From NCBI GenBank assembly GCA_038227875.1, contig JBBRPR010000009.1, positions 128,001 through 192,000 on the forward strand: a stretch of 64,000 nt of DNA. The letters run 5' to 3'. The position numbers and the translations under genes were made by a program. Under the pieces are notes generated by a model. That model searched no databases, had not been told where the DNA came from, and was given only the letters and a program-made list of their open reading frames with translations. The DNA comes from Planctomycetota bacterium. Lineage in GTDB: Bacteria; Planctomycetota; SZUA-567; H5-PLA8. Below are positions 1 to 64,000 of the stretch, piece after piece; the stretch's first letter is position 1, and the number at the start of each line of letters is the position of its first letter.

Positions 1-516
1 CTCTGGCGGCATTCGGTGCTCTCCTCACTGAGCGTCGAGGCAATTCAGGCGCATTCGAAGGTCCAGATTCAGCCCGACGCGTTCACCGCGGCGCTGTTGC
101 ACGACATCGGCAAGCTGGTGCTCAGCCGCTTTCTCGACGCGGACGTGCAGTACATCATGCAATTGGCGCACGATGAAGGCCGGCTGGAGACGCCGGCGGC
201 GGAGTCGGAAATTCTCGGCGTCAATCACGGCGAAGTCGGCGGCCTGATGGCGCAGCACTGGAAGCTTCCCGAATCGATCGTGCGCGGCATCTCGTACCAT
301 CACAACCCCGCGGAATGCGGCGACACGATCTGTTACGTGGTCGCGCTGGCCAACCTGACGGCGCACCGGATCGCCGACAAAACCAGCGACGATCAGGGTT
401 TGCTGCCGCCGAAAAAATATCTCGAACGCCTGAGTTTGACGACCGAGTCGTTCGAAAAAGTCTGCGAGACCGCGTCCAAACGCATGGACGATGTTCAGCG
501 GCGGTACAATGCGTAG
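1..516 (+). CDS. HDOD domain-containing signal transduction protein (5'-truncated by window edge)
   Basis: Frame is open from base 1 (LWRHS...); HDOD motifs AFTAALLHDIGKLVL, E..ILGVNHGEVG, W.LP..I...I.YHH.P. Confidence 0.9.
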   Translation, partial: LWRHSVLSSLSVEAIQAHSKVQIQPDAFTAALLHDIGKLVLSRFLDADVQYIMQLAHDEGRLETPAAESEILGVNHGEVGGLMAQHWKLPESIVRGISYHHNPAECGDTICYVVALANLTAHRIADKTSDDQGLLPPKKYLERLSLTTESFEKVCETASKRMDDVQRRYNA

Positions 517-522
517 CAAAAT

Positions 523-567
523 TTGACGGGTTGAAATCCAGGGCGTAACCTTATGACCAATTGGTCA
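523..567 (+). promoter_or_regulatory. sigma70-type promoter (TTGACG-17bp-TAACCT) with overlapping palindromic operator TGACCAATTGGTCA
   Basis: -35 at 523-528, -10 at 546-551, 17-bp spacer; perfect 14-bp palindrome at 554-567 over the expected transcription start of the AKR gene. Confidence 0.6.
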
Positions 568-646
568 CATGGTTGAAAGCAGACACCCCGTAACGAATTC
601 GTTACAGGGTCATTTCAATTCGAATCCAAATTCCAAGGAGACGCGT

Positions 647-1486
647 GTGCCGAAATCCCTCGCAGCAACCACCACGTTGAACAACGGAGTCAAGATGCCC
701 TGGTTTGGGCTGGGTACCTGGCAGGCCACCGGATCTGGTGTCCGCGACGCGGTGACGTGGGCGCTCGAGGTTGGCTACCGCCACATCGACACCGCGATGA
801 TTTACAACAACGAAACGGATGTTGGGCACGCCGTGCGTGAATCGGGAATTCCACGGCGCGAAATTTTTGTCACGACCAAAGCCTGGAATTCCGATCAGCG
901 CCTGGGCTACGACGCAGTGCTGAAAGCGTTCGACGCATCGATGGGCCGGCTCAACATCGAGTATGTCGATCTGTATCTCGTCCACTGGGCGCTGCCGGGC
1001 ACGTACAAGGACGCGTGGCGCGCGCTCGAAAAAATCTACGGCGACGGCAAAGGTCCGGTGAAGGCGATCGGCGTCAGCAACTTCATGATTCCGCATCTCG
1101 AAGATCTGCTCAAGACGGCAAAGGTCGTGCCTGCGGTGAACCAGGTCGAATTCCATCCGTGGCTGCGCCAGCAACCGCTGCTCGATTTTTGCGTGAAGCA
1201 CAAGATTCAGCACGAAGCGTGGAGCCCGCTGATTCAAGGCAAGGTGAAGGACATCCCAGAATTGAAAACGATCGGCGCGGCGCACAAAAAGTCCCCGGAA
1301 CAGATCGCGCTGCGCTGGGGTTTGCAAAAGGGCTCGGTGATGATTCCCAAATCCACGAACAAGGAGCGGCTTACGTCCAACGCGGCGATCTTCGATTTCG
1401 AACTGAGCGCCGCGGAAATGGCGCAGATCGATGCACTCGACAAAAACAAACGCGTGGGCGCCGATCCATTCAACGTGACGTTCTGA
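647..1486 (+). CDS. Aldo/keto reductase (AKR5/2,5-diketo-D-gluconate reductase-like)
   Basis: GLGTW, GYRHIDTAMIY, FVTTK, DLYLVHW, IGVSNF, VNQVEFHP, IPKS motifs; GTG start at 647 after SD AAGGAG (ORF track starts at 569). Confidence 0.93.
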   Translation: MPKSLAATTTLNNGVKMPWFGLGTWQATGSGVRDAVTWALEVGYRHIDTAMIYNNETDVGHAVRESGIPRREIFVTTKAWNSDQRLGYDAVLKAFDASMGRLNIEYVDLYLVHWALPGTYKDAWRALEKIYGDGKGPVKAIGVSNFMIPHLEDLLKTAKVVPAVNQVEFHPWLRQQPLLDFCVKHKIQHEAWSPLIQGKVKDIPELKTIGAAHKKSPEQIALRWGLQKGSVMIPKSTNKERLTSNAAIFDFELSAAEMAQIDALDKNKRVGADPFNVTF

Positions 1487-1535
1487 AGCGCGATCCGTAA
1501 AATTCATAAAGCCAATCTGTTTGGGTAATATTAGC

Positions 1536-1559
1536 GTGCCGCTGAAGCTTCAGCGGCAC
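1536..1559. repeat. Perfect 24-bp palindrome (REP-like/terminator-like)
   Basis: GTGCCGCTGAAG|CTTCAGCGGCAC, intergenic after the AKR gene. Confidence 0.75.
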
Positions 1560-1806
1560 ACTTCACTATTTTGTGCAAGTCTCTAATAAGGCGCACGTTA
1601 TGAGCATAATGCACAGCTGCACAGCAGGAGAGGCGCCCTCCGCCGCACGAAAGTGCGTGGCGAATTTTTAAAATCGGGCGGAAATCCTTGACGGGCACGT
1701 GAAAGCACTTTACACAATCAAGCCGCTGAAGCAGTTGTGGTCGGGGATCGAAACGTTTCTCGCATCGAATTTTCAGGTCAGGACAGAGGGAGGAGGCACC
1801 TTTTAC

Positions 1807-3507
1807 ATGGCTATACCGCCGAAGAAAGTAGTTCCCGCGAAAGCCCCGGCAGGACCATCCGCAAAATCTCCGGTCAACCCGGCCAAGCACGAGGACGAAG
1901 AGACGACGCTCGCCAAGAAGCGCAAAAAGCGCGACGAGGATGAAGAGGAAGAGGAGGACGCCGAGGACGACGAAGAAGCTGATGACGATGAGGAAGATGA
2001 AGACGACGAAGATGAAGAGGATGATGACGAAGAAGACGAAGATGAAGAAGACATCGACGAAGAAGAATTAGACGAAGAAGAAGAGGAAGAAGAAGACGAG
2101 GAAGAAGAGCTCGACGAGGAAGACCTTGAAGAGGTAGAACTCGACGACGAAGAGCTCGACGAGGACGACGAAGATCTCGATGACGACGAGGATGAAGAAG
2201 ACGACGAAGACGACGAAGACCTCGACGACGACGAAGACGATGAAGACGACGACGATGAGGACGACGAAGACGAAGAGGATGAAGAGGACGACGAAGACGA
2301 ACGTCCCGCACCCAAGAAGAAAAAGGGCAGCCGGGGAGAAGCGGCTGCCGTTGTGGCGGTAGGAGCTGTGGCGGCGGCAGGCGTAACTGCCGCCGCTGTC
2401 ATTGCGGCGAAGAAGGCCGGCGACGCGGGGACCAGCGGCAAATCGCCGGCGGTCAAGGCTGGCTCGGACGCATCCAAGAGCGCCAAGGGGCTCGCGTCGG
2501 TCAAGCCCACGGACGCGGCCAAGAGCGCCAAATCGCTGGCCTCAGTGAAGCCGACCGATGCCTCGAAAAGCGCCAAGGGCCTGGCCTCCGTCAAGAAAGA
2601 TGACGTTGAAGACGCTGATGCCGAAACTGATGTAACCAAGCCGGTGATGAAGGCAGCCTCCGCTCGCCCCCTCAAGGCGGGTGCTTCCTCCGCCTCCGGT
2701 GCGGCCGTCGGTTCAGCGCGTGTGTCAGGCAAAGCGGGCACGTCCCGTTTGTCGCGCGCCGTCGGCGACCCGAAGGAAAAGCAGCCACAGAAGCCAAATA
2801 AGATCGTCGGCTACATGATGATCGCCTGCGTGATCCTGTTCATCCTGATCATCGTGGTGCTGGTCACGCGCTGGGACATCATCAAGGCGCACTTCACCAA
2901 GGGACCGCCGCCGGCACCGGTGAAGAAGCTCTCCGATGCCGCGCAGGCTCTGGTGGACAAAGCGAAACAAGCGCACGACCTGTACGACGAAGGCGTCGCC
3001 GTGCCGCAGGCCGCCGCGGTCCTCTCCGCGCTTCGCGGAAAAACCAAGCCCGATCAGTTGTTGAAAGACAGCAAGCCGGAAGACGCCGAGGCGTTGCGCG
3101 CCGCAGCTTTGAAACTGGAGAAAGCGACGGAGCTTTTCGACAGCATCAAGGATTCCGGAAGCGTGGTGCCGGGGTACGAAGATCTGATCAACGAAGCGCA
3201 GAAGCGCCTGCCGGAAATCGACAAGGAACGCCACGAACTGGCGGATGTGGCCACCAGCATCGAGATGGCGAATATGGGCAAGGGCTTGAACAAGCCCCCG
3301 CCGCCCGACAACAAGCAGCCGGGCACTACGCCGCCGGTCGGTACCGGGATCCCCAAGCCGCCGGAAGAAATTCCGACGCCGCCAGATGGCATGACCATGG
3401 ACGATTGGCTGAAAAAGCTGGAAGAAGAGGACTACAGCAAGGCCTCAGACATCCGCAAGCTGATCAAGAAGAAGGAAAAAGAGAAGCAGGATCAAGAGAA
3501 GAAGTAG
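1807..3507 (+). CDS. Membrane-anchored hypothetical protein with extreme Asp/Glu tract
   Basis: ATG 1807 after SD AGGAGG; 123-codon D/E tract (1933-2301); three 15-aa repeats; TM helix IVGYMMIACVILFILIIVVLV; helical/Pro-rich C-terminal part; followed by a terminator. Confidence 0.85.
   Translation: MAIPPKKVVPAKAPAGPSAKSPVNPAKHEDEETTLAKKRKKRDEDEEEEEDAEDDEEADDDEEDEDDEDEEDDDEEDEDEEDIDEEELDEEEEEEEDEEEELDEEDLEEVELDDEELDEDDEDLDDDEDEEDDEDDEDLDDDEDDEDDDDEDDEDEEDEEDDEDERPAPKKKKGSRGEAAAVVAVGAVAAAGVTAAAVIAAKKAGDAGTSGKSPAVKAGSDASKSAKGLASVKPTDAAKSAKSLASVKPTDASKSAKGLASVKKDDVEDADAETDVTKPVMKAASARPLKAGASSASGAAVGSARVSGKAGTSRLSRAVGDPKEKQPQKPNKIVGYMMIACVILFILIIVVLVTRWDIIKAHFTKGPPPAPVKKLSDAAQALVDKAKQAHDLYDEGVAVPQAAAVLSALRGKTKPDQLLKDSKPEDAEALRAAALKLEKATELFDSIKDSGSVVPGYEDLINEAQKRLPEIDKERHELADVATSIEMANMGKGLNKPPPPDNKQPGTTPPVGTGIPKPPEEIPTPPDGMTMDDWLKKLEEEDYSKASDIRKLIKKKEKEKQDQEKK
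2467..2601 (+). repeat. Three tandem 45-bp coding repeats (DASKSAKGLASVKPT)
   Basis: DASKSAKGLASVKPT / DAAKSAKSLASVKPT / DASKSAKGLASVKKD with synonymous divergence. Confidence 0.85.
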
Positions 3508-3529
3508 CTTCAACCAGAACGGAAACGGC

Positions 3530-3574
3530 AAAGCGAGCAATTTGGATCTATCCAAATTGCTCGCTTTTTTATTT
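3530..3574 (+). terminator. Intrinsic terminator between convergent genes
   Basis: AAAGCGAGCAATTTGGA-tcta-TCCAAATTGCTCGCTTT followed by a T run. Confidence 0.85.
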
Positions 3575-3621
3575 AGAGAGTCTAGTGGTGGAAAGTTAGG
3601 CCAAGCGGCAATATCGCTCGA

Positions 3622-5988
3622 TCACACGATCTCCAGATTGACCTGCTTCTTCCCCAGATCGATATGCAGGATCCGCACGTCAAGCTTGTCGCCGAGGCGG
3701 AAGCTGCGTCGGTTGCGTCGGCCTTGCAGCAAGTGCTGGTTCTCGAAGTACTCGTAGTAATCCTCGTCGATGTCTTCGACCTTGACCATGCCTTCGACGT
3801 AGCAGTCCTGCAATTCCACGAACAGTCCAAACTCGCGCACGCCAGTGATCAGGCCGGGATGCGATTCTTTCATGTTGCGTCGCAGGAATTCGATCTGCCG
3901 GAACTTTTTGACTTCGGCCTCGGCCGAGGCCGCCTCGCGTTCGCGAATCGAGCAGTGCTGCGCCAGCGGCCGCAGAAACGCGATGCGTTTAAAGTACGAC
4001 TGCCCCGCCGCTCCGCCGCCGCGCTTTTTTCCGTGCACGGGCAACGCGGCTTCGCCGGGCGTGAAGTGCGAATCGAGCGCGCGGTGGACGATCAAGTCCG
4101 GGTAGCGCCGGATCGGGCTGGTGAAATGCAGGTACCGCGAAAAGTTCAGCGCGAAATGAGGCTGGCATTCGGCGGCATACTTCGCTTGCTTCAAGCTCGT
4201 CAGCAACGCCAGATGAACCGTGTGTGCGAAGTCCTTGCCGCGCACCCGGTCGAGCACGCTCTTCAACTTCAAGCGGTCCAGCGGCGGGCGCAGGGAGATG
4301 CCGAACTCCTTCACGAATTCCATGAAGCGGTCGAGCGACTCGGGTTTCGGATCTTCGTGGATGCGGAAGAGCCCCGGGATTTCATGCTCGACCAGGTACA
4401 TCGCGACAGCGCGGTTGGCGGCGAGCATCATGTCTTCGATCAGCTCGTGCGCCCAGTGGTGTTCGGCCTTCTCCCAGCCGGCAACCTCGTTCTGAGCATT
4501 GAGCTTCAACTTAACTTCCGGCAGTTCCAACTCGAGCGACCCGGTGGCCAGGCGCTTCTTACGCAGCGCTTCGGCAAAGGGGCGCATGACTTTCAGCGCC
4601 GCGTAGATCTCCGGCGTGCCGACGAGCTCCGGCTTTTCCTGCTCCAGAGCGTCGCGGACTTGATCGTACGTCAGGAACGCCGCCGAGCGGATGTAGCTGC
4701 GTTCGATCTTGATCGTGTCGATGGTCAAGTTGGGCGTGAAGGTCATCGAGACGGTCTTGGTCAGGCGCGTTTTGCCTTGCACCAGCGAGCAGAGATTGTT
4801 CGAGAGCTTCTGCGGGAGCATCGGGAAGACGCTGCCCGGCAAATAGACGCTCGTCGACCGCTCGCGCGCTTCCAGATCGATGGGGCTGCCTTCGCGGACA
4901 TAGTGCGAGACATCGGCGATGTGAACCAGCAGCGTGATGCGCCCGTCGTCCTCCGTGCGGATGGCGACGGCGTCGTCGTGGTCTTTGGCGTCCGGCGGAT
5001 CGATGGTGAACGTGATCGGGGTCGAGTAATCCGTGCGGCCGATCAGGTCTTCGTCGGGAACTTCCAAGCCAATGGCTTCGGCCGCGGCGAGCACTTCCTC
5101 GGGAAATTTGGTGCGGACGTTGAAATTCTCGACGATCGCGCGCACGTCCGCGTCGGCTTCACCGGCGGGTCCGAAGACTTCGATCACCCGCACCAGCGGC
5201 CGGAAGCCCGCGCGCTGCGAGCCTTCCGGGTCGACCAGTTCGACGGCGACCTTGTCGTGGTGCTTGGCGCCGTTGCGGTCAAGAGGCATCACGTCGAATT
5301 CGGTGAACATGCCGCGCGCGTCGGGGATTACGGTGCCGCCCAGCGCATGGCGGAAGCGATCGCTTTCCTGCGCCTGGTACGTCCCGATGATCCGCGAGCG
5401 GCCACGTTCCAGAATTTTCACCACGCGTCCGGAGGCGCGCGAATGCGGCGAGCCGTAGCTCTGTCCGAACTTGCCGCGCCGCGGGCGTTCCACGCGGCGG
5501 CTCAACGCCACCGCCACGAGATCGCCGCTGAGCGCCCCGCAGAGATCGTCGGCGCCGACGAAAATATCGTTGCCGGCCGTTTCGCTGATGACAAAGCCCA
5601 TCCCGCCGCGCTTCACCTCGATGCGACCGATGATGGTGCCCTTGGGTGCGCGTACCTGCTTGCGCGCGTGAGCGTCCTCCTCGTCTTCCTCCGGCTCCGG
5701 TTCGTCGCCCGGTTCGGCTTCTGTTGATTCGTCTGAATCGTGGTCGCGCGATTTCTTTCCGGCCGGCTTGCGTTCCGCGCCGCCATCGGTGGCGGGGAGT
5801 CCGAATTTGCCGCGGCGCAATTCGGCGATCTCGCCGCTTTCCGCCAGTGCCTCCAGGATGCGGCGGAACTGCCCGTAGAATTCATCGGGAATTTCCAGCG
5901 CCTTGGCCAGTCCGCGTTTGCGCATCGGCATGTACTTCGCCGAGGCCATCAATTCAAAAATCCGGGCTTTGGTCTGATCGGTGTCCAT
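3622..5988 (-). CDS. rnr: Ribonuclease R
   Basis: N-terminal HTH, cold-shock domains, RNB motif TIDPPDAKDHDDA, HFTSPIRRYPDL, C-terminal S1 domain. Confidence 0.93.
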   Translation of the reverse strand: MDTDQTKARIFELMASAKYMPMRKRGLAKALEIPDEFYGQFRRILEALAESGEIAELRRGKFGLPATDGGAERKPAGKKSRDHDSDESTEAEPGDEPEPEEDEEDAHARKQVRAPKGTIIGRIEVKRGGMGFVISETAGNDIFVGADDLCGALSGDLVAVALSRRVERPRRGKFGQSYGSPHSRASGRVVKILERGRSRIIGTYQAQESDRFRHALGGTVIPDARGMFTEFDVMPLDRNGAKHHDKVAVELVDPEGSQRAGFRPLVRVIEVFGPAGEADADVRAIVENFNVRTKFPEEVLAAAEAIGLEVPDEDLIGRTDYSTPITFTIDPPDAKDHDDAVAIRTEDDGRITLLVHIADVSHYVREGSPIDLEARERSTSVYLPGSVFPMLPQKLSNNLCSLVQGKTRLTKTVSMTFTPNLTIDTIKIERSYIRSAAFLTYDQVRDALEQEKPELVGTPEIYAALKVMRPFAEALRKKRLATGSLELELPEVKLKLNAQNEVAGWEKAEHHWAHELIEDMMLAANRAVAMYLVEHEIPGLFRIHEDPKPESLDRFMEFVKEFGISLRPPLDRLKLKSVLDRVRGKDFAHTVHLALLTSLKQAKYAAECQPHFALNFSRYLHFTSPIRRYPDLIVHRALDSHFTPGEAALPVHGKKRGGGAAGQSYFKRIAFLRPLAQHCSIREREAASAEAEVKKFRQIEFLRRNMKESHPGLITGVREFGLFVELQDCYVEGMVKVEDIDEDYYEYFENQHLLQGRRNRRSFRLGDKLDVRILHIDLGKKQVNLEIV

Positions 5989-6043
5989 GGTAGCAGTTTA
6001 GTCGAAGCGGCGCCGATCTGCAGGACATCTGCGCGAAACGCAC

Positions 6044-7249
6044 CTAAGCGTCGCGCGCGACGTTGAAGACGAGACGGGTACTTCCCTGATCGTCTTCCAC
6101 TTCAGTGGAGTGGTGTTGGTGGCGCGACGGCTTTTTCTGGGAGAGCAGCACGACACCGCCGATCAGCGCGAGGATCAGCACGACCAGCGTGAATATTTTC
6201 CAGAAACTGTACGGCCGGTCGCCAGTCACTTCTCCGGTCTGGCCGTTGATCTGGAAGCAGAAACTTTTGTTGTTGAAGCGGTAGCAGCTCACCCACAGCG
6301 GCAGCAGTATGTGCTTGTAGGTGATGCCATTGTACGCGGTATTGATCGACAGAATGCGCTGCTCGTCGCCGCCGATTTCGCTGCGCACGCCTTCGCGGAT
6401 TTCGTCGGCGATCACGGATTTCGCCTTGCTCCAGCCTTCTTCGCAGGAGACGGCGTAGCGTTCCGCGCCGAAGCCGCTGAGGTACTCGGGCGTGTATGGC
6501 GTCAGTTCGTTCAGACCGTATTTCGTCGGGTACTTGGCGTCTTTGCCCGCGTCGATCAGCACGTCGTCGAAAAATTCGCTGTGAACGCCGGAGACTGGAA
6601 TCCACATCGTGTGCCGGACCTGGCGTGTCTTGGTGACGGTCTTGCCGTCTTCGGTGGTCGTGTAGGTTTCCGTTGTGTAATAGTACGTACCGCGTTCGCC
6701 CATCCAGTGGCTAATGGTGTTGGAGTCGTACGTCCAGAAGGGCCGGTAGACGCCATGGAGTTGCTTGGCGTGCGAATCGTTTTTGAGCGAATTGGGCGCG
6801 AACCAGAGTCCGGAAATCCACTTCGAGAACAGTTTCTGCGCTTCTTCGAGCGTGACTTTGAATGGCAGCACCGCTTCGGGCGTGACGATGTCCTCGGCCG
6901 TCTTCTCGCCTTCGCCGTCCTCCACCACCAACGGCGCGCCACAGTAACCGCAGGTTGTCGCGCGGATATTCGCGTCGAGATGCGCGATCGCGCCACAGCC
7001 GCTGCAGCGGACATCGCGGCGCTGGCCGGGCGTTTCGCCGTAGCCGGTGGACTTGGGTTTCGCGAGGTAATCGTTGAACGAGTACTCTTTGATCTCATCG
7101 GCCGTCTGCGGAATCTTTTCTTCGTGCCCGCAGAAACCGCACTTCAACGCGCCGTCCTTCGGCGCAAAAACCAGATTCGCGCCGCAGGCCTTGCAGGGAA
7201 ACTTGCGCTCTTTCTCGGTGACGGTCGGTGCGGCTTCTTCTTGCGCCAT
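6044..7249 (-). CDS. Zinc-ribbon membrane protein (YdjG-like, SPFH-associated)
   Basis: Four CxxC pairs (CKAC, CGFC, CSGC, CGYC), YRPFWTYD, LLPLW, INGQTG..G.RP motif, C-terminal TM; ATG 7249 preferred. Confidence 0.8.
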   Translation of the reverse strand: MAQEEAAPTVTEKERKFPCKACGANLVFAPKDGALKCGFCGHEEKIPQTADEIKEYSFNDYLAKPKSTGYGETPGQRRDVRCSGCGAIAHLDANIRATTCGYCGAPLVVEDGEGEKTAEDIVTPEAVLPFKVTLEEAQKLFSKWISGLWFAPNSLKNDSHAKQLHGVYRPFWTYDSNTISHWMGERGTYYYTTETYTTTEDGKTVTKTRQVRHTMWIPVSGVHSEFFDDVLIDAGKDAKYPTKYGLNELTPYTPEYLSGFGAERYAVSCEEGWSKAKSVIADEIREGVRSEIGGDEQRILSINTAYNGITYKHILLPLWVSCYRFNNKSFCFQINGQTGEVTGDRPYSFWKIFTLVVLILALIGGVVLLSQKKPSRHQHHSTEVEDDQGSTRLVFNVARDA

Positions 7250-7368
7250 AGCTTTCCGTGACACCCATGGAGTCGGCGGGCAGAAAAGCTGGCTATCTTA
7301 AGACAGCCAGTTTGACGGATTATTTTTGGAAGACTTTACGCCTGGAGTGAGCGCGCGCAAGGTTCACG

Positions 7369-8388
7369 CTACAATTTCGCCAGCAGCTCAGTCTTCTTCG
7401 CCGTGTACTCCGCCGCATCGATCAGCCCGGCTTCCATGAGCTTCTTCAGCTGGCTGAGTTTCCCGACGATGTCCTCGGCTCCACCGGCAGCGGGAGCCGC
7501 CGGGGCCGCAGCGGGCTGCGGTTGCTGTTGAGCGGCGGCCATGGCGCTGGCCATCTGCCCGCCCATCATCGCGCCCGCGCCCAATCCCATGCCGATGCCG
7601 GCCATGCCGCCGGGCTGTTTCGCCGCGTCGGGAATCGCATTGGCGACCTGGAACTGCGTGAAGCGATTGAGATCGCCGATCGCGCCCATCTGCGAGCGCT
7701 TGTCGAGCGCTGCTTCGACTTCTGGCGGGACGGAGATATTCGAAATGATGAAGCGCGTCAGAGTCAGGCCGTGGGATTCGAAATCCGCGCCGATATCCTT
7801 GGTCAGCGCGCCGCCGATCTCCTTGTAGTTCGCCGCCAAGTCCAGGCACGGCACCTTGGCTTTGCCCAATGCTTCAGCGAACGCCTGGAGCAGCATGTCG
7901 CGAAGGTACTCGCTGATCTTTTCCGTCTCGAAGAGGCCGTCGGTGCCGACGATCTCTTTCAGGAAGACGCCGGGATCAGAGATGCGCACCGCATACGCGC
8001 CAAATGCGCGGAGGCGAACGACGCCGAAGTCGGCATCGCGCATCATGATCGGATTCTGCGTGCCCCACTTCAGGTCCGTGAACTGCCGCGTCGCGACGAA
8101 GTACACTTCGCTCTTAAAGGGGGATTCGAAGCCGTACTTCCAGCCCAGCAGCGTGGAGAGGATGGGCAGATTCTTGGAATCGAGCGTGTAGGTGCCCGGT
8201 CCCATGACGTCGGCGAGCTTGCCTTCGCGGATGAAGACCGCCGCCTGGCCTTCGCGGACGACGAGCTTCGCGCCGTTCTTGATTTCCTTGGCGTAGACGG
8301 GAAAGCGGTAGACCATCGTGTCGCGGGAATCGTCGACCCACTCGATGATCTCAATGAACTGTGCCGTCAACCGATCGAAGAACCCCAT
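7369..8388 (-). CDS. SPFH/band-7 domain protein (YdjI/'virion core protein'-like) with C-terminal SHOCT
   Basis: IEIIEW...MVYRFP, LVVREGQAAVF, SPFKSEVYFV, KWGT.NP, Gly/Met-rich linker, LSQLKKLMEAGLID..EY..KK.ELL (SHOCT); ATG 8388 after SD GGAGA. Confidence 0.9.
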   Translation of the reverse strand: MGFFDRLTAQFIEIIEWVDDSRDTMVYRFPVYAKEIKNGAKLVVREGQAAVFIREGKLADVMGPGTYTLDSKNLPILSTLLGWKYGFESPFKSEVYFVATRQFTDLKWGTQNPIMMRDADFGVVRLRAFGAYAVRISDPGVFLKEIVGTDGLFETEKISEYLRDMLLQAFAEALGKAKVPCLDLAANYKEIGGALTKDIGADFESHGLTLTRFIISNISVPPEVEAALDKRSQMGAIGDLNRFTQFQVANAIPDAAKQPGGMAGIGMGLGAGAMMGGQMASAMAAAQQQPQPAAAPAAPAAGGAEDIVGKLSQLKKLMEAGLIDAAEYTAKKTELLAKL

Positions 8389-8566
8389 GCGGACGTCTCC
8401 TTTTTTAACGCGAAGCACGTGGTGAAGTGACGGGAGAATAATACCTCACAGAGGCCATCACTGGCAACGCCTATTGAGCGCCAAGTGGTGGACACAAAAT
8501 GCGGTTTTTCATAGGCGAAGTTCGGCTTACAAAAATAGTTCCGATTTGTAACGCGCTACGTATTTC

Positions 8567-8650
8567 ATCTCACGCAAAGGCGCGAAGCCGCAAAGAACGG
8601 ATTTTTTGATCTCGCGCAAAGACGCAAAGACGCCAAGAACGGATTTTCGA
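8567..8650 (+). repeat. Two tandem 42-bp CGCAAAG-rich intergenic repeats
   Basis: ATCTCACGCAAAGGCGCGAAGCCGCAAAGAACGGATTTT.. at 8567 and ATCTCGCGCAAAGACGCAAAGACGCCAAGAACGGATTTT.. at 8609; a third copy is inverted at 18655-18688. Confidence 0.8.
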
Positions 8651-8757
8651 AAGGGATGTTGAATTTGGCTTGAGCTCAAATCCCACGCAAGGGGTGCTGC
8701 CCTGAGCTTGTCGAACGGGCGGGAAGAATGTGGCGGTTGCAAATTGGCGCGCTGAAC

Positions 8758-10089
8758 TCAGGGCGCTTGAAACAACGCCGTTACGCGCAGGCCGAGCTTC
8801 ACGAACTTCGCGGGCGGGGGTGTGTCGAAGATCACGACGGTCTCGACGATCTTCACATCCACGCGCTCTTTCGATTCACCGGTCGAAAAGCGTTTCTGGC
8901 CAGTGGCGTTGCTGACGCTTTGGACGGTGCCGTTGAAAGCTGTGCCGGCGAAGGCGTCGGCGGTGATCTTGACGCGCTGGCCGGCGGCGACGCCGGGGAA
9001 GTCGGCTTCGTCCACGTCGGCGCGGACGCGCAGGCGCGACAGGTCGGCGACGGTCACCACCGGCTGTGGATGGAGCGCGTCGATCACTTCGCCGGGATGC
9101 ATGAACTTGCGGATGACCGTGCCGGAGAGCGCGGCGACGATGCGCGTTTTTTGCAGCTCGGCTTTCGCCAAGTCGACTTGGGCGCGCGATTGTTCGACTT
9201 GGGCCTGAGCCGACTGGATCACGAACGACGCGGTGGCTTTCTGGCGCAGGACTTCGGCCTCGGCGCTGGCGAGCATCGCGCGAGTGCGGTCTTTCTCTTC
9301 CGGGCGCGATCCGGTTTCCAGTGCGCGCAGATGCGCCTTGGACGCGGCAAATTTCGCGGCGGCGGCCTCGGCGTAGCGGTGGGCCTGATCGTAGAGCTGC
9401 ACCGACCACGACGTGCCGCGCCCGTTGGGGTTGGCGTAACGCTGTTCGTCTTCGGAGAAGCGCTTGGCGTCGGCCTCGAGCGCGGCGGCATCGGCGCGCG
9501 CCTGCTCGAGGTCCTCATGGCGCGGTTCGAGCAGCGTGACTTCGGCCTTCAAGCGCGCGACTTCACTCTCAGCTTTTTTAAGTTCGCCATCGAGGTTGGC
9601 GCGCAGCATGCCGAACTTCGCGTCGGTGGCGCTCAGGTCGGCCTGGCTGGATTTCAGCTTTGCGGCGAGGTCCGCGTTTTCCAGTTCGGCGATCACGTCG
9701 CCGGCCTTCACCGGCTGGCCTTCGTCGACGTAGACGGCGCGAATCTTGCCGCCGACTTCAAACGAGAACGCCCGCTCGCCGCTGGCTGCTTCAACGAGAC
9801 CCGGAGCGGCTTTGTAGTGTTCGAACGGAGCCGGCGCGGGAGTCGGCGGCGGCGCGACGCTCACACTTTCGGCCGTGCTCTGGTGTGCGCTCATGAATGT
9901 GAACGCGGCGACGAGCAGCGCCACCACGACAGCGGCGAGCACAAGCCAACTGCTCCGCCCGCGGTGTTTGCGAGGTACTGCCAGCGGCGTGGCGCTGTCG
10001 ACGCGCACGGCAGTTGGGAGCGCGACGCTCGATTTCGGCACGCGCGGGCGGGCTGGCGCCGGTACGGGTGCGGCGGAATCTTTTTTCAT
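8758..10089 (-). CDS. HlyD/DevB-family periplasmic adaptor (membrane fusion protein)
   Basis: N-terminal TM, lipoyl half-motifs GKIRAVYVDEGQPVKAGDVIAEL and IVAALSGTV, long coiled coil, beta-barrel VRADVDEAD; ATG overlaps the ATPase stop (TGATG). Confidence 0.9.
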   Translation of the reverse strand: MKKDSAAPVPAPARPRVPKSSVALPTAVRVDSATPLAVPRKHRGRSSWLVLAAVVVALLVAAFTFMSAHQSTAESVSVAPPPTPAPAPFEHYKAAPGLVEAASGERAFSFEVGGKIRAVYVDEGQPVKAGDVIAELENADLAAKLKSSQADLSATDAKFGMLRANLDGELKKAESEVARLKAEVTLLEPRHEDLEQARADAAALEADAKRFSEDEQRYANPNGRGTSWSVQLYDQAHRYAEAAAAKFAASKAHLRALETGSRPEEKDRTRAMLASAEAEVLRQKATASFVIQSAQAQVEQSRAQVDLAKAELQKTRIVAALSGTVIRKFMHPGEVIDALHPQPVVTVADLSRLRVRADVDEADFPGVAAGQRVKITADAFAGTAFNGTVQSVSNATGQKRFSTGESKERVDVKIVETVVIFDTPPPAKFVKLGLRVTALFQAP

Positions 10090-10847
10090 CAGTTGCTCGC
10101 AGTCTCGGCGACCACGGCGCCGGTTCGGGAAACCAACCATTGGCCGTCGGCAGCCTGTTCCGGCCGCACGCGGCGGACGATCCGATGCAACTTGCCGTCG
10201 GCCATTTCGATCACGCGGTCGGCGAATTCGCGCACGCGGGGATCGTGGGTGACAACCAGCACTGTCGTGCCGTCTTCTTTCGCGCGGGTGCGCAGCAGGT
10301 CCATCACGCGGCGGCCCTGAAACGCGTCGAGCGCCGCGGTCGGCTCATCGGCCAGCAGCACCGGCGGGCCGCCGGCCAGAGCGCGGGCGATGCCGACGCG
10401 CTGGCGCTGGCCTCCGGAGAGTTCCATCGGATACGACTTCGCTTTCGCGGCGAGGCCGACGCGGTCGAGCAGTTCCGGTGCGGAACTCAAACTCACACCG
10501 CGGAGTTGTAGCGCGACTTCGATGTTCTCCAGCGCCGACAGCGACGCGAGCAGATTGAAGCTTTGAAAAATGAATCCGATGCGCGAGCGCCGGAACGACT
10601 GTAACTGGGCTTCGCTGCAGCAATCCAGGCTGACGCCGCAGACGCTGATTTCGCCGTGTGTCGGCGAGAGCACGCCGCCGATCATCGACAGCAGCGTCGT
10701 CTTGCCGCTGCCGGAGGGTCCCATCAGGACGGTGACTTCGCCGGGAAAAATCGAGAGCGAGACGCCGCGCACGGCCCAGGATTCGCCGCCGTCGTAGTGC
10801 TTGCTGACATTCCGGATCGCAATCGTGGCGTTCATGTCGTGCCTCAT
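10089..10847 (-). CDS. ABC transporter ATP-binding protein (DevA/MacB/LolD family)
   Basis: GPSGSGKT, IGFIFQSFNL, LSGGQRQRV, LADEPT, VTHD; ATG 10847 overlaps the permease stop (ATGA). Confidence 0.93.
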   Translation of the reverse strand: MRHDMNATIAIRNVSKHYDGGESWAVRGVSLSIFPGEVTVLMGPSGSGKTTLLSMIGGVLSPTHGEISVCGVSLDCCSEAQLQSFRRSRIGFIFQSFNLLASLSALENIEVALQLRGVSLSSAPELLDRVGLAAKAKSYPMELSGGQRQRVGIARALAGGPPVLLADEPTAALDAFQGRRVMDLLRTRAKEDGTTVLVVTHDPRVREFADRVIEMADGKLHRIVRRVRPEQAADGQWLVSRTGAVVAETASN

Positions 10848-11986
10848 GTTCTGAAGACCATTCCCGGTTCGATCCGTCTCAGGCGGTGGATCGAGAGCAA
10901 CGACGATCCCGACGCGAGGAAAAATGTGAGCACGGAGACGGCTGCGATCAGCGGCAAGGGAATCAGCACGGCGTTGCCGGCCGATGTCGCCAGCGCGCCG
11001 AGCGCCTCGCTCAACACCAATCCCGCCAGCAATCCCGCCGCGCCGCAGAGTAGACCTTGCGCCAGGACGATGCGTGCGAGTTCCAGCATGGTTGCGCCCA
11101 TTGCCTTGAGCACGCCGAACTCGGGGAGCTTTTCCAGGGTCATCGCGTAAAGCGTCTGCGAGACAATCACACCGCCGACGACCAGTCCCAGAAACGCCGC
11201 GACGAGGAAGCCCAGTCCCACGCCGGTCTCCAGCAACCAGTACTTGCGCGTGCGCCAACTGAAGCCTTCTTTGGTGTGCGCTTCGACGAACGGAATCGCT
11301 GCTTCGATTCGCGCGCGTACGGCGTCGACGTCCGCGCCGGGTGCGACTTTGACCAGGAAGTAGACCGAGCGTTCGCTGCTCGAACCGATGCCGCCGGCCA
11401 GCCAGCCGTATTCCTTCCCGCGCCGCAACGTGGTGAAGAGAAAGGGCGTGGTCGTGAACGAGCGCATGCCTTTGGTGAAGCCCACGACTTTTGCGCGGGT
11501 CGTCAGCACTTCGACGTAATCGCCGAGATTGGGGTTGCCGAGCTTCTTGCGTTCGCCTTCGTCGAGGATGATGGCGTCCTGGTTGTGCAGCGCAGCGACG
11601 TCGCCTTGAGCCATATTGAGCGGCGCGCCGAGCTGGCCGTTGGGATCGAAGCCGATGACGATGCAGTTGGCGTTGCCGCCGTCCGGCATCCGCCAGACGC
11701 TCCACGAGACGTTGTACTCTTCCACCAGCGCCACGCCGGGCACGGCTTGAATCTGGAACTTCTTGCGCTGGTCCATCGGCGTGACGAAATCGAAGGTCTT
11801 CACGTCGCGCACGCTGACCCAGATGTCCGCGTTGGATTTGTCGATCAGCAGCGACGCGTCGCGCACCAGTCCCAGCAGCATCCCGATCTCGAGCGTGACC
11901 AGCACCACTGAGAAGACGATGCCGAGGACGGCGATGCTGGCGCGCAGGGGATCGCGGATCAGGTTGCAGCAGCCGATGGCAATCAT
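10844..11986 (-). CDS. ABC transporter permease (DevC/FtsX-MacB family)
   Basis: N-terminal TM, periplasmic domain (ADIWV), three C-terminal TMs, EFGVLKAMGA motif, ends RIEPGMVFRT; start uncertain (11986 preferred over 12049). Confidence 0.9.
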   Translation of the reverse strand: MIAIGCCNLIRDPLRASIAVLGIVFSVVLVTLEIGMLLGLVRDASLLIDKSNADIWVSVRDVKTFDFVTPMDQRKKFQIQAVPGVALVEEYNVSWSVWRMPDGGNANCIVIGFDPNGQLGAPLNMAQGDVAALHNQDAIILDEGERKKLGNPNLGDYVEVLTTRAKVVGFTKGMRSFTTTPFLFTTLRRGKEYGWLAGGIGSSSERSVYFLVKVAPGADVDAVRARIEAAIPFVEAHTKEGFSWRTRKYWLLETGVGLGFLVAAFLGLVVGGVIVSQTLYAMTLEKLPEFGVLKAMGATMLELARIVLAQGLLCGAAGLLAGLVLSEALGALATSAGNAVLIPLPLIAAVSVLTFFLASGSSLLSIHRLRRIEPGMVFRT

Positions 11987-12017
11987 GGCGCGTTGCTCCG
12001 ATGGAATTTCGTGCGGG

Positions 12018-12061
12018 TCAAAAGTCAACATAGGGACCATGGTCCCCATGTTGGCTTTTGA
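12018..12061. repeat. 44-bp near-perfect palindrome inside operon
   Basis: TCAAAAGTCAACATAGGGACCA|TGGTCCCCATGTTGGCTTTTGA between the synthase and permease genes. Confidence 0.8.
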
Positions 12062-12066
12062 TCACT

Positions 12067-12948
12067 TCAAACTGCCAGCGTTTCGATCTTGGCGGGTGCG
12101 GTGAGCCCGAAATACCGCGCGTCGTCGCGGGTCATCGGCTTGTGACTCGTGGCGAGGAACTGCGCCACCGCGCCTTCCTCCAGCCACGAATAGAAGTAGG
12201 GGTAGAGCGTTCGTTCGTCGGAGCGTGCGCCCTGTCCGCCGACGCGGCGAATTTCGCGCTCGCCCATCCCCAGGTCGCAGCGCAGCAGCACGGCCGGCGC
12301 GCCTTGCACGCGCAGACAGGCGCGCTCCGGGCCAACCTGCTCGAAATTCAGGAGGCGGCGGTAGTAGGTGACGTGGCGCGGATTGACTTCGATCACGAAG
12401 TCGTCGAAGCCGCGCACGCGCCGCGCGAAGATGTAGATGAAGTTGAAGAGCCGGACCAGCAGCAGCTTTGAGCGCTGATTTTCTTCGCTGATGGCCAGGC
12501 GGGTGACTTCCACGAGTCGGCGGCCCTGACCGCGCAAACTGTCGAGCTCGTCGCGATAGATTTCGTCGCAGGGCAGGCCTTCGTCGGAATCGAAGACGAG
12601 CGAAATGGTGGCGGCGTCGCCGCCTTGTTCATCTTGCGCCAGCAGCGTCAGCGTTGAGGTATGCGTGTCGAAGCGCGAGAGGATGAGCTGCTGCTCGCCG
12701 GAGACATACCCGCGGCCGCTGTACACGCGGTGTGCCAGCGCGTAGGCGCGGCGGCGTGTCGCGCGATCGGCGGCGACGCGGATTTGAAAACCGGGATCGC
12801 CGTTATCGCCAGAGACGTTCCAATCGACCAGGCCGCGGTCGAAGTCGGCGTTGATGGCCTTCAGCACTTGGGAAACGGCGCTGGGGCGGCGCACGCGGAC
12901 GGTTTCGGTGGGCAGGCCCAGCACGTCGCGATCTTCCGAAGTCAGCAT
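12067..12948 (-). CDS. N-acyl amino acid synthase, FeeM-like (GNAT/acyl-homoserine-lactone synthase fold)
   Basis: AYAL.HRVYSGRGY, ATISLVFDSDEGLPCD, LVEVTRLA, FVIEVNPRH..YYRRLL.F, APAVLL motifs; SD GAGGAG. Confidence 0.82.
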   Translation of the reverse strand: MLTSEDRDVLGLPTETVRVRRPSAVSQVLKAINADFDRGLVDWNVSGDNGDPGFQIRVAADRATRRRAYALAHRVYSGRGYVSGEQQLILSRFDTHTSTLTLLAQDEQGGDAATISLVFDSDEGLPCDEIYRDELDSLRGQGRRLVEVTRLAISEENQRSKLLLVRLFNFIYIFARRVRGFDDFVIEVNPRHVTYYRRLLNFEQVGPERACLRVQGAPAVLLRCDLGMGEREIRRVGGQGARSDERTLYPYFYSWLEEGAVAQFLATSHKPMTRDDARYFGLTAPAKIETLAV

Positions 12949-12989
12949 GGTGGATTCTCCTCAATTGAAATCGGTGCAGTCCGCTACTT

Positions 12990-13919
12990 CTATTTCGCCA
13001 TCCGGCTTAGCAGCACGTGCCGGCGGAGCCGCTGCAGCGGCGAGCGGTTGCCCCAGCGCAACTTACCGCGCGTGACGGTGAAGGTTTTGGCGTTGAAGGC
13101 CGCGTAATGCGGAGCGGCGGAGACTTGATCGGGATCCTGGAGCAGCCGGAGCACAGTCGTCGCCACGACGCCCGAAGCGATCGACGCGGCCAGCGCCAGC
13201 GACGGCGCGTTGGTGCTTCCAGTCGCGGTGACTTTGGAGAGATCGAGATCGCGGAAGCCGTTCATGGTGGGGGACAGTCCCAGCGCGAAATTGGCGAGGC
13301 ATTCTTCGCGCGACCGGCATCCCGGAAAATCGAAGTAGCGATTGAAGCTCATCCCGCCCGGCCGGAAGACCAGCATGTTGACGCCGAAGCCCATCGGCGC
13401 GGCGGTGACCAGCGGAATGCCCAGCTTCTCCGCGGCCGTAAAGAGCGCCAGGCGCGCTTCGAGCGCATAAAATTCAATGCTGTCGACGACCACATCCACA
13501 CCGTCGAGCAGACGTTCGACGTTCTCCGCGTCGACGTCCGCGTGTTCGACCTGCAATTGCGCGTGCGGGTTGATTTCCAGAATCCGCTCCGCCACCGCGT
13601 CGGCTTTCCAGTTTCCCAGCGTCGCGGTGGTCGCGCCGGCCTGGCGGGCGAGATTGGAAATCTCGTAGCGCTCCGGATCGGTCAGCACCAGACTGCGGAT
13701 GCCCAACCGCGCCAGCGCAAACGCATGGAAGCTGCCCACCGAACCGGCCCCGGCCACCAGCACCCTGGCCTTCCACAAGCGCTGTTGCAACGCTTCGTCG
13801 ATGATGCCGCGGTGCCGTCCATACACGCGCTGAAAATAGCCATCAGGAGTCTGGATGTCCGCGGGCGTTTTCGACTGGATCCTGGGCATGCTCTGCACGT
13901 GCGGCTCGACGGTCAGCAT
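12990..13919 (-). CDS. ThiF/MoeB/HesA-family adenylyltransferase
   Basis: VLVAGAGSVGS, LARLGI, DPERYEISNLARQ, K, INP, DVVVDSIEF, FRPGGMSF..YF; no MoeB zinc CxxC pairs; ATG 13919 after SD GGAG. Confidence 0.88.
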   Translation of the reverse strand: MLTVEPHVQSMPRIQSKTPADIQTPDGYFQRVYGRHRGIIDEALQQRLWKARVLVAGAGSVGSFHAFALARLGIRSLVLTDPERYEISNLARQAGATTATLGNWKADAVAERILEINPHAQLQVEHADVDAENVERLLDGVDVVVDSIEFYALEARLALFTAAEKLGIPLVTAAPMGFGVNMLVFRPGGMSFNRYFDFPGCRSREECLANFALGLSPTMNGFRDLDLSKVTATGSTNAPSLALAASIASGVVATTVLRLLQDPDQVSAAPHYAAFNAKTFTVTRGKLRWGNRSPLQRLRRHVLLSRMAK

Positions 13920-14006
13920 CGTTTGGGCTCCATGTGGGAACAGAGTTTCCACGCTGCCAGTTCGCGGGAACTGGCCTCGCCACTCTCAATCCAGTTTGCA
14001 GAACAT

Positions 14007-15461
14007 TCAGGGTTTCTTCTGGCCGCTGTCCGCTTTCTCAGTCCGGCTCGGTTGCAGGATCAACTGCCTGAAATTGATGAACGCCTCCGGGTCGCGCAAT
14101 GGGTCGGGAATTTCGCTGGGCGCCAGTGTTTTGATCTCCAATTCGTCGACGGCCACATTTTGGAGCTGTAGCAGTATGGAGCTGGTCTCCAAGGGCTTCG
14201 TGAATTCACTGACATGCGTGAGTTCATCGTTGCCGAAGACAAACGAGTATCGACCGATCCAGTAGGTCGTGACGGTGATCGCCGGGGTCGTGAACGTATC
14301 GTGTGACGAGGTATCCCAATGCAGGGCTTTATGCCAGAAGCGACTTTCGCGTTCCGGGCCATTCTCGATGCGAAAAAGCGAGCACTCGTAATTGGGGGAC
14401 TTCTTGTCGATGATTCCGCAGTAGCGCATGCGGGACATGGCCGGGCGCGAATCGAGCTTCAATGGAATCTGAATCTGGCTGACGGCTTCCACGCGGAGTA
14501 CGCCCTTGAACGGTCCGGAGCTGGCCTGCCAGTCGACTTTGCCATTCAGGAATTGAAAATTCGCGGGCCTGCCGTCGTCGAACGTATAGCGGGTCTGGAC
14601 TGGAGCATCCGTCGCCGTCTCCGTGGATGTGGCTGGGGCGACGACGGGCGTTGGCGTCAGCGCGGTCACAGACGCCGGACGATTGCTATAGAGGTAAAAA
14701 CCGACCAGTCCCGCGCACACGACGGCGCAGGCACTGAGAACCAGGGACCGTTGCCCGTTTCCTGCGCGTTCCACAATTTTGCGAATGGATGGCCGCAGCG
14801 GCCCGCCCTGAGCCACGTGCTGCAGGCTCTGCTGCAGCGACAACGGCGCCGTCTGCATCGGCAGTTGCGACAGCAGTTCTGGAAGCGCCACGGCGCCCAG
14901 CACGATTCCGCCGGCGGTAAGTTGAGCGCGGATCATTTCCAGCGCCCGGGAAAGCTGCACGCGGATGGTGCCTTCCCGCGCCTGCAATGCCTCCGCCGTC
15001 TCACTTTCGCTCAGGCCGTGACAGTAACACAGCAACACCGGATCGCGGTAGCGCTCCGGCAGCCGGAGCAGCACCGCCAGCACGGTGTCCATGAGGTCCA
15101 CGGAGTCCTGTGCCGGCGTGGATTTCTTGTTCATGGACCCACCTCGATTTTGCCGGACTTCGTCTTCCCGGCGCACTCTGCGCTGGCCGGAGCGGACGAT
15201 CAGCCTGCAGGCTTTGCGGACGATCGAGTACAGCCAGCCGCGGATGCTCTGCACCCGGCCGTATTCGCCGGCCCGCCGCATCACGTCCAGAAAGGCCATC
15301 TGCATCGCATCCTGGGCGTCGTCGGGGTTGCGGAGCACGCGGAGCGCGAAGGCGTAAAGTTCGTCCTGGTATCGAGCAAAGAATTCGGACAGCGCCGCGG
15401 GATCCTGCCGCTCGGCGTAGGTGCGCAGCAGCTGGCGCTCGTCTTGGGAGTTTATGGGCAT
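14007..15461 (-). CDS. ECF sigma-70 factor with fused TM and extracytoplasmic extension
   Basis: sigma2 DAQDAMQMAFL..GWLY, sigma4 LPERYRDPVLLCY..GLS..ETAEAL...GTIRVQLSRA, TM LVLSACAVVCAGLVGFYL, C-terminal beta-rich domain. Confidence 0.85.
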   Translation of the reverse strand: MPINSQDERQLLRTYAERQDPAALSEFFARYQDELYAFALRVLRNPDDAQDAMQMAFLDVMRRAGEYGRVQSIRGWLYSIVRKACRLIVRSGQRRVRREDEVRQNRGGSMNKKSTPAQDSVDLMDTVLAVLLRLPERYRDPVLLCYCHGLSESETAEALQAREGTIRVQLSRALEMIRAQLTAGGIVLGAVALPELLSQLPMQTAPLSLQQSLQHVAQGGPLRPSIRKIVERAGNGQRSLVLSACAVVCAGLVGFYLYSNRPASVTALTPTPVVAPATSTETATDAPVQTRYTFDDGRPANFQFLNGKVDWQASSGPFKGVLRVEAVSQIQIPLKLDSRPAMSRMRYCGIIDKKSPNYECSLFRIENGPERESRFWHKALHWDTSSHDTFTTPAITVTTYWIGRYSFVFGNDELTHVSEFTKPLETSSILLQLQNVAVDELEIKTLAPSEIPDPLRDPEAFINFRQLILQPSRTEKADSGQKKP

Positions 15462-15691
15462 GGAACGCACTCTTTTCCTGACCGGCACCCTGGTCCCTGT
15501 CCTGAACCTGCCCGCTTTCACTGCACTGGATACCGCAGGCGGTACCCCGATTACAAGAATCCGAATTTTTTAAACGGTAATGAACGTTGAAATTATCCCA
15601 GCATATATTGAGCCCAGTCCATCCTACTAAGGATGTGTAAAAAGAAGTGCAGAAACTTTAACTCCCGCCGTCTGTCTAAGTAAGGGTGCGC

Positions 15692-16153
15692 ATGTTAAAG
15701 AAAGCGTCGGTCGACGACCTCAAATCGGGTGCAATAACGCGAGCCACAAGTTACATAGTGATTACGATGTGCCACTACCCGCGGGGTATACGTAAGGAGT
15801 TGTCGGACGAGTACGTCAAAGCCCTCGCCCCGGACCCAGGCCTGCTCAAAGACTTCCAGAGCGAGAAAAAGCGGCGGGAGGGCAGTCACAATGCCGCATT
15901 TGCCTGCGTCCACTATGAACAGCGGTTTAAGCTGGAGCCGGAAGGAATCGCCGAGCTGCGCCGCCTGGCGGGGCTGAGCGGCGAAAGGGATGTCACCTTT
16001 GTCTGCCAGTGCGCGGCGGATGAACGCTGTCACCGGGAATTATTACTCATTCTCGCGCGACAATGGTATGGGGCGAAGACGGAGATTCGCCGGTTTTCGT
16101 ACCCGCTCTTTGAACGCCGCATTCCTGAGAAAGAAGGCCCGCTCAAGTCCTAA
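15692..16153 (+). CDS. DUF488/YeaO-family protein
   Basis: YPRGIRK, ALAPDPGLL, VTFVC....E.CHR..L motifs. Confidence 0.8.
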   Translation: MLKKASVDDLKSGAITRATSYIVITMCHYPRGIRKELSDEYVKALAPDPGLLKDFQSEKKRREGSHNAAFACVHYEQRFKLEPEGIAELRRLAGLSGERDVTFVCQCAADERCHRELLLILARQWYGAKTEIRRFSYPLFERRIPEKEGPLKS

Positions 16154-16224
16154 GATCGACCTCATTTTAAAGTAGTAAAAGCGTCTACCCACCGGCGCGA
16201 TCCCGTTGTAAGATTCATTCGGGC

Positions 16225-18507
16225 TTGAACATGAAAGGAATAGCGCCCTTGCCAACCCGCACCGACATCCACCCGCTGCACCCGCTCTTTCGCAGGACCG
16301 CCGTGATGCTTCTGGCGGTATTCAGTCTCACCTTTCATTTTCGAACCAACGCGGCGGAGAAGCTCAAGCCTGAGCATGTGGCGATCCTGGTGCCGCAGAT
16401 TCTCGAGATCCACGTCAAGCAGCACACCATGGATCCGGCGTTCATGCGCCGCCTGATGAAGGAATACGTCGAGCAGCTCGATCCGGGCCGCAGCTTCTTT
16501 TTGAAATCCGAATACGACGCCGTGTTGACGCTCACCGACGACGAATGCAACACGCTGGCTCAGCGCGCCACCGACGGCGACTTGGGACAGTTCAAAACGA
16601 TCCTCAAGAACTTCCTCGACAAGCAGATCGCGCGCGACACGGAGATGTACGCCTCGCTGGACAAGCGCGCCGATGAAATCCGCCAGAAGGCCAAGGACCG
16701 TTTGAAGGCCCGCACCGACAAGGCCGACGCGACCAAGCCTGACACCGCGATCAAGCCCGACACCGCCGTGAAGCCCACCAAGCCCGACGAAACGGTGACC
16801 AAGGACAAGGACAGCGAGGACGATTACATCGATCCCGACGGCATCATCTGGAAGGACCGCCCGGCGACCAACGAGGAACGCGAAAAGCGTCTGATCATCT
16901 CCACCGCGTCGCTCTACTCCCTGAACAAGGAGTACCTCAAGGACGACGAAGCGATGAAGCTCGCCATCCAGGCAATTCAGCGCAACCGCGAAAAGTGGCA
17001 GAAGACGGTCGTCGACGACGACGTCGCCAAGATTTTCCTGAAGAGCTTCATGATGGCGCTGGACCCGCATTCCGATTACCTGGAAGGCGACGACGAAGAA
17101 GATTTCACCTCGCACATGGAACGCAGCTTCGCGGGAATCGGCGTGCAGATTCGCCCGTGCCCGCTGGGCGCGCATATCGAAGATGTGATCAAGGGCGGAC
17201 CCTCGGACAAGAGCGGCAAGTTCGCGCGCGGCGACCAGATCGTAGCCGTCGACAACGTGGTGCTGGCCGGCATGACCATCAACAAGATCGTCAAGCTGAT
17301 CAAGGGCGAGAAGGGCACCGACGTGAAGTTGACGGTGCTGAAGCGCGACACCAGCAAGACCGATGTCATCACCATCAAGCGCGACACGATTGAACTGGCC
17401 GACATGCGCGTGAAGGGCAAGACCATCGATTCTCCGGACGGCCCGGTGGGCTTGATCTCCGTGCAGGCGTTCTACCAGGGCGTGCACAACGACGTCCGCG
17501 ACCGCCTCAATGAAATCAGCAAGGGCAAGGCGCTCTCCGGCGTGGTGCTGGACCTGCGCAACAACACCGGCGGGTACCTCGACGAAGCGATCGGACTGGC
17601 GAGCCTGTTCATCGAATCCGGCGCGGTGGTCGGCGAACGCAACGGCCGCAACAAGATCCAGTGGCAGGACGATCCGGACGAGAAGATCGAATTCCGCGGC
17701 CCGCTGGTCATCCTGACCAACCAGTTCTCGGCCAGCGCATCGGAAATCGTGACGGGCACGCTGAAAGCCTACGGCCGCGCGGTGGTCGTCTCACACACGC
17801 AGACGTTCGGCAAGGGCACCGTTCAGAAGGTTCTGCCGCTCAATTCGCACGGCCTGCCGGGCGAAATCAAGGTTACGACCGATCAGTACTTTCTGGCCAA
17901 TGGTTCGTCGGTGCAGTTGAAGGGCGTTGATCCGGACGTGATCATTCCCGGCCCGAAGCTGCTCAACGAAGACGGCTACCTGGAAGCCGCGACGCCCAAC
18001 GCGATCGCATGGAACCAGATTCCCGGCCGCCTCGACAACGCCAAGCCCGAAGTGAAGATGTGGATGGAGTGGAAGAACAAGAACATGAAGTCGCTGCAGG
18101 GTCGTTCCAAGCAGCGCATCGACGCCAACCCGGAATTCGCGAACCTCTTCGACTTGAAGAAGCGCAAGGAAAAGGAAAAGGCGAACCCCGAGAAGGACAA
18201 GCCCGACAATCCTGACGCTCCGCCGGCGCTTGACGAGAAGAAGAAGGACGAGAAGGATCCGCAGGCCGACGAAGCCGTGGCGATTGTGCGCGACATGATC
18301 AGCACGTGGCCGTTGAACGACGGACAAGCCGTGGCCGAAATGCCGCCGCCTCCGCCGGTTGTCGCTCCGTCCGTCGCTGCCGACACCGAGCTGCAGGCGC
18401 AGATCGAAAAGTTGAAGGAAGAGAACAAACAACTGCGCGAAGAGAACGAGAAGCTGCGCAAAGGCGTGACCCAGTCCAAGCCCGTGAAAGACGAAATCAC
18501 CAAGTAG
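16225..18507 (+). CDS. prc: Carboxy-terminal processing protease (S41A, Prc/Tsp type)
   Basis: Signal peptide, LDPHSDY, PDZ (GIGV..GDQIVAVD), DLRNNTGG, SASASEI, TFGKGTVQ, C-terminal NAIAWNQI; exact start uncertain (TTG 16249 has an SD). Confidence 0.9.
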   Translation: MNMKGIAPLPTRTDIHPLHPLFRRTAVMLLAVFSLTFHFRTNAAEKLKPEHVAILVPQILEIHVKQHTMDPAFMRRLMKEYVEQLDPGRSFFLKSEYDAVLTLTDDECNTLAQRATDGDLGQFKTILKNFLDKQIARDTEMYASLDKRADEIRQKAKDRLKARTDKADATKPDTAIKPDTAVKPTKPDETVTKDKDSEDDYIDPDGIIWKDRPATNEEREKRLIISTASLYSLNKEYLKDDEAMKLAIQAIQRNREKWQKTVVDDDVAKIFLKSFMMALDPHSDYLEGDDEEDFTSHMERSFAGIGVQIRPCPLGAHIEDVIKGGPSDKSGKFARGDQIVAVDNVVLAGMTINKIVKLIKGEKGTDVKLTVLKRDTSKTDVITIKRDTIELADMRVKGKTIDSPDGPVGLISVQAFYQGVHNDVRDRLNEISKGKALSGVVLDLRNNTGGYLDEAIGLASLFIESGAVVGERNGRNKIQWQDDPDEKIEFRGPLVILTNQFSASASEIVTGTLKAYGRAVVVSHTQTFGKGTVQKVLPLNSHGLPGEIKVTTDQYFLANGSSVQLKGVDPDVIIPGPKLLNEDGYLEAATPNAIAWNQIPGRLDNAKPEVKMWMEWKNKNMKSLQGRSKQRIDANPEFANLFDLKKRKEKEKANPEKDKPDNPDAPPALDEKKKDEKDPQADEAVAIVRDMISTWPLNDGQAVAEMPPPPPVVAPSVAADTELQAQIEKLKEENKQLREENEKLRKGVTQSKPVKDEITK

Positions 18508-18566
18508 CGCGCTAAAGCGCGAGGGGCCAGGGCCAGGGGTCAGAAAAGAGCGAGTGATTTGAGATG

Positions 18567-18601
18567 CAGGCGCGACCAGAAATGGTCGCGCCTGTTTTTT
18601 T
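18567..18601 (+). terminator. Intrinsic terminator
   Basis: CAGGCGCGACCA-GAAA-TGGTCGCGCCTG followed by T7. Confidence 0.9.
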
Positions 18602-18654
18602 GATCGGGGACCATATGGACTGTAGTCCCTAAGTAAAAACTACCACACAACTCG

Positions 18655-18688
18655 CCGTTCTTTGCGACTTAGCGGCTTTGCGTGAGAT
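18655..18688 (-). repeat. Inverted copy of the CGCAAAG-rich repeat
   Basis: Reverse complement ATCTCACGCAAAGCCGCTAAGTCGCAAAGAACGG matches 8567-8600 at 31/34 positions. Confidence 0.75.
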
Positions 18689-18700
18689 TAAGACGAAGTA

Positions 18701-19369
18701 TTAGCCGCTCACGTCCGCGTTGGGCGGCTCGGTTTTCCAGAGCTCCACGCTGACGCCCTCGGGGCTGGGCGTAAAGCGGTAGATCTTGTCGGCGTACTTT
18801 TCGAAGACCGTGTGTTCGTGATGGCTGATCATGATCACCTGGAAGCCCAGCTCGCGTCCGGCGCGGTGGACGATGTTCACCAGGCGCGGGACGAGGTCCG
18901 GGCGCAGCCAGCAGTCCTGTTCGTCGAGCACCAGAAACGGGCGGTGTGTTTTGGGATCCAGCGTCGCCAGCGCGTACATGCGCAGACCGACGGAAAGCAC
19001 ATTGGCGACCGAACCGCCCTGGCCGCGGATGATGTCCTCCTCGCAACCGTCGCGGACGACGGTGAACTCAATCGCAGCAGCTTTATTCTTGATCGTCTGC
19101 GTGACTTTCACCGCGATGGGCTGGTCGAGGACTTCGACCAGCGCCTGCGTCAGATTGCGTTCCAGCAATTGGCTGATGTGCTGAAAGAGCTCGCTGCTGA
19201 GTTGCTCCAGCGCTTCGCTGACCTGCGTCGACATCGCCAGGTACGCGCTGACGCGTTCGAACTCGGCGCTGATGCGCGTTTTCTGCGCGGCGCTGGTTTC
19301 GTGCAGCACGGTGAGGCGATCGAGCCGGCGCGCAAGCGCTGCGGGTGAGCGCAGATCGGGCGGCGGCAT
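18701..19369 (-). CDS. C-terminal half of a split Rad50/SbcC-like ABC ATPase (signature, Walker B, H-loop; no Walker A)
   Basis: N-terminal coiled coil, then GQGGS (signature variant), FLVLDEQD (Walker B), FQVIMISHH (H-loop), YADKIY; ATG overlaps the upstream stop (TGATG). Confidence 0.8.
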   Translation of the reverse strand: MPPPDLRSPAALARRLDRLTVLHETSAAQKTRISAEFERVSAYLAMSTQVSEALEQLSSELFQHISQLLERNLTQALVEVLDQPIAVKVTQTIKNKAAAIEFTVVRDGCEEDIIRGQGGSVANVLSVGLRMYALATLDPKTHRPFLVLDEQDCWLRPDLVPRLVNIVHRAGRELGFQVIMISHHEHTVFEKYADKIYRFTPSPEGVSVELWKTEPPNADVSG

Positions 19370-19704
19370 CAGGCGCGGCGTCCTTCAGCAGGGATGCTGC
19401 CGCCGTGCGCGGCGCGGTGGGATTCTTCGACGCTGGCCAGTTGCGTCTCGATCCCGTCGAGGTGCTTCTGATAGTCGGCGCGCAGGCGCTCGTTGTTGGC
19501 GATCATGTCTTTGAGCTTCTTCTGCAGCTCGGCGAGATCGTCGGTCTGGTATTCGTCGCGCGCTTTCTTGCGCAGCTTTTCGAGAGCTTCCTCGGCGGAC
19601 TTGCGGTTGGTCTCCGCGGCGATGCGCTTTTCGTTCAGCGCTTCGAAGCGCTTGCGCAACTGCTCGATATTTTCCTGCGCCGCGTCACTTTTCAACTTTG
19701 CCAT
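19369..19704 (-). CDS. Small coiled-coil protein of the split SbcCD-like operon
   Basis: 111 aa, heptad-rich (IEQLRKRFEAL...LAELQKKL); perfect SD AAGGAGGT; overlaps both neighbours. Confidence 0.8.
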   Translation of the reverse strand: MAKLKSDAAQENIEQLRKRFEALNEKRIAAETNRKSAEEALEKLRKKARDEYQTDDLAELQKKLKDMIANNERLRADYQKHLDGIETQLASVEESHRAAHGGSIPAEGRRA

Positions 19705-20653
19705 CGGGCACGACCTCCTTCGCCAGCTCCAGAATTTCTTCCTGCACCGCCGCGGGGTAACGGTCGATGTTCTTCTTTAAAAACGAGGTCAAGCCGCCGC
19801 CGCCCTGCGTGCGCAGCGTCCGCAGCTCGTTCAAGCCGGAGACGAAGAGCGAACGTTCGGTGTCGGCCGCCGCGGTCTTGGCGGCGCCAGCGTGAAACAC
19901 CTTGGCAAATTTTTCGTGCGGCACTTCGACGATCTCGCTGCGCCAGCCGTGCGTGTCGATGTCGACGCGGAGCACCGCGGGGACGCGCTCCTTGTTGCCG
20001 TCGCTGAATTTCACGCGCGCGATGTTGCCGGGATTCATCCACGTGGTCACGCCCTGTACCACCGCGGGCGCGGGCGTGTGGATGTGGCCGTTGACCAGCA
20101 GCGTGACGCCAGGAATCTCCGTCGCGTTGAAGCGCCCGCTCGATTCGTAGCCGGCGAAGCGGATGTCGTGGTGCGCCATCCAGAAAACCAGCGGCCGATC
20201 CTGGACCAGGAATTCTTCGGGCATCTCGAACGCCTCGGGAATGCGCTGCCCCCAGGAGGTGCCGCCGATGATCACCAGCCGCGACCCCATCCAGCCGCGC
20301 CACGGACGGTCGAAGTCGACGATGCGCAGCCGTCGCGCGCGAACCACGATCTGCAGCGTGTCGTCGTCGCTGAGTTCATTGGTGGCGCAGTCGTGATTGC
20401 CGTAGATGCAGAGGACCTCGCCGTCGAGTATCGCCATCAGTTCGGCCAGCAGCCAGTTGGCATTGTCGCGCGGCCAGTGGAAGACGTCGCCGAGGATCGC
20501 GGGGATCAGCTTGTTCTCCTTGGCGTACTTCAGGCACCACTGCAGCTTCTTCAAAATTGCGCGCGGATAGTCGTCGGAACGGAATCCCGGCACGCGGCTG
20601 GCGAGATGCGGGTCGCCGATGAAGAGGATGCCTTTGTAGATTTCATTTGGCAT
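19685..20653 (-). CDS. Mre11/SbcD-like metallophosphoesterase nuclease
   Basis: Five phosphoesterase motifs GDPH, GDVFH, GNHD, AHHD, GHIH, plus NPGN and a C-terminal helical tail. Confidence 0.9.
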   Translation of the reverse strand: MPNEIYKGILFIGDPHLASRVPGFRSDDYPRAILKKLQWCLKYAKENKLIPAILGDVFHWPRDNANWLLAELMAILDGEVLCIYGNHDCATNELSDDDTLQIVVRARRLRIVDFDRPWRGWMGSRLVIIGGTSWGQRIPEAFEMPEEFLVQDRPLVFWMAHHDIRFAGYESSGRFNATEIPGVTLLVNGHIHTPAPAVVQGVTTWMNPGNIARVKFSDGNKERVPAVLRVDIDTHGWRSEIVEVPHEKFAKVFHAGAAKTAAADTERSLFVSGLNELRTLRTQGGGGLTSFLKKNIDRYPAAVQEEILELAKEVVPDGKVEK

Positions 20654-21992
20654 GGGTGTGCTCCCGCCGCGAGAGCAGCGACTCAGCGTCCACCGCGCCG
20701 CCGCAGGTCGGGCACGTCGGATTGCTCGACGCCCACGCGCGGATTTCGTTCATCACGCCTTGGCGCTCGGCCTCGAGATCCTTCGCTTCCTGAGCCGCGT
20801 CCCTGGCGCGGGCTTCCAACTGCGCGCGGCTCTCGAGCAGCTCAACCAGCGCGCGAGTTTCCTGCTCGGCTGGCAAGACGCGGAGCACTTTCAACACATC
20901 GCGGGCCTGGACATGAGCCGCGAAACGGCGCTGCGCGGCCTCGAGTTCCTCGGTCAGGTGCGCGAGCTTCGCCGCATCGCCGAATTCCGGCGGCTCGTCG
21001 AGAATGGAAAGCTGTTCCGCGCGCCCCGCGTTGACGGCGTGCGCGCGTTCCTGCTCCTCCAGATGCTGGCAGAGCCACGCCAGAGCCGCGGCATCGCCGA
21101 GCCGCGGCGGCGGGGTGATCGCGCGCAACGCCTGCGACTGCGCCGTCCATGTGTCGCGCGCGTCGTGGTAATGCGCGAGGGATTCCAGCACCACCGTCAG
21201 TGCGCCGGTATCCGGCAGAGGGGGCGGGGGAGTCAGCGCGCGGATCAGCTCGACGGCAGACTGGCAGCGGCCATGGATTTCCGACTGTGTCTCCAGGTGT
21301 TCGACCAACTGCCTCAACTTTTCCGTCTCGCGTTCAGCGGAGACGATCGTCTCGTAAGCGCGCTCGGCCTCCGCGATCGATTTGTTCAGCTCCGCGACCG
21401 GATCGAGCGCCGCGAGCAGCGCGTCGGCGGCATGGAGCTCCCGTTCCAGGCGCGTCTTTTCGCGGGAGGCTTCCATGACCTTGGTGCGGTGGCGCTTCTG
21501 CATTTCGACCAGCAGCGCCGCGTCGGAGGCCGACGCGAAAAACAGCGCCGCGCGGCTGGGCGGTTCATCGAGCAGAAAGATCGGCGCTTTCTGCGTCGCG
21601 AAGTGGATGTCGAAGGCTTCGCGGCGTTCGGCGGCGTCCGGCGCGTCGGTGGGGATGACCTTGGGCAGGCGCAGCACGTCCTGGATCTGCTCCAGGATGT
21701 CCTTTTTGACCCGATGGACGGGTTCGCCGTCGAGTACGTAGCCCGGCACGCCTTTTTTCCGGAACCATTCGATGGTGTGGCCGTCGTCGGTTTCGACGAT
21801 GACCTGGCAGTCCTTCTCGTTGTGGCGGACCATGTAGCTGCCCTTTTCGTTGCCGCAAAGGGTTTGGAGCGCGCTGACGACCGCCGATTTGCCGCAGTTA
21901 TTGGGGCCGATCAAGACGGTGAGGCCCGCCGCCGGTTCGATAACGGTGAGCGCGTGGGACATGTAATTTTTAAGCGTGATTTTTTTCAGCAT
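20643..21992 (-). CDS. N-terminal half of a split Rad50/SbcC-like ABC ATPase (Walker A, Q-loop, repeat arm, zinc hook)
   Basis: MLKKITLKNYMSH, GLTVLIGPNNCGKS (Walker A), FATQKAPIFLL (Q-loop), coiled coil with 39-aa repeats, CPTCGG at aa 427; no Walker B or signature. Confidence 0.85.
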   Translation of the reverse strand: MLKKITLKNYMSHALTVIEPAAGLTVLIGPNNCGKSAVVSALQTLCGNEKGSYMVRHNEKDCQVIVETDDGHTIEWFRKKGVPGYVLDGEPVHRVKKDILEQIQDVLRLPKVIPTDAPDAAERREAFDIHFATQKAPIFLLDEPPSRAALFFASASDAALLVEMQKRHRTKVMEASREKTRLERELHAADALLAALDPVAELNKSIAEAERAYETIVSAERETEKLRQLVEHLETQSEIHGRCQSAVELIRALTPPPPLPDTGALTVVLESLAHYHDARDTWTAQSQALRAITPPPRLGDAAALAWLCQHLEEQERAHAVNAGRAEQLSILDEPPEFGDAAKLAHLTEELEAAQRRFAAHVQARDVLKVLRVLPAEQETRALVELLESRAQLEARARDAAQEAKDLEAERQGVMNEIRAWASSNPTCPTCGGAVDAESLLSRREHTHAK

Positions 21993-22038
21993 GACCGCGT
22001 TGAACTATAACGCGTTTCGCGGAGCCGTACAGCGGCGG

Positions 22039-23559
22039 CTATCCCGTCGACCGCCGTCTCATGAATTTTCGAGCGGTGAGAATCAGAACGATCGCGAGGA
22101 CCACGACTGCCGCCGTGGGATAGAAGTGCAGGTTCATACCGGGCGTGGTCGTGATCGTGAGCGTTCCATTGGACAGGGTCGTAGTCGAGACACGCGCGGC
22201 GGATGGCGACATCAACAACCAGGCGAAGCCCAATCCCACGGGCACCAGCGCGAGTGGCAACGCGAGCACAAATGCCGCAATCGCCAGTGGCGAGTAGCCG
22301 CCCCGCGCAGTCTTTGCGTCGCGCCAGGTCACGGCCGGCGCGGTGGCCTGCGCCAGCGTTGATTCGGGCGCGGGCTCGAAGACCCGCACGCCGTTGGGAC
22401 CCACCTCAATGCGGCGGCCGTTCTTCAACTGAAAACACGCCGCCAATCGCGATACGCGTTCACGTTCGGGCGAAGCTTCCGGAGCCGCGGTGATCGATGG
22501 CGTGGCGCTCGGAACTTTGCTCGGAAACGGAATCGCGGGCGCGGCAGCAGGTTGGGCAGCGGGCGCGGCCACAGCTTCGTGCTTTGACGAATACGTCGAC
22601 GCGATGCCCTCCACGTCCTTCGACAGCATCCGCGCGCGCTGGTAGCGCATGTCGGGTTCCTTCTCGAGCGATTTAAGGATGACTTCGTCGAGGCGCACGT
22701 CGACTTCGACCCGCTTCGACGGCACCTGAAAACGCCCGATCGGCAGTTCGCCGGTGAGCATTTCGTAGAAGATCACGCCCAGCGAGAAAATATCGGCGCG
22801 GTGATCGACGGTCTTGGCGCGTTCGCGCTGTTCGGGCGCCATGTATTCCGGTGTGCCCATCAGCACGTGGGTGTGAGTCAGACGTTGTTCGGGCAGCGAC
22901 ATCTCGCCGTGGATCATCCGCGCGAGACCGAAGTCGGTGATCTTCACGTGTCCGTCGGTGGTGAGCAGAATGTTTTCCGGCTTGATGTCGCGGTGGACCA
23001 GGCCTTTGCCGTGCGCGTATTCCAGCGCGGCGCAGATCTGCGGCACGATTGCCAGCGCCTGTTCGGGCTTGAGCTTGCCGTCCAGCTGCAGGCGGCGCAG
23101 GCTGACGCCTTCGACGTATTCCATTACCAGGTAGAATGTGTCGCCGGAGATGCCGCGGTCGATGATTTGAACGATATTATGGTGGTTGAGCGTCGCCAGC
23201 GCGAGGGCTTCGCGTTCGAAGCGCGTGCGGAATTTGGAGTCGGCGGCCAGGCGCTTGGGCAGTACTTTAACCGCGACTTTCCGCTCGAGCGATTTCTGGA
23301 CGCCCAGGTAGACGACGCCCATCCCGCCGCGCCCGATTTCCGATTCAATCAGGTAGCCGCCCAGGTCCGCGCCGCGCGCCAACCCCGGCGCTTCGTTGTT
23401 CTCGACCGGGGCTTCGCCCGATTGCGAGACCGGTTGCGGCACCGTTTCAACGCGCGCGGGTTCAAACTGCCTGGCACAGGCATGGCACGTCAGCACCCCT
23501 TCCGATGCCGGATTGCCGGCACCACAGTGAGGACAATGGAAGGTGTTTGCGTCGCTCAT
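22039..23559 (-). CDS. Hanks-type Ser/Thr protein kinase with N-terminal zinc ribbon and C-terminal TM segments
   Basis: CPHC..CHAC; IGRGGMGVVY, VAVK, HRDIKPEN, DFGLA, GTPEYMAPE; C-terminal GGYSPLAIAAFVLAL and further hydrophobic helices. Confidence 0.93.
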   Translation of the reverse strand: MSDANTFHCPHCGAGNPASEGVLTCHACARQFEPARVETVPQPVSQSGEAPVENNEAPGLARGADLGGYLIESEIGRGGMGVVYLGVQKSLERKVAVKVLPKRLAADSKFRTRFEREALALATLNHHNIVQIIDRGISGDTFYLVMEYVEGVSLRRLQLDGKLKPEQALAIVPQICAALEYAHGKGLVHRDIKPENILLTTDGHVKITDFGLARMIHGEMSLPEQRLTHTHVLMGTPEYMAPEQRERAKTVDHRADIFSLGVIFYEMLTGELPIGRFQVPSKRVEVDVRLDEVILKSLEKEPDMRYQRARMLSKDVEGIASTYSSKHEAVAAPAAQPAAAPAIPFPSKVPSATPSITAAPEASPERERVSRLAACFQLKNGRRIEVGPNGVRVFEPAPESTLAQATAPAVTWRDAKTARGGYSPLAIAAFVLALPLALVPVGLGFAWLLMSPSAARVSTTTLSNGTLTITTTPGMNLHFYPTAAVVVLAIVLILTARKFMRRRSTG

Positions 23560-23613
23560 GAAAAACCTGTTCTCGGTGTTGCGCGGAACTCACCCACTTC
23601 GATTCAGTACATC

Positions 23614-24249
23614 TTAATCGTCGAGCCCCTGTTCGCCTACTGATCCGCTGGTCTTCTTCGGCGCAGGATTGGAGTTGGTAGAGGCATTCGTCTTGGGCGG
23701 ATCCGGTCTCTCCACGGCGCCGAACTCGTCGGGGTTCTGTTCCCCAACCGAACCGGTCGTGGCCGAGCGCTGCGTGTTGGCTGGAGTCCGCGCACCGTTC
23801 GAGGGCGGCGGGGGGATTACAGGCGGAGCGGTGACGCTGATTATGCCTCCATTAGCACCGTTCCCACCCGAGGCGTTCATGCCGCCAGTGCCACCCGGTC
23901 CCGATAGTGTAATTATTGAAGGCGCTGCGGGCGGGGTACTCGGCGTCACCGTCATGTATACAGCCGGCGGGGAAATCGTGCTCGTTCCGTACGTTGCGCT
24001 CGAACCGCTTCTGCCGCCTGCCAGAAAGCCGAAGAACAGGAGTATCGGCACGATCAGGAGACTCATCGAGCCCAGCAGAATGGCCAGCAGCGCCAGACCG
24101 CGTCCCCGTACCGCGCCGCCGGAACGGTCGATCTGCCGCAGCGCCATCACGCCGAGAACGATGGGCAGGATGCAGAAAATAAAGATGGCCAATCCGACTC
24201 CACCGATGGCCAAAAAAGCGCCGGGAAACATGGAATTCGTGGGACTCAT
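23614..24249 (-). CDS. DUF4190-like membrane protein with Pro/Gly-rich tail
   Basis: IVLGVMALRQIDRSGGAVRGRGLALLAILLG motif; SD GGAGG. Confidence 0.75.
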   Translation of the reverse strand: MSPTNSMFPGAFLAIGGVGLAIFIFCILPIVLGVMALRQIDRSGGAVRGRGLALLAILLGSMSLLIVPILLFFGFLAGGRSGSSATYGTSTISPPAVYMTVTPSTPPAAPSIITLSGPGGTGGMNASGGNGANGGIISVTAPPVIPPPPSNGARTPANTQRSATTGSVGEQNPDEFGAVERPDPPKTNASTNSNPAPKKTSGSVGEQGLDD

Positions 24250-24270
24250 TTTTCCTCCAGACCTTAAACG

Positions 24271-24657
24271 CTACGCCGTTTCCGTCACCGGTTCAATCGG
24301 GATGATGATCCAGGCGAGCACATAAAAGAACACGCTGATGCAGGTCAAAATCGCAACCACCGTAATGATGCGCACGAGCGCCGCATCGATGCCGGCATAG
24401 CGCGCGAATCCGCCGCAGACGCCGCCCAGCACACTGTCGTTTCGCGAGCGGTACAAGCGCTGTTGTTGTGCGAGCGCGCGCTGAGGTGGCTCGAACCGCG
24501 TGGGCGCCGCCGGATACGCGGCGGGTATCGCATCGGCCAGGCACGTCTTGCAGTGGTGCTTGCCGGCCACCGTCACGTCGCATTCCGCACAGACCAGGTT
24601 GCCGCATGAAACGCAACCCGCCACCGCCTCACGGTCATCATGAATCTTGCAGTTCAA
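24271..24657 (-). CDS. B-box zinc finger plus PspC domain protein
   Basis: C..H...EAV..C..CG..VC.EC......HHC..C (B-box), then LYRSRNDSVLGGVCGGFARY.GID..LVR...YVLAWIIIP (PspC); TTG start after GAGGGG. Confidence 0.85.
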   Translation of the reverse strand: MNCKIHDDREAVAGCVSCGNLVCAECDVTVAGKHHCKTCLADAIPAAYPAAPTRFEPPQRALAQQQRLYRSRNDSVLGGVCGGFARYAGIDAALVRIITVVAILTCISVFFYVLAWIIIPIEPVTETA

Positions 24658-24681
24658 CGCCACACCCCTCCGGCACTTCAC

Positions 24682-25170
24682 TCAATTGCAGATCCAGAAA
24701 ATCGCCGCGACCAACAGCGTCCAGAACATCGCGGCCCCATAATCGGTGATGCCGAAAAGGCCCAGCACACCACCCCTCTCTTTGATGTCCGCTCGCGGTA
24801 CGACCATGACCGCCATCAAGGCTCCGACGAGGTAGATCCCGAACCCCGAGCCCAGAGCACACAGAATCGCGAAGAAGATGCCCTCCAGATCATGGTGCCG
24901 GTGGGAGATCTGGCCTCCAACAAAGCCCATCATTCCACCGACGACGACCGCAAAGGTGATCAGTCCGAAATTGAAGCCTCGCGCAGCGCGCGTTTCGCGA
25001 TTCGCGGTCGCGGTTACCGCCAGTTGCGCCGGCACGGCTTCGGCCTCGGCCAGACACTTCTTACAGACGTGATGATCGGCCAGTTGCACGTCGCAGGCCT
25101 CGCAGATCAGATTTCCGCAGGACGCGCAGTGCAATTCCGCTTGCCGGTCCGCGTGCAGGTAGCAGTTCAT
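24682..25170 (-). CDS. B-box zinc finger membrane protein
   Basis: MNCYLHADRQAELHCASCGNLICEAC...VCKKC followed by three hydrophobic helices. Confidence 0.8.
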   Translation of the reverse strand: MNCYLHADRQAELHCASCGNLICEACDVQLADHHVCKKCLAEAEAVPAQLAVTATANRETRAARGFNFGLITFAVVVGGMMGFVGGQISHRHHDLEGIFFAILCALGSGFGIYLVGALMAVMVVPRADIKERGGVLGLFGITDYGAAMFWTLLVAAIFWICN

Positions 25171-25461
25171 CGTTGAAATCCCAAGTTCGTATCGACCTCT
25201 ACAATAGACCACGATTGCAAGGCGAATGCCATCAGAAAGTATTCGCTTGGCGCCGTCGCATCTATCGCTCCGGCCATGGTTTGCGGGATTGAATCAGCCG
25301 GAGTGATAGGACGGTGAAACGCGGCCGATTAAAGATTCTTTCCGCGTGAGGTATTAAGAATCTTTAGCCCCCACGCATCAGACCCCCAGGCCCCGAGTTC
25401 TGGGGTCGACGGGAATACGTTCACTCTTGCACCGCCACGCAATCGCGCGAAGATAGGACGC

Positions 25462-26388
25462 GTGAAAACGTCGGTCGTGATTCCCACCTTTAATGGCGGC
25501 GCGGAGATCGGTCCGCTGCTGGCCGCGCTGCGCGCGCAGCAGCCCAGGCCCCCGGACGAAATTCTCGCCATCGATTCCGGCTCGCGCGACAACACTTGCG
25601 AACTGGTCCGCAACGCCGGTGGCCGCGTGATTGAATGGAAAGAGCGCTTCAACCACGGCCTGACGCGCGACGCCGGCATCGCCGCGTCCACCGGCGAGAT
25701 CGTGCTGCTGACGGTTCAAGACGCCGTTCCGCTCAATACCGATTGGCTGGCTCGGATCGTGGCTCATTTTGAGGACGCGAAAGTCGGCGGCGTCAGTTCG
25801 CGCCAGATCCCGCCCGCCGATGGCCCGCTGGAATTGCAGATCAAGGCGAAGCTGGAAGCCGAAGCGATGCCACACCCGGTGCGCCTGAGCTTGAGTGAGC
25901 ATCCCAACTACGCCACGTACACGCCTGCGCAGCGATTGGAACTCTACCGCTTCGACGACGTCTGTTCGGCGCTCCGCCGTTCGGCGTGGGAGAAAATTCC
26001 CTTCGGCCCGTGCCGCTACGCCGAGGATCTGCTCTGGGTGCGTCGTGCGCTGGAGGCCGGCTACACGATTGTGCGCGATCCGCACGCGCCGGTGATTCAC
26101 GCGCACCGCCGGCGCTTCTGGTACGAGCTCCGCCGCGCGCTGCTCGACGCATGGGTGCTCGACGAGGCCTTCGGCTACCGCTACCGCCTCCGCGACAAAC
26201 TCAACCGAGTCACACGCATCGCCGGGTCGAGCGACGGACCGCGGCCGACGTTCGGTTCACGGCTCGGTGCAATGAAAACGTATTCGGCGCACGTCCTCGG
26301 CCGGACGCTTTACAGCACGTACCGCGCGGTCGGTCGTCCGCTGGGGGTGGGGCAGGGGGCGATGGATTGGATGACGCGCGGGATCTGA
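25462..26388 (+). CDS. Glycosyltransferase family 2 (rhamnosyltransferase-like)
   Basis: SVVIPTFNG, IDSGSRD, FNHGLTR, TVQDA, AEDLLW, VIHAH. Confidence 0.88.
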   Translation: MKTSVVIPTFNGGAEIGPLLAALRAQQPRPPDEILAIDSGSRDNTCELVRNAGGRVIEWKERFNHGLTRDAGIAASTGEIVLLTVQDAVPLNTDWLARIVAHFEDAKVGGVSSRQIPPADGPLELQIKAKLEAEAMPHPVRLSLSEHPNYATYTPAQRLELYRFDDVCSALRRSAWEKIPFGPCRYAEDLLWVRRALEAGYTIVRDPHAPVIHAHRRRFWYELRRALLDAWVLDEAFGYRYRLRDKLNRVTRIAGSSDGPRPTFGSRLGAMKTYSAHVLGRTLYSTYRAVGRPLGVGQGAMDWMTRGI

Positions 26389-26499
26389 ACGGAGACATCT
26401 CATTTTGTGATGGTGCCACTGATGCGCGGGCTCTTGAGCGTAGCGAAAGAGTCCGTTCATCCGTGCTAGACGCATTGAACTAGCGGTTCGCTGAAGTGA

Positions 26500-26525
26500 A
26501 CCCTGGCGCAAATTTGCGCCAGGGT
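26500..26525. repeat. Perfect 26-bp palindrome (REP-like)
   Basis: ACCCTGGCGCAAA|TTTGCGCCAGGGT; related CAGGCAAATTTGCCTG at 26605-26620. Confidence 0.75.
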
Positions 26526-26640
26526 ACAGACTGTTCAAGTTTCGGCACTCTCGTGCCAGCTGTCACGAGGATCATTTTGACCCGCAAGTGATACACCAGT
26601 ACTACAGGCAAATTTGCCTGAGGGTTATCAGGAGCCAACG

Positions 26641-27123
26641 ATGTTCACACTCAAACCCGCGCTCGAATCCGATATCCCGCTGCTGCTCAACTTCATCCGC
26701 GAACTGGCGGAGTTCGAGAAACGCGCGCACGAAGTCGTCGCGACGGAAGCGTTGCTGCGCGAGAATTTCTTCGGCGCGAAAAAATGCGCGGACGCGGTGA
26801 TCGGATATCTCGACGGCCAGCCCGTGGCGATGGGCGTGTACTTCTTTACAATCTCGACGTTTCTCGGGCGGCCGGGGCTTTACGTGGAAGACGTTTACGT
26901 CCGTCCGGAATGCCGCAGCAAAGGACTGGGCAAGGCGATCTTCGAACATCTCGCGCGCGTGGCGGTCGAGCGCGGATGCGGGCGCATGGAATGGTCGGTG
27001 CTCGACTGGAATCAGAAGGCGATCGACTTCTACGACCGCCTCGGCGGCGTGCGGATTGACGAGTGGAAGAAGTACCGCCTGAGCGGCGCGGCGCTAGTGA
27101 AATTAGGCGCTTCGAAAAGTTAA
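26641..27123 (+). CDS. GNAT family N-acetyltransferase (diamine/spermidine acetyltransferase-like)
   Basis: IRELAEFEK, STFLGRPGLYVEDVYV, RSKGLG, RMEWSVLDWN..AIDFY; ATG after SD AGGAG. Confidence 0.9.
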   Translation: MFTLKPALESDIPLLLNFIRELAEFEKRAHEVVATEALLRENFFGAKKCADAVIGYLDGQPVAMGVYFFTISTFLGRPGLYVEDVYVRPECRSKGLGKAIFEHLARVAVERGCGRMEWSVLDWNQKAIDFYDRLGGVRIDEWKKYRLSGAALVKLGASKS

Positions 27124-27246
27124 ATTTAAGAGTGAAAAACAGTGCTTTTATTGCCCTGCTTTGAGTGGCGCGGCGTGGCTATTTCTCGTAGAATTTCAGC
27201 ACCAAATTGGACGTGAAGATTCGTTACGGAGAGCACCCGAAAAACC

Positions 27247-30012
27247 ATGCCACCGCCCACAGATCCGCCCGACGACAGCACCTATCAGACCAACGAATTA
27301 CGCGACAATCACGGCGGCCGAATCGAAAATCTGCTCATCGAAGATGAGCTGAAAGAAAGCTACCTGACGTACGCGATGTCGGTGATCGTCTCGCGCGCGC
27401 TGCCCGATGCCCGCGACGGACTGAAGCCCTCGCAGCGCCGCGTGCTGATGGCGATGAACGACTTGAATCTGGGGCCGCGGTCCAAGCACAGAAAGTGCGC
27501 CAAGATCTGCGGCGACACCAGCGGTAATTACCATCCGCACGGTGAATCGGTGATCTACCCGACGCTCACGCGCATGGCCCAGTACTGGAACACGCGCTAC
27601 ACGCTCGTCGACGGACAGGGCAACTTCGGTTCGGTCAATCCCGATCCGCCGGCCGCGATGCGATACACCGAAGCGCGCATGACCGGTCCCACCGTCGACA
27701 TGTTCGACGATCTGGAACGCGACACCGTAGACCTCGTCCCCAATTACGACGAAACACGCACCGAACCGACCGTGCTGCCGGGCCGCTTTCCCAATCTGCT
27801 CGTCAACGGCGCGCAGGGCATCGCCGTCGGCATGGCCACGCAGATTCCGCCGCACAACCTGCGGGAAATCTGCGATGCGCTCGTTCACCTGATCGAAAAT
27901 CCCGACTGCTCCGTCTACGACCTGATGCAGCACGTCAAAGGTCCGGACTTTCCGACCGGCGGCATGATCTGCGGCCGCGAAGGCATCGACCAGGCCTTCC
28001 AGACCGGCCGCGGGCATTTGACGCTGCGCGCCAAGGTCGAATTCGAAATGGAAAAGGACCGCGAGAAAATCGTCGTCCTCGAAATTCCCTACCAGGTCGG
28101 CTTGACCCGCCTGTGCGAAAAGATCGTCGAAGCGGTGAAGGCCGACCGCATCAAGGGCATCAGCGACGTCCGCGATGAAAGCAGCAAGGAAGGCCTGCGC
28201 GTTGTCGTTGAACTCAAGCGCGGCGAAAACCGCGACGTGGTTTTGAATCAGCTCTACAAGTACACGCCGCTGGAAACGACCTTCGCGGTCAACACGCTGG
28301 CGCTCGTTCGTGGCCGGCCGCGCGTGCTGAACCTCAAGCAGATGCTCGAGCAGTACCGCGAACACCGCAAGGAAGTGATTACGCGGCGCACGCGCTTTTT
28401 GCTCGCGCAGGCCGAAGAACACGCCCACATACTCGAAGGCAAGATCATCGCCGTCGATCACATCGACGAAGTGATCAAGATCATCCGCGCCGCGAAGGAC
28501 GCTGAAGTCGCGCGCGACAACTTGATCGCGCGCTTTGAGCTCACGCCGCGGCAGGCGAAGGCGATTCTGGACATGTCGCTGCGCGCGCTGACGGGCTTGG
28601 AACGCGACAAGCTGAAAACCGAGTACGCGGAAGTGCAGGACCGCATCCGCGACTACCAGTCGATTCTCTCCGACGTCAACCGCGTGCTCGATATCATCAA
28701 AGAAGACCTCTTTGAGATGAAGGAGAAGTACGGCGACGACCGTCGCACGATCCTGGTCGGCGCGGCGGGCGATATTTCCGCGATGGACTTGGTCGCCGAC
28801 GAAGTGATGGCCGTGACCATCTCCCATAAGGGATACGTCAAGCGCGAACCGCTGGCCAGCTACCGCCTGCAATCGCGCGGCGGCAAGGGGATCATCGGCG
28901 CCCGCAGCAAGGACGACGAGGATTTCCCCGAGAACATCTTCATCGCGAGCACGCACGATTACCTGTTGTTCTTCACGAACGACGGGCGCGTGTACTGGCA
29001 GAAAGTGTATGACCTCCCGCAGCTCGGCCGCATGGCGCAGGGGCGCGCGATCGTCAATCTGCTCGAACTAAAAGGTGAGCAGAAAGTGGTCTCGATCGTG
29101 CCGGTCAAGAATTTCGAAGAGGACGCGTCGATCTTCCTCGTCAGCCGCCAGGGCTACATGAAGAAGTGCCGCCTGAGCGAATACAAGAACCCGCGCCGCG
29201 ACGGCATCGCCACGATGGGCTTGGAAGAAGGCGATCACATCATGGCCGCGCGATTCGTGCGCCGCAATCAGGAAGTGGTGCTCTGCACGCGCATGGGCAT
29301 GGCGGTGCGCATCGATGAAACGGTTGTGCGCGACATGGGCCGCACGGCCCGCGGCGTCAACGGTCCGCACCTGCAGGAAAACGACAGCATTGTCAGCGTC
29401 GTCGTCGGCCAGCCTGGCGACTACCTGCTGACGGTCTGCGAAAAGGGCGTGGGCAAGCGCAGCCAGATCGACGAATACCGCAAGACCGGCACGCAGCGCG
29501 CCAAGGGCGTGATCAATGTGAAGATCACCGAGAAGAACGGACCCGTCGTTGCCGTGATCGCCGTGAAGGAAGGCGACGAGCTGATGCTGATGGCCGAAAA
29601 GGGAAAAGTCATCCGCTCGAAGATCGACGACGTCCGCGAAACCGGCCGCAGCGCCATCGGCGTGTACCTGATGGATCTGGAAGACGATGACAAGGTCGTC
29701 AGCGTCGCCAAGATCGCCGCCGAAGACGCCGAAGCCGCTCACGAACAAGCCGCCGCGCGCAAGGCCGAAGAAGCCGACCAGAAGGAACGCGACGGCACGA
29801 CGATCAAGAAAAAGGATAGCTCCGCTGACGCCGAAGCAACTACTCCTGCGGACGAAGCTCCGAAAGTGGAAGGCACTCCCGATCAGGTGAATGATCTGGT
29901 CGACCGCGCCGACGCGGACGCCGAGGCCAAAGAGCAGGAAAAGAAGGCCGCGGAAGAGAAGCAGAAGGAAGAAGAGTCCGGCGAGAAGGAAGAAGGTAGC
30001 GAAGAGAAGTAA
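27247..30012 (+). CDS. gyrA: DNA gyrase subunit A
   Basis: [17 protein letters not shown], catalytic AAMRYTE, GyrA-box QSRGGKG, beta-pinwheel repeats, acidic tail. Confidence 0.96.
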
Positions 30013-30154
30013 GTCGCAAATTCGCGAGTCAGAGCCGAGGGTGGCCCGGTGCAGCCAATTGTTTTTCACCGGACTGCCAGGCGGTACGTGACTATTTGAA
30101 TTGCAATGCCAGATGAAATATCTCAGAGACGTCTAGTCGCGCTTCTTCCGCCTG

Positions 30155-30871
30155 GACCCCAAAGGGGTCCGTTTTCACTAGCGAAGGGCGGCGCAGGATC
30201 GGCGCGAATGCGCCGGTCCTGCGCCGCCCTGGAAAAAAGTACGCCACAATTTTATTGTCCTGAAGGGACAATTTAGGAGGCGCGCCAATGCCGCAATCTC
30301 TCACCAAAATCCTTATTCATATTGTATTCAGTACGAAAGACCGGATTCCGATGATCGACAAGGCTATCGAAACTCAGTTGCATGCGTACATGGCGGCAAT
30401 TTTTCGCGACCTTGATTCACCCATACTGATAATCGGTGGCCGTCCCGATCATGTTCACGTTCTCGCGTCGATGTGTCGAACGCGTGCATTGTCCGACGTC
30501 ATCAAGAAGGTCAAAGGCGAATCGTCAAAGTGGATCAAGACCAAGGGCGATCCGTATCGTCGATTTTTCTGGCAAGCTGGATTTGGCGCATTTTCAGTCA
30601 GCGAATCGCTGGTTGAAAAGGTTGAAAAATATATCCGCGAGCAAGACATCCATCACGACGGTGCCTCATTCAAGAGTGAAATGCGCGGCCTATTTCGCAA
30701 ACACGGAATAGCCTACGATGAGCGATACGTTTGGGATTGAAACCCGTTTATTAAACTGTCCCTTTAGGACAACAGACGGTCGCGGGCCCTTTTACCAGGG
30801 CGGCGCCGAATTGACGCATTCGCGTCAACTCGGCTTGCCCTTCGCTGTTGAAAACGGACCCCGTTGGGGTC
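30155..30871 (+). mobile_element. REP-associated Y1 transposase locus flanked by ~120-bp imperfect inverted repeats
   Basis: Left arm 30155-30274 and right arm 30753-30871 are reverse complements, each with three hairpins, and bracket tnpA; no tnpB. Confidence 0.8.
30288..30740 (+). CDS. tnpA: IS200/IS605-family (Y1 HUH, RAYT-like) transposase
   Basis: HIVFSTK, HUH motif DHVHVL, KGESSKW, WQAGFGAFSVS, catalytic Tyr in KYIREQ; SD AGGAGG. Confidence 0.9.
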   Translation: MPQSLTKILIHIVFSTKDRIPMIDKAIETQLHAYMAAIFRDLDSPILIIGGRPDHVHVLASMCRTRALSDVIKKVKGESSKWIKTKGDPYRRFFWQAGFGAFSVSESLVEKVEKYIREQDIHHDGASFKSEMRGLFRKHGIAYDERYVWD

Positions 30872-31083
30872 GGAGCGTCGTTCAGCGCCGTACAGTTAGT
30901 GCGGCTATCCTTTGGATGCCACTGTTCATATACTGCCCCACAAAACCTCACTTGTTTTCATTCAAACAATTAAATATCCCACCTTAATAGATGCGATAGG
31001 CTGAACGCTTACTGACCCGCGCACTTTTTTAAAAACAGTCTGTCTCAAAAGCCCTCCGCCGGGATTTAGGCATTGGGTGCAAA

Positions 31084-32809
31084 ATGGTGACGATGACAGC
31101 GACAACTCCATACAACTCCACAGTGAAAGCGCTGGCGCAACTGGCGCGCACACGCGATCCGGATGCCTGGGGCTACCTGCTGCAGCAGCACGGTTTTTCG
31201 ATGCTGCAGGTGGCCGGCCGCATTACCGGAGACGTGGCGCTGGCGGAAGATGTCTGCCAGGAAACGCTGCTGCAGTTGCGCGATTTCGCGGGCAAGTTTA
31301 AGCCGCGGGAGAGCGATCCGGAGGGTTCGGCGCGCGCGTGGATTCTGCACGTGACTTGCAACACCGCGCTGAAACTCAAGCGCAGTCGGCAGCGCGCGCA
31401 ACATCACCACAGCGAGGCCGCGCAGATGCAGACCGATCCGGCAGCACAGCAACAGCAGAACGCCGCCCGCGAGAAACTTGCAGCCGCTGTCCGCGCCGAA
31501 CTTCAGCAGCTTCCCGAAGCCTTCCAGCAGCCGCTCGCCTTGCGTTATTACGGCGGCCTGGATGTCCGTGACGTCGCCGGTCAACTGCGGCTCTCGGAAG
31601 AGGCCGCGCGCAAACGCATCAGCCGCGGACTTGAGCAGCTCCGCAAGCGCCTGGCGCTGCTGGGGCTCACGCTGGCCGAGGCCGAACTCGTGGCCCTCTG
31701 TTCGGCGGAAATCGCAGAAGCCGCCGGAACCGCCGGACACCTGTCGCTGTCATCGCATCATCTTGCCCAGTGGAAGGGCTTACTCACAAGCCCGCAACAC
31801 GCGGCGCTCAACGCGCTGGCGTCAACTGGAGGCATGACTGTCATGGCCAAATGTGCAATCGGGATCACCGCGCTGGTACTCGCCGGCGTAGTGGGAATTC
31901 AGGCTCGAAAAACGTGGACCAGCGAAACACCGGCGGCGCCCGCTGCGATCCAGACTCAGATCATCGCCGATGCTGCGCCGCAAGTGACGACGACGTTGAC
32001 GGTCAAAGGCGATGAGAAGAAATATCCGTTCGTAATTCCGATAGAACTCGGCGACCGGTCGTTCCTGCCCGGTGACAACATCGTCATCCACGAAATCCGC
32101 GGCACGCAGGCCGACTATGGAAAGGGCGGAGAATTTCAGGTCTGCGGGATGTACACACTGGCGTCGGCGGAGCGAGCCGGGCTCAATCTGCCGTACATTG
32201 GCGGTTATAGCTCCATCTCGATCACCAAAGGCTCGGCGCCATTCTTCTTGACCTTTGCTCATGACGGATCCGTCTTTCCACGTTTGGAAATTGTTGGTGA
32301 AAAACTCAGCTCAGCGCTCGGCGGCCAGTTTTTCGGCAAGGGGTTGTCGGCGTTCAAAACCGAACGCCTTACGGAAAAAATTCCATTCGCCATCGGGAAT
32401 TCAAAATTTCAAGCCGGCGATTCCATCGTGATCACGTCAGTGGAATCCGACCGTAAGGATTTTGAAATCGGCGGCACCTATCGTGTCTCCGGCACCTACA
32501 CGCTGGCGTCGCGCGCGGACGGCGGAGTGGTCATCTTCGGCACCACCCAAACGATTCAACCCGACGCGACATGGGGGCATCGACTATATCCAGCACGCTA
32601 CCAAAGGAGCCGGCACCTTCGCGCTCACGTTCAAGCTCATCGGAGCCTGCTGGCCGCACGTCAGCTTCTATCCGAGTGGCGGCGGGAATTCCTTTGGCGG
32701 CATCTATTTTGGAAGTGGAGAGTTCCTGAAGAAAGCGTCCGACGACGACCTCTCGCCCCAAACCCCGCAGACGCCGCAAACGCCTCCGAATAAGCAGGAT
32801 GACTTTTAA
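31084..32809 (+). CDS. ECF sigma factor with TM and two repeated extracytoplasmic domains; apparent +1 frameshift near the 3' end
   Basis: sigma2 LAEDVCQETLL..AWIL, sigma4 LPE...PLALRYY.GL...VAGQL; TM; the uncorrected ORF ends at 32793 in non-protein-like sequence, while removing one G at 32573-32577 restores the second repeat domain ending at 32809. Confidence 0.8.
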
Positions 32810-32820
32810 AATACGTCATG

Positions 32821-32851
32821 AAAAAAACGCGCCGCAATTTGCGGCGCGTTT
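32821..32851. terminator. Terminator hairpin between convergent genes (U tract on minus strand)
   Basis: A7-CGCGCCGCAA-T-TTGCGGCGCG-TTT. Confidence 0.8.
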
Positions 32852-32856
32852 CCTAC

Positions 32857-32901
32857 TCGACATTCGACATTCGACATTCGACATTCGCCATTCGAAATTC
32901 G
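32857..32901. repeat. Heptamer tandem repeat (TCGACAT)n
   Basis: Four perfect and two degenerate units immediately after the ABC-F stop codon. Confidence 0.85.
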
Positions 32902-32903
32902 CA

Positions 32904-34721
32904 CTACTTCTGCTTCTGCTCCAACTCTTCCCACCGCGTGTAGAGCGTCTCGATCCGAGTTTGCGCTTCAGCCAGGGCAGTGCAGACGTCCTGCAGGCGT
33001 TTGGTGTCGGCGGCCACGGCGGGGTCTTCGAGTTCCTTCTGGCGCGCGGCGACGGCGGACTCCGCGTCCTGGATCGCGGCTTCCATTTCGTCGAGTTCCT
33101 TCTGTTCCTTGTACGACAGTTTCTTCGACGGCTTGGGCGGAATGGGTTCCCGCTTGACGGATGACTTGGGCCGGTCGACGGTGCGGGCTTCGGCGCGCGT
33201 TTCTTCGCGCGCGTTCTCCCACTGCGTGTAATCGGTGTACTGATTCACGCCGCCCTTACCGTCGAATCCGAGAATGTCCGACGACAAACGGCGCAGCATG
33301 TACCGGTCGTGCGTCACCAGCACCACGGCGCCGGGGAAATCGGCGAGGCTGTCTTCGAGTACTTCAAGCGACGGAATGTCCAGATCGTTGGTGGGCTCGT
33401 CGAGCAGCAGCAGATCAGCCGGGCGAAGCATCAAGCGCGCAATTAGGATGCGCGCCTGTTCGCCGCCGGAGAGACTCTTGACCGGCATGTCGAGCTGTTC
33501 GATGCAGAACAAAAAGCGCTTGGCCCACGCGGTCACGTGCGTCGCCTGCTCGCGGAACCAGACGGTGTCGCCGGTCGGCGCGAGCGCTTTGCGCAAAGTC
33601 ACTTCCTTGTCGAGCTGCTCGCGATTCTGATCGAACCAGACCACGCGCAACTTGTCCGCGCGTTCGACTGTGCCGCTGTCCGGCTCGAGATCGCCGGCGA
33701 GCAGCCGCAGGAAAGTCGTCTTGCCCGTGCCGTTGCGGCCCAGCAGTCCCAGCTTCATGCCGGGTGACAGGACGATGTCGAGATTTTCGATCAGCGTGCG
33801 TTCGCCCAGGCTTTTGTTGACGCCTTTCATCACCACGAGCTTATTGGCCTGGCGGTCAGTCGAGGTGAAATCGATCTTCACCGTTCCGCCCTGCGAATTG
33901 CGGAACTTCGTCGCCGCCAGTTCGCCGATCAGGCGTCCCGCCTCTTCGATGCGAGCGCGAGACTTGGTCGTGCGCGCGGGAGGTCCGCGCCGCAGCCACT
34001 CGACTTCGCGGCGCACTTTGCTTTCCAGCGCGCGCTGCGCGGTCAGCTGGCCGCTGAGGAATTCGTCGCGCTTGATCAGGAAGTCGCTGTACTTGCCGAC
34101 GCTGGTGTAAAAACCTTCGGGATACGCGCGGTTCAATTCAAAGACGCGGTTAGCGGTGTTCTCCAGGAAGTAGCGGTCGTGGCTCACCAATAGCGTCGCG
34201 AACGGCGCGTTGGAAAGAAACTTTTCCAGCCAGAGAATGCCTTCGAGATCAAGATGATTGGTCGGCTCGTCCATCAGGAGCAGATCGGGATTGCGCACGA
34301 GTTCGCGGGCGATCGCGACGCGTTTGCGCCAGCCGCCGGAGAGCGTCGAGATCGGCGCGTCGCGCCAGTCCTCAGCAAAACTGATGCGGCCAAAAATCGC
34401 GTTGATGCGGTTGGACTGCTCGCGCTCGTCGAGATGTTCCTCGGCCACGGCAGCAATCAGGATGCTTTCGGGCGTGTCGTCGGGATTGAACGTGTCGGTC
34501 TGCGGCACGTAACCCATGCGCAGTCCTCGACGGAGACTTAAAATACCGCTGTCGGATTCTTCGAGGCCGGCCAGGATTTTCAGCAGCGTCGATTTGCCCG
34601 ACCCGTTGGGGCCGACAATGCCGAGCCGCTCGCCGTCGTTCATGCCGAACGTCAGGTTTTCAAACAGGAGCCGTGTGCCGAACGTTTTCCCGATGGATTG
34701 ACAACTGAACAGGACTGCCAT
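32904..34721 (-). CDS. uup: ABC-F family ATPase, Uup-like
   Basis: Two NBDs (GPNGSGKS/LSGG/DEPTNHLD; GRNGTGKT/LSGGE/DEPTNDLD), linker WLRRGPPARTTKS, C-terminal KLSYKEQKEL...LYTRWEELE; no TMs. Confidence 0.88.
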   Translation of the reverse strand: MAVLFSCQSIGKTFGTRLLFENLTFGMNDGERLGIVGPNGSGKSTLLKILAGLEESDSGILSLRRGLRMGYVPQTDTFNPDDTPESILIAAVAEEHLDEREQSNRINAIFGRISFAEDWRDAPISTLSGGWRKRVAIARELVRNPDLLLMDEPTNHLDLEGILWLEKFLSNAPFATLLVSHDRYFLENTANRVFELNRAYPEGFYTSVGKYSDFLIKRDEFLSGQLTAQRALESKVRREVEWLRRGPPARTTKSRARIEEAGRLIGELAATKFRNSQGGTVKIDFTSTDRQANKLVVMKGVNKSLGERTLIENLDIVLSPGMKLGLLGRNGTGKTTFLRLLAGDLEPDSGTVERADKLRVVWFDQNREQLDKEVTLRKALAPTGDTVWFREQATHVTAWAKRFLFCIEQLDMPVKSLSGGEQARILIARLMLRPADLLLLDEPTNDLDIPSLEVLEDSLADFPGAVVLVTHDRYMLRRLSSDILGFDGKGGVNQYTDYTQWENAREETRAEARTVDRPKSSVKREPIPPKPSKKLSYKEQKELDEMEAAIQDAESAVAARQKELEDPAVAADTKRLQDVCTALAEAQTRIETLYTRWEELEQKQK

Positions 34722-34797
34722 TGCTGCAAATTTCCAAAACGTGCCGAGTCTGACTTCACAGCACATCTTATAGCGGCACAGGCACGCGTTTACACTC

Positions 34798-35103
34798 TCA
34801 GATGTTGCGGTACACAATCGCGACGCGGGCCACGAAAGAGCAGGCGCAGAGGCTGGTGCAACGCGCATGGTTGTAGGTCACCGATTTTCGGTCGCGCAGC
34901 ATCGATTCCACTACGGATTCCAACTGCAATTTCGCTTCGCGGCAACCGCCGCAGGTCAGGCGTGTCGGGGCCAGCAGGAGCGCATCGTTGTAGTGGCTGT
35001 GAAATTGAATCGTGTTGGTTGGCCACGATTTAACCGTGACGTGAATCGTGTCGATGTCGGGATCCAGTTGAAATACATTGCCTACATTTACGGATCGAAT
35101 CAT
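34798..35103 (-). CDS. Small Cys-rich hypothetical protein (101 aa)
   Basis: ATG 35103 after SD GGAGG (MIRSVNVGNVF...); CGGC and CTSLCAC; fills an otherwise unexplained gap. Confidence 0.55.
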   Translation of the reverse strand: MIRSVNVGNVFQLDPDIDTIHVTVKSWPTNTIQFHSHYNDALLLAPTRLTCGGCREAKLQLESVVESMLRDRKSVTYNHARCTSLCACSFVARVAIVYRNI

Positions 35104-35394
35104 GCGTCGTCCTCCGCAGTAATCAGTGTCATTAAGTATTCCCGGGAGAGCGAATGTGACGCCAAACAGCCCGTCGAAAATCACCACTCTTCCAAAGATT
35201 TCGTGAAACGCATGCTGTAGAGGCTTTCTGTTGTGTCGGCAATGAGACGTTGAAATAGCACGTTTCCGGGCGCGAAAATTCATAAAGAGTATGTGATGAT
35301 TATTGGGCGGTCTGGTGTCTTTCGAACCTTGTGAAAGCACGCGATCTGATACATCATCGCCTGTGTACCATCTTTTGCCACGGGGACTGTCTCG

Positions 35395-36150
35395 ATGAAT
35401 CTGGTGGAACTCGGCGGCCGCATCAAGCAGTTGCGCGAACGCCGCGCGCTCAAGCAATTGGATATCGCCAACGCGCTGCAGATCAGCGCGCAGGCCGTCT
35501 CCAAATGGGAACGCGGTGAAAATGCGCCGGATATAGCGGTGCTGCTGGAATTGTCGCTGCTGCTGGGCGTCACCACCGACACACTGCTGGGTCGCGCCGA
35601 AAAATCCAACGACACGTTTGAAGCCACCGTCTTCTGCACCGGCATCAATCACTTCGCCGATCGCAGCACGCAGATGCCGCCGCGCGACGTGGCGCTCTGG
35701 GCCAACGGCATTTTCCATCTCGTCACTGAGTCGGTCGTGCGCCACGACGGCGTGCCGGTGAAGTACGTCGGCGATGGCTTTCTCGGGTTCTTCTCCGGTC
35801 CGAACCACGCCCGCCGCGCCCTCGACGCGGCGCTTGATGCCAAGAACCATGTCCACAGTCCCGACCTGGTGATCATGCTCAACAGCGGCGACATTTATCT
35901 CGGTTCGATCGGCCATTCCGAATACGCGCGGCCGGACATCATCGGCGACACGGTCAACACGTCGTTTCTGGTGATGTCCTGGGTCGCCAAGCATCTGCCC
36001 GAACGCGTCGGCCTGACGGAGTCGGTGGTGAGCCGGCTGGGCGAAACGGAAGCGTGGACCGACCCGACCCGCGTGCGCGTCCCTATTCTCAATAAGTATG
36101 TAAAAGTGTATACTCCCAAACGTCTATCTGTTCGGGGCGCCAAAAAGTAG
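35395..36150 (+). CDS. XRE-family HTH regulator fused to a degenerate class III nucleotidyl cyclase domain
   Basis: IKQLR...LKQ..IA..L.IS.QAVSKWERG...PD (HTH_3); VKYVGDG and IIGDTVN cyclase motifs. Confidence 0.88.
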   Translation: MNLVELGGRIKQLRERRALKQLDIANALQISAQAVSKWERGENAPDIAVLLELSLLLGVTTDTLLGRAEKSNDTFEATVFCTGINHFADRSTQMPPRDVALWANGIFHLVTESVVRHDGVPVKYVGDGFLGFFSGPNHARRALDAALDAKNHVHSPDLVIMLNSGDIYLGSIGHSEYARPDIIGDTVNTSFLVMSWVAKHLPERVGLTESVVSRLGETEAWTDPTRVRVPILNKYVKVYTPKRLSVRGAKK

Positions 36151-36190
36151 GCAGCAGGCGGCCTCCGCGCTGCTCTAAGGTTCCAGACAC

Positions 36191-36820
36191 ATGGCAGGTC
36201 GCCGCACGGACTCTACCGATTTGGAACCGCGACCCGGGCCGGTCCCCACGGCCCCTGTGGCGGCTCCGCCAACCGGCGTGCGCGAACACGCCGCCGCGGA
36301 CGGCCGTTGCATCGCGGCGGTGCTCGGCGGTAATCGCGAGAAATTCGGCGAGCTGATCGAACGCTATCAGCACTTGGTTGTCACGGTTGTGCGCGGCTAC
36401 GTTCAAGACGCCCATGCCGCCGAGGATGTCGCGCAGGATATTTTTGTCAGCGCGTTTACGTCGCTCCACCAGCTTCGCGAACCCACGAATTTTCTGCCGT
36501 GGCTGCTCCAGATCGCCCGGCACCGCGCCGCGTTGACGGGCAAGCGCCGCGACGAAGCTCCCGTCCGCCCCGCCTCGGAACAGCTGGACGTGGCCGCCCC
36601 GGAACCCGAACTCGAAGCCGGCCTACGCCTGCAAACGGTCTTCGCCGCGGTGGAACAGCTGCCCGAACCGTACCGCGAGACCGTGCTGCTAAAGTACCAG
36701 CAGAACTTGAGTTGCAAAGAAATCGCGGAGCGTGACGGCGTTGCCGTGGGCACCATCACCAGCCGTCTCACCCGTGCACTGTTGATTTTGCGCGGCGCGC
36801 TCGGGAGTGATTCAGAGTAG
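36191..36820 (+). CDS. ECF sigma-70 factor
   Basis: FGELIERYQ, AEDVAQDIF, F.PWLLQIA, LPEPYRETVLLKY..LSCKEIA....GTITSRL.RA. Confidence 0.9.
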   Translation: MAGRRTDSTDLEPRPGPVPTAPVAAPPTGVREHAAADGRCIAAVLGGNREKFGELIERYQHLVVTVVRGYVQDAHAAEDVAQDIFVSAFTSLHQLREPTNFLPWLLQIARHRAALTGKRRDEAPVRPASEQLDVAAPEPELEAGLRLQTVFAAVEQLPEPYRETVLLKYQQNLSCKEIAERDGVAVGTITSRLTRALLILRGALGSDSE

Positions 36821-36901
36821 TTGGGAGAATTTAGGACGAATCGTAATTTCGTGCAGCAAAGCACTTTCTTGAGCCTCTTGGAATGCTGAGGGACAGGTGC
36901 G

Positions 36902-38080
36902 ATGGTGGACCACACAGAATTGCTGAAACAACTCGATGCGCTGCCCGCGGCATGCCAACATGCGCTTGACGCTCAGACGTTGCGCCTGGTGGGCGAACCT
37001 CTCAGCATGACCGCATTCGCGGAGGTGAACGCGCATCTGGAATCCTGCGCCGGTTGCCGGGCGCGGATCGCCCAGATGGCGACAGCCGTCCGCGCCGTTC
37101 ACGCCGCCTTCCCAACTGCGCGCGCCACGCCTGATTTTGCCGCCCGTACACTCGCCGCGTTGCCGGCCGCTCAAGCTCCGCAGTTGCGCGTCTACGCGAC
37201 GGCGCAAAATCCGAGCGCCTGGAAATGGGTGCGCGTCGCCGCGTTGGTGGCGTTGATCGCCGGCGGAATTCTGACGATCGCCAGCATCGCAGCCTCCAAG
37301 CCCGTGCTCGCCGTCTCCATTCAAAAGGGAAAGCTCGTCGACGACAAAGGCGCGGCCATCACCAGCATTCGTGCTGACCGCGTCCTTCACGCGCAGGAAG
37401 ACACGCTCCTTCGCGGCAAGCACGACGAACTGCTCAACCTGCGCAAAGGCGCGCGCTTCAAGCTTCAGAACAACGCCGCCTCCACGCCGGAAGTTCATCT
37501 GGAAGACGGAGACCTCTACGCCTCTGCCACGCTCTCCAATCCCGTGCGCATGGGCTGCGCGAACTTCGACGCCGAACTGAGCAACGGCGAGTGCTACCTT
37601 GCGCAGGAAACCAGCGCGATTCCCCAGAGCGTCATGATTCTCTTCGACGGCAACGCCAGCATCCATCCTAATCAGCGCGAACCCCGCGACCCGATTGGAC
37701 TGCGCGGCGGCCAGATCTACTACAGCGTTGGTCTCGCTGAAGATGCCTACACCGACACGCTCGAACTTGTCGACTACACCGAAGGCCGCATCCCCGAAGC
37801 CGCCAAGGTTGACCCCAGCGACATGCGCCGCCGCTACGAACGCCAGGTGGAAGGCTACCGCGCCGAATTGTCCGCGCTCAACGCGCGCATCGCCCAACTC
37901 CCGGCCGCCGACCCGGCTGTCACTGATCTGCGCGACCGCTGCGTGCGCATCCAGAATTACCTGCGCGCGCACGAAACCCGTTTGCAGACTCTGCCCAAAG
38001 GAAATCATCCCGTCACGCTGCCGCTGGACTGCATCGAACGCGGACTAAAGGAACATCACGATCCGAAGACCTGGATGTAA
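36902..38080 (+). CDS. Putative zinc-binding (ZAS) transmembrane anti-sigma factor
   Basis: HLESCAGC (Hx3Cx2C), TM, FecR-like beta region; directly downstream of the ECF gene. Confidence 0.75.
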   Translation: MVDHTELLKQLDALPAACQHALDAQTLRLVGEPLSMTAFAEVNAHLESCAGCRARIAQMATAVRAVHAAFPTARATPDFAARTLAALPAAQAPQLRVYATAQNPSAWKWVRVAALVALIAGGILTIASIAASKPVLAVSIQKGKLVDDKGAAITSIRADRVLHAQEDTLLRGKHDELLNLRKGARFKLQNNAASTPEVHLEDGDLYASATLSNPVRMGCANFDAELSNGECYLAQETSAIPQSVMILFDGNASIHPNQREPRDPIGLRGGQIYYSVGLAEDAYTDTLELVDYTEGRIPEAAKVDPSDMRRRYERQVEGYRAELSALNARIAQLPAADPAVTDLRDRCVRIQNYLRAHETRLQTLPKGNHPVTLPLDCIERGLKEHHDPKTWM

Positions 38081-38107
38081 TCGCACCATTCAACAGGAGC
38101 ATTGCAC

Positions 38108-39142
38108 ATGGACATGAAGAAAGTGGTCGCAGCCGGAGTCGGCATGCTGGCCTTGAATTTCAGCACCGTCACGCTGCGCGCGGAAGACGCCGCGCCTCCG
38201 CCTCCAGAACCGAAACCGGCCGCGGATGCGCCGCCCGCTCCCCCGCCGGCTCCCAATCCGGACGGTCAGCGCAAGCGCCGGCACGGTGGCGACAACAACA
38301 ACGCGCCTGGCGGAGCCGGCAACCGCGCCGACGCGAATCCCAACGGCCCTGCAGGTCCCGGTGGCCCCGGTGGACCGGGTGGACCGGGTGGCCCCGCCGG
38401 CATGTTTCAGATGCTCCTGAACGGCGGCGGTGGTGGCGGCAAAAACATGATGTACGACATGGCCAGTCGCATCGCCGGCACAACCTTCGAAGACCCGAAG
38501 GCGCTGGCAAAAGTCGACAACCTGCCCCTCGGCGCGGATCGTCATTTCGTGCTGATGGTTCCCGTCGGCGGCGTCGACAATCTCGGCGCCCCGGGCAGCG
38601 GTTTCAAGATGGAAGCCGTCTTCGGCCTGACCGATGAACAGACCAAGGCCGTCACCGCGCTCCGCGACGAATACGCGCAGAAGCAGAAGGAACTCGAAGC
38701 CAAAATCGCCACGCAGCAGAAGGCGCTGGCCGACGAAGCCATCGCCCTGCGCGCCAGCTTCGAAAAGCGCGCCAACGATGTCCTCACCGGCGCCGACAAG
38801 GACGCCAAGGAGAAAGTCGACACGCTGGCCTCCGACGCCGAAAAGAAAGACGCCGCCGCGGCCTCAGATGCGCTGACCAAGCTCGACGATAAGAATAACG
38901 ACCCGCGCCAGTTGATGGGTGTCGCACGCAACGTTAAGGATCAGACCGACAAGACCATCGCCGAAGCCCGCAAAGCGATGCTCGACGCCCTGCCTACCGA
39001 CGCCCGCGCCAAGGCCGAAGAGCTCTTCAAGCAGCAGGACGCGCAGAAGCAGCAGTGGAATCCCGAGAACTGGCGCCGCCGCGGCGGCAACCGCCCGGGC
39101 GATACGCCGCAAGCTCCGCCGAAAGAGAACAAGGATTTTTGA
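38108..39142 (+). CDS. Secreted helical hypothetical protein (GPG repeats, Spy/CpxP-like LTxEQ coiled coil)
   Basis: Signal peptide, (GPG)n, GLTDEQ..AV..LR; SD AGGAG. Confidence 0.7.
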   Translation: MDMKKVVAAGVGMLALNFSTVTLRAEDAAPPPPEPKPAADAPPAPPPAPNPDGQRKRRHGGDNNNAPGGAGNRADANPNGPAGPGGPGGPGGPGGPAGMFQMLLNGGGGGGKNMMYDMASRIAGTTFEDPKALAKVDNLPLGADRHFVLMVPVGGVDNLGAPGSGFKMEAVFGLTDEQTKAVTALRDEYAQKQKELEAKIATQQKALADEAIALRASFEKRANDVLTGADKDAKEKVDTLASDAEKKDAAAASDALTKLDDKNNDPRQLMGVARNVKDQTDKTIAEARKAMLDALPTDARAKAEELFKQQDAQKQQWNPENWRRRGGNRPGDTPQAPPKENKDF

Positions 39143-39143
39143 G

Positions 39144-39330
39144 AACAGATGGCATCGGGGATCGGGCACCCGGCATCGGTCAAAGGGTGTGGTTGAAGTC
39201 AGAATCACGCGACCCGCGAAGAGAATCGTTTAACTAAAGAAAATCGCCCCCGATCATGTCGGGGGCGATTCATTTCAAAAGGTATTCGAACTGACCGATG
39301 CCTGATGCCCGATCCCCGGTGCCGTCTGTT
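39144..39330. repeat. 39-bp inverted repeats (heptamer-based) enclosing a terminator hairpin
   Basis: 39144-39182 versus reverse complement of 39292-39330: 35/39 identical; hairpin AATCGCCCCCGA-tcatg-TCGGGGGCGATT at 39242-39270. Confidence 0.8.
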
Positions 39331-39340
39331 TGGCCGTTCA

Positions 39341-40444
39341 TCAGTTGCCCAGATACGGCGCGACTCCCAAGTTCCGATACAAATACAACCCGTCCTTGCC
39401 AGGCGCGACAATGTCCAGCTTGCCGTCTTTGTCGATGTCGACGACTTGGAAGAAAATCCCGCAGCCCTTGCCTGAACGGATCGGCCCGAAGTCGATCGGC
39501 ATCTTTACGAAGTTCTCGCCGGTCCATTTGAAATAGTAGATGCCCGGTGGATCGTATTCGCCCGGATCGCGGCCGCAGTGCGCGCGGTAGCGCTTGCCGG
39601 TGATCAGCTCGTTCTGCCCGTCGCCGTCAATGTCCGCCCAGATCAGGTCGTGATACTGGCTGTTGAACGGATCGATCGGATGCTTGATCCACGTCCGCTT
39701 TCCGCCCTCAATCTTCTGCTCGTACCAGTCCAGACCGTAACCGTGCGCCTGGCCGACGATCATGTCGTTGAGCCCATCCTTGTTCACGTCGACGACCAGC
39801 ACCGGGCAGCTGGCGCAGCCCAGCTCGAACTCCGGGTGGAACGTCCACTTCTCGCCGCCGAGCGGATTCTTGGGCGCTTTGAGAAATCCGTTGTGCAGGA
39901 TGATCTCGCCGCGGCCGTCGTTATCGATGTCGCCGAACCCAAAGCCATGCCCCGTGGGCTTGTCGTGGATCGTGACGGTCTTGAATTTCCCCGTGCCGCG
40001 TCCGTTATCCGTGATCAGCTTCAAGACCTGCTGCGGACCGCCGGGCGTGTTTGGCACGATTTCCAGTTCGCCGTCGCCGTCGACGTCCCACGCGCGCGTC
40101 GTCTCGACGTTCCCGACCTCCGCGATGACATGCTCCGCCCACGGTTTCGTCGGATCGCCCTTCGGATTCTCAACCCAGCGCACCGTATTGCCCCACCAGC
40201 CACCGGTGATGAAATCCAGGTAGCCGTCGCCGTTGACGTCCATCGCGATCGTCGAGAAGTCGTCGAAGTACTCGCCCTCCGCCTTCACGTCGTTAATCTT
40301 GAATTTCTGCGTGAAGTCCGGCCCCTTGTACCAGTACGCGCCGCAGACAATGTCGAGCACCCCGTCGTTGTCGACATCGAACACGCCCGCCGACTCGTAC
40401 CGTTCATCCGAAATGAAAATCTTCTCAAACCGAATCGGTCCCAT
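39341..40444 (-). CDS. FG-GAP/VCBS repeat beta-propeller protein
   Basis: Repeated DVDNDGVLDIV, DVNGDGYLDF, DVDGDGELEI, DIDNDGRGEI, DVNKDGLND, DIDGDGQNEL, DIDKDGKLDI; no signal peptide. Confidence 0.88.
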   Translation of the reverse strand: MGPIRFEKIFISDERYESAGVFDVDNDGVLDIVCGAYWYKGPDFTQKFKINDVKAEGEYFDDFSTIAMDVNGDGYLDFITGGWWGNTVRWVENPKGDPTKPWAEHVIAEVGNVETTRAWDVDGDGELEIVPNTPGGPQQVLKLITDNGRGTGKFKTVTIHDKPTGHGFGFGDIDNDGRGEIILHNGFLKAPKNPLGGEKWTFHPEFELGCASCPVLVVDVNKDGLNDMIVGQAHGYGLDWYEQKIEGGKRTWIKHPIDPFNSQYHDLIWADIDGDGQNELITGKRYRAHCGRDPGEYDPPGIYYFKWTGENFVKMPIDFGPIRSGKGCGIFFQVVDIDKDGKLDIVAPGKDGLYLYRNLGVAPYLGN

Positions 40445-40465
40445 TGAACTCCCCTTTTTCAACAC

Positions 40466-40493
40466 AACTCAAAACTAAAAATTCAAAACTCAA
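40466..40493. repeat. Heptamer tandem repeat (AACTCAA)n
   Basis: AACTCAA AACTAAA AATTCAA AACTCAA, intergenic. Confidence 0.6.
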
Positions 40494-40510
40494 AGCTGTC
40501 TTCGAACTGC

Positions 40511-41362
40511 CTATTTCAGCAGGCCGCGCAAAAACTTCACCCCGCCCGACGCCAGATCATCCTGCGTCTTCGCCAGCGGCCGCCAGATCGCCGCCGCTGC
40601 CGCGATCGCCTTGCATTCCGGCGTGAACGATTCGATCACCGCGTCACCGCTGTAGTGGATTTCCTTCAGCCCCTTCGCGAGTCCCTTCCAGTCGATCAAT
40701 CCGTTGCCCGGCGTCCCGCGGTTGCATTCGCAGGCGTGAACGTGAGCCAGCGACTTGCCCGCCAGCTTCACCGCTTCGTAAATGCTGTCTTCTTCAATGT
40801 TCATGTGGAAAGTATCGAGATGAATGCGCACCGCGTCCTGGCCGATGTCCTTCACCAGCTGCACGACCTGCGCCGCCGTGTTGATCAGGTCCGTCTCGAA
40901 GCGGTTGAGCGGCTCGATGGCCAGCGTCACGCCGTGATCGGCCGCGATCTTGCCCGCTTCCTTCAGGCCCTTCACCGCCAGATCCCACTCGATCTTTTTC
41001 TGCTCGGGCGACACCTGCCGGCGCTTGCCCACGGCAGAATACATCGGCCCGCACATCACCTTCGCGCCCCAAGTCTGGCAGAGCTTCACCGCGTCGCGAA
41101 TGTACGCGATGCTCTCCGCGCGGAATTTTGGATCTTCATGAGTCAAGTCGCGGCTGGGCCCAAACGCGCCGCAGACGATCGGCCGCAGCCCGCTTTCCTT
41201 GATCGCCGCTTTCACTTTCTCGGCGCTGACGTTGGCCGGATCTTCCAGCGCAATCTCGAACGAATCGAAGCCCATCGCCTTCGCCTTCTGCAACAGGCCC
41301 AGTGACTCGTTGGTAAACGGCGAGGTCCAGACCCACGAATTCACGCCAATTCCGATCGCCAT
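40511..41362 (-). CDS. Sugar phosphate isomerase/epimerase (D-psicose/D-tagatose 3-epimerase family)
   Basis: IEPLNRFE, LDTFHMNIEE, HVHACE..RG.PG.G, VIESF; ATG after SD GAGGAG. Confidence 0.9.
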   Translation of the reverse strand: MAIGIGVNSWVWTSPFTNESLGLLQKAKAMGFDSFEIALEDPANVSAEKVKAAIKESGLRPIVCGAFGPSRDLTHEDPKFRAESIAYIRDAVKLCQTWGAKVMCGPMYSAVGKRRQVSPEQKKIEWDLAVKGLKEAGKIAADHGVTLAIEPLNRFETDLINTAAQVVQLVKDIGQDAVRIHLDTFHMNIEEDSIYEAVKLAGKSLAHVHACECNRGTPGNGLIDWKGLAKGLKEIHYSGDAVIESFTPECKAIAAAAAIWRPLAKTQDDLASGGVKFLRGLLK

Positions 41363-41527
41363 AGTCAACTCCTCAATAAAGTGTGGACTTACCCCGACTT
41401 TAGCAATGGTTGCCATTGCATTTCCGCGTGGCATCACTGTTCCACACCTATATACTGCTAAAGTAGGCTTAGCTGGAATGGACCCGCTTGGCGATTCATT
41501 GTCTGTTCTTGCTCTAAGTGATCAGGA

Positions 41528-42322
41528 ATGAAAGAAGGCTCTATGCACGTCGACGGAAACCCCGCAAATCCCGATGGCAACAACGTGCTCCTCCGTGGCT
41601 GCGGCGAGATCCGCCCGCAGATCGATTGGAAGCTTCCCGAGCACGTTCATGACGACTTCAACGAGATGATCTTCGTCGTCCAGGGTCAGATCGAAACGTG
41701 TATCAACGGCGAAGTCCTCGTCGGCCAGCGCGGCGACGTCCTCTGGTACCCCGCCGGAATTCCGCACGCCGAACGCGCCGTCGGCGGCAAGCCGCTCCAC
41801 ACGATCTTCACGTCCTTCATCGAGACCACTCCGACGGCCGTGACCTTCCCGCTGACGACGTTCGACCGCGACGGCCGCATCGAACAGCAACTGCGTTGGA
41901 TGTTCGACGTCTTCCCGACCAACAACGCCGAAGGCCGCAAAATTCTCAACCTGCTGATGTACACCGCCGCCTACGAGTACCGCCGCCTCGCCGCGACGCC
42001 GCAGCAGAGCGAAATGGTGCTGCGCATCAAGCGCTACATCCGCAAACGCATCAGCGATCCGATCACGCTCGACGACCTGGCCAACGAAGCCGGTCTGAGC
42101 CGCTTCTACTTCGCGCGCGCGTTTCGCACGGAATCCGGCATGTCCCCCATGAGCTTCCTGCGCCGACTCCGCGTCGAAGCCGCGCAGACGTTGATCCTGC
42201 GCACCCCGATGCCCCTGAAGTCGATCGCCGCCCAAGTCGGATTCGCCGACGAATTCCACTTCTCCAGAGTCTTCCACCAAATCACCGGCCAGTCCCCCGG
42301 CGCGTTCCGCAAGCGAGCGTAG
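41528..42322 (+). CDS. AraC family transcriptional regulator with cupin sensor
   Basis: HVH..FNEMIFV..G (cupin); LDDLA..AGLS..YF.R.F, GFADEFHFSRVF....G.SP..FR; divergent from the epimerase. Confidence 0.92.
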   Translation: MKEGSMHVDGNPANPDGNNVLLRGCGEIRPQIDWKLPEHVHDDFNEMIFVVQGQIETCINGEVLVGQRGDVLWYPAGIPHAERAVGGKPLHTIFTSFIETTPTAVTFPLTTFDRDGRIEQQLRWMFDVFPTNNAEGRKILNLLMYTAAYEYRRLAATPQQSEMVLRIKRYIRKRISDPITLDDLANEAGLSRFYFARAFRTESGMSPMSFLRRLRVEAAQTLILRTPMPLKSIAAQVGFADEFHFSRVFHQITGQSPGAFRKRA

Positions 42323-42361
42323 TCAGCGTTTGCATTTTAGACCGAAGTGATTGTCAGAGCG

Positions 42362-43453
42362 CTACCCCGTCCCCTTCCGCGGCCGCGCCACCGAATCCCC
42401 TTCCTGCCGCTCAGCGCGAACGTACACCCGTTCGATACGTACCGGCTTACGGTTAATCAGTTCCACAGCTGTGTAGCCGATGTGCGTCAGATCGATTCGC
42501 GGGCCGGACCAGTTCCGAGACAGTGAATGGGAATTGGTAGCGAAGGTTTCGATGCTGAGGTCGCGCGGTATTCGCAGCCCCGCGTTGTGTGCGGCACGTG
42601 CGAGTTGCTCGGCGTGGGTCGAACTGGACGTGACCACCGCGGTGAAGGGAGGCTCGGCGGACAGGATCTGCATCGGCGTAGGGCTGGTGTCGTCGAAGTT
42701 CGCGCTGAAAATCGTGTAGTCGCGCGGCGGAATTCTGAACTGCTTGCACGCTGCGAGAAATCCGGTCTGGCGCTCTTTACTGTCGGGATCGATGTCCCGC
42801 AACCGGCCGACCAGCGAACGCACGAACGCCAGGCGCCGATGTCCCAGCGCAATCAGGTGCGCGGTGGAATCGAATGCCGTTTGATAATTGTCCACGGTGA
42901 CGGAGTGAATTTTGAAACCCATCGGCGTTTGATCCAGCAACACGACGGGGATCGGCAGCGATTCCAGATGCTTTAACAACTGCGGCGGAGCGCCGCAGGG
43001 AAGCAGGATGCCGCGCAGGCGCAGTAACTCCAGACCTTCAGGATTCATGTACTCTTGCGCGTCCAGGTATTGAATCGCCACGACGCGAGCATGAGCGTTG
43101 AACGCCGCCCGCGCCACGCCCGTCCAGATATCCCGGGTGAAATCGGCGAGAGCGTACCAGTTGACGATCATACCGATCGCGTTTTCGGTGGGAGAATTCG
43201 CGCCGGACTTGACCAGCGCGACCGACGGGCGTCCGGCCTGCACCCGGACCAGGCCCTTCTTGCCCAGTTGCCGCACAGCCAGGCGGATCGTCGCCACGCC
43301 CACGGCGTACGATTTCGCAAAGCTTCGGTACGAGGGAATCGGTTCGCCCGCCGGCCATTCGCCCAAGATCAAGCGGCGCGAAATGTCCGCGGCAATTGTG
43401 CGGTGACGGGCGTTGGCGCCGGGGGGACGTCCGCGCCTTCGGGCAGTTTTCAT
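42362..43453 (-). CDS. GntR-HTH/LacI-type periplasmic-binding-fold transcriptional regulator
   Basis: G.PIPS.R.FA..Y.V...TIR.A...L...GL (GntR); PVVLLD, V.VDN, HLIALGHRR.A, ER..GF, GLRIPRDLSI. Confidence 0.88.
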   Translation of the reverse strand: MKTARRRGRPPGANARHRTIAADISRRLILGEWPAGEPIPSYRSFAKSYAVGVATIRLAVRQLGKKGLVRVQAGRPSVALVKSGANSPTENAIGMIVNWYALADFTRDIWTGVARAAFNAHARVVAIQYLDAQEYMNPEGLELLRLRGILLPCGAPPQLLKHLESLPIPVVLLDQTPMGFKIHSVTVDNYQTAFDSTAHLIALGHRRLAFVRSLVGRLRDIDPDSKERQTGFLAACKQFRIPPRDYTIFSANFDDTSPTPMQILSAEPPFTAVVTSSSTHAEQLARAAHNAGLRIPRDLSIETFATNSHSLSRNWSGPRIDLTHIGYTAVELINRKPVRIERVYVRAERQEGDSVARPRKGTG

Positions 43454-43590
43454 CGAAAAATCTCTCCATGAATTAAGGTATCAGGAATAGCACAGTTTGC
43501 AATTATTGTGCGTCTCCCGTCAGTGCCCTGTGTTACAGCGGCGCATCGGGTGTAGTTTCCCTGTCAACGCCCCTCAGGGAGGATCGCAAC

Positions 43591-46188
43591 ATGGCACGCG
43601 ATAGACGAGAGACGACCACGCTCATTCAAGGCCTGGTGTTCAGTGTTCTGATGTTCGGATCGATCGCGCGAGCGGCGGAACCCAAGGCGGCAAACATCGC
43701 GGCCAGCGGTACGGCGCCGGAGCTGATTCAAACTTACATGGCCGGCAAGGACGCTGGATTTCCCGCCACCTTCAGCATGGGCAGAGGTTTTCAATTCATC
43801 GGCGATTACCTTTATGTAAGCACCCGAGCGGGAGGTGGAATTCAGTATTTCAAACGCGACCCGCAAACAGGGACGCTCACGTATGTCGACAGCGTCGCGC
43901 ATTCGACGCTGAAAGCCTCGTTTTCGCTCAGCGCTGCCGGCGGACGGCTGTACGGCCTGGGCTTGTTCGTGTGGGGCGTTACGGACGGCGACAAGCACAA
44001 AGTACTGAGTTGGTTTGACATCGATCCCAACACGGGGAAGCCGATTGAGAAAGGAACGATCGAAGTCACCGCGGCCAGTTGGGGGGAGCAACTGCTGGTG
44101 GGGCCCGACGAGAAGGATCTCTACGCCTTTTTGTGGACGCCGGAGGGCAACAAATTCATGCGCTACAAGCTCGGCGCAGACGGCAAGCCTGAGAAGGCCG
44201 CTGAGATTACAGGCGGCGGACTCTCCGCCTCTGCCTGCCTCTCTCCGGACGGAAAAAATATTTACACCGCCGGCGATCACGCCATTGCCATTGTCGAACG
44301 CCAGGCGACCGGCGCGATCGCGTACAAAAAAGCGCTCTCGCTGAATTGCATCGTGGAACTCAAGCCGCCGGAGGTGATTGAAGCAGGAGATCTGCAGGCC
44401 TCGGTCAGCGGTATCTCGCCGGATGGAAAATGGCTTTATATCTCGCTCGGCAGCCGGATCGCCCGGACGAAAAATTACTTCGGCATTTTCAAACGCGATC
44501 CGGCGACGGGGGAGCTGACCTACTCGGAGGGCGGTTCCGACGCCGATCCGCGCTACAGTTCACTCGCCAGTCTCGGCGGCATGAACCTGGTGTTTGGGCC
44601 GGACGGCAAATCCGGATTCATCACCAACGGACGGTGCCTGGTACAGCAGTTCCAACTGGAGGCCGCGACCGGCCGGATCAAAATCCTCAACGATGTTGTG
44701 CTGGGCAAACCCGGCGAGATCAAGTGCCGGCCCTACGGATGCCTGGAGGCCGATTTCAAGAAAGGCTTCCTGTACGGAGCCGGCGTCTGGCAGCACGATT
44801 CATACGGCGGCTGCTCGCGCGGACTCTGGTCCGCAAAGTTCAATCCGGCGGCGGCGCCTTCCGGCACGGAACGAGCGGATCTCCAAACGCCGCTCGTGGC
44901 CGCCGCGAACACCAAAGCCGCGGGCGAAGACTGGCCCACCAAACTCGGCGTGAATGGCGATGGAAAAAGTTCTCTGAAAAACATCCGCAAAGACTGGAGC
45001 GGCGGCCTGAAGAAAGTCTGGGAAGTCACCGGCTTGAGTCCCGGCGATTCCACCTGGTCGACGCCCGCCGTGCTGGGCAACAAATTGATCGTGATGGGGA
45101 CGCACGGATTCATCGACGAAGTCTTCTGCTTCGACGCCGACAAAGGCGGCCGCCCGCTGTGGATCACCGACCTTTCGGGAGCCGGCGACATCTCCCAATA
45201 TGGCGGCCGCGATGGCTGGTGCGGCGGCCCGGTGACGATGCCCTGTATCAGCGGCGACAAAGTCTACGTCACACAAAGCGGCAAGTTCAATTGCCTGAGC
45301 ATGACGGATGGAAAAGTGTTGTGGAGTAAAACCGTCGTTACTCCCTGCCATACGTATGCGGCCACGCCGCTGGTGTGCGACAATCTGTTGATTGTGCCGG
45401 GAACTTTCCAGGCCGATGGCAAGAAAGCATTCTTGCTGGCCGCGTTCAACAAGGACACGGGCGACACGGTCTGGACCTACGATGGCGTCGGGAATTTTTC
45501 TGGCGGCGACAGCCCCACTTTTGGCCACGTCTCGCCGCTGCGCATGAAAATCAACGGCGTCGATCAGATCGTCTACAATACCGGCGCGCTGGCCTGCGGT
45601 CTGAACATCAAGACCGGCAAACCCATCTGGGAATACCCGTTTGAAGCCAAGGGCTCCAACGTCAATGCCTCTGAACCGGTCTCGGACGGTTCAACCGTCG
45701 CGATCATGCTGGGCGACGGCGCCGCTAGTCCCTTCGGTCTGCAGGTTGAGGGCGCGTCCGTGAAACCGCTCTGGAGCAAAATTCCCAACTTCCGGGCCTA
45801 TTGGAGCGATGCGATTCTTAAAGACGGATTCATGTACACGTTTTCGTCGGATGGCCTGTACAGCGCCGGCAACAGCGATTTTCGTTGCGTCGACCTGAAG
45901 ACCGGGCAGCCGAAATGGGTCCAGCCCAAAACCGGTTGCGGGACCACGCTGGAAGTCGACGGCCATCTGATCTGCCTGACCTATTCCGGCGACCTGTGGC
46001 TGGTGAATCCTTCGCCGGAGGGCTTCAAGAAGGTCACGGAATGGAAGGGAGCCGTCAAACAGGAGCCGTGGTGGACTCACGACGGCGGAAAAACCCCCGC
46101 GCCCTGCTGGACCACCCCCATCATCGCCCACGGAAAGCTCTACATCCGCTACAGCGATACGTTGACCTGCTACGATTTGCTGAACTAA
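43591..46188 (+). CDS. Secreted double beta-propeller protein (lactonase-like plus PQQ-binding-like/BamB)
   Basis: Signal peptide; FKRDP.TG.LT and SPDGK repeats; DWP...G, STPAV, D..TG..W repeats, WTTPIIAHGKLYIR. Confidence 0.85.
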   Translation: MARDRRETTTLIQGLVFSVLMFGSIARAAEPKAANIAASGTAPELIQTYMAGKDAGFPATFSMGRGFQFIGDYLYVSTRAGGGIQYFKRDPQTGTLTYVDSVAHSTLKASFSLSAAGGRLYGLGLFVWGVTDGDKHKVLSWFDIDPNTGKPIEKGTIEVTAASWGEQLLVGPDEKDLYAFLWTPEGNKFMRYKLGADGKPEKAAEITGGGLSASACLSPDGKNIYTAGDHAIAIVERQATGAIAYKKALSLNCIVELKPPEVIEAGDLQASVSGISPDGKWLYISLGSRIARTKNYFGIFKRDPATGELTYSEGGSDADPRYSSLASLGGMNLVFGPDGKSGFITNGRCLVQQFQLEAATGRIKILNDVVLGKPGEIKCRPYGCLEADFKKGFLYGAGVWQHDSYGGCSRGLWSAKFNPAAAPSGTERADLQTPLVAAANTKAAGEDWPTKLGVNGDGKSSLKNIRKDWSGGLKKVWEVTGLSPGDSTWSTPAVLGNKLIVMGTHGFIDEVFCFDADKGGRPLWITDLSGAGDISQYGGRDGWCGGPVTMPCISGDKVYVTQSGKFNCLSMTDGKVLWSKTVVTPCHTYAATPLVCDNLLIVPGTFQADGKKAFLLAAFNKDTGDTVWTYDGVGNFSGGDSPTFGHVSPLRMKINGVDQIVYNTGALACGLNIKTGKPIWEYPFEAKGSNVNASEPVSDGSTVAIMLGDGAASPFGLQVEGASVKPLWSKIPNFRAYWSDAILKDGFMYTFSSDGLYSAGNSDFRCVDLKTGQPKWVQPKTGCGTTLEVDGHLICLTYSGDLWLVNPSPEGFKKVTEWKGAVKQEPWWTHDGGKTPAPCWTTPIIAHGKLYIRYSDTLTCYDLLN

Positions 46189-46222
46189 CGGCCACCAGAT
46201 TTGCGTCTAAGTGTGGCGTTGC

Positions 46223-49117
46223 TTACTCTTCGACTTCGACGGTCACCGTGACCGGGTTGCCGCCGCGCACACCGTCACTCACGGCCAGATCGAATTTGTA
46301 AACGCCAGGCGAGCGGATCTTGAAGCTGACTTGCTTGTCGGCCATCTGTTCGGCCCGAAGCGCCAGGTCCTCGCCACCGGTCTGTTCCCAGACACAGTAA
46401 AGCGGCTTGTCCTTCGGCCCGATGCTCGCGCTGCCGTCGAGGATCACCAAGCCGCGGACCTTCGATTGCACGGTCGTATTCTTGACCAGCGCAATCGCGC
46501 CGACGTATTCGGAGAGCTCACGGAACGCGCTAATCAGCGCTTCGTCGCCAGGCTTTACGGCCCACGCGCCGCGGTACATGGCCTCGGCTTCTTCGAACGA
46601 TTGCGCGGCCTTGATCTTGTCGTCCTCGGTCTTCAACGCGGCATGGCCCAGCGCGTCCTGGAAGGCCCGTTTGCCGGCGGCCAGTGCGCCCTCGAAGTCC
46701 TTCGGAATCGGAGGCAGCGGACGCTTGGGGTGGGGCGGACGCGGATCCTTTTTCTTAGGCGGATCGCGCGGCGGCGGCAGCGGCGCAGGGCCCGTCGCCT
46801 TCGCCGGGTCGGTCTTCGGGGGATCGGTCTTCGCGACTTTTTTCGGGTCGGGTTTCGTCTCTGTCTTCGGCGGATCGACCTTGGCCGGCGCCGGGTCGGG
46901 CGTCTTGGGAGGATCCACTTTCGCGGTGTCGGTCTTGGCCGGCTCCGTCTTCGGCGGATCGGTCTTCACGTCTTCAGTCTTGGGGGGATCGGTCTTGACG
47001 ACTTCATCAGGCTTCTTGGCGGGCGCGCCGGTGGCCTTCGTGACCTCCGCCAGCAAGGTCGCATCGGGCGTGTAGCCGAGCTCCTGGAGCGCGGTGAGGT
47101 GCTTCATCGCCTCGGCATCCTGCTGCGTACCGTGTAGCGCAATGGCCAGATCGCGGTGGATGCGGTAATCGCTGACCTTCGCGGAATTGGCTTGCGATTC
47201 GGCCGTTTGTAACGAGGACAGCGCGCTGGAGTAGTCCTTGGTGCCCAGCACGGCTGAGCCGTAATTCCACATGATCTCCCACGACACCTGCTTGTTGGTG
47301 CCGGTGCCGCGGCGGTACCATTCGCGGGCTTCATCCATCGCGCCGCCGCGGGCGTTGCAGTGGCCGACATACATCATGGCTCCCGCGTCGCCGGCGTTGG
47401 CGGCTTCTTCGAATTTCAACACAGCCGGCGCGAATTCCCGCAGCTCGAACAACGCCACGCCCAGGTCGTACGCGGTCTTCAGGTCCTGCGGATTGGCGGC
47501 CAGCGCGTCGGTCAGCGTCTGCTTGGCGTCCTTGTAATTTCCCGCCTTCATCAGCTTCACGCCCTGCTTGTGAAGGTCGTCGGCCTTGGCCGGATCAACT
47601 TTCACGGGCTCCGTTTTTTCCGGTCCCTTGGCGGGAGCCGGCGCGGGGTCCGTGGTCGTTGTTTTCGGAGGCATGGCATCCGTGGTCTTGACCGGCGGAG
47701 TCGGCGGCGGATTGGCGGACGCGATGTCGGTCTTGTGTGTTTCGGGTGGTTTGGTTTCCGTGGTCTTTGCCGGTTCGGTGGTGCCGGTCAGGGGCGTGTT
47801 GCCGACTTCCGTTCCGGTCGCAACGGGCTTTTCGCTGGGATCTTCTTCGACCTGCACTTCCACTTCCACCGGCTTGCTCGACACCCCGTTGGCGGAGACG
47901 GTCAGTTCGAAGCGATAAACGCCGGCTTCCGGAATGCGCATGCCGATGCGGTCCTTGGTCAACGCGTCGGGCGTGAGCGCCAGGTCCGGTCCTGAAGTCT
48001 GCGACCAATGGAATTGCAGCGGGCCGCGGCCGATGCTGTTGCGCGCGTCCAGTTCCACGAGCTGATTGTGTTCGACCAGTTCCTGCCACGAGCCGGTCTT
48101 TTTGCAGGCGCGGGCGTGGATCAATTTCTTGGCCGGAATCGCGACGGGCTGATCGCCCTGAACCTGCGCCGGCAGAGGAACGGCCGTGTCATCAGAGGGC
48201 GCAGGACGCGCGACGAGTCCCGCCGAATCAATGCGCGCTTCGACCTGCGCTTCGCCGCGGAGCATCTGGCAGATGTCAAAGTTCCACACCAGCTTTGTGC
48301 CCTCGGTCTTCATCGCATTGCTGTTGCGGACCTTGCCTTTCAGATCGAGCACGAACTCCCAGCGGACGTTGTAAAACAGGAGCAGGTTCTTCTGGTAGAG
48401 ATCGCGGTTGCTGTCCTTGCCCTTGCGGAAGCGGTACGAACGGACGCCGGCTTCGGTGTCGAAGAACGACGCGCCGTTGAGCATGTAGAAGCCGCCGGTG
48501 TCGAAACCCTTGGCAAAGTTCGTCAGCGATTCGAACGTCTTGAACGAGAGCAGCCCGATGGTTTCGATCGACTTGCCGCTCGGCGCGTCGACGCGCGCTT
48601 CGAGATGCTTCATGCCTTCGTCCATGAAGTTGATCAGCTCGACTTTGCTGTATTGATTCTGGCGGAGGTCTTCTTCGGTGTAGGTCCGTTCCGGCTGGCC
48701 CATCAGGCGGTCAAAGCGCCGGCCGCATTCGGCCAGCAAGGTGCGGTCCGACCAGAGCGTCAGATTGCCGCTGCCGTCGGGTTGAAGTTCCAGCGTGACG
48801 CGATAGCCCACCTTGCTCTTGCCGCATTTGGCCAGGAGTTCCGCGTACTTGACGCGTCCAGAACCGGTCTCGGTCTGGAGATGATGGAGCAGCTGGCGTT
48901 CGGCGGCAGAACCCAGCGAGACGAGTTTATCGACGGCCGCTTTGGCGACCGCGGCATCCTTGTCACCGGCCTTCTCAATCAGATTTTCGACTTCGGGATC
49001 GGCGACGTAGGCGCCGCCATTACCGTTCGTGACGGGTGCATCGCCGGCAGCCCACGCAGGAACGTGACACGACAAAACACATAACGCCAGCGACCACAAA
49101 ACCGAACTTCGCAACAT
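46223..49117 (-). CDS. Large secreted multidomain protein (HEAT, PKD/Ig-like, TPR, KTDPP repeats)
   Basis: Signal peptide after SD GGAGG; two 'LDxxxS...WxQTxG...GVYxFxLxVS' Ig modules; TPR/Sel1-like helices; Pro/Lys/Thr repeats. Confidence 0.8.
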   Translation of the reverse strand: MLRSSVLWSLALCVLSCHVPAWAAGDAPVTNGNGGAYVADPEVENLIEKAGDKDAAVAKAAVDKLVSLGSAAERQLLHHLQTETGSGRVKYAELLAKCGKSKVGYRVTLELQPDGSGNLTLWSDRTLLAECGRRFDRLMGQPERTYTEEDLRQNQYSKVELINFMDEGMKHLEARVDAPSGKSIETIGLLSFKTFESLTNFAKGFDTGGFYMLNGASFFDTEAGVRSYRFRKGKDSNRDLYQKNLLLFYNVRWEFVLDLKGKVRNSNAMKTEGTKLVWNFDICQMLRGEAQVEARIDSAGLVARPAPSDDTAVPLPAQVQGDQPVAIPAKKLIHARACKKTGSWQELVEHNQLVELDARNSIGRGPLQFHWSQTSGPDLALTPDALTKDRIGMRIPEAGVYRFELTVSANGVSSKPVEVEVQVEEDPSEKPVATGTEVGNTPLTGTTEPAKTTETKPPETHKTDIASANPPPTPPVKTTDAMPPKTTTTDPAPAPAKGPEKTEPVKVDPAKADDLHKQGVKLMKAGNYKDAKQTLTDALAANPQDLKTAYDLGVALFELREFAPAVLKFEEAANAGDAGAMMYVGHCNARGGAMDEAREWYRRGTGTNKQVSWEIMWNYGSAVLGTKDYSSALSSLQTAESQANSAKVSDYRIHRDLAIALHGTQQDAEAMKHLTALQELGYTPDATLLAEVTKATGAPAKKPDEVVKTDPPKTEDVKTDPPKTEPAKTDTAKVDPPKTPDPAPAKVDPPKTETKPDPKKVAKTDPPKTDPAKATGPAPLPPPRDPPKKKDPRPPHPKRPLPPIPKDFEGALAAGKRAFQDALGHAALKTEDDKIKAAQSFEEAEAMYRGAWAVKPGDEALISAFRELSEYVGAIALVKNTTVQSKVRGLVILDGSASIGPKDKPLYCVWEQTGGEDLALRAEQMADKQVSFKIRSPGVYKFDLAVSDGVRGGNPVTVTVEVEE

Positions 49118-49255
49118 CAAACGCAAACCTCCGGGTAAAGGCCGTAAGCTTATACACTTTAGACGCCGATGCACATTATGAATTGGAGGAATTTTGCGAA
49201 AAATGACACGGAAAGGAGCGCTATAAGGAGGGATTGCAACACGGCTTGGATGAAA

Positions 49256-49286
49256 GCGGATGACGGACTAAAAGTCCGCCATCCGC
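49256..49286. repeat. Intergenic hairpin (terminator/REP-like)
   Basis: GCGGATGACGGACT-AAA-AGTCCGCCATCCGC. Confidence 0.6.
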
Positions 49287-49293
49287 ACCAAAT

Positions 49294-49641
49294 TCAATCT
49301 TTGACACGCACCCAGAAATTTACGATCTTACCGCCGGACTTGTCGGGCTGTTCGACGCGCATCGCATCGGGATTCTTGGAGTTGAAGGTGCAGGTGACGG
49401 GTCCGTAAGAAAACTGCGTGCCGACCAGACCTTCGACCCACTTGCCCGTCAACAGTTCCTTCGTGCCGTCGGTCTTTTTGCAGATGATCTCGAACTCCTT
49501 CGGGTTGTTCGGAATGATGAACACATTGCCCGAGGTCGACTTCCAGACGCCGATGGCGCTGGCGGCATGCGCTTCTCCAACGCAGACGGCCGAAATCAGA
49601 AATGCAGCGCCCAAGGTGTACGCGCGAACGGACGCGATCAT
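49294..49641 (-). CDS. Small secreted beta-barrel-like hypothetical protein
   Basis: Signal peptide ending AHA, IGVWKSTSG motif; SD GAGGGGG. Confidence 0.75.
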   Translation of the reverse strand: MIASVRAYTLGAAFLISAVCVGEAHAASAIGVWKSTSGNVFIIPNNPKEFEIICKKTDGTKELLTGKWVEGLVGTQFSYGPVTCTFNSKNPDAMRVEQPDKSGGKIVNFWVRVKD

Positions 49642-49740
49642 AGCCCCCTCTTTTAACTCAATTCACATAGGCAGAGACACGATGTGCTGCACTATGTGCT
49701 CAATGGAGGATTTCTAGCGAATGTTTCTGCGCTGTCAACG

Positions 49741-51831
49741 CTATTTATTGATCGCCCAGCCGGCCCAGACCACCTGCAGGCGCTTGGAGTCGCTGCTGTA
49801 CACTTTCTGGATGGCGTGTTCGCTGTCGAGACCTTCGCGGATCGCGACGACCAGTTTGGGGAAGAGTTTTGGTTCGTTGCTGATGAAGAAATTGACCATC
49901 GAGTAGCAGGTCAGATAGTCGAGCGCCGTTGAGCCGATCGGGACCATATTGAAGACGAGGTCCCACGTTTTCAGCTTGGCTTGCGCGGCGTACTTCTTGA
50001 TTTCCGTGTCCCAGTTTTCGCCGAAGTGAACTTCGTTCTTCTCGTACTGAAAGGCGTAGACGAGGTTCTTCTTGGTGATTACGTTTTCGCACCACGACGC
50101 GAAACCCAGGCGCAGCCACGCGGGGGCTTTGTTGTCGGTGGCGCGCATCATCAGCATTTCGCCAAACTGATAGAGCGCCATGCTGCGCGCGCCGGTGCCG
50201 CCGGCGCGTTGCGCGTTCAAGACGGCCATGTGCGGCAGCATGAAGCCGGTGGATTGTTTCTCCAGCGACCAATCGCCTTTTGGATCCTGCGCTTTCAGCG
50301 CGTCGAGGAAGAGCATGTAGCCGGCTTGATCGGCGCCGATCAGGATCTGATCGGTCTCCGGCCGTGTCTGCGCCAGCACGGTGCAGAACTCCGTTGTCTG
50401 CAACTGCATCGTCAGTTGTTCGATGGCGTTGGCGACAATCTTGAGTTCGCTTTCCGGCAGGGTCGAACGGAGCGTGATGTGATGGGTTTCAACGTACGAC
50501 AATTTGGCGCCGGCAAGTTCCTCCCATTTCTTATGAGCGGCCATCGCGCCTTCCAGGCGCGTCTTTTCAGCGGCGACCAACGTGCTGGGATCCTTGGTCG
50601 CGGCGCATTTGGTGCAAAAGCGGAACGGTACCGCGTTGGCGGCGGTACTCGCCGTGATCGCTTCGGTACCGGCGTGAATGTACGACTTCAATCCAATCAA
50701 CGGCAGGTAGCCGGTGCCCAGACATTGAGGACAGATAGGAACTGGCGGAGGCGGAGCTGCCTTGGCTGGCGCCACGGGCTCGGCAGGTTTGGTGGCGACT
50801 TTTTTCTCCGGCGCATCGGCATCCGCAGGCGCGGAAGCCGGATCCGGACGCGTAGATTTCGGCTTGGCGACGTCTGGCGTGTCATCGGGCGCGTCGTTCA
50901 TCGCGGGAGTGGAGGGCGCTTTTTCGGGCGGCTTCGTTTTCTTTGATGCGCCGACATCGACGTCGTCTTCGGGCGGCGGTAATTTCTTATCGGCGGCAGC
51001 GGCTTCGGCGAGTTTCTTCGCTTCCGCGGCGGCCATGGAGTCGGCGACTTTCTGCGCAAACGGAACTTCGCGCGGATCGTCCGGCGGGACGGACTTGGCG
51101 ACCGGTTCTTCCGTCTTCGCGGGCGGCATCGGTGGCAATGCCGGCGCTGGGGCTTCCGACGGCACGAGGACGATGTTTGGCTTCGGCGCTTCGGCGACTT
51201 TGATCGGAGCCTGTGTCGCCGGCGTTTGTGCGACCGGCGTCGTGGCGGCGGGCGGCGGCGAACCTGAGCCCAATTTGCCCGCGATAAATGCGATGCCGAA
51301 AATCAATCCCGCCACGGCTACGCCACCCACGGCGTAAACCAGCGGCGAACGCTTCCCTGCTTCCGCGGCGGCGCCGGGAACGACGGGAGCCTGGCGGCTG
51401 CCGACGACGAACGACGCGCCATCGTTTTCCGCCGGGACCATGATGTTGGCCTGGCAAACCGGACAGGGCGCCGCGCGGCCCGCGAGACCGGCGGGAAAGC
51501 CCGTGCGCTTGTCGCACGACGGACAGGTGAACGTGATGAATGAAAGACCTTTCGTCGCGGACGCTTTGCCGCTGGATGCGGATGCAGAGGCAGGGGCTGA
51601 AGCGGGCGGGGAAGGGGGTGTGGAAGAAACTTCGGCCGAGTCAGAGACTTCAGGAACCGCTGGATTGCCAGCGCTGCTTTTCACTTTGTCGATCGCGGTG
51701 CTATTGCTGGCGCCGATCGCCGGAATGCGAATCACTGTTTTGCAGGACGGACATTCACCCCTTTTACCCGCGTACTTTTCGGGCACGCGGATGGTCTTGT
51801 TGCAATTCACGCACTTGAATTCGATCGGCAT
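49741..51831 (-). CDS. Zinc-ribbon/TM/Pro-rich protein with degenerate gluzincin-like C-terminal domain
   Basis: Two CxxC..G...CPxC ribbons, TM, Pro/Ala linker, CPQC..CTKC, ETHH, PAWL..GFA, Y..CYS.V.F; ATG after SD GGAG. Confidence 0.75.
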   Translation of the reverse strand: MPIEFKCVNCNKTIRVPEKYAGKRGECPSCKTVIRIPAIGASNSTAIDKVKSSAGNPAVPEVSDSAEVSSTPPSPPASAPASASASSGKASATKGLSFITFTCPSCDKRTGFPAGLAGRAAPCPVCQANIMVPAENDGASFVVGSRQAPVVPGAAAEAGKRSPLVYAVGGVAVAGLIFGIAFIAGKLGSGSPPPAATTPVAQTPATQAPIKVAEAPKPNIVLVPSEAPAPALPPMPPAKTEEPVAKSVPPDDPREVPFAQKVADSMAAAEAKKLAEAAAADKKLPPPEDDVDVGASKKTKPPEKAPSTPAMNDAPDDTPDVAKPKSTRPDPASAPADADAPEKKVATKPAEPVAPAKAAPPPPVPICPQCLGTGYLPLIGLKSYIHAGTEAITASTAANAVPFRFCTKCAATKDPSTLVAAEKTRLEGAMAAHKKWEELAGAKLSYVETHHITLRSTLPESELKIVANAIEQLTMQLQTTEFCTVLAQTRPETDQILIGADQAGYMLFLDALKAQDPKGDWSLEKQSTGFMLPHMAVLNAQRAGGTGARSMALYQFGEMLMMRATDNKAPAWLRLGFASWCENVITKKNLVYAFQYEKNEVHFGENWDTEIKKYAAQAKLKTWDLVFNMVPIGSTALDYLTCYSMVNFFISNEPKLFPKLVVAIREGLDSEHAIQKVYSSDSKRLQVVWAGWAINK

Positions 51832-52148
51832 GTCGTCTCCGTGGAGTTCCCTTACAAAAGTAAGTCGATATAACTGACTAACCCACTGCACAAAGGCTTA
51901 GGCGGAAATGCGGAATTCAAAAGTTGAATTACATTTCGGCAACCTCTGTATCACGCTTTCTCCGTGCACGATGAGAACTTCGCTGCTAAATCGTGCCGCC
52001 TGAACACGAAGCATCCAAAATATTTGAAGTTTGCATTTTCATTTCCAGTCCATTCCGTAAAAATAAGCGCACATTCAAGTTGAGCTGTTTTCAGAGTGCT
52101 CGAATTTCAACCCTCGCGCACCTCACTCCGGGGATCACTGTGGCTGGC

Positions 52149-53246
52149 GTGCAGTCCGAATCCATTTCCGTGCCCACCTTTGTCCCCGCTGAAAATCCGG
52201 TTCCAGCCCCGGCTGCGGCGGAAGGTAAGTTCACACAAAAAGCGATCTCGATCGTCATCCCGCTGCTCAATGAAGAGAAAAACGTCCCCATTCTTTACCA
52301 GCGCCTGGTGGCCGCGCTGGAGCCGCTGGGACGCAGCTACGAAATCATTCTCGTCAACGATGGCTCCCAGGACTCGACGTCCAGCCTGATCGCTGCGCTG
52401 GCCGAACGCGACAAGAACATCGTCGCCATCGATTTCCGCCGCCGCTACGGACAGACCGCGGCGATGACCGCCGGCATCGACTACGCCGTCGGTGAAGTCA
52501 TCATCTGCATGGACGGCGATCTGCAAAACGATCCGACCGACATCGGCCGCCTGCTGGCCAAACTCGATGAAGGCTTCGACGTGGTCTGCGGCTGGCGCGA
52601 GAAGCGCAAAGATCCATTCATCCGCACGCTGCCGTCGCGCATCGCCAACATGCTGATCTCGCGTATCAGCGGCGTGCGCTTGCACGATTACGGCTGCACG
52701 CTCAAAGCCTTCCGTCATGAATTTGCCAAGGAGATCCGTCTCTACGGCGAGATGCACCGCTTCATTCCGATCTACGCGTCGTGGCAGGGCGCGCGCATCA
52801 CGGAAATTTCCGTCAACCATCATCCGCGCACGCTGGGCAAATCGAACTACGGACTCGAACGGACAATGAAAGTCGTGCTCGACCTGATGGTCGTGCAGTT
52901 TCTTTCGACGTATTCGACCAAGCCGATTTACCTCTTCGGCGGCTTCGGGATTTTAAGTTGCCTGATGTCGGTCCTGGCCGGCGCGACGGCGCTGGTCTTG
53001 AAAATGCTCCCCGGCGTCACCACGCCGACGTCGTGGCACAAGGATCTGGTCAGCACGCCGTTGCCGGTGCTGTCGGTGGGCTTGTTCATCATGGGCATCC
53101 AGATGATCCTGATCGGGCTGCTGGCCGAAGTGCAGATCCGCACGTACTACGAATCGCAGAACAAGAGTATCTATCAGGTGAAGTGCGTGCGCGGACGCGC
53201 GGCGATCACCAGCACACCCAATTCCTTTGGTGGCGGAAAGAGTTGA
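52149..53246 (+). CDS. GT2 polyprenyl-phosphate glycosyltransferase (ArnC/DPM1-like)
   Basis: ISIVIPLLNE, VNDGSQD, YGQTAA..AG, MDGDLQNDP, DYGCTLKA, YGEMHRFIP, two C-terminal TMs; start uncertain (ORF from 51993). Confidence 0.9.
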   Translation: MQSESISVPTFVPAENPVPAPAAAEGKFTQKAISIVIPLLNEEKNVPILYQRLVAALEPLGRSYEIILVNDGSQDSTSSLIAALAERDKNIVAIDFRRRYGQTAAMTAGIDYAVGEVIICMDGDLQNDPTDIGRLLAKLDEGFDVVCGWREKRKDPFIRTLPSRIANMLISRISGVRLHDYGCTLKAFRHEFAKEIRLYGEMHRFIPIYASWQGARITEISVNHHPRTLGKSNYGLERTMKVVLDLMVVQFLSTYSTKPIYLFGGFGILSCLMSVLAGATALVLKMLPGVTTPTSWHKDLVSTPLPVLSVGLFIMGIQMILIGLLAEVQIRTYYESQNKSIYQVKCVRGRAAITSTPNSFGGGKS

Positions 53247-55235
53247 ATGTGCGGTATCGCCGGATTTGCTCATCCCCGTCACTGCAGCCTGCCACCTGAA
53301 AATCCTGACGTCATCCAGCGCATGCTCAGCACGCTGGCGCAGCGCGGCCCGGATGCGCAAGGCGTCTATCAGCACGAACGCGTGACACTGGGGCACCGGC
53401 GGCTGTCCGTGATCGACTTGAGCGGCGGCGCCCAGCCCATGAGTTCTCACGACGGCGCGCAGCTGACCGTCACCTTCAACGGCGAGATCTACAATTATCA
53501 GGAACTGAACACAGAACTGGCCGCGCTCGGTTTTCACGCGCAGACGCGTTCGGATACCGAAACGCTGCTCAACGCCTACGCCGCGTGGGGCGAGAAGTGC
53601 GTCGAGAAGTTCAACGGCATGTTCGCGTTCGTGATTCACGACCGCCGCGCCAACCGGCTCTTCGGCGCGCGCGACCGCATGGGCAAGAAGCCGTTTTACT
53701 ACGTGAGCTACCCGGCGTTCTTTGCCTTCGCCAGCGAACCCAAGGCGCTGCTGCAACACCCCGCGATCCGCCGCGAGATCGATCCCGACGCCGCGGCGCG
53801 GTATTTCATTTTTGAATTCGTTCCCGGCACCCGCGCCATTTTCAAAGGCATGCACAAGCTCGCCGCCGGCGAGCGCTTCACCTACGCGCTCGACACGGGT
53901 ACTCTGAAGGTGGAGACGTACTGGGACGTGCGCTTCGACGCGGTCGCCAAGGCGGCGCAACTGAGCGAGGCCGAATGGATCGAGCGCATCCAGTCGACGC
54001 TCGAGCGGGCCGTGCAGCGGCGCTTGATCTCCGACGTGCCGCTGGGTGTGTTTCTCTCCGGCGGCATCGACAGCTCGGCGATCGCGGCCGTGGCGGTGAA
54101 GCTGCGCCAGCCGCAGAAGGTCAGTACGTTCTCAATCGGATTCAGCGACAAGCGCTTCGACGAAAGTACGTACGCCAAGCGCATGGCCGAATTTCTGGGC
54201 ACCGACCATCACGAGGAGCATCTCGGCCCGCAGGCAGCGCTGGACATCCTGCCGCGCGTGCTCGAATTTCTCGACGAACCTTTCGCCGACGCGTCGATTC
54301 TGCCCTCGTACCTGCTCTCCCGTTTCGCGCGGCAGTTTGTGACCGTGGCGCTGGGCGGCGACGGTGGCGATGAACTCTTCGCCGGGTACGATACGTTTCG
54401 CGCGCTGCCGGCGGCGAAAATCTACAACGCGCTGGTGCCGGGATTTTTTCACCGCGGCGTGGTGCAACCGCTGGCGCGGCGGATCCCGGTTGTGTACGGC
54501 AACTTCACGTTCGACTTCAAGATCAAACAATTTCTGCGTGGCGTGAAACGTCCCGAGAACGAACGGCTCTGGAACTGGCTCGGCGCGTTTCTACCCGAGA
54601 GCGCGCTGGCGCTGCTGCAGCCGGAGTTCGCCGCCAGCCTGGACGGTTCACCGCTGCTGGAACAGACGCACCGGCTGCACGCCAACGTCGCGAACCTCGG
54701 GGCGATTGCGCGTGACAGTTATCTCTTCACCAAGACCTACCTGGTCGACGGCGTGATGGTGAAAGTCGACCGCGCGACGATGGCCTGTTCGCTCGAAGCG
54801 CGCTCGCCGCTGCTGGATCCGGAGTTCGTCGACCTGGCGTTTTCCATCCCGAGCCGTTTGAAAGTGCGGCGCAATGCGTTGAAATACATCTTCAAAAAGG
54901 CACTGCAAGTTCGCGTCCCGGACGATATTCTGCGCCGGCCGAAAAAGGGTTTCGGCGTTCCCGTGGGCGAATGGTTCCGCGGGCCTCTTCGCGACGCCTT
55001 GTGTGACACGCTTCATGAACGACGGCTGCGTGAAGGCGGCTATTTGAAGCCCGAGGCCGTGCAGAAATTGATCTCCGATCACTTGAGCGGCGCCAGCGAT
55101 AACCGCAAGGCACTGTGGACGGTCTTCATGTTCGAACGCTGGCGTGAGCGCTGGCTGAAAGCGGATTCGCCGCGCCCAGCGGATGCGGGCGGGATGCGCG
55201 CGAAAATCCAGGCACCCCTGAGGCACACGACGTAA
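53247..55235 (+). CDS. asnB: Asparagine synthase (glutamine-hydrolyzing) family amidotransferase
   Basis: MCGIAG, RGPD, FNGEIYN, SDTE, RDRMGKKP, LSGGIDSS, DEPFAD, GDGGDELFAGY, SLEARSP, RPKKGF. Confidence 0.94.
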   Translation: MCGIAGFAHPRHCSLPPENPDVIQRMLSTLAQRGPDAQGVYQHERVTLGHRRLSVIDLSGGAQPMSSHDGAQLTVTFNGEIYNYQELNTELAALGFHAQTRSDTETLLNAYAAWGEKCVEKFNGMFAFVIHDRRANRLFGARDRMGKKPFYYVSYPAFFAFASEPKALLQHPAIRREIDPDAAARYFIFEFVPGTRAIFKGMHKLAAGERFTYALDTGTLKVETYWDVRFDAVAKAAQLSEAEWIERIQSTLERAVQRRLISDVPLGVFLSGGIDSSAIAAVAVKLRQPQKVSTFSIGFSDKRFDESTYAKRMAEFLGTDHHEEHLGPQAALDILPRVLEFLDEPFADASILPSYLLSRFARQFVTVALGGDGGDELFAGYDTFRALPAAKIYNALVPGFFHRGVVQPLARRIPVVYGNFTFDFKIKQFLRGVKRPENERLWNWLGAFLPESALALLQPEFAASLDGSPLLEQTHRLHANVANLGAIARDSYLFTKTYLVDGVMVKVDRATMACSLEARSPLLDPEFVDLAFSIPSRLKVRRNALKYIFKKALQVRVPDDILRRPKKGFGVPVGEWFRGPLRDALCDTLHERRLREGGYLKPEAVQKLISDHLSGASDNRKALWTVFMFERWRERWLKADSPRPADAGGMRAKIQAPLRHTT

Positions 55236-56779
55236 TGCAAGTCCTGGACGATCGCAACTCGCTGCTTTTCGCAGCTGTACTGATTGTGTTCACCGCGGTG
55301 GCGTTTCAGGGCTCGCGCGCACTGTGGGAGCCCGACGAAGGCACGTTCAGCGCCGTCGCCGCCGAAATGTCCGATCGCGGCGATCTGCTGATGCCCACGC
55401 TGCACGGCAAACCGTATCCCGAAAAACCGCCGCTGATGTACTGGGGCATGATCGCCGGCCTGAAGGTGCTCGGCCGCAACGAATGGGGCGAGCGGATTTT
55501 CCACGGGTTCTGTTTCGCCGCGTGCGCGCTGCTGACGGGACTGCTCGGAGGGTCGATGTGGTCGCGGCGCGAAGGTTTGCTGGCCGCCATCATCTACGCG
55601 ACGATGGCCGTGCCCTTTGTCGCCGGAAATATTGCACGCCCCGACGGACCGCTGGCGCTGGGGACAACGCTGGCGCTGTATTGTTTCTGGAAAAGCGTCG
55701 GCTCGCAGCGCGTGGCGCTGTGGAAGCTGCTGATGTGCGCGGCGTTTGGCATCGCGTTCCTGGGAAAGGGACCGGCGGCGCTGGTCTTTGCGGCGCCGAT
55801 GTTCGTCTACCTGATCGCGCAGCGGAAAGTGATTTCGTATTTCCTCACACCGTGGGCGATTGTCGGTGCGGGGATTTTCGCCGTTGTCGGACTGTCGTGG
55901 TATTACTACATGGTCAAGACCGACCCGAAAATCCTGACGTACTTCTGGGACAACGAAGTTCACGGCCGCCTGGTCTCTCCCAAATACCGCCGCAACCCGG
56001 GGTTGATGGGCGCGCTGACGGTCTACGGTCCCGTGCTGCTGGGCGGCGCGCTGCCGTGGGCGTTCTTCTGGCCGAATTGGATCCGCAAACTTGCGCCCGG
56101 ATTCACCACACCCAAGTGGTGGCGCGAACTCTGCAACCGCCCCCAGGAACTGCTGCTCGCCACGTGGCTGATCGTGCCAACGATCGTGATGTGCCTGGCC
56201 AGTTCCAAGCTGCCGCTTTACCTGCTGCCGATTTTCCCAGCGTTTGCGCTGGCCACCGCGCGCGGGTGGACGCTGGTCTCGCCGGAGGCGCTCAGCGATG
56301 TCCGCATGCGTAAGTTCGCGGCGGGATTTGCGGTGCTGCTCGTGGCCATCCGCGCGGGTTCAGCGTACTTCCCCAGCGACAAGGATTCGCGGCGCTTCTG
56401 GAACGAGATGAAAACGATGATTCCCGCGAACACGAAGCAGTTCATCGCGATCGACCAGGATCTCAACGGGCTGGGCTTTTATTCGAACATTGAAATCGTC
56501 GAATCCACCAACCATGTGGAACTGTTTCCCGCGTTCGTGCCGCGCATCCTGTTGAGCGACAAGATCAAGGACATCGCCCAGAATAAGATCACCTGCGTGA
56601 TCATCACCAAGGCCAAGAACAAAGCGAATCTGGACAAATTCAAAGAGCTGCTCAACAGCTCCGGCATACCGTTCGAAGCGGTGCCCATGCCCTTCAAGCG
56701 CAAGCTGCTGATCTGCTACCCGGGCGCGAAAGACGATCCGCCACAGCCGACCAAGCCGCGAGACTCGGCGGGGTTGTAG
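55235..56779 (+). CDS. ArnT/GT83-PMT family glycosyltransferase
   Basis: LWEPDE, EM...GD...P.L.G....KPPL.YW, KG, LPW, SSKLPLYLLP; many TMs; TAATG overlap with asnB. Confidence 0.88.
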   Translation: MQVLDDRNSLLFAAVLIVFTAVAFQGSRALWEPDEGTFSAVAAEMSDRGDLLMPTLHGKPYPEKPPLMYWGMIAGLKVLGRNEWGERIFHGFCFAACALLTGLLGGSMWSRREGLLAAIIYATMAVPFVAGNIARPDGPLALGTTLALYCFWKSVGSQRVALWKLLMCAAFGIAFLGKGPAALVFAAPMFVYLIAQRKVISYFLTPWAIVGAGIFAVVGLSWYYYMVKTDPKILTYFWDNEVHGRLVSPKYRRNPGLMGALTVYGPVLLGGALPWAFFWPNWIRKLAPGFTTPKWWRELCNRPQELLLATWLIVPTIVMCLASSKLPLYLLPIFPAFALATARGWTLVSPEALSDVRMRKFAAGFAVLLVAIRAGSAYFPSDKDSRRFWNEMKTMIPANTKQFIAIDQDLNGLGFYSNIEIVESTNHVELFPAFVPRILLSDKIKDIAQNKITCVIITKAKNKANLDKFKELLNSSGIPFEAVPMPFKRKLLICYPGAKDDPPQPTKPRDSAGL

Positions 56780-56903
56780 GGCGAACTTCAGCCTCGAATA
56801 GATTAATCGAGCCAAAATCCCGCGAGGGGCCGGGCCGGGCCACACCTCGCGGGTTAGTCGCTCGATTTATTCACAATCCCTCTTTGGGGTTGAAAGCCAA
56901 AAC

Positions 56904-56937
56904 AAAAAAACCCGAAGCTTTCGCTTCGGGCTTTCTT
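56904..56937 (-). terminator. Intrinsic terminator of pnp (possibly bidirectional)
   Basis: A7-CCCGAAGC-TTTC-GCTTCGGG-CTTTCTT. Confidence 0.85.
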
Positions 56938-56968
56938 GCATGAAAAACATTGCTAACGTCCGGCTGGC

Positions 56969-59176
56969 TTAGTTCCGGCGCGGAGGTCGTCCGCCGCCGC
57001 CACCACCCCGGCGTCCGCCGCCACCACCACCGCCACCGTGTCCGCCGCCGCCACCTTCACCACCGGGTGTCGGCTGCGCTTCGGTGCCCGGAGCGAGCAC
57101 GGCTTTGCGGGAGAGCTTCAGGCGGCCCAGGTCGTCGATGGCCAGCAGCTTCACTTCCATCTTGTCGCCGACCTTGCAGAACTCCTGCGGATTCTTGACG
57201 TAGGTCACGTCCAGTTCCGAGACGTGGCACATGCCGTCGGTGCCCGGCATGATCTCGAAGAACACGCCGAACTCCTTGATGTTGACCACTTCGCCCATGT
57301 AGATCTTGCCCACTTCGGCCGTTCCAGCGAGGCCTTCGATTTCGCGCTGGCAGGCTTCGGCATTGTCGCGCTTGGGGCTGGCCACGATCACGCTGCCGTC
57401 GTCTTTCACTTCGATCGTCACCTGGTACTTCTCTTCCAGCTGGCGGATCATCTTGCCGCCCGGTCCGATCAGCTTGCCGATCTTGTCGACGGCCACCTTC
57501 ATCTGCACGATCTTCGGCGCGTGCTGGCTGATGTTCGTGCGTGGTTCGGCCAGGACCTTCGCCATCTGATCGAGAATGTGGATGCGGCCATCCTTGGCCT
57601 GGGCCAAAGCGCGGCGCATCACTTCCGGCGGAATGCCCATGCTCTTCAAATCCATCTGCAGCGCGGTCACGCCATTGCGCGTGCCGGCCACCTTGAAGTC
57701 CATGTCACCGTAATGATCTTCGTCGCCGAGGATGTCGGAGACGATGCAGTATTCACCGTTCTCTTCCACCAATCCCATCGCGATGCCGGCCACCGGGGCC
57801 TTCATCGGGACGCCCGCGTCCAGCAGCGCCAGCGTGCCGCCGCAGACCGTGGCCATCGAGCTGGAACCGTTGGATTCCATGATTTCCGAGACGAGACGGA
57901 GCGTGTACGGGAAATTCACGAAGTCGGGAAGCATCGGCTTGATCGCGCGGCGCGCGAGGTGACCGTGTCCGATTTCGCGGCGGCCAGGTCCGCGCGGCAT
58001 CTTCACTTCGCCGACGCTGAAGCTCGGGAAGTTGTAATGCAGCATGAACTTGTCCGTGTATTCGCCGCGCAGCGATTCGATCGTCTGTTCGTCGCTGGTG
58101 GTGCCCATTGTGGCCACCACGATCGCCTGCGTTTCACCGCGGGTGAAGAGCGCCGAACCGTGAGCGCGGGGGAGCAGTCCGACTTCGCAGGAAATCGGGC
58201 GGATTTCGTTGCGCTTGCGGCCGTCGCAGCGGACGCCTTCGCGGATCAGCGTGCGGATCGCTTTTTCGTGGAGCGAATCGAACGCGGCTTTGACCACTTC
58301 CGCGCCCGGCTTGGAGGTGTCTTCCGGAGTCTTGCGCGCGTACTTCTCGATCAACTCCGCCCGGAGCTGCTTGAGGGCGTCGCGCCGGCCGAATTTCGTC
58401 GGCGTCAACGCGGCGCGCTTGCCGGCTTCGAGGTGCTCGCTGACGATCACGGCGACCAGCGGATGCGATTCGGGCGACTGGAACGGATCCTTCTTCGGCT
58501 GCACCTTCGCAACCAGTTCTTCCTGCATCGAAACGATTTCCTTGATCGCCGCGTGGCCGAATTCAATCGCGTTGATCATCGCTTCTTCGTCGAGTTCCTG
58601 GGCACCGGCTTCGACCATGAGCACGGCCGACTTGCTACCGGCGATGGTCAGTTCCAGCGCGCTCTTTTCCAGTTCCGTGTGCGAGGGGTTGAGCTTGAAC
58701 TGTCCGTCAACGTAGCCGACGCGGACGGCGCCCATCGGTCCCTGGAAGGGGAGATTGGAGACAGCCAGGGCCGCGGAGGACGCGATCATGGCGAGAATAT
58801 CCGGATCGACATCGGGCTCGGCCGAAAGAACCAGACACTGGATCAGCACGTCGCGGACGTAGCCGGTGGGCCAGAGCGGACGGATGGGCCGGTCGATCAG
58901 GCGCATCGTCAGCGTTTCCTTGTCGGAGGGCTTGCCTTCGCGCTTCATGAACCGGCCGCCGAAGATCATGCCGGAGGCGTAACCTTTTTCGCGGTAGTCG
59001 ACGGTGAGCGGAAAGAAGTCGGTCCCCGCCTTGACGTCCTGGTCGGTGACCGCGGCGAAGACCATGGTTTCACCCACGGTGACGACGGCCGCGCCGCCTG
59101 CCTGCTTGGCAATCTTGCCAGTTTCGATTTTCAGTGTCCTGCCGCCGATTTGGCGTTCGACAATGACGTGAGCCAC
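56969..59176 (-). CDS. pnp: Polyribonucleotide nucleotidyltransferase (PNPase)
   Basis: ETGKIAKQA, FFPLTVDY, RLIDRPIRP, HGSALFTRGETQ, GRREIGHG, SNGSSSMA, GDMDFKVAG, KH and S1 domains; GTG after SD AAGGAG. Confidence 0.97.
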   Translation of the reverse strand: MAHVIVERQIGGRTLKIETGKIAKQAGGAAVVTVGETMVFAAVTDQDVKAGTDFFPLTVDYREKGYASGMIFGGRFMKREGKPSDKETLTMRLIDRPIRPLWPTGYVRDVLIQCLVLSAEPDVDPDILAMIASSAALAVSNLPFQGPMGAVRVGYVDGQFKLNPSHTELEKSALELTIAGSKSAVLMVEAGAQELDEEAMINAIEFGHAAIKEIVSMQEELVAKVQPKKDPFQSPESHPLVAVIVSEHLEAGKRAALTPTKFGRRDALKQLRAELIEKYARKTPEDTSKPGAEVVKAAFDSLHEKAIRTLIREGVRCDGRKRNEIRPISCEVGLLPRAHGSALFTRGETQAIVVATMGTTSDEQTIESLRGEYTDKFMLHYNFPSFSVGEVKMPRGPGRREIGHGHLARRAIKPMLPDFVNFPYTLRLVSEIMESNGSSSMATVCGGTLALLDAGVPMKAPVAGIAMGLVEENGEYCIVSDILGDEDHYGDMDFKVAGTRNGVTALQMDLKSMGIPPEVMRRALAQAKDGRIHILDQMAKVLAEPRTNISQHAPKIVQMKVAVDKIGKLIGPGGKMIRQLEEKYQVTIEVKDDGSVIVASPKRDNAEACQREIEGLAGTAEVGKIYMGEVVNIKEFGVFFEIMPGTDGMCHVSELDVTYVKNPQEFCKVGDKMEVKLLAIDDLGRLKLSRKAVLAPGTEAQPTPGGEGGGGGHGGGGGGGGRRGGGGGGRPPRRN

Positions 59177-59351
59177 GTGCGTTTCTCCTTAAACGATTCG
59201 GGATATGAGATTCGTGGTCTGGCGGAAGCGTCGAGCTGTCCCGAAACGATTACATCCGGCCCGAGTTGCGCGGAGGCCGGATGAAAGTAATCGAAACAAA
59301 ATCGGGAGGAGCAGGTACTTCTGGCAATCCAAAATCTATTCCAAAATCAGA

Positions 59352-59621
59352 TTACTTGCGGAGTCCGAGGCGCTCGATGAGGGTCTTATAGCGCTCGACA
59401 TCCCTGTCACGCAGGTAGGTCAGTAGGCGGTTGCGTCGCGCGACCATTTTGGTCAGGCCGAGACGGGAATGGTTGTCCTTGGGATGAGTCTTCAAATGGC
59501 CGGTCATGGAGACGATCCGCTCCGTCAACAGCGCCACCTGAACCTCGGTGCTTCCCGAATCTTTCGGGCTGGTCCGATAGCTGGTAAGAAGTTCTGTCCG
59601 ACGGGCCGGCGTCATAACCAT
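59352..59621 (-). CDS. rpsO: 30S ribosomal protein S15
   Basis: DSGSTEVQVALLT.RI....HL..HPKD.HSR.GL...V.RR.RLL.YL, LGLRK; conserved rpsO-pnp order. Confidence 0.97.
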   Translation of the reverse strand: MVMTPARRTELLTSYRTSPKDSGSTEVQVALLTERIVSMTGHLKTHPKDNHSRLGLTKMVARRNRLLTYLRDRDVERYKTLIERLGLRK

Positions 59622-59914
59622 GACTGCTATTTCTCACTCCTTGGCATCATTTCCGTCCCAGTGCGTTTCGCGCCCGGGCGTACTGTTTGTCCTGTCCATC
59701 TGGGCGCTCACCAATGAGCACCCGCGGCGCGCTTCCCCCTGTAAACGGCGCGCCCCATGCGTTTCCCTTGTTTACCGAGGGAGAACTTACTGAGTCGGGG
59801 AGCGATTGCAAGTCGCAATTCACAATCATGCTCACAGAAGCTTAAACTTTACGCGATTAGTGCTTCATTTCCACCCCGGCCCGCGCCGATGCCATAATAA
59901 GGGGGAATTTCGCC

Positions 59915-60532
59915 ATGAAACCATGGGCGTTCGTCGTCGCGTTGGTCATTATCGCCGGAGTCCTCTGTTTCTGCCGCGACAGTTCACGCGCCACGGAATC
60001 CGCAACTCCCGACTCCGATGCAGGAGAGGCTGAACTCGTGACCGCCTCCAGCCCCGCATATCAAGCGACGACCGATCCGTACATCGTCGTGCGCAAGGCC
60101 GATCGGCGGCTGGAACTGCATTCCGCGCACGCGCTGCTCGGCACGTACCGCATCGCGCTGGGAAATTCGCCGGCCGGATCGAAGGTCCGCGAAGGCGACG
60201 GCCGCACTCCCGAAGGCCGCTACTTCGTCTGCACGAAAAAATTCAACAGCAAGTACTACCGCTCGCTGGGCATCAGCTATCCGGGCTTGAACGACGCCGA
60301 ACGCGGACTGCGCGACAAGATGATCACACAGAAGGAATTCGACGACATCCGCGCCGCCATCGAAGACCGCGTCTGCCCGCCATGGAACACCGCGCTCGGC
60401 GGCGCCGTCTGCATTCACGGCAACGGCTCCGCGGCCGATTGGACGCTGGGCTGCATCGCGCTCGACAATGCCGACATGGATACGCTGTTCGAACGCGTGT
60501 CCGCGGGGACGGATGTGATTGTGATGCCGTAA
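59915..60532 (+). CDS. L,D-transpeptidase (YkuD) family protein, YafK/DpaA-like
   Basis: K.REGDGRTPEGRY, SLGISYP..D, LGGAVCIHG...WTLGCIAL; N-terminal anchor. Confidence 0.88.
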   Translation: MKPWAFVVALVIIAGVLCFCRDSSRATESATPDSDAGEAELVTASSPAYQATTDPYIVVRKADRRLELHSAHALLGTYRIALGNSPAGSKVREGDGRTPEGRYFVCTKKFNSKYYRSLGISYPGLNDAERGLRDKMITQKEFDDIRAAIEDRVCPPWNTALGGAVCIHGNGSAADWTLGCIALDNADMDTLFERVSAGTDVIVMP

Positions 60533-60624
60533 TTGTTTGAAGTTCGATCTACAATTTATACGTTGCTGATCTTTTATTCACACGCCCATCACGTAAAACC
60601 AATACGCCATCCCGGAGGAAAATC

Positions 60625-61344
60625 ATGATGAATCGATGGGGTATTCTCACGCTGCTTCTCGCGGTCTGCGCGTTTGGCGCTTGTGCGGCGGATAGCTTGA
60701 AGATCACGATCACCGGCGACACGCTGGCGATCAACGGCGGCGAAACGAAGCTCAACGCCGCGCACTGGGCCAGGCCTGAAGAGAGCTGGCGCACGGTCGG
60801 AGAACTCGCGAAGTCCGCGCTGCCGCCCGCCGAAGCCGATGGCCGCCGCCCGAACGTGACGCTGCTGGTGGAAGTCGACAACAAGGCCAGTTGGGGCGCG
60901 CTGAAGACCGTGCTGATCGCGTCGGCGAACCTCGGCATCGAAAAGGCACAGGTCACGGTGAAGGGCACCCCGGGCATGGCGCTCGCATTGCCCGGCGCCT
61001 ATGCCGGCAAGGACGACGTTCCATTTGCTCTGGCAGAGGGCCCCGCCTCGACGCTCGTCGCGGAATCCGGCGGCAAGAAAATTCCCTGCGATGTCACGTC
61101 GCTGACCGCATTCGTCAAACAGAATCCAAAAGCCGTGTTTCTCGTCACCGCTGCGACTTCACTTCCAGCGGGAAAGGTGGCCAGCGTCGTCACCGTGCTT
61201 CAGCAGCACCACGCCGCAGTGAACTTTCTTCAACTGAAAGCTGCCACCGCCGACGACGTGGCCAAGCGCAACGAAGCCAAGGAGGCCGTCGACAAGGCTC
61301 TCGACGGAGCCATCGGCGGCATGGGTGGCATGGGCGGTAAGTAA
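60625..61344 (+). CDS. Secreted protein with two ExbD/TolR-like periplasmic folds
   Basis: Signal peptide; VTLLVEVDNKASWGALKTVL.....GIEKAQV and VFLVTAATSLPAGKVASVV resemble the ExbD C-terminal domain. Confidence 0.55.
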   Translation: MMNRWGILTLLLAVCAFGACAADSLKITITGDTLAINGGETKLNAAHWARPEESWRTVGELAKSALPPAEADGRRPNVTLLVEVDNKASWGALKTVLIASANLGIEKAQVTVKGTPGMALALPGAYAGKDDVPFALAEGPASTLVAESGGKKIPCDVTSLTAFVKQNPKAVFLVTAATSLPAGKVASVVTVLQQHHAAVNFLQLKAATADDVAKRNEAKEAVDKALDGAIGGMGGMGGK

Positions 61345-61345
61345 G

Positions 61346-62653
61346 TTGCCACGATTTCTTCCGCTTTTAATTTTGCTCCTTTCCGCTCGCACGTTAATGG
61401 CGGAAGACACGCGGTCGTCGAATACATCGCCACAGCCCGCGCCGATCGAATCCGACACGGATTGGTGGCACGGGAGGTGGGCGGCCGGCGATTGGAACGG
61501 TCATCGCGCCGAGCTGGAGAAAAAAGGCGTCGTCTTCGAATTCACCTATACGGCTGAAGTGCGCAGCAACACTGCCGGCGGCATCAATACCAACCACGCC
61601 ACCGAGTACGTTCAGAACACCAACGCCTCGCTTGATTTTTTCACGGAGAAATTCGGACTGTATTCCGGCGGCGAATTTTTCATCCGCTACGAAGGCGTCG
61701 CGGGTTCCGGCATCTCGACGCACCATACCGGCGACAATCAACTGGTCAGCAACATCGACGCGCCGCCGTTCAATCAAATCAGCGAATTGTTTTATCGACA
61801 CAGCATCCTGGACGATACGCTGCACTTTAAAATCGGCAAGCAGGACGGAACTGGCGATTTTCTCACGCTGAAATACGCCACAGAGTTCAACAACTCGTCC
61901 TTTGGCTGCATTCCCACCGTTCCGATCCCGAAGTTTCACAATTATGCGTTGGGTGCGGTAGTCAGCTGCGACGCGACGGATTGGTTCACGTTTACAGCAG
62001 GTGTCTACGATGGCGATTCGACGGGCAAGACCACGGGTTTCGACACCGCCTTCGAGCACGCTTTTCATGAATACTCGATGCTGGAACTGACCTTCAAGCC
62101 CAAGCTCGCCGCCGATCTGCCCACGATCATTCACGTCGGCACGTGGCATCAACGTGTGGGTCTGCCGTTGCCGGGAAGCATGACAGCGCCCGGTTCCGGA
62201 CCGCCGCACACCGTGTTCCGCCATGACCTTGGCGCGTACGGTGAGTTCGAGCAATTGCTGTTCAACTTTGAAGAGAAGAAATCCAAGGACGCGACGAATT
62301 CTGAAAAGTCCGAGCCTGGAACCGAGCGCGGCATCGCCATCGTCGGCCAGGTGGGATGGAGTCCTGACGACCGCAACGAAACTCCGCGCTACTTCGGCGC
62401 GGGCGTGCGCGCCAAAGGGATCTTCGATGCGCGTCCTGCGGATGTCATCGGCGCCGGCATCGCCAGCGTGCTATTCGCGCCACGCGCGCGGCATCTGGAA
62501 GGCAAGAGCGAAGAATCGGCAATCGAATTCTTTTACAAGGTTCAGGCCAGCCAGTTCCTCTATTTCCAGCCTGATTTTCAATACGTCGTCAAGCCGGATG
62601 GAAATGAGCGCGATGCGGTGACGGCCGGAATTCGTTTTCAAGTTGTATTCTAA
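61346..62653 (+). CDS. Carbohydrate-selective porin, OprB family
   Basis: GDWNG.R..L...G, SNIDA, GKQD..F, RP.D..G.G, EFFY, QPDFQYV..P, C-terminal Phe; start uncertain. Confidence 0.88.
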   Translation: MPRFLPLLILLLSARTLMAEDTRSSNTSPQPAPIESDTDWWHGRWAAGDWNGHRAELEKKGVVFEFTYTAEVRSNTAGGINTNHATEYVQNTNASLDFFTEKFGLYSGGEFFIRYEGVAGSGISTHHTGDNQLVSNIDAPPFNQISELFYRHSILDDTLHFKIGKQDGTGDFLTLKYATEFNNSSFGCIPTVPIPKFHNYALGAVVSCDATDWFTFTAGVYDGDSTGKTTGFDTAFEHAFHEYSMLELTFKPKLAADLPTIIHVGTWHQRVGLPLPGSMTAPGSGPPHTVFRHDLGAYGEFEQLLFNFEEKKSKDATNSEKSEPGTERGIAIVGQVGWSPDDRNETPRYFGAGVRAKGIFDARPADVIGAGIASVLFAPRARHLEGKSEESAIEFFYKVQASQFLYFQPDFQYVVKPDGNERDAVTAGIRFQVVF

Positions 62654-62741
62654 CGCCGGAATTTTCAAAAATTCCCGACAGTGACTCCGCTTTGCATCGT
62701 TATCAATTCAGCTGCTCATTATAAGATGGAGACTCTTCCCT

Positions 62742-63893
62742 ATGACATTGCGCACGCTCTTGATGATTCTCGCGCTTCTGCCCAGCGCACGGGTGCTTGC
62801 CGCTGAACCCGAGAAGCCCGCAGAGCCGAAGTACGACTGGGGCGTCGCGTATTATCTTTCCTACGACAACAATCTCGCGCCCGCGATGCCGATCATTCTC
62901 AAGGCCATCCGCAGCGGTGTCACGGACAATGCCATTGCCGCCGTCCAGGTCGACATGCCCGGCCCCGGCGGCATGCAACGCGCCGCGCTGATTGGCGGTG
63001 AGGAATCCAAGGTCATCAAGCTCGCGTCCGACGATTCTTCCGACGAAGGCCAGGCCGTCGCGTATCTCGAATGGTTCGTGAAAACCTATCCGTGCAACCA
63101 TTACGCCTTCGTCTTCCTCGACCACGGCGGCGATCTCGACGAAATGTGCGCCGACCTCAATCCCGACACCGACGGCAAGATCTTCATGTCTGGTCGTGTG
63201 CTGGGTGAGAAACTCCGGACATTCAAAGCCACAAACAAGACAGCTCACGTCGATCTGCTCTTCTTCCAGCAGTGCGGTCGTGGTTCGCTCGAAAATCTCT
63301 ACAGCTTTCGCGGCATCGCCGACTACGTGCTGATCTCTCCGGTAAATGTTGGCGCGCCCAACTCGTATTACACGCCGCTCCACCAATGGTTGAGCACTCA
63401 CAAAGATGCGACCGGAAAAGACGTCGCCGCAAAAATCGCCGCCGAAGACACCGACTACAGCGTCTACACCTGCATCGACAGCGCGAAGCTCGACGACCTC
63501 CCGACGAAGCTCGATCTGGCCCTGAAGCCGATCCTGGCAGGGAACTCGCTCAAGCTTCCGACGCGCACGCCGGCCGTTTATTCGCATTCCGACACCAACG
63601 AGAGCACGCTCGACGTCAAGGCATACCTGGAGCAACTCGCCAAAGAGAACGACGGCGCGAAAGAAGTCGCCGCATTTCAGAAATGGATCGACGAGGAACT
63701 GATCGTGAAGCGCTACATCCAAAAGGATCACGCTGAATTGGAAAAGACGCACTGCGGCTTATCGCTCTTTGTTCCTGCGAATGCCGGCGAAGCCGTGAAG
63801 TACAAAGCGCTGGAGCTCTACAAGAAAAGCACGCTCAGCGAACTGTGGAAAAGAGCGTTTCCCGCCAGGACGGCCGAAGCCATACAGAAATAG
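62742..63893 (+). CDS. Clostripain-like cysteine peptidase (family C11)
   Basis: Signal peptide; YL..DNNL, YP..HY..V..DHGG (His), LLFFQQCG (Cys), GLSLF.P. Confidence 0.8.
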   Translation: MTLRTLLMILALLPSARVLAAEPEKPAEPKYDWGVAYYLSYDNNLAPAMPIILKAIRSGVTDNAIAAVQVDMPGPGGMQRAALIGGEESKVIKLASDDSSDEGQAVAYLEWFVKTYPCNHYAFVFLDHGGDLDEMCADLNPDTDGKIFMSGRVLGEKLRTFKATNKTAHVDLLFFQQCGRGSLENLYSFRGIADYVLISPVNVGAPNSYYTPLHQWLSTHKDATGKDVAAKIAAEDTDYSVYTCIDSAKLDDLPTKLDLALKPILAGNSLKLPTRTPAVYSHSDTNESTLDVKAYLEQLAKENDGAKEVAAFQKWIDEELIVKRYIQKDHAELEKTHCGLSLFVPANAGEAVKYKALELYKKSTLSELWKRAFPARTAEAIQK

Positions 63894-64000
63894 CGAAGTC
63901 GATCGTGTCGCTCTTTTCGCTTTGAGCCCAGTGATAAAATCCCGCCAGTGAGTCCCGCGCAGCGACTATTTTGAAAAAAATGTGTCTCCTTAAGTCCCGC

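Follow-up and report, generated by a model that had tools for sequence, protein, structure and literature searches.

A four-gene cassette of Planctomycetota pairing an Mre11-like nuclease with a Rad50-like ATPase encoded in separate pieces

The locus and its four proteins

The cassette consists of exactly four minus-strand open reading frames, in the order g1-g2-g3-g4, which span 18701..21992 of the window, the whole 64,000-nucleotide stretch of Planctomycetota DNA that was analysed (Table 1). Each gene overlaps the next, by 11 nt (g1/g2), 20 nt (g2/g3), and 1 nt (g3/g4). Purine-rich sites resembling Shine-Dalgarno sequences lie upstream of g2 (GGGAG), g3 (AAGGAGG), and g4 (GAAGGA), and none was seen upstream of the g1 start. 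The ORF listing and the junction reads confirm the overlaps and the three internal Shine-Dalgarno-like sites given in a preliminary description of this DNA. The hairpin and T run that follow g4 are likely to be the terminator at the operon end. The GC content of the cassette is not anomalous, and its composition resembles that of its surroundings.

Table 1. Features of the cassette and their positions in the window.
Feature	Position	Strand	Size	Domains or structure
g1	20643..21992	-	449 aa ORF	SMC/Rad50-type ABC head N-half (Walker A, Q-loop), long helix, 39-residue proline-punctuated helical repeats, C-terminal CPTCG (CxxC) tip
g2	19685..20653	-	322 aa ORF	
g3	19369..19704	-	111 aa ORF	
g4	18701..19369	-	222 aa ORF	about 100 helical residues, then ABC-head C-half: GQGGS signature variant, LVLDE Walker B, QDCW D-loop region, SHH H-loop
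Hairpin	18566..18595	.	13 bp	GC-rich hairpin, then T run; between g4 and convergent S41 peptidase gene

The two ends of the cassette encode the two halves of an ABC-type ATPase head. In the homologue alignments, which took 52-58 sequences, residues G29, N31, N32, G34, K35, and S36 of the g1 Walker A motif (GPNNCGKS) are invariant, as is Q134 of the Q-loop. The arm repeats have a period of 37-40 residues, and the AF2 model (pLDDT 80.6) places helices at residues 158-251, 263-290, 301-328, 340-369, and 376-423. A CxxC motif lies at the C-terminal arm end in 56 of 58 sequences and HxH comes after it in 34 of 58; the g1 chain stops about 20 residues beyond it. On g4, GQGGS (G116-S120), LVLDE (L146-E150), and SHH (S182-H184) are invariant in 53 sequences, and a Walker A pattern was not found in 62 short g4 relatives.

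Profile searches match g1 to AAA_23 (4e-10), Rad50 NF003034 (4.6e-8), and phrog_16465 (8.8e-19), and g4 to the C-terminal end of SMC_N (5.4e-4), mad3 (1.8e-8), and phrog_15167 (1.4e-8). The best NCBIfam Rad50 model scores 31.5 bits, far under its cut-off of 700. Searching the PDB by sequence, whether from single proteins or from profiles, yielded marginal matches only, and fold searches were needed. Foldseek matches the g1 model to the heads of SMC, Rad50, RecF, and RecN proteins (E 5e-8 to 4e-5). The PDB sequence matches for g1 are pieces of Rad50, 147-203 residues long, that comprise the N-terminal part on its own, which indicates that a Rad50 head on two chains is feasible.

The g2 protein is a predicted Mre11/SbcD-like metallophosphoesterase nuclease, whose activity would be ATP-dependent. 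It matches Metallophos in Pfam (4.3e-10), and five motifs are invariant in 52 sequences: DxH (D14 H16), GD (G55 D56), GNHD (G85-D88), H161/H162, and GHxH (G189 H190 H192). All Foldseek matches listed for its AF2 model (pLDDT 87.7, pTM 0.80) are Mre11 (E 1.6e-11 to 8e-9, TMq 0.50-0.58), and a profile search of the PDB reached Mre11 only at E 0.079. The C-terminal tail (residues 257-314) is modelled as four helices with pLDDT 54-84 and is possibly the part that binds the ATPase. Thus, the motif content first read from the sequence stands for three of the proteins: Walker A, Q-loop, and an arm ending just past CxxC in g1; five phosphoesterase motifs in g2; and signature, Walker B, and H-loop with no Walker A in g4.

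The remaining protein, g3, is small and helical, with a conserved central G-T-D-D turn and with G53 and D55 conserved at 90% or above (alignment A5, 52 sequences). Searches of Pfam, NCBIfam, and PADLOC returned coiled-coil-type noise only; the JetC matches are at this level (E 1.4e-3 or weaker). Complex prediction for g1 and g4 with g3 as partner gave weak support, with a score of 0.51 against 0.06 for the best control. The mark is passed by 116 of 157 solved complexes and by 2 of 215 mismatches; with scores of 0.60 or less, it is passed by 18 of the 157 and by both of these mismatches. The runs share at least 78% of contacts, partner pLDDT is 73 or higher, and the prediction returned no interface.

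Conservation of the split and its relatives

Is the division of the ATPase a natural layout? Five of five distant genomes in the phylum keep the gene order, as do 53 of the 62 loci that have 3.2 kb or more of upstream sequence, and g1 and g4 are both present in 56 of 62 loci with enough flank. Where g4 stands alone (five genomes), g1-g2 is found on another contig in three cases, and the one such locus that is long enough also has g3 next. The same breakpoints and overlapping starts recur in dozens of species that span several phyla, with proteins 33-60% identical. The four-gene arrangement is far beyond chance and, judged from sequence comparison, the split is a natural, conserved layout and not an artefact.

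The relatives of g4 also connect the two halves. Among its best 150 relatives, 81 are at least 570 aa long, and every one of these carries CxxC within 70 residues of its C-terminus; both motif patterns are matched in 68, where Walker B comes ahead of Walker A. All 81 are single chains in which a g4-like part precedes a g1-like part, as in P0131-P0134, P0185, P0197, and P0246, which run from C-half to N-half, arm, and CxxC. Since these relatives are circularly permuted fusions, g4 and g1 are taken to form one head. No protein with the canonical order, Walker A first, occurs among the best 150. The proposal in the preliminary description that g1 and g4 come together in trans to form the head therefore gains support from both co-occurrence and fusion; the neighbourhood survey it suggested found the order conserved, and the continuous sbcC in close relatives that it regarded as a sign of recent rearrangement has no canonical example among these proteins.

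A three-gene variant, comprising a g3-like gene, a permuted ATPase, and a g2-like gene, is found at one metagenome locus and on plasmid pBSY19_1 of Bosea sp. RAC05, where the annotation goes no further than AAA family ATPase and metallophosphoesterase. The Bosea system shares the three families with the cassette: the gene preceding the ATPase is a g3 homologue (hhalign 96.5%, E 8e-10), the nuclease is g2-like (99.96%), and the ATPase ends in CxxC. It differs in that g4 and g1 are fused, C-half before N-half, and in that the gene order is rotated to small protein, ATPase, nuclease. Large non-mobilizable plasmids of Proteobacteria carry the permuted family (21 records), and a literature search found no experimental work on these single-chain relatives. 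The proteobacterial hosts usually have SbcCD, so the permuted branch may do something other than substitute for it.

What does g3 do? The protein is conserved and colinear with the cassette, it recurs in the permuted variant, and the complex prediction adds weak support. These results lean weakly towards the earlier idea that it completes or braces the arm, and most likely g3 would either form a distal piece of the returning arm strand or brace the arm of g1. A simple antiparallel pairing fits less well: g1 ranges from 371 to 754 aa across relatives, whereas g3 and g4 are constant in length, and the arm lengths do not match.

Distant relatives of the ATPase halves are present in phage 0305phi8-36 and in Microbacterium phage Magritte (hhalign 94.9-99.5%; 20-25% identity). 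In Bacillus phage 0305phi8-36, gp8 joins an Mre11-like domain (tblastn with g2) to a g1-like N-half (hhalign 99.5%), and a separate gene, gp5, is g4-like (hhalign 94.9%). The phage thus resembles the cassette in placing the C-half on its own chain; in contrast, its nuclease is fused to the N-half, while the nuclease of the cassette is the separate g2. Yoshida et al. (2011; PMC3175470) include gp8 among the Mimivirus R555-group Mre11::Rad50 fusion proteins; where the paper treats the 0305phi8-36 protein, it states that one P-loop segment 'was not observed' and assigns no other gene. The g4-like gp5 would explain the ATPase segment described there as missing.

In large phages, the distant relatives keep company with genes for replication and repair: the Magritte homologues adjoin clamp-loader-like and PD-(D/E)XK genes. 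A distant relative on a viral contig has a UvrD helicase and a UDG nearby. In a scan of viral contigs, alignment A6 found no relative and alignment A3 found one distant relative at a single locus; neither found a close one. Several other candidates were rejected. Tunturiibacter phage Tunturi_5 encodes a 485-aa 'exonuclease' that resembles g1, together with an SbcD-like protein; neither of the neighbours, 212 aa and 97 aa long, could be recognised as g4- or g3-like, so no C-half was identified. One viral contig carries a Metallophos::AAA_23 fusion of 820 aa, followed by a 244-aa ORF that is not g4-like. Magritte gp1 and 0305phi8-36 gp7 and gp6 have no detectable likeness to g3 or g4.

Distribution and cellular role

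In a genus survey, for which g4 was the sole cassette gene searched, g4 was found as a single copy in 20 of 22 genomes, among them all 20 of high quality, and no SbcD scored above the cut-off in the 22. Across a phylum sample in which only 8 candidates were scored per genome, the cassette is patchy, being present in 6 of 201 genomes and in none of three from the same family. This patchiness would also fit an accessory or defence gene. Bona fide SbcD is found in none of the six cassette-bearing genomes, compared with 32 of 201 in the sample overall. The genome that carries the window has no match at E <= 0.01 to TIGR00618 (sbcC) or TIGR00619 (sbcD), which is weak evidence of absence because this genome is only 88% complete.

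At the six loci scanned, the cassette is flanked by ordinary metabolic and housekeeping genes; integrase, transposase, and phage structural or replication genes are absent from the flanks in the window and from the five related loci. Recurring neighbour families are each common to at most seven loci, and seven loci with Gimesia or related-group titles have the same flanking families. Near the cassette site, the S41 peptidase gene is the only one that can also be recognised in the three same-family genomes, and synteny gives no date for an insertion. The most likely role, on this distribution and context, would be chromosomal repair and recombination in place of canonical SbcCD, and not defence.

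The preliminary description had left room for anti-phage or anti-plasmid defence. A Lamassu- or Wadjet-like system, in which the ends of foreign DNA would be detected by the split ATPase and cut by the Mre11-like protein as effector nuclease, is an unlikely reading, although the best of the alternatives. Lamassu (LmuB) and Wadjet (JetC) likewise couple an SMC-like coiled-coil ATPase to a nuclease, and PADLOC gives weak matches to the ATPase halves: LmuB on g1 (5.2e-9, residues 2-437), GajA and AriA within the first 60 or so residues of g1, and mad3 on g4. However, these are matches to generic ABC heads, no PADLOC model corresponds to the cassette, and g2 matches none at all. The partners are lacking as well: PADLOC finds no LmuA or LmuC on g3 or g4 and no JetA, JetB, or TOPRIM protein JetD in the cassette proteins, and Pfam finds no TOPRIM domain in any of the four, which sets them apart from OLD, Gabija, and PARIS, where an ABC ATPase is paired or fused with a TOPRIM nuclease.

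The patchy presence in the phylum sample and the permuted sister form on megaplasmids would suit defence, and at 42 loci 7 of 149 immediate neighbours match PADLOC at E <= 1e-15, namely Cas3 twice (adjoining two loci), QatC, PDC-S17, a PD-DExK protein, a UvrD-like helicase, and one ABC transporter. Against this stand the fixation of g4 in the high-quality genomes of one genus, the flanking families shared by the Gimesia-titled or related loci, the housekeeping flanks free of integrases and transposases, and the single distant relative in viral contigs. Unlike Lamassu and Wadjet, the cassette has an Mre11-like effector, a split ATPase, and a core-gene pattern in one genus. The earlier suggestion of defence is thus not favoured.

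Could the cassette be a domesticated or resident phage recombination module, analogous to gp46/gp47, that serves a mobile element rather than the host chromosome? Both halves fit phrog models (phrog_16465 and phrog_15167), homologous halves exist in 0305phi8-36 and Magritte, and a viral cluster among g3 look-alikes in the Atlas is a lead only. This origin is nevertheless improbable, given a composition like that of the surroundings, the lack of phage genes at the loci scanned, the low identity of the phage relatives, and the conservation of g4 through a whole genus. Still less probable is an SMC-like complex for chromosome organisation or segregation. One homologue is named 'chromosome segregation protein' and the g1 head resembles the heads of both SMC and Rad50 proteins, but the Mre11-fold partner is obligatory and has intact catalytic motifs, there is no kleisin and no hinge, and the best NCBIfam matches are Rad50. 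A recently broken, functionless sbcC, whether by frameshift, rearrangement, or misassembly, has only the odd look of the locus in its favour and is refuted by the conservation data, namely identical breakpoints across phyla, invariant catalytic residues, and no canonical single-chain form among the best g4 relatives.

A proposed divided Mre11-Rad50-type complex

Rad50, SbcC, and SMC proteins are described as continuous polypeptides that double back, the two strands of the arm forming an antiparallel coiled coil within one molecule and the hook or hinge lying at the apex. The cassette shares with canonical Mre11-Rad50/SbcCD (E. coli SbcCD, archaeal and Thermotoga Mre11-Rad50, T4 gp46/gp47) the head motifs Walker A, Q-loop, signature, Walker B, and H-loop, a long helical arm with a CxxC end, and an adjacent Mre11-fold nuclease with five motifs; Rad50 is also the curated family nearest to its ATPase. 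All Rad50/SbcC head motifs are present and invariant, but some lie on g1 and the rest on g4, which is encoded separately, past g2 and g3. The ATPase is on two chains, probably three with g3, and the nuclease gene lies between the pieces. The arm also differs in its variable proline-punctuated repeats, which are found on one strand only, and the signature is GQGGS. A literature search agreed with the earlier statement that this architecture has no known characterisation: it brought up no account of a Rad50/SbcC that is naturally split or permuted, in a body of work that did not include the likeliest place, the ABC-ATPase classification of Krishnan et al. (2020, NAR).

It is reasonably likely that the cassette encodes a non-canonical Mre11-Rad50 (SbcCD-type) complex for DNA-end processing, with a Rad50-like ATPase built from separate chains, which probably acts in chromosomal repair in place of SbcCD. 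In such a complex, g1 would contribute the N-terminal lobe of the head together with the outgoing arm and its CxxC tip, while g4 would provide the returning helix and the C-terminal lobe with signature, Walker B, and H-loop. The product of g3, whose gene directly precedes g4, would most likely form the distal part of the strand that returns, or else brace the g1 arm, and g2 would act as a nuclease of Mre11 type. If the complex works as Mre11-Rad50 does, ATP would bring two g1/g4 heads together, and the engaged heads would clamp DNA ends or hairpins and allow g2 to cut; the CxxC tips of two arms would bind zinc and be joined through it.

More tentatively, the split and permuted forms may represent a separate design of SMC/Rad50-like arm. 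The chain would end at the CxxC tip, the return strand would come in trans from g3 and the N-terminal helix of g4, and expandable 39-residue repeats would occupy one strand. This design would have replaced SbcCD as the sole Mre11-Rad50-type enzyme in whole genera, and would also serve giant phages and megaplasmids.

A natural family that is cut or circularly permuted at the hook implies that continuity of the chain at the apex is not needed. The family offers ready two- or three-piece versions for studying how signals travel along the arm, and raises the question of how an arm is built with repeats on one strand only. For bacteria in which SbcCD seems to be missing, the genus with fixed g4 among them, the cassette is likely to be the DNA-end-processing nuclease.

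Four genes for a proposed two-chain ABC head and its probable nuclease

The cassette is a known machine of the Mre11-Rad50 type in a new layout, with its pieces on separate chains and its biochemistry predicted. Its genes encode the N-terminal half of an SMC/Rad50-type ABC head with its arm (g1), an Mre11/SbcD-like nuclease (g2), a small helical protein (g3) and the C-terminal half of the head (g4). They overlap by 11 nt (g1/g2), 20 nt (g2/g3) and 1 nt (g3/g4), with GGGAG, AAGGAGG and GAAGGA upstream of the g2, g3 and g4 starts, respectively, and no comparable Shine-Dalgarno-like site upstream of g1. The ORF list and the reading of the junctions bear out the four overlapping minus-strand genes with internal Shine-Dalgarno sites of the preliminary description, whose core observation is confirmed overall by ORFs, motifs and synteny. 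At 0.61-0.65, the cassette is similar in GC content to the remainder of the window. Elsewhere in the window, two adjacent genes that each start with a Cys-rich segment look like tandem relatives.

Features of the window and of homologous loci
Feature	Record	Position	Strand	Description
g1	window	20643-21992	minus	449-aa ORF
g1 repeat array	window	20643-21240		39-residue units (g1 residues ~250-449)
g2	window	19685-20653	minus	322-aa ORF
g3	window	19369-19704	minus	111-aa ORF
g4	window	18701-19369	minus	222-aa ORF
13-bp hairpin and T run	window	18566-18595		between g4 and convergent S41 peptidase gene
S41 tail-specific protease gene	window	16225-18507	plus	PDZ domains; long Lys/Glu/Pro-rich C-terminal tail, short coiled-coil-like stretch at its end
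PspC-domain gene	window	24271-24681	minus	starts with CxxC...CxxC segment
adjacent gene	window	24682-25212	minus	starts with CxxC...CxxC segment; hydrophobic tail
degraded cassette	L055	3962-7645		g2 lacks first ~64 residues
lone g4	L026, L033, L036, L040, L077	about 7001-7640 or 3332-3967		Pirellulaceae/Planctomycetaceae
Cas3 gene	L084	8655-11711		type I-U/I-G-like; Planctomycetota/Phycisphaeraceae
Cas3 gene	L095	4508-7609		type I-U/I-G-like; Planctomycetota/Phycisphaeraceae
permuted ATPase and two partners	L121	2182-7660		Vibrio vulnificus plasmid record

Family matches of g1 cover solely the N-terminal part of SMC/Rad50-type ABC ATPases (AAA_23, 4e-10; Rad50 NF003034, 4.6e-8; also the heads of GajA, AriA and LmuB), and the phage family phrog_16465 ('exonuclease') matches it at 8.8e-19. 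The matches of g4 are to the C-terminal end of SMC_N (5.4e-4), to mad3 (1.8e-8) and to phrog_15167 'ATPase' (1.4e-8). PDB sequence searches with the cassette proteins gave marginal matches. Alignments were built from related loci for g1 (A3, 58 sequences), g2 (A4, 52), g3 (A5, 52) and g4 (A6, 53); the rows L023 and L038 were left out of A4, L042 and L086 out of A5 and L035 out of A6. The Walker A motif and the Q-loop glutamine are invariant columns of g1, as are GQGGS, LVLDE and SHH in g4, so that the head motifs first read from the single sequence hold across both families.

Is the head of Rad50 or of SMC type? The predicted g1 model (pLDDT 80.6) contains the N-lobe of an ABC head, and Foldseek matches it to Smc5/6, cohesin, SMC, Rad50, RecF and RecN heads. 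Because the E-values are alike, the g1 head alone fits either type, and it is the Mre11 partner that tells Rad50 from SMC. The family scan identifies g2 as a calcineurin-like phosphoesterase (4.3e-10), and the PADLOC scan gave no match to it. All five of its phosphoesterase motifs are invariant in A4, and its predicted model (pLDDT 87.7, pTM 0.80) finds only Mre11 structures among the Foldseek matches listed (E 1.6e-11 to 8e-9, TMq 0.50-0.58). The assignment of this gene as an Mre11/SbcD nuclease with five motifs is therefore upheld, and g2 is well supported as the Mre11 partner of the split ATPase.

Circularly permuted relatives, plasmids and phages

An exhaustive search with the g4 profile among 1.84 billion cluster representatives returned 2661 proteins at E <= 1e-3, with 877 of them at or below 1e-10 and 106 at or below 1e-30. 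The best 150 of the 2661 comprise 62 proteins under 300 aa, none of which matches the Walker A pattern, 7 of 300-569 aa and 81 of at least 570 aa. Another search, aimed at longer g4 relatives, gave proteins of 657-694 aa that consist, in this order, of a g4-like part, a linker, a g1-like part, an arm and CxxC. All 81 of the long proteins have CxxC within the last 70 residues, and Walker B precedes Walker A in the 68 for which both patterns matched (one pattern failed in the other 13); the canonical motif order was found in none of the 81. The nearest single-chain relatives are circularly permuted, not canonical, which links g4 and g1 to one head. The same result refutes the reading of the cassette as a recently broken sbcC. 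A continuous sbcC in close relatives was what the preliminary description had named as evidence against its proposal, and the canonical chain is absent among the best 150 of the 2661. Together with the co-occurrence of the two genes, the permuted fusions make the assembly of the head in trans from g1 and g4, as originally proposed, well supported. Five other relatives (P0121, P0124, P0127, P0128 and P0130; 475-531 aa) carry a C-terminal extension of 250-300 residues after the g4-like part, with no precomputed Pfam domain and no match to the Walker A pattern.

The permuted ATPase keeps the same partners as the cassette, in an order that differs by cyclic rotation (g3, g4::g1, g2). In one metagenome locus, a 102-aa ORF with weak similarity to g3 (hhalign 61%) is followed by the fusion and an Mre11-like gene. 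The Bosea plasmid pBSY19_1 encodes an 87-aa g3 homologue (96.5%), a 637-aa protein annotated 'AAA family ATPase' and, as the g2-like member (99.96%), a 'metallophosphoesterase'. The trio has no specific model in PADLOC or NCBIfam; the best model matches of the permuted ATPase are to Rad50, in alignments that run from the N-terminus roughly as far as the hook. Plasmid records with the permuted form number 21, every one typed as non-mobilizable (the 15 listed are 268 kb to 1.3 Mb, from Proteobacteria), and the phage collection yielded no instance of it. In the Vibrio vulnificus record, a 925-kb replicon typed non-mobilizable, the trio follows an ATP-dependent helicase gene, with a topoisomerase gene and a lytic transglycosylase gene close by.

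Phage occurrence, which the preliminary description had suggested checking, is seen as homologous halves in two phages. In Bacillus phage 0305phi8-36, gp8 joins an Mre11-like domain and a g1-like N-half (hhalign 99.5%) in one chain; a g4-like C-half (94.9%), gp5, is encoded three genes away. According to Yoshida et al. 2011 (PMC3175470), one P-loop segment 'was not observed' in the 0305phi8-36 protein; gp5 provides the segment described there as missing. In Microbacterium phage Magritte, gp2 is g4-like (98.8%) and adjoins clamp-loader-like genes, and the g1-like gp155 lies about 40 kb from it, counted over the two ends of the linear record. Full-text literature searches turned up no account of a Rad50/SbcC that is naturally split or permuted, in agreement with the earlier statement that the architecture is not known to have been characterised experimentally, although Krishnan et al. 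2020, in their classification of ABC ATPases, may name the clade.

Spread of the split, the arm and the small protein

With at most eight candidates scored per genome, g1 is present in 6 of 201 sampled genomes of the phylum, including that of the window, and in none of three same-family genomes. The other five all have the order g1-g2-g3-g4, at 34-56% identity. When one genome per species was scanned by pattern, 314 genomes had a g4 relative, the best 80 of which are mostly Planctomycetota, with some Desulfobacterales and Spirochaetia, one Zixibacteria MAG and one Bacillota MAG. Where at least 3.2 kb of upstream sequence was available (62 loci), all four genes are there in 53; three have g1, g2 and g4 with no g3 match by tblastn (two with a small ORF at its position), five have only g4 and one is degraded. 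The four-gene synteny proposed for survey is thus conserved, and the split is an ancient feature rather than an artefact. In three of the five lone-g4 genomes, g1-g2 lies on another contig, followed by g3 in the sole locus long enough. Linkage of the halves is therefore not obligatory, which fits chains that come together in trans. The lone g4 of L026 precedes genes for an acetyl-CoA carboxyltransferase and a Ser/Thr kinase. The degraded copy has no g1 match, and between its g3 and g4 lies an oppositely oriented 503-aa ORF, possibly an insertion element.

In the g1 model, the head is followed by a 94-residue helix (158-251), four helices with proline loops between them and a small hairpin with both cysteines. 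CxxC ends the arm in 56 of 58 sequences, followed by HxH in 34. Past residue ~250 the arm consists of tandem 39-residue helical units at intervals of 37-40 residues; every unit has a PP turn, and the number of units, counted by the PP motif, varies from 1 to 8 across species. Homologues of g1 consequently range from 371 to 754 aa, with g3 (96-115 aa) and g4 (206-261 aa) constant. With about 190 residues, the shortest arm is about as long as g3 and the g4 helix together, a match that longer arms lack; a simple pairing would fit the shortest arm only, the repeat expansion being one-sided.

What is the role of g3? Family scans returned coiled-coil noise only, and a G..D turn in the middle of the protein is nearly invariant in A5. 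In both split and permuted layouts g3 immediately precedes the g4 part, an order colinear with canonical Rad50 from the hook onward, which makes it a candidate distal return strand of the arm. The suggestion that the small protein completes or braces the arm agrees with this colinearity, and the complex prediction (0.51 with g3 as partner, against 0.06 for the best control, in which g1 was replaced) gave it weak support; a role as part of the arm is plausible, though weakly supported.

Housekeeping or defence

A defence role, the other function first proposed, is not supported. PADLOC models match 7 of 149 immediate neighbours at 42 non-redundant loci (E <= 1e-15): two Cas3 proteins, QatC, PDC-S17, a PD-DExK protein, a UvrD-like helicase and one that is an ABC transporter by Pfam. 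Both Cas3 genes in the table lie directly downstream of the cassette. The neighbour-family comparison found no recurrent fifth gene; shared families reach at most seven loci each, and record titles suggest related organisms (Gimesia, Pirellulaceae). The flanks of the window and five loci are ordinary, with metabolic, transport and regulatory genes and no integrases.

By contrast, g4, the sole cassette gene searched in the 22-genome genus, is present as a single copy in 20 of 22 genomes and in all 20 that are at least 90% complete; the two negative genomes are 74-76% complete. SbcD above the curated cut-off was found in none of the 22, with weak matches in seven. Across the phylum sample, bona fide SbcD is present in 32 of 201 genomes and in none of the six bearing the cassette (a weak match in one). 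The genome of the window (88% complete) has no match to sbcC or sbcD, and each of the three genomes of the same family, which lack the cassette, has a weak SbcD-like match. Because related genomes are not independent, this distribution is descriptive and no test in the statistical sense. It matches what is expected of a housekeeping enzyme that is fixed in its lineage and replaces SbcCD, and a housekeeping function of the SbcCD type, its biochemistry predicted, is the best fit for the cassette.
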